DNA from: Phaeosaccion multiseriatum
Taxonomy: Eukaryota; Protista; Ochrophyta, other classes
DNA length: 64,000 nucleotides
Direction of reading: 5' to 3'
Assembly: GCA_965112735.1 (NCBI GenBank)
Contig: OZ218952.1
Location: 2,046,001-2,110,000 of the forward strand
Below are positions 1 to 64,000 of the stretch, piece by piece. The notes beneath the pieces are model-generated. The model worked only from the letters and a program-made list of their open reading frames with translations, made no database searches and was not told where the DNA came from. Each line of letters starts with the position of its first letter. Positions within the stretch are counted from its first letter, which is position 1. Both the position numbers and the translations under genes were made by a program.

Positions 1-16542
<16,542 letters not shown>

Positions 16543-17184
16543 GAGATGGAGCGAAAGAGCAATGTGTCTGTCCTGCGATGAGAGAGAGGAGGGTCCTGCG
16601 ATTCAATGGAATGGATGCCGCCGATTAGAGAGAGAAGGCAGCAGCAGCAGCAGCAGCAGGAGGAGGAGGTCCTTCGTGTCAGTTCGAGGAGAAACAGAGA
16701 AAGAAGAGGAGGGAGAGAAAGGGAGAGAGGAAACAGAGAGAGAAGCGTGAAGGAAGGCCATTCATTGGACAAAGGGAATCCCCCAGAGGCAGTCGCCTTG
16801 CGCGCAGCCACGGATGGCACCCAATGGCAATTGGAATAACAGTTACACTTTCCCCTCTTTTCCTAATAGTGATTGTTTCTATTGTTTCTATATGTCTCGC
16901 TTCTATTATCCTCACACTAGTAAGTTGTGTGGAGTGTTAGAATTGTTTTGTTCACGCAAGAAGTACGTCTCTCATCCCTCTATGGTACACAGTAGCTTCT
17001 ATCGCTGCGCAACCGGCACAAAGCCTTCCTAACCCTAATTAACAAGCGACAAACGCAGCGCACGGCTGCTTTTGTATAATGGCTGTGCGCTCCAACAACA
17101 GCGCTTGTATTGTACACCCCTGTACAGCTGCATCGCTGTACAGCTGGAGCCGCGGCTGCTGCTGTGGCTGTTGCTGCTGTGGCT

Positions 17185-20118
17185 TTATTTGGTCACTTTC
17201 GGTGGCCGTGGCTTCTCTCCCCTGCTGCTGTAGGCGCTCTCTTCCCACTGACGGGCAAGCCATGGGCTGATGAGCTCGTAGCTCAGGAACATTATGGCCG
17301 TGTTCTGTGACACGGCAGTTGGTGATACAGACAAGAGGCACAGACAGGCACCAAGGGGCAAGCGGGTAGCGTGTCAGCGACTACGACTCCTCCTCCTCTT
17401 CCTCCTCCTCCTCCTCCTGCTCCCCCTCCTCCTCTCCCTCCTCCTCCTCCTCCTCCTCCTCCTCCTCCTCCTCCTCCTCCTCCTCCTCCTCCTCCTCCTC
17501 CACTCCCTTCGCCTCCCGCAGCCCCCCCCCCCCTTCCCTGCTTACCGGCACGACTCTGAGTATATGCACGCCCATGCCGGCGTAGAGTCCGTGGCGCCCC
17601 TCCTCCCTGGCTATGAGGCCGATGCTCTGCCACATGCCCTTGTACTTGTACACCCCGCCACGGGCCTGACGTAAGGTTACGGGAGTGCGTGGCGTGTTGT
17701 GTATGTATGTGTGTGTGAGGGAGAGAGGGAGAGAGAGAAGGAAGACCAAGCACGCGGGTACACATAGCAGACCGATAGAGAGGGAGGAAAGAGAGAGCGA
17801 GGGAGGGGAGAGAGGAGTAGCACGCATGCACGCACGCACACCCGGACGTACCAATATAGAAGGGGAGAAGCGACACCAGCAGAAAGAAGGGACAGCAGAG
17901 CAGAGCAGAGCAGAGCAGAGCAGAGCAGAGCAGTTGGTGATAGAGAGCTGGGGTCGTTGAGCCACCACACCCCACCATCATCGACCCTCTTCGATCACAC
18001 ACACACACATACACACGTACACACGTACACACACCAGTACAAACACACACACGCATACACACGTACACACACACACGCACACACCTGTTCTCTTAATCGA
18101 GTCCTCACCACCTCATGGGGGTATCTGGAAAGAGCAGATGGCAGTGGGTGGCAGTGGATGGAGAGGGGAGGAGGGGAGGGAGGGAGGAAGGGGGTGGGAA
18201 GGAGAGAGAGGAAGGGAGGGGAGAGGGTGAGACCAAGCCAACCATCATCTACTCGTGGCCCACCCCACCCCACCCCATCCCATCCCACCCCTCCACTCCC
18301 TCCTGTCCCTCGCCTTGCACCTCTCCTCTGACTGAACTCACTCCTCTGACTAAACTCACTCCTCTGACTGAACTCACGTGAGGAGAGTGCCTGTGAGCTT
18401 GCTGACAGCCGCGGCGCCGAACAAATCGGCAGCTCGCAGCCTGCCCTCCCCTCGCGCCCCCCCCCCTGCTCCATCCCCCCCCCCCCCCTCGCTCTCCTCG
18501 CTCTGAGTCCTGCGCCTCTCTCCGAGAAGATTCTTAATTCTCTCGTACATGACGAATTGGATGCACCCCTCGCTGCAGCCCCAGTAAGAAGCAGACAGAC
18601 CCTGCAGGCACAAATAAGTAAGTCAATGGGTGGGTATCGTAAGTCAATGAGTGTGTGTGTAAGGGTGGGTGAGTGGGTGAGTGGCTCGACTGATCTCATT
18701 GCTATACACTACAGTAACGCACCTTATAGAAGCCCTTGATGCCCTCGGCCTTGTAGATGGAGGCAATGGCGTTTCGGTACCCCGTGTACTTGACCTGGCC
18801 GATGGCGGAGTTGCTCAGAAGCTGCATCCGGGTCTTGACCTGGGAGGGACAGGGAGGGTGGCAAAAAGTCAGTCAGTCAGTCAGTCAGTCAGTCAGGCAG
18901 TCAGTCAGTCAGTGAGTCAGCGAGTCAGGCCGTCAAGTACTTCTCCCTCCCTCCCTCCCTCCCTTTCTCCCCCTCTCCCTCTCTCTCCGTACCATCCAGA
19001 TGGGGTTGGTGATAGTGTTGCCCGTTACCCCCGCGGAGAGGCCTGCGATCATGTGCGTGATTGAGTTGTCTCCGATACGAGGCGTCAGGAACTCCTGCTC
19101 CGAGAGAGAGAGAAAGAGAGAGGGACGGACAGAGGACACACAGAGAGAGAGAGAGAGGCAGAGAGGGCATGGAGGAGGAAGGGGAGAGAGAGAGAGGGAT
19201 AGAGGAGGGAGGGAGGGAGAGATGTTGAACAAAGATAGCGGCAATCGATTTGTAAACATGCAAAGGAAGAAAGTTAAGAGGAGCGCGCGAGGAGGAGTCA
19301 GTCATCACAGCACAGCCGGGAGGGCACTCTCATGGGGAGGGGAGGGGAGTAGAGTAGAGGCCTATATATATAATATATATATATATATACATATATATAT
19401 GGAGAGAGAGAGAGGTGCTTTGCTTCTTGTCCACGCACCTTGCAAGTACTGTAGGACCAAAAGTAGGTGGCGCGGGCAGGGATGATCCCAATCAGGGTCG
19501 GACTGAGACCTCGAAAAAAGCCCTTGACTGGTGATGGAAATAGGGACGACAGAGGTAAAGAGGGTGAGATGCGAGAGACAGGGGACCACGGGGGCAGGGG
19601 ATGATGGGAAGGCGACGGAGCGTCAAGACGGATCCCCACTCTCCCCCCCCCTCTCTCTCTATGCCCACAGGGTGTCCATGTGTGCACGGAAGAGTACCAC
19701 TGACGGAGAGGAGAAGCAACACTGGCAAGGCTTTGCAGAGAAACGCTTCTCCTGCCGTGTCAAAGGGGTCAGGGACAGAGGAGATAGCGAGAGGGGGAGA
19801 TGGAGAGGGAGAGCGAAGGAGCTCGAGAGGGAGGGAGACAGAGAGGGAGGCAGAGGGAGAGCGCGTGTGCGCTGAAGTCACTGACCTCCTTCCTCGGAGG
19901 AGATCTTCTTGACCACAGCGAGTGGTCCCCCCACACTACCATGTCCACTGCTTTGCAGCTGCGTCTTGACCACCTCAATAGGGCAGGTCAGAGCGGAGGC
20001 GATTGACCCCGCTGCACCTCCTGATATGAGGCTGAACAACTGAGAGGTTGGTGCTGCTTCGCCATTGTTGGCCGGATGGGCTACGCCCTTTCCACTGCCC
20101 TTTCTACTGTCGCTGGTC

Positions 20119-20162
<44 letters not shown>

Positions 20163-20441
20163 CTTCTCCTTCCTACTTCTTCTATTCTCTCTATTACTAC
20201 TGCAGTCTCTCTTGACTGAGTCTACGACGCCTTTGGCCCACCCTCCTGCGCTTGCCGCTGCATCCTGCGCCCGTCCCTTGAAGGACGTGAATACCTCTAT
20301 TGGTGGAGAGTCCCTACTCTGTGGCAGCTTGATGGAGCCCAAGGTCCTCCTCGCTGCCAAAACACATGATGATGTCGCCAAAGGCAGCACCAGCAGAAGA
20401 AGCAGCAGAGGCTGAAGGAGCTCTCGCCCGCTCCGAGGCAT
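17185..20441 (-). CDS. Mitochondrial carrier family protein, Rim2/SLC25A33/SLC25A36 (pyrimidine-nucleotide carrier)-like, with a signal-peptide-like N-terminal extension; 8 exons
   Basis: Exons 20441-19886, 19527-19439, about 19094-18993, 18839-18723, 18601-18378, 18124-18085, 17665-17546 and 17304-17185 join in phase. Three carrier signatures PIEVVKTQLQ, PIWMVKTRMQ and PHEVVRTRLRE, plus GIIPARATYFWSY and RVVPNTAIMFLSYE, typical of the Rim2/SLC25A36 subfamily. Confidence 0.92.
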
Positions 20442-20571
20442 TGGCTACAAGTAGCCGTGAGCCCCCAGGACGGAAGTCCTACCTCGGCAGCGGAGAAATT
20501 CGGAAATTGGGCCGTTCCGAGGGGCGGCGGGAGAGCACTTTATTGACTTATTTAATAAGTTTATTGACTTA

Positions 20572-20888
20572 CTGTGATTTCGCGGTTGAGTGGCACTTTC
20601 TGACGCCAAATGACGATTACTTTGACGACGTTTGACGACTTTTGACTTTTGAACCCCTTTTTTACCCAGTTTAAAGCCCTGTTTGACGCACTTTGACGCC
20701 CTTTGACGCCCTTTTATCTTAATTCGCCTTAATTTCGTCTAAAAAAAATCACGTAAGCGTCAAATAGGGCTTTTAAAGTGAGTAAAGAAGGGATTCAAAC
20801 GTCGTCAAACGTCGTCAAAGTAATCGTCATTTGGCGTAAAAAAAAATTCACGGGGCGTCAAAAGTGCCACTCAACCGCGAAATCACAG
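20572..20888. mobile_element. 317-bp non-autonomous DNA transposon (MITE) with TA target duplication, Tc1/mariner-like
   Basis: Terminal inverted repeat CTGTGATTTCGCGGTTGAGTGGCACTTTYTGACGCC at both ends, extending as imperfect inverted arms of about 130 bp; TA at 20570-20571 and 20889-20890; several internal TTTGACG/CGTCAAA motifs; AT-rich; no ORF. Confidence 0.88.
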
Positions 20889-21531
20889 TAAGAAACTGAA
20901 AGTCTGATTGTGAAGTGCGAGTGGAGGAGGGGCTGGCGGCGATTGTATCACCACCTCGCCATGTCATTGGGAGGAAGGAGGGGCTCTACAGGAACTGTGT
21001 GAGAGAGAGGTGGGGAGAAGTACAAGAGAGAAGGGGGGGGGGAAGGACCGAGTGAGACAGAGAGAAACAGAGAGGGATGAGAGAGTCAGGACAGATGGGC
21101 AGTCTCCATCAAAACAAGTGGAGAGGGATTCTGATGAATTGGAATTGTATTCAGAGCGAAGCACCGACGACGGCACTGAAGGCTTTATGCTGTAGGGCTA
21201 TAGCAGAGCCACCGACTGTTGTATCACCAACTGCAACTGCTTCTATGACTTGTCTGTTGTATCTTCCCCTTCTTCTGTTGGTCTTGCTGACTTACTATTC
21301 CTGTCCCCCGCGTCCGTTCTCTCTCCCGCTTCCCACCCGTTCCTTTCCCTCCTGTTGCCCCACCCCACCCCTCCAGCACCGAACACTTGACCACCAAAGA
21401 GAACAAAACCGTTTCATCGAACCAACCCTTACAAAAGCAGCAAATCGACTCAAAACCACACAACGCAACGATTAACTGACTAGGTGGGTGGACTCAATCA
21501 AACGCATGGGCATGGGGCCCACAAATACAAA

Positions 21532-24500
21532 TCAATGGCCCAGCAGCTTCTGCACCAGGCTCTGCCTGCTCTCCTCCTCCTCAACCATGAGAGCCTCCCC
21601 CACCACCACCACGCTCACCCCATCCACCGAGGCCACTTCCTGCACATCGGCGGGGGTGGAGAGCCCACCCTCTGCGATGATGACGGGGGGTTTGTCCATT
21701 GAGGCGAGCTTGGCCTGGACAGAAGGGTCAGACAGGATGCGCGATACACGGCCCTTGTCCACAGTCCAAGTGGCGAGGTTACGGCAGGAGACACTCACCT
21801 GTGGAGAGGAGGAGATGAGAGAGTGAGTGGGAGGGGAGGCGGTTAAAGGGGGGTGCAGAGGGAGGAGGAGGAGGAGGAGGAGGAGGAGGAGGAGGAGGAG
21901 GGGGGTTGAGGGGGAGGAAGAGGATTCAGAAGAGGGGGAGGGGGAGGGGGGAGGGGGGAACCTCTCAGTTTCAGTGTCAATTTTCAATCAGTGTGAAAGA
22001 AGAGCCATCCAACCGAGCGCGCTATCGTGTTGAAGTGGGTGGGTTGGGTCCATGAAACTGAAACTCACCATCTCCACATCGGCCAGGTCTAGGGCCAGCA
22101 GCATCTGAGGCACAGAGCAAACCGTTACCACCGCCTGTGGGGTGGATGGCAGTGGATGGGGGGAAGGGAGGAGTGGGTGGTCAGAGAGGGAATACAAGCA
22201 CCAACACGCGGGCATATGGGCACAGAGTCAGAGAGAGAGGGAGAGGGAGAGAGAGGGAGAGAGCAGGGAGAGAGGGAGAGGGAGAGAGGGAGAGAGAGCG
22301 AGAGCCGGGAGAGAGAGAGGGAGAGAGAACGTGTGCGAGACTCCCTTGCTCTCCGCAGACAACACCAACACTAGCAGGCACACCCACTCACCCACCCACC
22401 TACCCACCCACACACATGCACACACACACATACGCACACACATACACGCACACATACACACGCACATGCACGCACGCACACACACACATACACACGCACG
22501 CACGCACCTGCAGGCCCACGGCCTTTGCGATTTTGTGAAAGTAGATGAGATCCTTCGGGGGCAGGCCCGGCACAATGAGCTTCACCGCATCCGCCCCTGC
22601 CAATCGAGCCTAAAGGCGTATAGGCAAAGAGAGACAGAGGGAGGAGAGAGGGAGGGAGGGGGGAGAAGAGGGTAAGTGAGAGAGGGAGGGAGGGAGGGAA
22701 AAGTCCTTTCCCTACCCTATACCCTATACTCCATACCCGACTGTACGCCCCCCACCGTATACCCCATACCCTATACCCTATACCCTATACCCCCTACCCC
22801 ATATCCCATATCCTATACCCCATACCCCATACCCTACTCTACATCCTATACCCGACACTCCATGCTCTATACACCATACCCTATACCCCATACCCTACTC
22901 TACACCCTATACCCGACACTTCATGCCCCACACCCCATGCCACTCAATACCCTATACCCCATGCCCCATACCCCATACCCCATACCCCGTACCCCACACC
23001 CTATACCCCATACCCCATACCCGTATACCCCTATACCCCATACCCCTATACCCCCATACCCCTATACCCCATACCCTATACCCGAACATCCATACATCCA
23101 TATACCCATATACCTATATTCCCATATACCTGGTAGATTTGGTAGGGATAGACCACCATATCGCTGCTGAGCACAGGGGCGGTGGTGCCCTCCTTGGCGT
23201 CCGTCAGGTCATCAAGAATGCCCCCAAAGAAGGAGCGGTCAGTGCATACAAAGAAGGCAGCCGCTGCAGGGGAGAGGGTGTTGGTCAGGGCGGTGGGTTT
23301 GTAACCGTCCTCCTCGAAGAGAGGCCCGCTGAGGGGGGCTGAGCATTTGATCTGGGGGAGGGAGAGGGAGGAGGGAGAGGGAGGGGAGGAGGAGGAGGAG
23401 GAGGAGGAGGAGGAGGAGGAGGAGGAGGAGGAGGAGGCGGAGAAAGAGGGGGGGGGGGGGGCAATCGAAAAGGAGAGGATTCAATCAGAGGCGACTTACA
23501 GAGATAAGAGGGTACCGCCCAAACAGCGCACCCCTGCCTGCCTCCTCGGGACACTTCTCTTCTGTTCCTCACCTCGGCTATGAGTGCCAGTTTGTTGGCC
23601 GACTTGTCCACCGCTTGCCTCAACGCCCCCACGAAGTCTCTGGGGGCGAGGGCGGGGTCCATAGCGAAGGCTTTAACCTGCGAAGGGGAGGGGAAGGGAG
23701 GGGAGGGGAGGAGTGGAGGGAAGGGTAGGAGAGGCGGAGGAAAGCCAGTAAGTAGCATTGAGAGTATGTAAGCGAGAGAAGAGGGAGGGAGGGAAGTGAA
23801 GCAAGCCTGCACACCCACCCACGCACCCACTTACCTTGCTCACGAGCATGGCGAGTGGCTTGGCGTCCCTCTGCCTGTCCACCTCCTTCTCCTTTTGCCA
23901 CACCCAAGCCTCCAGGCGGTTAGAGGGCTGCCTCATCTTCTCCGCGACAGAGTACTCCACAGGTCCTGGTAGGATAAGGGATGGCAGTGGACGGCGGTGG
24001 ATGGGAGGCGGGGGATGGCAGTGTGTGTGTGAGGGAGAGAGAGAGGTAGATGTAGAGAGAGGTAGAGGTAGAGAGGGAAAGAGAGAGGGAGAGAGGGAGG
24101 GAGAGAGGGAGGTAGAGGTAGAGAGGGAAAGAGAGAGGGAGAGAGAGAGCACACACACAGACAGGTAGAGGTAGAATGCACACACACATTGAGAGAGAGA
24201 GGAAGAGGTAGAGAGAGGGGGAGGCGGTCTGCGAGGCAAATGCCAAGCCGGTGAAGCCTTCTCTTCCCCCTTCCCTTCCCTCCCCTTCCCACCCACTGCC
24301 ATCCACTGCCATCCACTGCCATCCATGCTGTCCGTACCTGTATTGAGGGTGCGCCCCGCCTGCAAGTCCCTTCTGCGGATCTCAAAGTTGGGATCGTCAT
24401 CCGAAACCGTCCGGTCCTCATCATCATCGTCATCATCCACACCCACCCCCTCGCCTCCTCCCCCTTCAGAGGCACCCTCACCCCCCTCCCCAACCCCACC

Positions 24501-26884
24501 CCTCCCCTTGTTGAGTGCGTAGGCCGTGCTGGAAACCATCGCCTCCCGTGACTTAGGTGAGAGCACCATGAATCCCGTGCTGCTGCCGAGAACAGCGGTG
24601 GGTGTGCCTCGGCGCAGCTGCCCAATGGCTCCGTTGGAGAAGAAACCGCCGATGGGTAAGCTCGTGGTGGAGGCGAATTTGGAGGCTTCGTGGTTCTCAC
24701 GTTCGAACAGGGTGAAACCGCGGTCGAAGCTGGGGTAGATGAGGCACCCAACCGGCTGTTGAGTGATCGGGGTGGGGTGGGGTGGGGTGGGGGGGTGGAG
24801 GAAGAGAAGAAATGGGAGGTCTCTGAATCCCCAAGCCGTGTTGTGGCCCTTTTCGTTCCTTCCTTATACAGTGTGGCCATTGACTTCGAGCTCACTCACC
24901 ACAGCATCACAACACACAGTCCGAGTCGAGTCGAGTTCGTGGGTACCTCTCCAGCCACTCCCTCACTCTCTCCCTCCCTCCCTCACTCACTCACTCACTC
25001 ACTCACTCACTCACCCACTCACTCTTCTCTTCTTCGCTCTCTCCCTCCTCTCTCCCTTCACTCACCTGAAAGGGGGCATCCTCCCCCTCCTTCTCCGCCT
25101 CCTCCCTCCCCTCTCTGTACTCGTCCAGTGTGTCATTGAGCTCTTTCTCTGCACTTTCTCTATTGCGCACAAAGAAGCGCACCCTCTGTCCGTTTCCGAG
25201 TTTGGATCCGAGTGTGCAAGCACCCGTCTTCATGTTAGAGCGGGAGATGGATTGCACCTGTCGTTGACATACAGAAGGGACCGAGGAAGGGGGTGAGAGT
25301 GAGTGTGAGTGTGAGTGTGTGTACACTCCACACCTACACCTACACATACACACACACGAACAGACACTGAGGCAGGGGGAGAGGGAAGAGCAGTGAGTGA
25401 GCGTGTTCCTACTTCCTCCACGCACTCACACACACCCTCACACTCACTGACTTACCAGGAACCGCCTGCTGTCCTCCAAGGAGGGCGTGCTTGTGCTGTC
25501 GGGGTCCTTCATGCCCGCCATGCGCTTCTTGTCCTCCAAGTTGGAGCCGTAGCCGCTCTGGGTATACGGGGTATATGGTAGGGTAGGGTATAGGGCATAG
25601 GGTAAGCGAGGGTAGGGTAGGGTAGGGTAGGGAAGGGGAGGGTGGGATAGGGTAGGGTAGGGTAGGGTAGGGTAGGGTAGGGTGGGGTAGGGTAGGGTAG
25701 GGTAGGGTGGGGTAGGGTAGGGTAGGGTAGGGTAGGGTAGGGTAGGATGGGGTAGGGTAGGGTAGGGTAGGGTAGGGTGGGGTAGGGTAGGGTACGGAAG
25801 TGGAGGCTAGGGCATACGGTAGGGTAGACAGCGATGGATGGATGAAGCGGGGCAAAACCAGCGGCGAAAGCACTACCCCCCACCCCCCCCTCCTCCCCCT
25901 CTCTCCCTCTCTCCCCCCCTCCACCCTCCACCCCACCACCTCACCGTCAAAGGCTCTATCCCCAGCAATGTGCCGCTCTGCATCTTACGACTGGCATTGG
26001 GCGGCAGTTGCCTCTGGATGAGCTTGGCCGCTGCAAGGGGGGGCATCACAGGCTGGAGCTTGTCCTCCTGACGGCCCCCTACGGCAGCGATGGGCGACAC
26101 CGCCTGTGTATGTGTGTGCGCAGGAGGAGGTGTTGGCAAGTGACAGTTTCATCAGTTTCAGGGTATGAATTACTCCGTCACTTGCAGGGTCCATCGACAC
26201 TATACACTATCGAGCACATGGAATAGCCTCATCTCACTCACTCCCTCACCTGCAGGGTCTGGTCCTCGAACTTCTCCACTGAGAAGAGCGGCCCAACTGC
26301 CGCGGCCCCCTGACTGAAGGCCGTCTTGGCAGCGATGTCGCCAAGGAGGGCCACCCCGACCAGCCCCTGTACAAGTGGGTGCATACGTGGGTGTGTGCGT
26401 GTGGTGTGTGTGTATGTGGCGTGTGTGTATGGCAAATGTGTGTGTGGAGGGATTGTGAAGCTGGGTGGGTGGGTATGGGTGGGTGTGTGCGTGCGGCCGT
26501 GTGTGTCTGTACGTGTGTATGTACCGCCACCCCCCCGCCTGAACAGGAAGAATACCCCCTAGCGAAGAGAAACCCCCCTAACGAGGAGTCACTCAGTAAC
26601 CCCCCTAACGAGGAGTCACTCAGTAACCCCCACCCCACCCACCTCTCCGTACACCACGGGGTTGGACACGGGTCCGTCGAGGTCTTCATCGATACCCGCA
26701 AACACCTTCGGACAAGCACGACACACAGTGAGAGTTTCCGTTTCAGTTGAGTAAGCCTTGCTTCCTTCCTTCTTCAATGCCATTGGCAAGACATGGCAGA
26801 GCCTTCGAGAGACATCGGTGGACCTCTTTGGCGTACTGCTAAATCAATTGGAAGAACGAGCCATCGGTCGATACGCCATACGTC

Positions 26885-26921
<37 letters not shown>

Positions 26922-29286
26922 ACGCACACACACTCAACACACACACCTGCGGACGGGTGAGGCTGCTCACAGTGCTCGAAATGGCGCCAAACTTCGTGCT
27001 GCGGTGGGTGCGTGCGTGGGGATGGGATGGCAGCGGAAGGGCACGAGATGGTAGTGGATGGGGAGGGAGCGGTTAGAGCCACACGGTATAGAGTGGCGGG
27101 TCGGGGAGGGGGTGCCGTTCAGGGCAGGGCTGCTGACACAGAAGAGAGGGAGAGGCGTCCACATCTACCTACCCTCTTTTCTCATCTCCTCCTCCTCCTC
27201 CTCCTCCTCCTCCTCCTCCTCCTCCTCCTCCTCTGCCTCCTCCTCCTCCCCCTCCTCCTCCTCATCTCACTCACTCGTTTCGATACTGGCAGGCACCCTC
27301 CCCTTCCCCTTTTTCCAAACAAAGGAACGGGTGCCATCGTACCACGCCTCCCAACGACACATTGGCCTCTTGTCAAAGCCCCCTGACTGCCCCAAAAAAA
27401 CGTTTCGTCACGATGTATCCTAACACGTAAGTACTACTACGTAAGTACCTATCTGGGAAGGCCCTGTCCAAGTTGGCCATGTAGTCAACAAGGCAACCCA
27501 TGAAGGTGGCGGTGGGGTACAGTAACAGCACGGAGGGGTCCTCTGAAACGAGTTCGCGCCCGAGCACCTGGTGGTGGGGGAAGAGGGGGAGGATGATGAT
27601 GATGATGATGGGGAGGAGGAGTAGGAGGAGGTGGTGGTGGTGGAGGAGGAGTAGGAGGAGGAGGATAATGATGATGATGATGAAGAGGAGGAGGATAATG
27701 ATGATGATGATGAAGAGGAGGAGGAAAATGATGATGATGATGACGATGATGAGGATGAGGAGGTGGTGGTGGAGGAGGAGGATATGATGATGAGGAGGAG
27801 GAGGATGAGGATGATGATGATGATGATAATGATACGGTGATGATGATGAGAAGGAAAAGGAAGATGATGATGATGAGGATGAGGATGAGGGGATCCTCCG
27901 CTTCTGGGCTTGCCTCGCCAACCCTTTCTCTCCTTCCCATCGGTTGCCATCCCCCTCCATTCTTCCTTCCCTCTTCTCTCCTCGACAAAAAAAACCGCTC
28001 CCCACCCCCTTTCTGCTCCTTCCCCCCCCCCCGGTATGCAACGTGATTACGATATAATGCCTGGTCCTGCATTCCACCTGATATCATCTTTCTTCTAAAT
28101 CCATGCCTTATCCAATGCCTTACGCATCCCCTGCCATACGCCTACCATATGCCTCATCTACGTCTTCCTTACTCCTAATCTTACCTCGACCTAGCCCCTA
28201 ACACTCACGTACCTACTTACGTACCTGTCTCCTAATGTCATCAACGGAGTCGTCGAGCTCCGGCAGATCGAACCCGTCCGTGCCCACCGTGAAGGGCTTG
28301 ACAGTGACTCCGGGGAGCGAAGCGAAGGTCACGCTGAGGCCCGCTTGGTTCTCCACCTCCACGCCTTTCCCCCTCCTCATGCCCACCACGCCGGACCCCG
28401 TGCTGCCCATCACGTAGCGGAGACCAGGTAGCCTGTTGGTTGGGTGTGTTGTGGGTGTGTTGGGTGTATGTGTGTTTGCATGGTGTCACAGACGGCAGGA
28501 TGGTGGGTGGCATAGATACATACAGATGAGAGGGTGGGCGCGCACACACACACCCGAAGAGAGGCCAACCAATCCAACGTCAGGGCGGAGCTGGATCCGA
28601 TGGATCTGTATATAGTTAGTTCACTGCTTTGCAAAGTGTTGTGTTGGCAAAGCATCCCCACAGGACAGGGTCCACACGCCCGCATTCACACACCTTTCCC
28701 TGAGCTCCGTGACGACCTTGTTCAAGGACCCCTGGCTGCCGTAGATGGAGCTCACGTGCACAATGGCAAGGTCAATCTTGGGGCCCTCGCCCCCCAACCC
28801 AGCCTTGACAGCCTTCTTCGCCACTATCTCGATGGCCTCGCTGAGGTCGCCCGAGGTGGACAGGGCAGACACCCATATGTGTGGAGGGGCGAGGCCATCC
28901 GCTCCCAGAGCTGGTGTCGGAAGGGCTGATGTCGTCTCTGCCCCGTCTTCGTCCCCCTCTGCTGTAGAGGAAAGAGGTCGTCCTGGTCTGCTTGACCTCT
29001 CCATCCTCCAGGATGCAAACCCCTTCCTCAATGCGGAATGCCGCCGCGCTGGGCCTGTTGCCCATCCCCCTCGTCTTCCTTCGCCTGCTACTGCTGCTGC
29101 TGCTGCTGTTGTTGTTGTTGCTGGTGCTGCTACCCCTCCTCTATGGCAACTGGCGCTGCCTCTCCCAGCTCCGAGAGATAGCGTGAAGCCCTCCACGGTG
29201 CCATTGAGGAACGCAATCGCCGTCACCACAGTCGCTGCTGCTACTATAGTAGCGCGGCCTGGCCCCCTCCTACGTCGCTCCATCAT
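21532..29286 (-). CDS. Predicted plastid-targeted FIST (FIST_N + FIST_C) / IGPS (TrpC)-like fusion protein, probably a pseudoenzyme; 15 exons
   Basis: Phase-consistent exons 29286-28694, 28432-28225, 27567-27449, 26998-26947, 26705-26643, 26366-26250, 26103-25945, 25557-25456, 25257-25066, 24755-24338, 23965-23835, 23677-23573, 23351-23130, 22609-22508, 22134-22069 and 21798-21532 (16 coding segments as listed). FIST motifs: [91 protein letters not shown] motifs: [63 protein letters not shown]. Confidence 0.85.
22710..23128. repeat. Heptamer tandem repeat (TACCCYA)n at the donor end of a minus-strand intron
   Basis: Directly visible. Confidence 0.9.
25578..25793. repeat. (GGGTA)n pentamer array at the acceptor end of a minus-strand intron
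   Basis: Directly visible. Confidence 0.95.
27575..27890. repeat. Compound (GAT)n/(GAG)n trinucleotide array, intronic
   Basis: Directly visible. Confidence 0.9.
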
Positions 29287-29477
29287 CCTCTCAGCAAGCA
29301 AGGGGGGAGGAGAAGGCGAGAAGAGGGAAGCAAAAAAGGATTGACCGCCGGCGTCGGAAAAGGTCCTGACACCTGACACTCCTAGATCAAGAAGGTCGAG
29401 CAGATCGATGAAAGCGCAGGCAATGGAGGCGCCTTAGCACCGCTAATTGATCTCCTTATCTCACGCTGTCCCGTACG
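29287..29477. promoter_or_regulatory. Probable compact bidirectional promoter between the FIST-IGPS gene and the TBC gene
   Basis: Divergent predicted start codons at 29286 (-) and 29478 (+) with only 191 repeat-free bp between them. Confidence 0.55.
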
Positions 29478-30091
29478 ATGAGTGGAGACGAGCAGCCCTC
29501 GGTGGAGGAAGTGACGAAGACGCTCACAGCGTTGTTATTAGAGAACCCCGTCGATCTGGACAAGCTTCGGTATGTGTGTGTGTGATTTGTGCATCGCGCT
29601 TGATGCAAACTGTACGAACAAAAGACAGAGTTTCCCGAGTAGCAGGCGCTTGATGTGCCGCTGGAGAAGAGAAGAATCAAATCCCGCCTGCTTGAGAGGC
29701 CGTTGGTCATTTCCATAGGATGCAGAGCGGGAATATGGTAGCCCCCCCCTCACCCTACACGTTGAGTATGTATGCACAGCAGCATAGAAGTGAGCATATG
29801 AACTACTTGCTCAACAAGAGCGAACGCCTCTCCCTCCCTTTATTCCTTCCTTCCTTCTGTGATGTGTGTATGGACGTGGCAGGGCACTCTCCTGGCAGCG
29901 TGGGGGCTTTCAAACCCACGAGCTAAGGTGCAAGGCGTGGCCAAAGCTGCTTGGAGTAGACAGGCACGACCTCGAGGACCATAGGGGCTACCTTAAGCAA
30001 CAGAAGGACCATCCGCAGGTCAGTGAGGGAGCTCAGGGAGGTCAGGGCTGGCTGCTGTTGCCGCCCGCAGCAGACAGCGTAATGGAGAGAG

Positions 30092-30147
<56 letters not shown>

Positions 30148-33100
30148 CGGGCTTTGATCGGAGTGCGTTGGAAATTAAATCCACACAGCATTGTGCGGAG
30201 GGAGGGAGGGGCTGGGGTGGTGCTGTTTGTAACCAAACTATGTATAAACGGGTGGTGCTTTTCTTCCTTCCTTCCTTCCTTCCTTCCTTCCTTCCTTCCT
30301 TCCTTCCTTCCTTCCTTCCCTGCTTCGGCAATGCCGCGCGTACTCACAAGGAGCTCTCACAACACAATTCCATACAATAACAACACGTGCGTGTTAGAGA
30401 GAGAGGGGCCACCACACCTCTTTGCCCACCTCTTCTTACCCCCTTCCACCATCTCATCTCTCTTCCTTCTCTCCTCTCCCCTCTCCTCTCCCCTCTCCCC
30501 CAGACCGACCAAATCGGGCGAGACATTGACCGTGCTCTCACGCACTTCTCGCACACGCGGAGGTGGAAACGGCCGCACAGAGAAGCGCGTCGCTTGCATC
30601 TTGCCGCCGTCATTAAGTGCGTCGTGTGCAAGCATAAGGATAAGCTCTTCTATTATCAAGGTGAGGAGGGAGGGAGGCAGGCAGGGATGGAGGGACGGAC
30701 GGAGTGGGGGATTTAGAGAGGGAAGAGAGACAGAGAGGGAGGGATAGAGAGTTAGGGGGGGGGGCGAGAGTAGGGTTGGGAAGGGGCGGGTGGGAGCAAG
30801 GGCATGAGGGGGGGAGACGGATGAATCGGCACCGGCATATGTGAGCCCCCCCCCCCCCCTCCCACGCACACGCTCCACCCTTAAATATCACGCCATCGTC
30901 CGTATCGTATTCACCGTCCCACGTTCACGCGCGTGTCACTTCCTCTCTCCATTCCCGCTCTCTCTCTCTCTTTGCACCCTCACCCTCACCTCACGTCAGG
31001 CTACCACGATGTGATCAGCGTGCTCCTCCTCATCCTTCGAGAGGAGGGTCTGACCTTTGCCCTGGCAGAGAGGCTGAGCCTGACGTACCTGCGAGACAGC
31101 ATGCGCTCCGACTTCCACGCCTTGACGCTGGTGCTGCAGATCCTTCCCGTCATCATACACCACTTCGACAAGGATCTGAGTGTCTTCATCAAGCGGTCTT
31201 CGGTGAGAGGGGAGGAGGAGGAGGAGGAAGACGAGGTGGAAGGGAGGGAGGGAGGAAGATGAGGAGGACGAGGTGGGGGGGGGGGGGTTGTCTTTCATTC
31301 TTCGGTGGGAATTTTCCCGCGCTCCACACATTCTTTTGTGTGTGTGTGTTAACTCTCTTTCCTCTGCTACCCTCTTCCCTGTACTGTTCTCTGCTGTCCT
31401 CTGCCCTCCGCCCTCTGCACCATTCATTGCCTTACTCGCGGCGCAGGTGGAGCCTTTCTACGCGCTGCCGTGGGTCATCACGGTGAGAGAGTGAGATGGC
31501 AGTAGAGGACGCTCCGTTCCTTCCGTGCTTCCTTCCTTCCTTCCTTCCTTCCTTCCTTCCTTCCTTCGTTCGTTCGTTCGTTCCTTCCTTCCTTCCTTCC
31601 TCCTTCCTTCCTTCCTTCCTTCCTTCCTTCCTTCCTTCCTTCCCTCCTTCCCTCCTTCCCTCCTTCCTTCCTTCCTTCCTTCTTCCTTCCTTCCTTCCTT
31701 CCTTCCTTCCTTCCTTCCTTCGTTCTCACTGACGTACTAGCGGCTACCCACCGTCTCATCACCACCCTTACGTCTTAATGCATCCCTGTGCTCCTCGCCC
31801 CCCCCCCTCACGGCCTGCCTGCCTACCATTTACCTGCCTCCCTTCCACTGCCATCCTTCATCTGTAATTGAAGTGGTTCGCGCACGACCTCCCGGAGATG
31901 GACTGCGTGGCGCGTCTCTACGACGCCTTACTTGGCTCCCACCCCCTCACCTGCCTCTACCTCTCCGCGGCTCTCGTGCTCAGCAAGGTGTGTGCAGGCC
32001 AGGCAGGCAGGCAGGCAAGGAGGCAGGCACGCAGGCTCTCTCCGCGGACATCCCTAACGCCTTCACAGGCCTCCAGAAGGCCTTCATAGGCTCCCAATAG
32101 GCCTTCAGAGGCCACGTGGGCACACGGGAGAAATCAGGCAACTCATCTCCCCCTCCTCGTTTTCCCCATCCTCCCCTCCTCCCCCTCCTCCTCCTCCTCC
32201 TCCTCCTCCTGTATCACCACCTGCTGCACAAAGGGATCCGAGGTTATGCAGCAGGAGTGTGAGTTCTCAGCTGTCCACAACGCTTTGGCGCATTTGCCTG
32301 TCTCGGTTGATGGCAGTGGATGGGAGGGGCTGCTGCAGGACACGTGTGGATTGATGGATGCGTTCCCCCCGCATAAGTTGGTCAAGAAGCTCGATGGGCC
32401 CCTTAGGAGAGAGCTGGAGGTGAGGCGAAGGGAGAGTTGGGGGAGGGGAGGGGAGGGGAGGGGGAGAGGAGGGAGGGAGGGAGGGAGGGGGAGGGAAGGG
32501 CGGCGAGAGGAGGGAGGAGGAGGAGGAAGGTGAGGGGGAGAGGAGGGAGGGAGGCAGTGAAGGGATGAGGGCGTTTGTTGTCTGTTAAAGCTTACCGACA
32601 ACGGCACTGGGCCGGAAAGAAGCAAGTAGGTGGGGGTGATTTGGCGGAGCTGAGCGAGGGGCGCTCGAGTGATTGGTCGACAGACAGAGAGTGGTGCAGG
32701 AATGGAGAGGGTGCATCGTGTATAGGGCATACGACAGTTGCGAGGTGGTGGTGTCGCATGCCTGACCCCCACCGCCATCCGCTGCCATCCTCCTCCTTCT
32801 CCCCTGCCCTTCCTGCCCCCCTTCCTTCCCTGCCTCTCCCTCCCCTTCTTCTCTCTCCCTCCCTCTCCTCCTCTCAACAGGCGATGGAATGTGCCTACCT
32901 CGTGCACCCCCCCGCAGAGTGGTTTCAGGCGAGCGTCGCCCCGGATCACCAACTGCTGGGGGAGAAGCGCAGTCGGCAAGGCAAGCCGGCCACCAAACGC
33001 TCCAAGCGCACTCGGGCCCTCGACAAGGAAATGCAAGCAGCTGAAGCAGCCGCCCTTCACTACGGCAGGAACTATCAGCACCGGGCCTTGGGAGGTACGG

Positions 33101-33303
33101 CTCGTGCCTCGGCGCCGTGGATGACCGAGGATCAGAGCGGTTTCGGTAGCCTCTTCGGGGGTTTCGGTGGCAGTTTCGGTGGCGATTTCGGCGACGGTTT
33201 CAAAAGGAAAGCGTGGCTGCTGACCACGGCTGCGGGAGTGGCGGTCGCTGCCGTGTCTGTGGCGCTGAGCTTATCTGCCCTCCCAGGAGATGCGACGGTG
33301 TGA
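29478..33303 (+). CDS. TBC1D20: TBC-domain Rab GTPase-activating protein, TBC1D20/Gyp8-like, with C-terminal membrane anchor; 8 exons
   Basis: Exons 29478-29569, 29883-30018, 30504-30660, 31000-31202, 31447-31482, 31874-31987, 32234-32419 and 32881-33303. Motifs GGFQTHELRCKAWPKLLG, R-finger QIGRDIDRA, Q-finger FYYQGYHDV, FYALPWVITWFAHDL, RLYDALLGSHPL, C-terminal hydrophobic WLLTTAAGVAVAAVSVALSL. Confidence 0.9.
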
Positions 33304-34870
33304 CGTGTGACGAGGAGGGAGGGGCGAGGGGGGATGGGCTCGCTTGTGAATCAGCAGCCAAGGGAGGGGAGGCGAGGGGGTAGGGAGGTTGGTTGCAGTT
33401 GGTTGCGTCCTTGCCAAGGTGTGCCTTGTGTGCCTGCCCTACCGCCCGTTACAGAAGAATCGAGAGAGAGAGAGGATCTGAGCTGACCCTACCGCCGCTC
33501 GGTCGGTCCCTTTAGCCGCCGGCAGCGGGGCGGACAGACGAACGGGAGACAATTCTTGGGAGTTTGGCCGCACTTTGATCAGAGAAGAGAAGAGAAGAGA
33601 AGAGAAGAGAAGAAGCGTGCGGGGGATGCTCTCCCTCCCTCTCTCTCTGATCAATGCCTGGCGTCATATCGGCATCATATCGGCATCATATCGGCATCAT
33701 ATGGGCGTCATGATGTGATGCTGTGTTCAGCGCGGGTCCCGACACCCGAGGCTCGGTGGCTCAGGGGCGCAACAGCAGCCGACGCGGCTGCCATCTGCTG
33801 CCATTGGGTCCGTCACAGCTCAGCAGGACGCGTAGCACCACAGCACAGTATGTGGGGAGTGTATGGGGTGAGGGGCCAACCAACCCCAGGGCGAGGCATG
33901 CATTGAAGACAGTCGTGGGGTGGCCTGCTGTCCAGAGCAGCAGCGCTCCCTTCCCCGCTCCACTCCTCCCTCCTTCCGCCTCTCCCTCCAGAGACACTGG
34001 ACAGTGTGGGAGGGTATGGGACGGGATGGAATGCATGGGATCGGGCAACGCATGGAGGGAGAGGGAGAGGCAGGCACGTGCCACCATCATCATCATGGCC
34101 CGAGCACTCACGCGCACACCCACACGTATGGTGCCCAGTGTACAAGCCTAGACTTGTGGTCTGTGATGATGTGGAGGTACTGTGGGGTATCGATCGCGGC
34201 TTTGATTTCTTGGGACGCGAGGAAAACAGGTTCCGCAACGGAATCATGGACACAACAGCTGCTCAGCTTGAGCAGCAGAGATGGAAGGAAAGACAAAGGC
34301 ATGCGAGATGGGGGGGAGAGGAGAGCGAGTCCTTGACAAGCTCCTTTGTTTGTATGGTCGTCAGCCAACTGATTGACTGATAGACTGATAGACAGGCGGG
34401 CACCTACCCACACGGACGGGCGGAGCAAGCATTCCGTGAGGACTGAGGAGGGGTGGAGCTACTGAACATCGAGCGAGGAGCGAGCAGTGAGGAGTGAGGA
34501 GGAGTAGAGTTATGAGGAGTACCGTAGGGCTCTGATGTTTGTCTCAGGGCCGCCCACTCTGCGCTGGCCCTGCCCTTCCGTCAGTCCATGACTTAATGAC
34601 TTACGCACAGTCACGTTCAGTTTCAGTTTACTGAGGGCTACACGCGACTTGGGCTCCTCAGGAAAGGGCCAAGTGGGCCGAGAAGAGACGGGGTTGAGGC
34701 TTTACCTCCTCTTTGTAAGAAAGTGGGCACACGATACGGAAGTGGTGGGTAAAGAAGAGAATTGGTGGATCTTTCGGTTTCATGTCTACAATACAGTAAG
34801 TCAGGGGGACACTCAGCGTTTCCCCCCTCAGTGATAAATCATATACATGTAGCTCAGCAGGAAAGCCACA

Positions 34871-36369
34871 ATGAATGTGGAATCAAAGAGGCGGGCCAAG
34901 CTTGTCTTGGCCCTCTACATTAATGGCGTCACCTACGATTTTGGGAAGAAGTGCGAGTTCTGCGACGATGAGGTGATTCTGCCTCTCTCCCCCCTCTCCT
35001 CCTGCCCTTCCCTCCTCTCGGTTTCTCTCTCTTCCTTCTCTCCGTCTTTCTCTCCTCCTGTCTTCCTTCTCTCCGTCTCTCCCGTCGTTTTCTTCTTCTC
35101 TCCACCTTCTCTTCATCTCTCACACTCTCTCTCTTTCTCTCTCTTCCCTTCCTCTCCCTCTCTCTCCCTCTCTCTCCTTCGCTCTCTGTTTACATCCCTC
35201 CCTCTCTTCCGCATCCCTCCCCCTCTTCCGTCTCTCTGCTCTCCCTGCACCTCTCTCTGTCCCATCTCCCTCTCTCTCCTTTGCTCTCTCTCTCCCTCCC
35301 TGATTTTTGTACCCACCTTCTACCAAACTCCACAGGTGGCCACGCGGCACTGCCCCTCCGACCGCTGCGGCTTTGTGTGTGACACTTGCGATGGCTACCG
35401 CCATAACAACTCCCTCAATCCAGAGTACATGCTCCACGAGCGAGCAAAGGTTTCGAAATATGACATTCCCGGTGCAGGCTTTGCCATACAGGTCTGTCAC
35501 CTTACACACTTATGCAAAGGCGCCTGCTTGCGGGGTGCCGGGTGCGGGTGCAGAAAGAAAAGAGGAGGGGGCTCTGTTGGAAGAAGTCTTGATTCTTCAC
35601 CATAGCCTACTTGCTGCTTGTAGTGCTTGAAGGGAAGGAAGCGGGGAAAGAGCGGGGACTGAAATGGAAGAGGGGAAGAGAGGCAGGGCTTCCTCTAACT
35701 CACTCACTCACTCACTCACTCACTCACTCACTCACTCACTCACTCACTCACTCACTCACTCACCCACTCACTCACTCACTCACTCACTCACTCACTCACT
35801 CACTCACTCACTCACTCACTCACTCACTCACTCACTCACTCACTCACTCACTCACTCACTCACTCACTCACTCACTCACTCACTCACTCACTCACTCACT
35901 CACTCACTCACTCACTCACTCACTCACTCACTCACTCACTCACTCACTCACTCACTCACTCACTCACTCACTCACTCACTCACTCACTCACTCACTCACT
36001 CACTCACTCACTCACTCACTCACTCACTCACTCACTCACTCACTCACTCACTCACTCACTCACTCACTCTTTAATTTTCTTACTCACTTCTTAACTCATT
36101 GATTTATGCACTTACTCACTCAATCTCTTCTCTTCTGTTCCCCACCCATTTCGATCGTCGGCAGGGCTTCTTCCGCTTCCTCTTCCACCGCCGCCAGATG
36201 CGAGAAGAGTGCCGTAGACAGTACGCTCAGTTTTATAAGCATTCAGCCCGGAGACACTACTTCTGCTTCCTAAGGACAGGTACGTACGGGCAAGAACATG
36301 GGAGGTGAAGGAACGAGCGAATGAAGCCGTCTCTACTAGCCCGATCCCTAACACTGAATGAATGATGAC

Positions 36370-36403
<34 letters not shown>

Positions 36404-36447
36404 TGGTGATGATGATGATGATGATGATGTGGTGATGATGATGATGG

Positions 36448-36483
<36 letters not shown>

Positions 36484-36596
36484 CGATGATGATGGTGATG
36501 ATGATGATGATGATGATGATGATGTGGTGATGATGATGCTGATGATGCTGATGATGCTGATGATGATGATGATGGTGAAGATGATGATGATGATGG

Positions 36597-36642
<46 letters not shown>

Positions 36643-36707
36643 GATGATGATAATGATGATGATTATAATGATGATGATGATGATGATGATGGTGATGATG
36701 GTGATGG

Positions 36708-36764
<57 letters not shown>

Positions 36765-39700
36765 CGACGATGATGATGATGACAGGAGAGGTGACTTGGA
36801 TATGTCAAGAAACCTCCTAACGAACCCTAACCGCTCAAAATGAAATAAAACGAATGATGGTGATGACGGTGACAGGTGAGGTGACATGGCACAAGCCGCT
36901 CATCATGGGCACAGAGAACCTTGTGCCGCCCCTCACGCGAAACAAGGCAGCATTCAAGATGCAGCAGCTGCATCGCAACTGGAAGGCCAGAGAGGTAGCC
37001 AGGTGAGTGGTGGGTGGTGGTGGGTTGTGAAAGGTCAGAGTCAGAGTTTGAGTTAGGCTTAGGGTTAGGCGTACTTGCCCTTGCGTCTCGTGTGTTGGTG
37101 CTGGCATGTTGCTTGCATGTGTTCCCACTGATGTATCACAAACACCACACACACACACATACAGGGAGCGCATGCGGCAATACTACGACCGCATCTACGA
37201 CCCCGACGAGCAGCGCTTCTACTACCACTACAACGGGAAGAGCCCCCTCATTGTCTTCACAGATGACGACGGCGAGGAGCAGGGGAGGGCGCGCTGGGAC
37301 AATCCTTGCAAGTCCATCGGGAGGGAGTGGGTGTGGCGACCGTTACTCACGCGCGACATGGCGGCAGTGAGGATACAGGGCATGTGGAAGGCGAGGCAGG
37401 GGAGGGTCTTTATGCGCAGCTTGGCGAGAGAGGTACGATGGAAGTTGGTGTGCTGTGCTGTGATGTGGGTGGGTGGGTGGGGGGGGGGAGAGGAAGAGAT
37501 GGGAAGGCGGTGGGGAGAGGGGGAGAGACGGCTAAGAGGGGGAGATAGAGGGAGAGAAGGGAGCGGAGAGAGAAGAAGGCGAAGAAGAGAAGCCGAAACT
37601 TTTCTTGGTGTGAGCGTGTGTGCGTGTGCGGCCCCATCTAGTCCATCTTTGGAGCCAAGAGGTGCCCGTGTGGCACCCGCCCCGCGGCTCCTATACCACC
37701 AACTGCTGCTGCTACTACGTCTCTCCTATACCACCAACTGCTGCTGCTACTACGGTCTCTCCTATACCACCAACTGCTGCTGCTACTGCGGTCTCACCAC
37801 TCACCGTGCCCGTGTTGCTCTCCCCTGTGCCCGTCCATCCACTGCCATCCATCTCTGAGGGCAGATCTTCACCCGAGGTCACGAGCCACTGACAGGCCGA
37901 ATAGTCTTCACCAACAGCATCACAGGTGTGTGCATGTTTGTGTGTTCGTGCATATGAGTGTATTGTGTGTTGTGTGAAAGTTTGTGTCTGTTTGTTTGTC
38001 TGTGCGTGGATGTGTCTCTGTGTGTGTCTGTATGTGAATATGTGTGTGTTTATGTATGCATACACATGTGTGTGTGTGCTCACATCAGTACGGCTTGGGG
38101 TGCGTGGGCAAAAGGGATTCTCGCAGTCTCTTCCTTACCTCTCCCGCTCTCTCTCTCTTGCTTTGTCTCTAACACACACACTCTCTCTCTTCCCCTCTCT
38201 CTTCCCCTCTCTCTTCCCCTGTCTTCCTCTCCCTCCCTCCCTCCCTCCCTCCCTCCCTCCCTCCCTCCCTCCCTCCCTCCCTCCCTCCCTCCCTCCCTCC
38301 CTCCCTCCCTCCCTCCCTCCCTCCCTCCCTCCCTCCCTCCCTCTGCCCCCCTGCCCCCCCCCCCCCGGTCCCCGCCCTCCTTCCTCCAGGCCAATCCATT
38401 AAACACCAGCCCCTGACCCTCGGATCTGAGCGGTGGGACCCTGTTGACATCATGCAGTGGTCAGTAGCCGACGTACTGCTCTTCATTCGCCGCTGTGGCC
38501 TCAAGAAGCATGTTTTCGCCTTCAAGTTGATGAAGGTGAGAGGGACTGAAAGCGAGAGAGAGAGAGAGGGGGTCAAATATAGAGAGAGCGTAAGAAGAAG
38601 AAGAGGAGGAAGGCAAGGGAGAGAAGGATGGGAGGCTATTTGGAGTGGAAGCAAGGGCATCTCATCGAACTGATCAATACTCCTTCCCTTGCTTCCTTCC
38701 TTGCTTCCTTCCTCCCTTCCTTCCTTCCTTCCTTCCTTCCTTCCTTCCTTCCTTCCTTCCTTCCTTCCTTCCTTCCTTCCTTCCTTCCTTCCTTCCTTCC
38801 TTCCTTCCTTCCTTCCTTCTTTCCTTCCTTCCTTCCTTCCTTCCTTCCTTCCTTACCTCCTCCCTTCCTCCCTTCTTCCTTCCTTCCTTCCTCTCTGGTG
38901 CTTGTAGGTGGACGGACCGCTTTTGCTGACCTTCGATCCTGAGGACTTTGAGGCGCTGGGGGTGACCAACACCATCAGCATGAAGAAGGTCGGAGGGAGG
39001 GAGGTTGGGACGGAGAGGGAGAGACAGGGGGGGAGGGGCGGGGCGTATATGGGCAGCAGGCGCAAAAAGGGAAAGCTCAGGGCCCTCGCAACTCTCTCAC
39101 GCTCTCTGTCTTCTCTCTCTCTCCCGCTCTCTCGCTCTCTCTTTCTGTCTCTGTCTCGCTCTTCTCTCTCACGCTCTCTCTCTTCTCTCTCTCCCACACA
39201 CACACACGCACACACACAAACACACACGCACACACACAAACACACGCGTGCACGCACACACACACACACATAACCGCCCAACAGATTTTGCTCTGCATCG
39301 AGAAGCACGCTGGCTTCTCGGGCTACAACACCAACCCCAGAGACATCGTGCGGCGCTCAGCACTGCGCAAGTGGACCCGAGAGAGACTCATGGCAATCAT
39401 GCTACAGGTAAGGGGGGGGGGAGAGGGGGATGGCAGTGGATGGGGGGGGGGGGGGGATGGCAGTAGCAGGGTAGATGGAGCGAACTCTCCCGCTCTGCTT
39501 TCCCTGCCCTGCACTGCTCTAGACAATGGGTTCGTCTGCGCTACATCACGCAGTCATCATCTCAATCATCTCAACGCTCTCTTTCGCTCTCTGCTCTCTC
39601 CTATCTCTTCTCTCTTCTCTCTTTGCTCCCTCTCTCTCTGTGCCTCTCTCTTACCTCTCTCTCTCCCCCCTCTCTATCTCCCTCCCTCCCTCCCTCTCCC

Positions 39701-41317
39701 CCTGTCCTCCTCCTCCTCTCTCCCCCTCCCTTCCTCCCCCTCACTGCCTATGTTCCAGCGCTGGTGGAGAGAGATGCTAAGGAAGATGCGACAGCGTCGC
39801 TGGAAGCAGACGTGGGAACGAGAGAAGAAGCGCAGAATCAGAGACGCCAAGGTCATAGACAGCAGGTACGATGGTAATAGACAGGTTGAGACAGTGAGTC
39901 AGTGAGACAGTGAGTCAGTGAGACAATGAGACAGTGAAAGAGTGAGTCAGTGAGACAGTGAGAGAGTGAGAGAGTGAGACAGTGAGACAGTGAGACAGTG
40001 AGACAGTGAGACAGTGAGTCAGTGAGACAGTGAGTCAGTGAGTCAGTGAGCCAGTGAGACAGTGAGACAGTGAGACAGTGAGACAGTGAGACAGTGAGAG
40101 AGTGAGACAGTGAGTCAGTGAGTCAGTGAGACAGTGAGAGAGTCGGGTGGAAGGAGGGCGAGGGAGTGATGGAGAGGGCTTGAGGCTGCAAGACAGCATT
40201 CTTTCCCCCCCCTCGTCGGCGGTATTATGGCAATCTTCCCCTCTCCTGTCCTATCCCCTGTGAATCTGCACATTGTAATATTCCTCCTGTACCACCAACA
40301 GGCTATGGTGGACTGAGCGAGGAGGAGGCCCGAAGGCCCACTGGGGGCTACGAGGGCACATCAAGACGTGGGGGCCGAGAAAGGTCAGTCCAGTTTCAGT
40401 TCGCCTCTTCTCTCAGTTTGCAGTTTGACTTTGATGAGGCTGTCCCCCCCTCCTCCCTCCCTCTTCTCCTCCGCTTTACCCAACTGTGGCTGGAAGGAGA
40501 GCGAACGAGACCAAAGCTTTAGTAAGCTCTTTTTCTTCTTCTTTCCCTCGATCGGGCTTTGGTCTTTCGTGCACACGCCTTTGCGTGTGGGTGGGTGGGT
40601 GGGTGCGTGCGTGTGTATGTGTGGGTCTGTGTGTGTGAGAGAGTGTGTGTGCATTCTTCCTCTGTTTCCCTTTTCTCTGTAAGCTCATCTTTCAATTTCA
40701 ACGCAGTGGCTCCTCCTCACCTCACCTCACCTCACCTCACCTCACCTCCACCTCACCTTACTTCACCTCACCTCACTGTCCTCACCTCACTGTCCTCACC
40801 TCCCCTCACTCTCACCCCTCAGCTTATCCATGGGGCGCGAGGCTGGGGCTACTGGCGGGGCAGAGAGTGGGTCCCTGCCCCCCAACAAGACATAGATGGA
40901 GAGCGCACAGAGCACGCACCCACGTGCAGGCACGAGTCGCGTCTCATGTACACTGATGTCCAGGTACGAAGGCACATATCCATTGACTTATTCGAGCCTT
41001 TATGGACTTATTCGAGCCTACTCCCTAGGTACACACGTAATTGTGTATGTGTGTATGTGTGTGTGTCCATGTACGAAGGGAAGAAGGGTACCGCTCCTCT
41101 TGTCCTTACTAACTCGTCCCTTCACTTGTACGTACTCCTCTCGTTGTGGCCTGTCCCCCCAACTACCTCTTATCTGGAACGCTCAACAAATGGCGACCAA
41201 CAGAGGCAAGAGGAAGATGTGATTGTGGACCCCGTCAACTTCGCCAGGGCATGGCACACTCGTCAGAGCCTGGAGAGGCGGGTTGGGGGGGAAGGGGAGA
41301 AGAAGGGCGCTGACTAG
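34871..41317 (+). CDS. Multidomain scaffold: B-box-like Zn finger, three IQ/WW-like units, SAM domain, further IQ; about 13 exons, 3' end uncertain
   Basis: Exons 34871-34972, 35336-35491, 36164-36279, 36876-37002, 37165-37432, 37865-37925, 38390-38535, 38908-38988, 39285-39407, 39759-39865, 40302-40383, 40823-40963 and about 41204-41317. CEFC...HCPSDRCGFVCDTCDGYRH...H (B-box-like); AAVRIQGMWKARQGR (IQ); HYFCFLRTGEVTWHKP (WW-like); WSVADVLLFIRRCGLKKHVFAFKLMKVDGPLLLTFDPEDFEALGV (SAM). Confidence 0.82.
35697..36068. repeat. (CACT)n microsatellite, about 92 units, near an acceptor
   Basis: Directly visible, nearly perfect. Confidence 0.97.
36362..36783. repeat. (GAT)n microsatellite, intronic
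   Basis: Directly visible. Confidence 0.97.
38690..38892. repeat. (TTCC)n microsatellite near an acceptor; similar arrays at about 30262-30319 and 31518-31720
   Basis: Directly visible. Confidence 0.95.
39887..40141. repeat. Octamer array (GAGACAGT/GAGTCAGT)n after a donor
   Basis: Directly visible. Confidence 0.93.
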
Positions 41318-41802
41318 GACTATCACAAGCTTCAGGCCAAGCAAAACGCTGCCGCCCTTGGGGGGGGGGTGATTGGCTGAATGAGGGAGGTAGGAAGTGA
41401 GTGAGTGGGGAACAAAGAAAGGAACCGGAAACGCGGGACAACACATCGATGCAGGCAACCACCATCAGCAGCGCACGCAAGGGCGGGGAGAAGGAGGAGG
41501 AGGAGGAGGAGGAGGAGAGGGAGGAGGAACGATGAGGTGCTGTCATCCATCTCGATGCTCCCCTCAGCAAAGACGACGCCTTGACGTTGCGGTGCTCTCT
41601 CGATTGATTGCCCCCCCCCCCCCCTCCCTCCCTCTGGGGCTACCCCGTGTACCCACTCTGGACTGGATCCGAACGGAGCAGCACGAGCTCGAAGCAACGG
41701 AGTGACGGAGGGATTATGACCACCACCCCCTCTCTCCTCTCACCCCCTCTCCTTGACCTCCGGTGCGCCGCGGTGGGTGTGCTCGCGGAGTGCCCTGCCG
41801 CC

Positions 41803-41940
41803 CATGGCACCAGATGGCACGAGATGGCAACAGAGGGCACCGATGGCACCAAGTTTTCACGAGATGGCACCAGAGGGCACTGATGGCACCAAATGGCAAC
41901 AGAGGGCACCGACGGCACCAGATGGCACCAAATGGCTCCA
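41803..41940. repeat. Intergenic minisatellite of ATGGCACC / AGAGGGCAC units
   Basis: Imperfect tandem copies such as GATGGCAACAGAGGGCACCGATGGCACC. Confidence 0.8.
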
Positions 41941-42274
41941 AACGGCTCAGCACCCTGGCTGCCCCCCCCCTCATTATGCAATGCTTTTGTGCTTGGTGCG
42001 TTTTGCTGTGTACCGCGGCGGGCGATGGCAGCAGACGGCGGGCAGAGCGACAGGAGTGCAGATATCCGGACATTCTCCCCCTCAGCGGCACGAGGGCTGG
42101 GCAGTTGGTGATACACAGCAGAGCAGAGCAGAGTAGCGCAGCTACACAAGCACAAGCAAGCCGTGGACAAGTACAAGAAAGCGAAGTGGAGCTCAGTTGC
42201 AGAGGCGGAGAGGGGGAGGCAGCCCTCTCTCTCTCTCTCCCCCCCTCTCTCGCTCCCTCTCCCCCTCCCCTTTT

Positions 42275-42319
<45 letters not shown>

Positions 42320-43282
42320 GAGACGGCGCACACCAGATCCTTGTCTCGCCTTGGGGCTCTGTGAGCATGATGATGAGCAGGCACCATGCACCATGCACCA
42401 TGCACCATGCCTTCTTTCACGAAGGATCCGTTGCGCAGGAGGGAGGCTTCGCTCTATAGGATTCATTGATACCGCCCCTAATTTCCGAACGAGAATTAAG
42501 GCCCGGTTTTTTTTTTTTTTTATAATATTTCAAGAATATTTATAATAATACTTCAAGAATATACTATGAAAATTAAGGCAGGTGTTCAATCCAGTTACAG
42601 CCGGCCGAGCACAGCTGCACCCGTCTCAGTTGGACAGACGTCCCTTGCTAAGTGACTAAAACGGCGATGAGCGGTTGGTTATTCACCTTTTCCGAGGCCA
42701 TCTCGAGCATGGTCTCGGAGTGGACGTCCCTCTCCTACGGCGGTACCCCCCTCTGCTTGCCAAAGGTGGGATCGGTAGCGTGCTTCAGGTCCAGGGCAGT
42801 CTGCGATGCAAAGTGCTCCTTCTGCGGCGAGGAGGCGCTGCTGCTCATCTGCTGCATTCATTCTTCTTCGGGCTTGTCATAGCCTGCTGTAGGCAGGCCA
42901 GGGCATCGTCCACTGAGGCTCCGGCTGCGAGCAGCTGTTGGTATGAAACAGCTGCTGTGCCTGGAGACGAGACCACGACAGGGAATCGAAGGGAAAAGAG
43001 TATTCGATAAAAGAGTGGCAGTCTACGGCGTGAGAGGAAGGCAATCTAAGGCGTAACGCCAAAAACTCGGGAAAACACCTCCCCTAGTAAAAACACAGGA
43101 GCAAAAACAAGGAGCACCAGGAAGGGATGTGCTAGTGCAGATTCATCTACCAAAAGCGGGACCCGCTATGTTACCGTGAGAAGGGTTGACCAGGGGAGGG
43201 TGAAAGCCTTGAGGGGCGGCGGGGGGTGGCTCTGGCAAAGTGCGTGCCCGACTGTTGATAAGCGCTCGCGTCGCTTGGCACG

Positions 43283-59926
<16,644 letters not shown>

Positions 59927-60629
59927 TAGGGGAGTGAGAGTGTGACTGAGCGACAGTGGTGAGTGAGGAGTGCCACGTCATCACCTCGAGCCAATGGCAG
60001 CGAATGGTATAGCATAAGCATGGCAAAAGTGAGCATATATTATATACATACTAAGTACCTTTTACATATCACCGATATACTCTTATGTCTTCTCCTCTAG
60101 CTCTTCTCTCTCTCCCTCTTCTCTCGCTCGTCTCTCTGTCTCTCTCCCTCTCCTCTCGCTCTTCTCACTCTCTCTCGCTCACTCTCCTCTCGCTCTTCTC
60201 TCTGTCTCCTCTGGAGTGGAGGTTGGCGTGCCCGATGACCATGGCTGTGATTGCTTCATACCCTCGTTCACGTTCTCTGGACCACCAACATGCCAAGGTT
60301 GGCGACATTGAATAGGGAAGCACAGATAGGCCATTTCTTGGGCTGAAACCCTTGGGCGCACAGCACCCTCAGCAAGTCAAGCGCCTTCTCGGGCTCTCCT
60401 GCCGTACCACAAGCAGCAACTGCAGACTGGCTTCAGTTGGTTCAGTGAGAGGAGCCAGGTGTCAGGACACACATGGAAGGGCTCACAGCCAGGTGTCAGG
60501 AATCCACAGGGCACCAAGTAGAGACCCGGAGAGAGATATATATGTATATGTATATTTATATGTATATATATGTATATAAGAGAGAGATATCTGTATGTAC
60601 ATCCCCGCACGCGCGGTGTACACGCGCGC

Positions 60630-60679
60630 ACACACGCACACACCCTTCACACACACACACATACACACACACACACACA

Positions 60680-60754
<75 letters not shown>
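60630..60754. repeat. Intergenic (CA)n microsatellite
   Basis: Directly visible. Confidence 0.95.
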
Positions 60755-60756
<2 letters not shown>

Positions 60757-61089
60757 ACATTCTGGTCTTTCCCGCTGGGCACGTCCGGGGGGTTCGATCT
60801 TCCGGCGGGGTGGGGTGGCAGCTGTTGTCGATTGTCAAGCTACTTGTTTGCAGTGCCAACAGCACACAACACAACACGGCAACACGTCCTGGGAGTCGCC
60901 CCCGAAGCGAGTAGGTTACAGACTTCAACAGAGACGACCGGAAACGAGACGAAGAGACTGAGTGCGCCCAGGGCGTAGTCAAGGTAGTATTAGTAACAAG
61001 TATCAAGAAAAAAAGGAGCCTCGCTCTCAGGCAGTTGCATCAGAAAAACACTGCGATTTCCTTTCATTCACTCTCAACACCAGTGTAAT

Positions 61090-64000
61090 CTATTCTACTT
61101 CAAACACCACTACGCCCTCGTTGCTGTCCTGCCCCGTGGCGTGGAGTCCGAGCTCTTCGTTGAGGTACGCTAGCACCGCAGGCTTGAGCACGCTGATGCC
61201 GTCCACGCTCCGGCGACCTTGGCCGGTGATGACAGTGACACCGCCCTTCGCCTTCTCCACGTGGAGAGCGTAGCGAAGGGCGGCCTTAGCGGTGCACTCC
61301 GAGTGGCCGTGCAGATCCATAACCTTCCCTTCGCTACCCCTACTCCAATGCGACATCACACCCTGTGCGACAGCCTCTGCGTACAAGCCGTCAGTCGAGC
61401 TCCATTGCTTGTGCATGGATAGGACGTCCATGGCAGCACCATACGACACTTTGTCGGGCACAATGCCTCCCCTGCGCATCTCGTCGAACAAGTCAAGCGC
61501 CTTCTCGTGCTCTCCTGCCTTGCCACAAGCCGTAATCGCAGAGCTGTACGAGATGACAGTGGGTTGAAGCCCTTCGATGCGCATCTCCTCCAGCAAGGCA
61601 AGCGCCTTCTCGTGCTCTCCTGCCTTGCCACAAGCATCAATCGCAGAAGAGTACGAGATTTCATTGGGTTTGAGCCCTTCGCTGTGCATCTTCTTCAACA
61701 AGTCAAGCGCCTTCTCGTGCTCTCCTGCCTTGCCACAAGCATCAATCGCAGAGTTGTACGAGACTTCATTGGGTTCAAGCCCTTCTCCTCGCATCTCCAT
61801 CAGCAAGTCAAGCGCCTTCTCGTGTTGCCCTGTCTTGGCACAAGCCGAAATCGCAGAGTTGTACGAGACTGCGTTGGGTTGAAGCCCTTCCCTCCGCATC
61901 TCCTTCAGCAAGTCCAGCGCTCCCTCGTGCTCTCCTGCCTTGGCGCAAGCATCAATCGCAGAGTTGTAAGATCTTTCATTGGGTTGAAGCCCTTCCCCCG
62001 GCATCTCCTTCAGCAAATCCAGCGCCTTCTCGTACTGCCCTGCCTTGCCACACGCACTAATCGCAGAGTTGTACGTGATTTCATTGGGTTGAAGCCCTTC
62101 CCTGCGCATCTCCTCCAGCAAGTCAAGCGCCTTCTCGTGCTCTCCTGCATTCCCACAAGCAGAAACCGCAGAGCTGTACGTGATTTCATTAGGTTGCAGC
62201 CCTTCCCTGCGCATCTTCTCCAGCAAGTCCAGCGCCTTCTCATGCTGTCCTGCACTGCCACACGCCTCAATTGCAGAGCTGTATGAGATGACATCGATTT
62301 GAAGGCCCTCCCTGCGCATCTCCTCGAGCAGGGCAAACGCCGTCTCAGGCTCTCCTGCATTGCCACAAGCACTAATCGCAGAGCTGTACGAGATCTCATC
62401 GGGTTGAAGCCCTTCCCTCTGCATCTCCTTCAGCAAGTCCAGCGCCTTCTCGTGCTCTCCTGCCTTGCCACAAGCAGAAATCGCAGAGTTGTACGTGATT
62501 TTATCGGGCTGAAGGCCTTCCCTCCGCATCTCCTTCAGCAAGCCAAGCGCCTTCTGATCCTGCCCTGACTTGGCACACGCATCAACTGCAGAGTTGTACG
62601 ATAATACATCGGGTTCAAGGCCTTCCCTGCGCATCTCCTTCAACAAGTCAAGTGCCTTCTCGTGCTCTCCTGCCTTGCCACAAGCATCAATCGCAGAGTT
62701 GTACGAGATTTCATTGGGTCCAAGCCCTTCCCCCTGCATCTCCTTGAGCAAGTCCAGCGCCTTCTCATGCTCTCCTGCCTTGCCACACGCACAAATCGCA
62801 GAGTTGTACGAGACTTCATTGGGTTGAAGCCCTTCCCTGCGCATCTCGTCCAGCAAGTCAAGCGCCTTCTCGTGCTCTCCTGCATTGGCACAACCATCAA
62901 TTGCAGAGCTGTATGAGAATACATCAGGCGCAGTGCCTTCAGCGCGCATCTCCTTCAGCAAGTCAAGCGCCTTCTCATGCTCTCCTGCCTTGCCACATGC
63001 AGAAATTGCAGAGTTGTATGAGATCTCCTTGGGTCGAAGCCCTTCGATGCGCATGTCCTTCAACAAGTTAAGAGCCTTCTCGTGTTCTCCTGCCTTACCA
63101 CAAGCATCAATCGCAGAGTTGTAAGAGATTTCATCGGGTTCAAGCCCTTCCCTGCGCATCGATTTCAACAAATCAAGCGCCTTCTCGTGCTCTCCTGCCT
63201 TGCCACAAGCCGTAATCGCAGAGTTGTAAGAGATTTGATTGGGTTCAAGCCCTTCCCCAGGCATCTCCTTCAGCAAGTCAAGCGCCTTCTCATGCTGCCC
63301 TGCCTTGCCACAGGCCGAAATCGCAGAGTTGTACGAGACTTCATCGGGTCGAAGCCCTTCCCTCCGCATCTCCTTCAGCAAGTCAAGCGCCTTCTCGTGT
63401 TCTCCAGCCCTGCCACAGGCACCAATCGCAGAGTTGTACGAGATTTCATTGGGTCGAAGCCCTTCACTCCTCATCTCTTTCAGCAAGTCAAGCGCCTTCT
63501 CGTGCTCTCCCGCCTTGGCACAGGCATCAATTCCAGAGTTGTAAGAGATATCATTGGGCTGAATCCCTTCCTCACGCATTTCCTTGAGCAAGGCAAGCGC
63601 CTTCTCGGGCTCTCCTGTATTACCACAAGCCGTAATCGCGGAGCTGTATGTGATGATATCGGGTTGGGGGCCGCTTGCCTTCATCTCATCGAATAGGGCA
63701 AGCGCCTTCTCGGACTGCCCAGCCTTCCCACAAGCAAAAATCGCAGAATTGTATGTGATGACATTGGGATCAAGGCAGCTTGCCTTCATCTCCTCCAGCA
63801 GGGCAAGTGCGCCCTTCCATCGCCCAGCTTTGCCCACGGCAGAAATGGCGGCGCTGTACGAAAACACGTTCATTGGAACCCCCGCTGCTTTTGCCTGCTC
63901 AATCATTCTTGCCACGCCCCTCCAGTCGCGCAGATTGCCAAGTCTCTGGATCTCCTTGGTCAAGGCTATTTGCTTTTGTACCGTTGTACTTCTACCGCCT
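61090..64000 (-). CDS. PPR-SMR protein: 23 canonical P-type PPR repeats plus a C-terminal SMR (small MutS-related) domain; 5'-partial, intronless in window
   Basis: Frame is open from the window end to TAG at 61090. 35-aa repeats EISYNSAIxACGKAGEHEKALDLLKEMRREGLxPN at 63867-61453; SMR motifs MDLHGHS and VITGQGRRS...VLKPAV...NEG at 61320-61093. Confidence 0.95.
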   Translation of the reverse strand, partial: GGRSTTVQKQIALTKEIQRLGNLRDWRGVARMIEQAKAAGVPMNVFSYSAAISAVGKAGRWKGALALLEEMKASCLDPNVITYNSAIFACGKAGQSEKALALFDEMKASGPQPDIITYSSAITACGNTGEPEKALALLKEMREEGIQPNDISYNSGIDACAKAGEHEKALDLLKEMRSEGLRPNEISYNSAIGACGRAGEHEKALDLLKEMRREGLRPDEVSYNSAISACGKAGQHEKALDLLKEMPGEGLEPNQISYNSAITACGKAGEHEKALDLLKSMRREGLEPDEISYNSAIDACGKAGEHEKALNLLKDMRIEGLRPKEISYNSAISACGKAGEHEKALDLLKEMRAEGTAPDVFSYSSAIDGCANAGEHEKALDLLDEMRREGLQPNEVSYNSAICACGKAGEHEKALDLLKEMQGEGLGPNEISYNSAIDACGKAGEHEKALDLLKEMRREGLEPDVLSYNSAVDACAKSGQDQKALGLLKEMRREGLQPDKITYNSAISACGKAGEHEKALDLLKEMQREGLQPDEISYSSAISACGNAGEPETAFALLEEMRREGLQIDVISYSSAIEACGSAGQHEKALDLLEKMRREGLQPNEITYSSAVSACGNAGEHEKALDLLEEMRREGLQPNEITYNSAISACGKAGQYEKALDLLKEMPGEGLQPNERSYNSAIDACAKAGEHEGALDLLKEMRREGLQPNAVSYNSAISACAKTGQHEKALDLLMEMRGEGLEPNEVSYNSAIDACGKAGEHEKALDLLKKMHSEGLKPNEISYSSAIDACGKAGEHEKALALLEEMRIEGLQPTVISYSSAITACGKAGEHEKALDLFDEMRRGGIVPDKVSYGAAMDVLSMHKQWSSTDGLYAEAVAQGVMSHWSRGSEGKVMDLHGHSECTAKAALRYALHVEKAKGGVTVITGQGRRSVDGISVLKPAVLAYLNEELGLHATGQDSNEGVVVFEVE
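61453..63867 (-). repeat. 105-bp coding tandem array, 23 units, no indels
   Basis: Near-identical DNA units, e.g. CAAGTCAAGCGCCTTCTCGTGCTCTCCTGCCTTGCCACAAGC recurring every 105 bp. Confidence 0.95.

Follow-up and report, generated by a model that had tools for sequence, protein, structure and literature searches.

Gene model

The window, a stretch of 64,000 nucleotides from contig OZ218952.1 of Phaeosaccion multiseriatum, carries on its minus strand a gene that begins with an ATG at position 29286, codes down to 21535 and ends with a stop codon at 21534-21532. The spliced model comprises 16 exons and 15 introns and yields a stop-free coding sequence of 2913 nt, corresponding to 971 amino acids (Table 1). 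All 15 introns are of the GT-AG type and show good consensus. An earlier note on this DNA had proposed that the exons splice in phase into a single ORF, and the model bears this out, together with both gene ends; the exon list given there lacked the small exon at 26998-26947. The least certain acceptors in the model are those of exons 5 (26705) and 7 (26103).

The N-terminus of the encoded protein displays a hydrophobic segment ending in AIA/F (aa 23 to 26), which is followed by a stretch rich in Ala, Gly, Thr, Ser and Arg. The same A/F pattern can be read in six orthologues with complete N-termini. Judged by sequence pattern, this arrangement resembles the bipartite plastid presequence of ochrophytes, in line with the earlier prediction of a plastid protein, and indicates that the protein is probably plastid-targeted.

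Table 1. Exons of the FIST-IGPS-like gene and the intron at the junction of its two halves, in window positions.
Feature	Positions	Strand	Remarks
Exon 1, aa 1-197	28694..29286	-	start ATG; signal-peptide-like aa 14-26; transit-peptide-like aa 27-135; FIST_N from aa 136
Exon 2, aa 198-267	28225..28432	-	FIST_N
Exon 3, aa 268-306	27449..27567	-	FIST_N
Exon 4, aa 307-324	26947..26998	-	small; VSSL.R motif, invariant across the family
Exon 5, aa 325-345	26643..26705	-	variable FIST_N loop; weakest acceptor of the model (GAAG/)
Exon 6, aa 346-384	26250..26366	-	end of FIST_N
Exon 7, aa 385-437	25945..26103	-	lies between FIST_N and FIST_C
Exon 8, aa 438-471	25456..25557	-	loop of low conservation and start of FIST_C
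Exon 9, aa 472-535	25066..25257	-	FIST_C
Exon 10, aa 536-674 + 1 nt	24338..24755	-	end of FIST_C (DRG, GGFF.NG motifs); Gly/Asp-rich linker; conserved RRD...GR
Intron 10 (junction), 372 nt	23966..24337	-	GT...AG; CT-rich; in frame, without stops
Exon 11, aa 675-718	23835..23965	-	conserved V.YSV.E; N-terminal helices of the IGPS-like domain
Exon 12, aa 719-753	23573..23677	-	last residue Glu, equivalent to IGPS Glu51
Exon 13, aa 754-827	23130..23351	-	Lys53 kept; Ser at the Lys110 position (PVLSSD)
Exon 14, aa 828-861	22508..22609	-	barrel GADA strand-helix
Exon 15, aa 862-883	22069..22134	-	Thr at the Glu159 position (VVTVC)
Exon 16, aa 884-971 + stop 21534-21532	21532..21798	-	Asn180 to Ser, Ser211 to Gly; Arg182, Glu210 and phosphate-binding VGE kept

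FIST module and IGPS-type barrel

Profile comparison identifies the N-terminal half as a complete FIST_N plus FIST_C module of cyanobacterial affinity. Against a profile built from 64 cyanobacterial FIST proteins, the spliced window protein scores 184.5 bits over positions 7 to 395 of 411, which covers both FIST_N (PF08495) and FIST_C (PF10442) and upholds the FIST assignment made previously. The exemplar of this profile reaches 114.9 bits on Pfam FIST and 109 bits on FIST_C. Single exons of the window gene give only 14 bits on Pfam FIST_C, and the orthologues lie above the Pfam thresholds for FIST, FIST_C and IGPS, in agreement with precomputed Pfam. As had been suspected, stand-alone cyanobacterial FIST proteins are the nearest to this half, being the best prokaryotic relatives among 185,579 species scanned, and relative to these, the eukaryotic fusions group together in one clade by their FIST halves (SH-aLRT 100). 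The cyanobacterial genes have DUF3177 and DUF7734 as conserved neighbors, and trpC was found within 6 kb of them at none of 80 loci.

Structure models were built on the orthologues P0001 and P0004, not on the window protein. The FIST model of P0004 (residues 47 to 510) has a pLDDT of 88.3 and a pTM of 0.89, and a Foldseek search with it against solved structures retrieved FBXO22 (8ua3, E 7e-13) and no other match below 1e-3. No ligand-bound FIST was found among the solved structures.

The (beta-alpha)8 barrel of the C-terminal half is of IGPS type, with an intact fold and an active site that is remodelled in one fixed way. On Pfam IGPS, where the cut-off is 27 bits, exon pieces of the window gene reach 27.2 and 27.3 bits; a profile of canonical IGPS gives 86.7 bits for the spliced protein. 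The barrel model of an orthologue matches IGPS structures with TM scores of 0.87 to 0.88, among them that of Pseudomonas aeruginosa IGPS bound to rCdRP (TM 0.88, rmsd 1.8 A). The active site was tabulated for 78 family members and 12 canonical IGPS proteins in Sulfolobus solfataricus numbering, and three independent alignments concur on its residues. At position 110, where 12/12 canonical IGPS proteins have the general acid Lys, none of the 78 family members has Lys or Arg; the residue there is Ser in 71, Asn and Thr in 2 each, and Ala, Ile and Met in 1 each. The Glu159 position is Ser in 35 and Thr in 29 of the 78, and is never Glu or Asp. Likewise, the Asn180 position is Ser in 70/78 and the Ser211 position is Gly in 74/78. 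The residues kept in the family are Glu51 (72/78), Lys53 (77/78), Arg182 (77/78), Glu210 (70/78) and the phosphate-binding Gly233 (72/78). The window protein follows this pattern, with Ser at 110, Thr at 159, Ser at 180 and Gly at 211, and retains all five of the kept residues. The description of this half as an IGPS (TrpC) barrel in the earlier note thus holds for the fold and the profile match but overstates the enzyme name, given that the whole family has other residues in place of the catalytic Lys110 and Glu159. Since Glu51 and Lys53, which serve the dehydration step in real IGPS, are kept, residual or altered chemistry is possible.

A different reading of the same barrel is that the protein serves plastid tryptophan synthesis as a functional IGPS isoenzyme, in which other residues substitute for Lys110 and Glu159 and FIST acts as an allosteric regulator (responding, for example, to Trp, indole or NO). 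This would fit the database name of the family, the retention of the fold and of the phosphate- and carboxylate-binding residues, and the high Pfam IGPS scores of some orthologues, such as P0005 with 182.5 bits. We nevertheless consider it improbable, in view of the residue counts at positions 110 and 159, of the separate canonical IGPS-PRAI of stramenopiles, and of the observation by Tang et al. (2019) that IGPS-like proteins of Vitrella and Plasmodium, which are without these residues, did not complement Escherichia coli trpC (PMC6380595). Ectocarpus has both InGPS and InGPS-PRAI (PMC3942023), and Phaeodactylum tricornutum has two IGPS ORFs (PMC3901274). The canonical pathway IGPS of stramenopiles is the separate IGPS-PRAI fusion, distinct from the FIST-IGPS-like gene. 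Editing of PtI3GPS-PRAI gave one subclone that was scored as an auxotroph, 1/35 screened (PMC7431573); as this auxotroph loses PRAI together with IGPS, it is no proof that the FIST fusion lacks IGPS activity.

The junction and the fusion family

The two halves meet at 24338/23965 in phase 1, where G and GA form a Gly codon that is followed by the N-terminal peptide of the IGPS-like domain, exactly as described earlier. The donor reads CAG/GTACGG, and the acceptor consists of a CT-rich tract and then ...CCTACCAG/GAC. The reading frame is open from 24863 to 23676, across the whole junction intron, and because this intron is in frame and stop-free, both halves would lie in one ORF even if it were retained. 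The join is supported by the orthologues, which are single proteins contiguous at this point. Five database fusion proteins are colinear with every exon of the window gene, P0002 runs on uninterrupted exactly at the junction (at its residue 233), as does P0004 (at its residue 559), and the alignment with orthologues of 836 to 1040 aa, which come from Chrysoparadoxa, brown algae and diatoms, passes through it colinearly. One-ORF forms occur elsewhere on contigs the size of a transcript (3.2 kb for P0004, 2.7 kb for P0005), and both halves are present in MMETSP “complete” transcripts and in an intron-less ORF of 874 aa on a gene-dense eukaryotic contig. The four sequencing runs that were found contain the introns too and are probably DNA rather than RNA.

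The earlier proposal that a FIST module and an IGPS-type barrel belong to one gene is therefore sustained by the single ORF and by the colinearity of the orthologues. It is very hard to credit that a FIST gene and a neighboring IGPS-like gene were mis-joined across a chance stop-free, low-complexity spacer: stop codons are rare in CT-rich DNA, so that the open frame from 24337 to 23966 alone proves little, but single proteins contiguous at exactly this point occur in at least three algal lineages, complete transcripts and the intron-less ORF hold both halves, conservation at the flanks of the junction is among the highest in the protein, and the IGPS-like half lacks a separate presequence.

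Diatoms, brown algae and Chrysoparadoxa together contribute more than 100 database clusters with the same architecture, from hosts such as Seminavis robusta, Nitzschia inconspicua, Fistulifera solaris, Ectocarpus, Ascophyllum and Discosporangium, and the novelty implied in the earlier note is thereby lost. Most of these entries are annotated as “indole-3-glycerol phosphate synthase”; others are listed as “unnamed protein product.” The further statement that no characterized protein of this architecture was known agrees with our literature search, which found no functional study of a FIST-IGPS fusion. In 2007, Jiroutova et al. reportedly described an InGPS of P. tricornutum that is joined to COG4398, a cyanobacterial hypothetical protein; we take this fusion to belong to the same family. 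The gene in the window adds a copy to an ochrophyte fusion that was already known, though unstudied. With the fusions of diatoms, brown algae and Chrysoparadoxa it shares domain order, linker, remodelled active site and type of putative presequence, including the strongly conserved linker motif RRD...GR...G.V.YSV.E. Its full-length identity to these fusions is 31 to 43% over 511 to 875 aligned positions. It differs from the other fusions in a longer putative presequence and a Gly/Asp-rich insert in the linker, and forms a separate lineage on a long branch, with Chrysoparadoxa as its nearest relative (approximately 41%). At position 212 it has Gly, as does the brown-alga group, whereas most diatoms have Arg.

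The long branch (end branch, 1.47) and exon Pfam scores below those of the orthologues are what a decaying pseudogene copy could show, but with 16 exons joined without frameshift or stop, canonical splice sites throughout and the family-invariant residues in place, such decay is most unlikely.

Proposed role and comparison with known systems

We propose, with a probability of roughly 0.72, that the gene encodes an orthologue of a nucleus-encoded, probably plastid-targeted ochrophyte FIST-IGPS-like fusion, in which the barrel serves ligand binding or a new chemistry and is not an enzyme of the tryptophan pathway. Going by its residues, the barrel would no longer make indole-3-glycerol phosphate, and this step in stramenopiles would be left to the separate IGPS-PRAI gene. 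It would still bind a phosphorylated, carboxylate-bearing ligand similar to CdRP or IGP, or carry out a new reaction on one. Barrel and FIST would act as one unit inside the plastid, and the output would most likely pass through protein-protein contact, because the protein has no kinase, cyclase or DNA-binding domain. The role suggested in the earlier note, a sensor or regulator linked to Trp/indole metabolism, is an inference.

By itself, the gene adds one further orthologue to a fusion that is already in the databases under a misleading enzyme name. Given the consistent remodelling of the active site, however, metabolic reconstructions should not treat the FIST-fused “IGPS” from diatoms and brown algae as a tryptophan pathway enzyme. 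The family is conserved and probably plastid-located, and in function it finds its nearest parallel in a factor that is essential for apicoplast biogenesis. The role of the FIST-IGPS-like protein could be addressed directly by genetics in the diatom P. tricornutum.

Canonical IGPS (TrpC, EC 4.1.1.48, PF00218) has the (beta-alpha)8 fold and the N-terminal helices in common with the algal barrel, which differs from it in the replacement of Lys110, Glu159, Asn180 and Ser211 and in being fused behind FIST. The stand-alone cyanobacterial FIST proteins (approximately 400 aa) match the FIST half over the full length of FIST_N and FIST_C, with 28 to 32% identity, and, unlike the algal fusion, are without an IGPS domain. 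The FIST fold is also shared with human FBXO22, the sole significant match among solved structures, and with bacterial NosP. In FBXO22, which also has an F-box, FIST recognizes a protein (BACH1), while NosP is a FIST-domain NO sensor that binds heme and has a histidine kinase as its partner. The algal fusion has neither the F-box of the former nor the histidine kinase partner domain of the latter. By analogy with FBXO22, its FIST may recognize a partner protein, or else a second ligand.

A further comparison is with the IGPS-like proteins of Vitrella and Plasmodium, of which PfAMR1 is essential for apicoplast biogenesis (PMC6380595). Like the algal fusion, these proteins have an IGPS-derived barrel without the catalytic residues and with large extensions, and occur in hosts with plastids of red-algal derivation in which a canonical IGPS is either present alongside or absent. 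The algal family shows the AMR1-type traits of a barrel devoid of catalytic residues and of a second IGPS in stramenopiles. Tentatively, and as a reading that we hold to be possible though on balance unlikely, the ochrophyte FIST-IGPS-like protein could be the counterpart of AMR1 in free-living algae, that is, an ancient biogenesis or maintenance factor of red-lineage complex plastids. On this reading, a phosphorylated metabolite would be the ligand or substrate of the remodelled barrel, and the N-terminal extension would itself be a cyanobacterial FIST or go back to one. Were this so, the mechanism of AMR1 would become accessible for the first time, with a tractable alga as the model. The two differ in that the algal fusion has a FIST domain, whereas none is annotated for PfAMR1 in the table of that study (PMC6380595).

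Gene model and the fusion junction

The gene was modelled from minus-strand candidate coding segments, enumeration of splice sites and local tblastn guided by homologues. All 15 introns of the assembled model are GT-AG, and the spliced coding sequence of 2913 nt, which no internal stop interrupts, encodes a protein of 971 aa. The model is least secure at the acceptors of exons 5 (26705) and 7 (26103), both in loops that vary among species. The 3' boundary is clean, because a mitochondrial-carrier gene, next on this strand, begins approximately 1.1 kb downstream of the stop codon. The surrounding region is eukaryotic and intron-rich, with a G+C content of 52-62%. Low-complexity stretches of CT, CA and GT crowd the introns, so that artefacts make up most of the 103 ORFs called mechanically. 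Between 21800 and 28100 the introns are largely built of microsatellites (CT, CA and GT) and homopolymer-like tracts, from which long "ORFs" without stops, spurious and with a high content of Leu, Pro, Ser or Cys, arise on both strands. Four sequencing runs from one study contain the introns of the gene and are probably DNA.

Positions of the fusion gene, its junction and neighbouring genes (window coordinates, except for the last row, which refers to the cyanobacterial locus L002)
Feature	Position	Strand	Remarks
Fusion gene	29286-21535, stop 21534-21532	-	16 exons, assembled model
Exon 10	24755-24338	-	donor CAG|GTACGG
Junction intron	23966-24337	-	exactly 372 nt, in frame, zero stops
Exon 11 start	23965	-	preceded by CT-rich tract and CCTACCAG|
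Mitochondrial-carrier gene, first exon	19878-20441	-	Pfam Mito_carr 37.4 bits
Conserved FIST-neighbour genes, example	4264-4863 and 3958-4257	-	equivalents in other loci of L001-L080

At the junction between the FIST half and the IGPS-like barrel, enumeration of splice sites gave the same phase-1 Gly codon (G|GA) that the earlier note had read. Because the junction intron keeps the reading frame and contains no stop codon, a single ORF results whether it is spliced or retained. A transcript keeping it would specify the same fusion with 124 aa of low-complexity sequence inserted. In such CT-rich DNA, the open frame through the intron is, taken alone, weak evidence for a fusion.

The strong evidence is comparative and is drawn from the sequences of the relatives. 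The last 72 aa of FIST_C served as the query for HMMER in a full scan of 1.84 billion representative proteins, which retrieved proteins 859-885 aa long, with the match lying at approximately residues 450-557. In each of the five fusion matches Pfam detected both IGPS and FIST_C, the latter below the Pfam cut-off in two of them; three also had FIST_N. Local tblastn showed that the fusion proteins are colinear with every exon of the window gene, and that two of them, P0002 (an N-terminally truncated fragment) at residue 233 and P0004 at residue 559, are unbroken exactly at the position of the window intron. In an alignment of 50 sequences, the motifs around the junction (RRD...GR...G.V.YSV.E, then LE...W.KE.EVDR.R) are among the best conserved stretches. 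Several homologues are found on transcript-sized contigs or as MMETSP transcripts marked complete, and one is an intron-less ORF of 874 aa on a gene-dense eukaryotic contig, beside cullin and HSF genes. The proposal that the FIST and IGPS-like halves belong to one gene is thus borne out by orthologues unbroken at the junction, by colinear exons and by homologues that are single ORFs.

Family, origin and predicted plastid targeting

The fusion architecture is already in public databases, where a profile search found the family match in 111 clusters, most of the entries carrying the name "indole-3-glycerol phosphate synthase." Jiroutova et al. are said to have described it in 2007. A literature search for COG4398 and for FIST in combination with IGPS, plastid, apicoplast, diatom or Phaeodactylum retrieved nothing relevant and no functional study. 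The earlier suggestion of an architecture without a characterised protein therefore holds, within that search, with respect to function, but not to novelty, and the window gene is a further member of a known, uncharacterised family. Its members include diatoms (Seminavis, Skeletonema, Nitzschia, Fistulifera, Thalassiosira, Conticribra and Epithemia), brown algae (Ascophyllum, Ectocarpus, Discosporangium and Undaria) and Chrysoparadoxa. An ESM Atlas cluster with 70 eukaryotic members has IGPS in 100% and FIST in 81% of them; with the barrel alone as the query, the ESM Atlas returned canonical IGPS clusters only, and zero alveolate clusters.

Single exons of the window gene are too short for Pfam, and their FIST match was too weak. 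A profile of 64 cyanobacterial FIST ORFs, whose exemplar scores 114.9 bits for FIST and 109 bits for FIST_C on Pfam, was used in place of Pfam on the spliced protein, which it matched with 184.5 bits across both subdomains. Among prokaryotes, the best relatives of the FIST half are in their great majority stand-alone proteins of cyanobacteria, approximately 400 aa long, in agreement with the cyanobacterial resemblance noticed earlier. A quick tree of FIST halves placed the eukaryotic fusions in one clade relative to cyanobacterial FIST (SH-aLRT 100), in which the window protein, on a long branch, pairs with Chrysoparadoxa (91) within the brown-alga group.

None of the 80 cyanobacterial loci has trpC (IGPS) within 6 kb of the FIST gene, and a FIST-trpC gene-neighbourhood link is rejected for the loci examined. 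Judged from these loci, the fusion therefore seems to have arisen in eukaryotes. The conserved neighbours of the cyanobacterial stand-alone genes encode DUF3177 (46 of 64 loci) and DUF7734 (31 of 64), domains of unassigned function; a metallophosphoesterase gene then follows in 18 of the loci.

The N terminus of the window protein has a hydrophobic segment (aa 14-26) ending in AIA|F, followed by a stretch rich in Ala, Gly, Thr, Ser and Arg up to the start of FIST at aa 136. Orthologues with complete N termini show the same signal peptide and A|F pattern; Nitzschia inconspicua, for instance, has SAF|QPTP. According to what Kilian and Kroth (in 2005) and Gruber et al. (in 2007) reportedly described, a signal peptide followed by A|F is the presequence pattern of ochrophyte plastid proteins; by this pattern, we infer that the window protein is plastid targeted.

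Structure and active site of the barrel

Exon pieces of the window gene reach the Pfam cut-off for IGPS, and with a canonical IGPS profile the score of the spliced protein is 86.7 bits. The barrel of the orthologue model superposes on the IGPS of M. tuberculosis and P. aeruginosa with TM scores of 0.87-0.88 and rmsd of 1.8-2.0 Å. The pTM of 0.74 for the full-length orthologue model suggests that the two domains are packed in a defined way.

Active-site positions (S. solfataricus numbering) were compared in an alignment of 12 canonical IGPS domains and the barrels of 78 family members. Among these 78, Ser takes the place of the general acid Lys110 in 71, and Lys occurs in none; at the position of Glu159, 64 have Ser or Thr and none has Glu; Asn180 is replaced by Ser in 70, and Ser211 by Gly in 74. 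The window protein has Ser, Thr, Ser and Gly, respectively. Retained are Glu51 (72/78), Lys53 (77/78), Arg182 (77/78), Glu210 (70/78) and the phosphate-binding Gly233 (72/78), all of them also in the window protein. Independent alignments give the same residues, for example PVLSSD versus PVLRKD. Given that Lys110 is reported to be essential for ring closure by IGPS (Hennig et al. 2002, as cited in PMC6380595) and is replaced in the family, IGPS activity of the fusion barrel is unlikely. The active site is remodelled, not decayed, and the fixed substitutions together with the kept binding residues argue for selection for a new binding or catalytic function.

The position equivalent to Gly212 is Arg (EGRVG) in most diatom members, whereas it is Gly in canonical IGPS and in the group of brown algae, Chrysoparadoxa and the window protein, a clade-specific change in the phosphate-binding loop.

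A separate canonical IGPS-PRAI fusion is present in stramenopiles. InGPS and InGPS-PRAI are both listed for Ectocarpus (PMC3942023), and two ORFs for IGPS are present in P. tricornutum (PMC3901274). When PtI3GPS-PRAI was edited, one subclone was scored as an auxotroph, although PRAI is lost as well by this edit (PMC7431573).

Proposed function and known relatives

Most likely, the fusion is a plastid protein whose IGPS-derived barrel would either bind a phosphorylated relative of CdRP or IGP, with no IGP being made, or perform new chemistry on such a ligand. The FIST module is joined to this barrel via the conserved linker. Since the fusion has no classical output domain, its signalling output would go through protein contacts.

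The AlphaFold model of the FIST half of the orthologue P0004 (pLDDT 88.3, pTM 0.89) had FBXO22 as its sole match among solved structures (E 7e-13), and FBXO22 is matched at the sequence level too. The FIST of FBXO22 can serve as a protein-recognition surface and, by analogy, the same fold in the fusion may do so. Beyond FBXO22, Foldseek gave this model (m30a1678ed3a4) a weak likeness to cyclic amide hydrolases of the "Toblerone fold", among them cyanuric acid hydrolase, barbiturase and orotic acid hydrolase (E about 3e-3, probability up to 0.89). The likeness may reflect either remote kinship of the folds or noise.

The closest functional parallel of the algal family is PfAMR1, an IGPS-like barrel without the catalytic residues and with large extensions, which is essential for apicoplast biogenesis and did not complement trpC in the test of that study (Tang et al. 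2019, PMC6380595). In Vitrella, two relatives of PfAMR1 occur together with a canonical IGPS (PMC6380595). For one IGPS-like protein of Vitrella, Vbra_14040, the "TIM" construct that was cloned starts with Met-Gln-Arg-Arg-Arg-Ser (PMC6380595, primers in supplementary file 5), which recalls the RRD...GR motif before the barrel in the algal fusions and is a very weak hint of kinship.

Follow-up and report, generated by a model that had tools for sequence, protein, structure and literature searches.

A FIST-fused, IGPS-like barrel of Phaeosaccion multiseriatum and its ochrophyte relatives lack the catalytic lysine and glutamate seen in indole-3-glycerol phosphate synthase

In the diatom Phaeodactylum tricornutum, a fusion of FIST (COG4398) with InGPS was reportedly described by Jiroutova et al. 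in 2007 (J Mol Evol), who are said to have taken it as a tryptophan-pathway enzyme and to have inferred a cyanobacterial origin for its IGPS part. FIST proteins of bacteria typically carry signalling output domains, and human FBXO22 carries an F-box. IGPS-like barrels with altered active sites have also been reported elsewhere. In apicomplexans and Vitrella, PfAMR1 and further IGPS-like proteins have non-conserved catalytic and substrate residues, and IGPS-like proteins without those residues did not complement E. coli trpC (Tang et al. 2019, PMC6380595). The same study found IGPS-like proteins alongside canonical IGPS in a free-living alga and proposed a new biochemical or plastid function for PfAMR1 (PMC6380595). 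In the colourless ochrophyte Leucomyxa plasmidifera, the essential Lys of TrpC-TrpF is changed to Ala, which the authors read as a plastid pseudoenzyme (PMC11528492); that this Lys is essential for TrpC activity is attributed there to Darimont 1998 (cited in PMC11528492). Ectocarpus has a separate InGPS-PRAI gene and a second InGPS (PMC3942023, Table 1).

The gene studied here lies on the minus strand of the window, the whole 64-kb stretch of DNA that was analysed. Canonical IGPS (TrpC) and the window family have the fold in common, as judged from an orthologue model, and also share the N-terminal helix alpha0 and a set of motifs, namely IAExK, TDxxFFGG, YPYQIYQAR, GADA, xRN and GEAL; Symploca TrpC is up to 42% identical. 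Unlike the canonical enzyme, the window barrel follows FIST_N and FIST_C in a single fused protein. This architecture and the inferred cyanobacterial origin match those reported for the Phaeodactylum fusion, whose family includes the window gene. PfAMR1, compared by description, resembles the family in being an IGPS-derived barrel without catalytic residues from a lineage with red-alga-derived plastids, but it is a giant protein of more than 4669 amino acids (a stop at Tyr4669 is listed), FIST has 0 occurrences in PMC6380595, and the matches of our family homologue searches included no AMR1 or Vitrella sequences. The Leucomyxa protein likewise has the TrpC Lys replaced, but it is lineage-specific, has no FIST and goes back to the canonical InGPS-PRAI fusion, its host being a Trp auxotroph. 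Compared with other FIST proteins (PF08495/PF10442; solved example human FBXO22), both Pfam models match the N-terminal half of the orthologues, whereas the partner of the FIST module is an IGPS-derived barrel instead of an output domain or F-box.

Six phase-consistent GT-AG exons encode a complete IGPS-fold barrel, read from 23965 to 21532 (Table 1). AG acceptors and GT donors were found at all barrel exons, those from 23677 downwards, five in number, are in phase 0, and the first two bases of the alpha0 exon finish a Gly codon started in the upstream exon. The GC contents of the three codon positions (GC1/GC2/GC3 = 0.66/0.42/0.76) follow a coding pattern. Pfam IGPS (PF00218) matched exons b, c and e colinearly over profile positions 57-125, 127-160 and 184-248, with E-values of 2e-6, 0.24 and 1e-6, far beyond chance. 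The alpha0 exon, which carries the family motif beginning VEYSVAEK, showed 52-57% identity to the Ectocarpus, Chrysoparadoxa and Heterosigma orthologues by tblastn and scored 60.6 bits with the family HMM. Exon c is 74% identical to the Ectocarpus orthologue and scored 54 bits with the family HMM versus 16 with the canonical HMM. Because the orthologues read through all five internal exon junctions without gaps, the splice model is supported. Queries throughout were single window exons or orthologues from databases. We found no second IGPS within the 64-kb window; the last-exon ORF gave no match in a word search, and phmmer searches of the PDB with the 22-aa and 34-aa exons returned noise only.

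Table 1. Features of the FIST-IGPS-like gene, with window coordinates.
Feature	Position	Strand	Evidence or detail
Upstream half of the gene: signal-peptide-like N-terminus, FIST_N, FIST_C, about eight exons	24333..29286	-	tblastn segments
Upstream-half exons	29286-28690, 28431-28240, 27546-27454, 27003-26938, 26369-26250, 26070-25951, 25257-25075, 24758-24333	-	approximate boundaries from tblastn
Alpha0 exon (N-terminal helix of the IGPS-like domain)	23835..23965	-	splice sites read; tblastn; family HMM
Exon a, with LALIAE at its end	23573..23677	-	family alignment
Glu51 equivalent (exon a)	23573-23575	-	
Exon b, from IKCSAP to a 16-residue segment	23130..23351	-	Pfam IGPS 2.2e-6; PDB alignments; column table
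Lys53 equivalent (exon b)	23346-23348	-	
Ser for catalytic Lys110 (exon b)	23163-23165	-	
16-residue segment (exon b)	23130-23177	-	minus-strand translation
Exon c (beta4/alpha4), a 13-residue segment to AVGLQ	22508..22609	-	tblastn; HMMs
Exon d (beta5), AVVTVCS to VEM	22069..22134	-	tblastn; column table
AVVTVCS (exon d)	22114-22134	-	minus-strand translation
Thr for Glu159 (exon d)	22123-22125	-	
Cys for conserved His (exon d)	22117-22119	-	
Last exon (e) and TGA stop	21532..21798	-	coding 21535-21798, TGA 21532-21534; Pfam IGPS 1.2e-6
VSVSCRNL (exon e)	21775-21798	-	minus-strand translation
Ser for Asn180 (exon e)	21787-21789	-	
Kept Arg182 (exon e)	21781-21783	-	
Kept Glu210 (exon e)	21670-21672	-	

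In phmmer alignments against the PDB, PVLSSDMVV of the window was aligned to PVLRKDFVV of M. tuberculosis (Mt) and PILCKDFII of E. coli (Ec), which places a Ser at the position of the catalytic Lys in the motif PxLxKDF. This Lys is Mt K119 and Ec K114 in the chain numbering of the PDB alignments and Ss K110 in the numbering of a sequence-only reading of this DNA. Relative to canonical IGPS, the window barrel has Lys110 replaced by Ser, Glu159 by Thr, Asn180 by Ser and Ser211 by Gly. Glu159 (Ec E163, Mt E168) belongs to the motif LVEVH, where the window has Thr and then Cys for His. The beta1-alpha1 loop has its Ser residues altered as well, and exon c has a Lys in place of the Leu that is invariant in canonical IGPS (GADAxLL, alignment column 222). 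Glu51, Lys53, Arg182, Glu210 and the Gly-rich phosphate loops are present, and the last exon reads VSVSCRNL and IAEGGL (Gly for Ser211) and keeps the GEALM phosphate loop.

The motifs quoted in the sequence-only reading all occur in the minus-strand translation, with LALIAE/IK spanning the junction of exons a and b and IAEGGL and GEALM in the last exon. Its K110S and E159T changes stand, and alignment with characterised IGPS did not restore the Lys or the Glu. Its N180C is off by one: the window reads S-C-R in register with NNR/NAR of the active enzymes, so that Asn180 is replaced by Ser and the Cys is residue 181. Where it had IAEGGL replacing ESG, the change of Ser211 to Gly is correct but Glu210 is kept, and its statement that part of the site remains is borne out by the retained residues and phosphate loops.

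Proteins with the order FIST_N-FIST_C-IGPS are conserved in ochrophyte algae, namely brown algae (Phaeophyceae), Chrysoparadoxa, Heterosigma, Pinguiococcus and environmental relatives; Pfam and source annotations name these relatives 'indole-3-glycerol phosphate synthase'. We compared 25 canonical IGPS with 13 FIST-fused barrels column by column and read the window alongside. Position 110 is Lys in 25/25 canonical enzymes, whereas the FIST-fused barrels have Ser in 12 and Asn in one, and the window has Ser. Position 159 is Glu in 25/25 canonical enzymes, versus Ala in four, Val in four, Ser in two, Cys in two and Thr in one of the fused barrels, and Thr in the window. Arg182 is found in all 25 and all 13 as well as in the window, and Lys53 (13/13), Glu51 (12/13) and Glu210 (12/13) are kept in the fused barrels and in the window. 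Position 180 varies across the family (N/S/V/Q/T), with Asn180 only in brown-algal members, and the beta4 position of column 222 is K/Q/R/N/T, with Lys in the window and brown algae. Of 74 representatives retrieved with exon b, those without the Lys were FIST fusions, a single fragment and one TrpC-TrpF protein only. When family motifs were used to find prokaryotic trpC loci, almost all of them cyanobacterial and the closest kin of active type, the Lys of LCKDF..YPYQIY was present in 79/79, and L(I/V)EVH with its Glu is kept in all 25 of these that were inspected. The window matches 49 of 50 near-invariant family columns, among them Ser110, a W in alpha0 and DLxYFxKI; many of the 50 lie on the catalytic face. 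Its summed score is 271 bits with the family HMM versus 111 with the canonical HMM. By these alignments, the losses of Lys110 and Glu159 are ancestral to the whole ochrophyte FIST-IGPS family and not an event of this genome.

Phylogenetic analysis placed the FIST-fused barrels in one clade (SH-aLRT 100) adjoining cyanobacterial TrpC, and window exons b and e, placed separately, both fell within the 100%-supported set of all 13 members. In the comparison of Ectocarpus sp. 4 with sp. 12, the whole gene gave a dN/dS of 0.21 (p = 4e-8 against neutrality) and the barrel one of 0.19 (p = 0.0014). A Discosporangium barrel modelled with the family alignment reached a pLDDT of 88 and showed the IGPS fold, with TM values of 0.82-0.92 to solved IGPS and up to 0.92 for the Mt and Pseudomonas aeruginosa enzymes. 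The barrel has a single origin, is under purifying selection and carries its residue changes family-wide. The single clade, the 49/50 columns and the dN/dS of about 0.2 together indicate that it is old, selectively maintained and repurposed.

These data also bear on the reading of the locus as a decaying pseudogene or a chance exon model, which is very improbable. The lost catalytic residues would suit it, as would the identity of just 37-45% between the window copy and other family members. Against it, the frame is intact over six exons with canonical splice sites, about 14 exons are colinear with orthologues, 49/50 family-invariant residues are kept, 13 relatives have the same substitutions in one clade, and the Ectocarpus dN/dS is about 0.2. 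Decay is thereby refuted as far as sequence allows by the intact frame, the conservation, the clade and the dN/dS, in agreement with the sequence-only reading, which had argued for an intact gene; the gene is intact and under constraint.

The upstream half of the gene was read from tblastn segments; between 29286 and 21535 the segments run colinearly with three orthologues, giving a whole gene of about 14 exons. The orthologues match Pfam FIST (PF08495), FIST_C (PF10442) and IGPS (PF00218), with IGPS scores of 86-183 bits. Single FIST-half exons of the window gave no Pfam FIST match, being too short for the thresholds, and the FIST half of an orthologue found no PDB relative by sequence. For its structural model, FBXO22 was the nearest Foldseek match (E 7.5e-11, TMq 0.48, TMt 0.58-0.66). 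Examined by eye for a bipartite plastid-targeting presequence, in which a signal peptide precedes a Phe, the N-terminus of the window gene and of most full-length orthologues is hydrophobic and followed by A/G-F. Among relatives, fused full-length transcripts exist, one being a Heterosigma MMETSP ORF labelled 'complete'. A look at 80 prokaryotic trpC genes, almost all of them cyanobacterial, showed no FIST gene within 3 kb, so the fusion does not reproduce a cyanobacterial gene neighbourhood. We recognised no effector domain in the FIST-IGPS protein, and a literature search found nothing on the FIST-IGPS fusion.

We favour the view that the barrel works with the FIST module as a plastid sensor or regulator that binds a phospho-metabolite and is no longer an IGPS, to which we give a probability of about 50%. 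The (beta-alpha)8 barrel is the C-terminal part of an intact FIST_N-FIST_C-IGPS-like protein, probably targeted to the plastid, and it descends from a TrpC of cyanobacterial type. By the time of the common ancestor shared by the sampled ochrophyte classes, Lys110 had become Ser and Glu159 a small residue, and purifying selection has since maintained the barrel, with a pocket that is remodelled yet conserved. This pocket retains Glu51, Lys53, Arg182 and Glu210 along with the PYQIY strand and Gly-rich phosphate loops; it may still bind a CdRP/IGP-like phospho-metabolite while no longer converting it in the manner of IGPS. Together with an N-terminal FIST module for small ligands, the barrel would make a plastid metabolite-sensing or regulatory protein, and a separate InGPS-PRAI gene, such as Ectocarpus and diatoms have, would be expected to supply the true IGPS step. 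Because Lys110 and Glu159 are lost, formation of indole-3-glycerol phosphate from CdRP is very probably not possible for the window barrel.

The sequence-only reading had proposed a pseudoenzyme or ligand-binding barrel. Its basis, the loss of Lys110 and Glu159, holds, but this is one of two live readings, the other being new catalysis. In the latter, the barrel would act on another substrate or by another reaction through Ser110/Asp111, Glu51/Lys53, Arg182 and Glu210, with FIST as its allosteric regulator; we regard this as possible, although we do not favour it. It is consistent with a Ser110 that is near-invariant and has not drifted, with the 50 near-invariant family columns, and with the position of the barrel, which takes the place that output domains generally have in FIST proteins. 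The IGPS scaffold also hosts unrelated chemistries, as in the designed Kemp eliminases and retro-aldolases of the PDB, and a new biochemical function was proposed for the analogous PfAMR1 (PMC6380595). On the other side, position 159 is freely variable (A/V/S/C/T) and position 180 is variable, so that no new conserved acid/base pair is evident. The near-invariant Ser110, Asp111 and PYQIY strand would suit catalysis no less than mere binding. Zaccardi et al. reportedly proposed in 2013 that Glu51 and Lys53 themselves serve as acid/base residues in the dehydration step, so the barrel might conceivably carry out part of the reaction or a modified one. A pocket that is strongly conserved and remodelled, in a barrel C-terminal to a FIST sensor module, would fit new catalysis about as well as a pseudoenzyme or ligand-binding role. 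That the barrel is the working IGPS of this alga, with another residue such as the beta4 Lys (GADAxKL) as general acid, is improbable. The annotation of relatives, the kept substrate-binding residues and the beta4 Lys of the window and brown algae would agree with it, as would the reported treatment of the Phaeodactylum InGPS-COG4398 fusion as a pathway enzyme by Jiroutova et al. in 2007. However, the beta4 residue differs among members and is therefore not a conserved catalytic substitute, a separate InGPS-PRAI is present in Ectocarpus and diatoms, and Lys110 and Glu159 are absent from all members of the family but kept in every canonical enzyme compared, as is the Lys in every prokaryotic trpC. 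This family-wide absence argues against the pathway-enzyme reading reported from 2007.

Reconstructions of diatom and brown-algal tryptophan synthesis have so far assigned the IGPS step to the FIST-InGPS fusion; a family without the general-acid Lys and Glu159, conserved across ochrophyte classes, would therefore stand outside this pathway. Because the replacements are common to all relatives, the gene is not a broken one but encodes an ancient, conserved protein whose job has changed. More speculatively, and with rather low confidence, the ochrophyte FIST-IGPS-like protein may be a plastid component unrelated to making tryptophan, whether a CdRP/IGP sensor, a new enzyme or a counterpart of AMR1. 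If it were a sensor, aromatic amino-acid or indole metabolism would be coupled to plastid regulation; if it were a counterpart of AMR1, the apicomplexan plastid-biogenesis factor, one ancient IGPS-derived function would extend across red-lineage complex plastids. The family would be a widespread, predicted plastid protein with a clear ligand hypothesis and, beside PfAMR1 as known from its description, a second repurposed IGPS barrel in a secondary-plastid lineage. It may thus be used to study how pseudoenzymes or new enzymes emerge from a very rigidly conserved active site.

The window DNA is eukaryotic, with short exons and microsatellite-rich GT-AG introns, and a complete IGPS-type domain is encoded by six minus-strand exons, all bounded by acceptor AG and donor GT without exception. 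These exons have a codon-position GC of 0.66/0.42/0.76, and the introns are flat and pyrimidine-rich. Pfam gave colinear IGPS matches on three window exons (2e-6, 0.24 and 1e-6; profile spans 57-125, 127-160 and 184-248), and every motif quoted in the sequence-only reading was present in the minus-strand translation. In tblastn, three fusion orthologues matched the window in colinear segments running from 29286 to 21535, indicating that it carries a complete orthologue with about 14 exons; in the orthologue alignments, all five IGPS-half junctions were continuous without gaps. The FIST-half intron microsatellites resemble low-complexity peptides when translated from the minus strand and could misguide ORF-based gene calling.

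Exons of the IGPS domain and repeat-bearing introns (window positions)
Feature	Position	Strand	Remark
Exon 1	23835-23965	minus	receives one base from upstream exon
Exon 2	23573-23677	minus	phase 0
Exon 3	23130-23351	minus	phase 0
Exon 4	22508-22609	minus	phase 0
Exon 5	22069-22134	minus	phase 0
Exon 6 (last)	21535-21798	minus	phase 0
TGA stop	21532-21534	minus	directly after last exon
Intron between exons 3 and 4	22610-23129		520 bp, packed with short tandem repeats
FIST-half intron microsatellite	25577-25827		(GGTAG) x49
FIST-half intron microsatellite	27579-27890		~300 bp GGA/GAT/GAGGAT arrays
FIST-half intron microsatellite	23367-23442		(GGA) x25
FIST-half intron microsatellite	26888-26946		(AC) x30

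Using exon 3 as a query against 1.84 billion representatives, we found proteins of 520-1012 aa with the IGPS match at their C-terminus, which Pfam resolved as FIST_N + FIST_C + IGPS fusions. Word searches and cluster look-ups placed in this family the brown algae Discosporangium, Ectocarpus, Ascophyllum, Undaria, Nemacystus and Cladosiphon, together with Chrysoparadoxa, Heterosigma (including an MMETSP transcript ORF labelled complete), Pinguiococcus and unnamed environmental sequences. At the N-terminus of the window protein, as in most orthologues, a hydrophobic segment precedes A/G-Phe; plastid presequences of ochrophytes typically look like this, and the segment may be one. For the FIST module, the nearest solved structure in Foldseek was FBXO22 (E 7.5e-11). 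With the FIST-half model of the orthologue P0009 (mebbb8f42c16a), the next matches were 'Toblerone-fold' cyclic amide hydrolases (cyanuric acid hydrolase and barbiturase) at TM 0.22-0.31, a weak lead towards a possible small-ring-ligand pocket in FIST.

The phmmer comparison with the PDB aligned PVLSSDMVV of the window with PVLRKDFVV of M. tuberculosis IGPS and PILCKDFII of E. coli TrpC. The Lys at the window Ser position is the general acid, K110 in S. solfataricus numbering (K119 and K114, respectively, by chain counting). Aligning 25 canonical IGPS with 13 fused relatives in MAFFT, and adding the window exons as separate fragments, showed that Glu51, Lys53, Arg182, Glu210 and the GEAL loop are retained in the window, and that Lys110 is replaced by Ser, Glu159 by Thr, the next His by Cys, Asn180 by Ser and Ser211 by Gly. 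The sequence-only reading was therefore right about K110S, E159T and a partly kept phosphate site, and its N180C was one position off, the Cys being residue 181. Compared with M. tuberculosis IGPS, the Discosporangium orthologue retains E57, K59, R191 and E219 and carries S, A and A at K119, E168 and S220.

Residues at active-site positions (S. solfataricus numbering)
Position	Canonical IGPS	Fused barrels
110	Lys 25/25	Ser 12, Asn 1 of 13
159	Glu 25/25	A4 V4 S2 C2 T1
180	Asn 23/25	N5 S5 V Q T
182	Arg 25/25	Arg 13/13
53	Lys 25/25	Lys 13/13
51	Glu 25/25	Glu 12/13
210	Glu 20/25	Glu 12/13

These alignments indicate that the loss of Lys110 and Glu159 is a family trait. All of the 74 significant representatives kept the Lys except the FIST fusions, a single fragment of this type and a TrpC-TrpF protein, in which Ala stands in its place. 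The sole Asn belongs to P0091 of Ascophyllum nodosum (PVMCNDVVV) and is one base from an AGY Ser codon. At alignment column 222 in beta4, the invariant canonical Leu becomes polar or basic in all fused members (K5 Q3 R3 N1 T1; Lys in the window, GADAVKL of exon 4, ~22583-22585), which makes it a second site at which the indole/anthranilate pocket is consistently remodelled. The TrpC-TrpF type protein, P0039 (471 aa, Logan assembly), clusters with bifunctional TrpCF and has PVLCADLVV; since its Ala for the catalytic Lys is the change reported in the Leucomyxa pseudoenzyme, it may represent a further IGPS pseudoenzyme that arose independently.

In a leave-one-out test, the window copy matched 49/50 near-invariant family columns, equal to any member, and its exons summed to 271 bits with the family HMM versus 111 with the canonical IGPS HMM. 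Codon alignments of two Ectocarpus genomes gave a dN/dS of 0.21 for the whole gene (21 non-synonymous and 32 synonymous changes; p = 4e-8 against neutrality) and 0.19 for the barrel part (6 and 10 changes; p = 0.0014). A model of the Discosporangium barrel built on the family alignment (pLDDT 88, pTM 0.86) reached a TM of up to 0.92 to ligand-bound M. tuberculosis and Pseudomonas aeruginosa IGPS, and the Atlas model was concordant, matching a cluster of cyanobacterial TrpC at TM 0.90. On this evidence a decaying pseudogene is excluded as far as sequence allows, in agreement with the sequence-only reading.

A scan for two family motifs across 185,579 prokaryotic genomes recovered almost exclusively cyanobacterial trpC, at up to 42% identity. 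LCKDF..YPYQIY occurred in 79/79 prokaryotic, almost all cyanobacterial, trpC loci having the motif, and L(I/V)EVH in all 25 of those inspected; no FIST gene was found within 3 kb of 80 such trpC genes. Maximum-likelihood trees united the fused barrels in a single group (SH-aLRT 100) adjoining cyanobacterial TrpC, both lying to one side of a branch supported at 99%, and window exons 3 and 6, each placed alone, fell inside the group. The simplest history would have a single TrpC copy of plastid origin join FIST and lose both Lys110 and Glu159 ahead of the split between the ochrophyte classes. A few non-cyanobacterial MAGs also carry cyanobacterial-type trpC with YPYQIY (L021 and L078, Chloroflexota; L025 and L071, alphaproteobacterial), and one Chloroflexaceae sequence was nested among cyanobacteria, suggesting binning contamination or transfer.

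Jiroutova et al. reportedly described in 2007 an InGPS-COG4398 fusion in Phaeodactylum, whose reported architecture is that of the window gene. IGPS-derived barrels without catalytic residues in secondary-plastid organisms are a known kind of protein, seen also in PfAMR1 (> 4669 aa, likened to the fused barrels from its published description) and Vitrella proteins (PMC6380595) and in a Leucomyxa protein (PMC11528492). Literature searches found no published mention of catalytic-residue loss in the FIST fusion.

TrpC catalysis is described as dependent on the Lys, which is essential to it (Darimont 1998, as cited in PMC11528492), E. coli trpC was not complemented by natural IGPS-like proteins that lack such residues (PMC6380595), and Table 1 of PMC3942023 lists for Ectocarpus an InGPS-PRAI fusion plus a second 'InGPS'. 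On these grounds, we consider that the fused barrel does not act as the pathway enzyme. A still-active IGPS is unlikely; the beta4 residue that replaces the canonical Leu, Lys in the window and brown algae, is Q, R, N or T in the other family members. The main rival to a ligand-binding, sensing barrel is that it has acquired a new catalytic activity, a reading that gains from the invariant Ser110/Asp111 and from the 'output' position of the barrel behind FIST. As for binding, the barrel retains the phosphate/substrate-holding residues (Lys53, Arg182, Glu210 and the Gly loops) and the PYQIY strand, and among the acid/base positions 110 is fixed to Ser while 159 and 180 are free to vary. This pattern fits a barrel predicted still to bind a CdRP/IGP-like phospho-metabolite; such a binding barrel joined with FIST suggests that the protein may serve metabolite sensing or regulation in the plastid.
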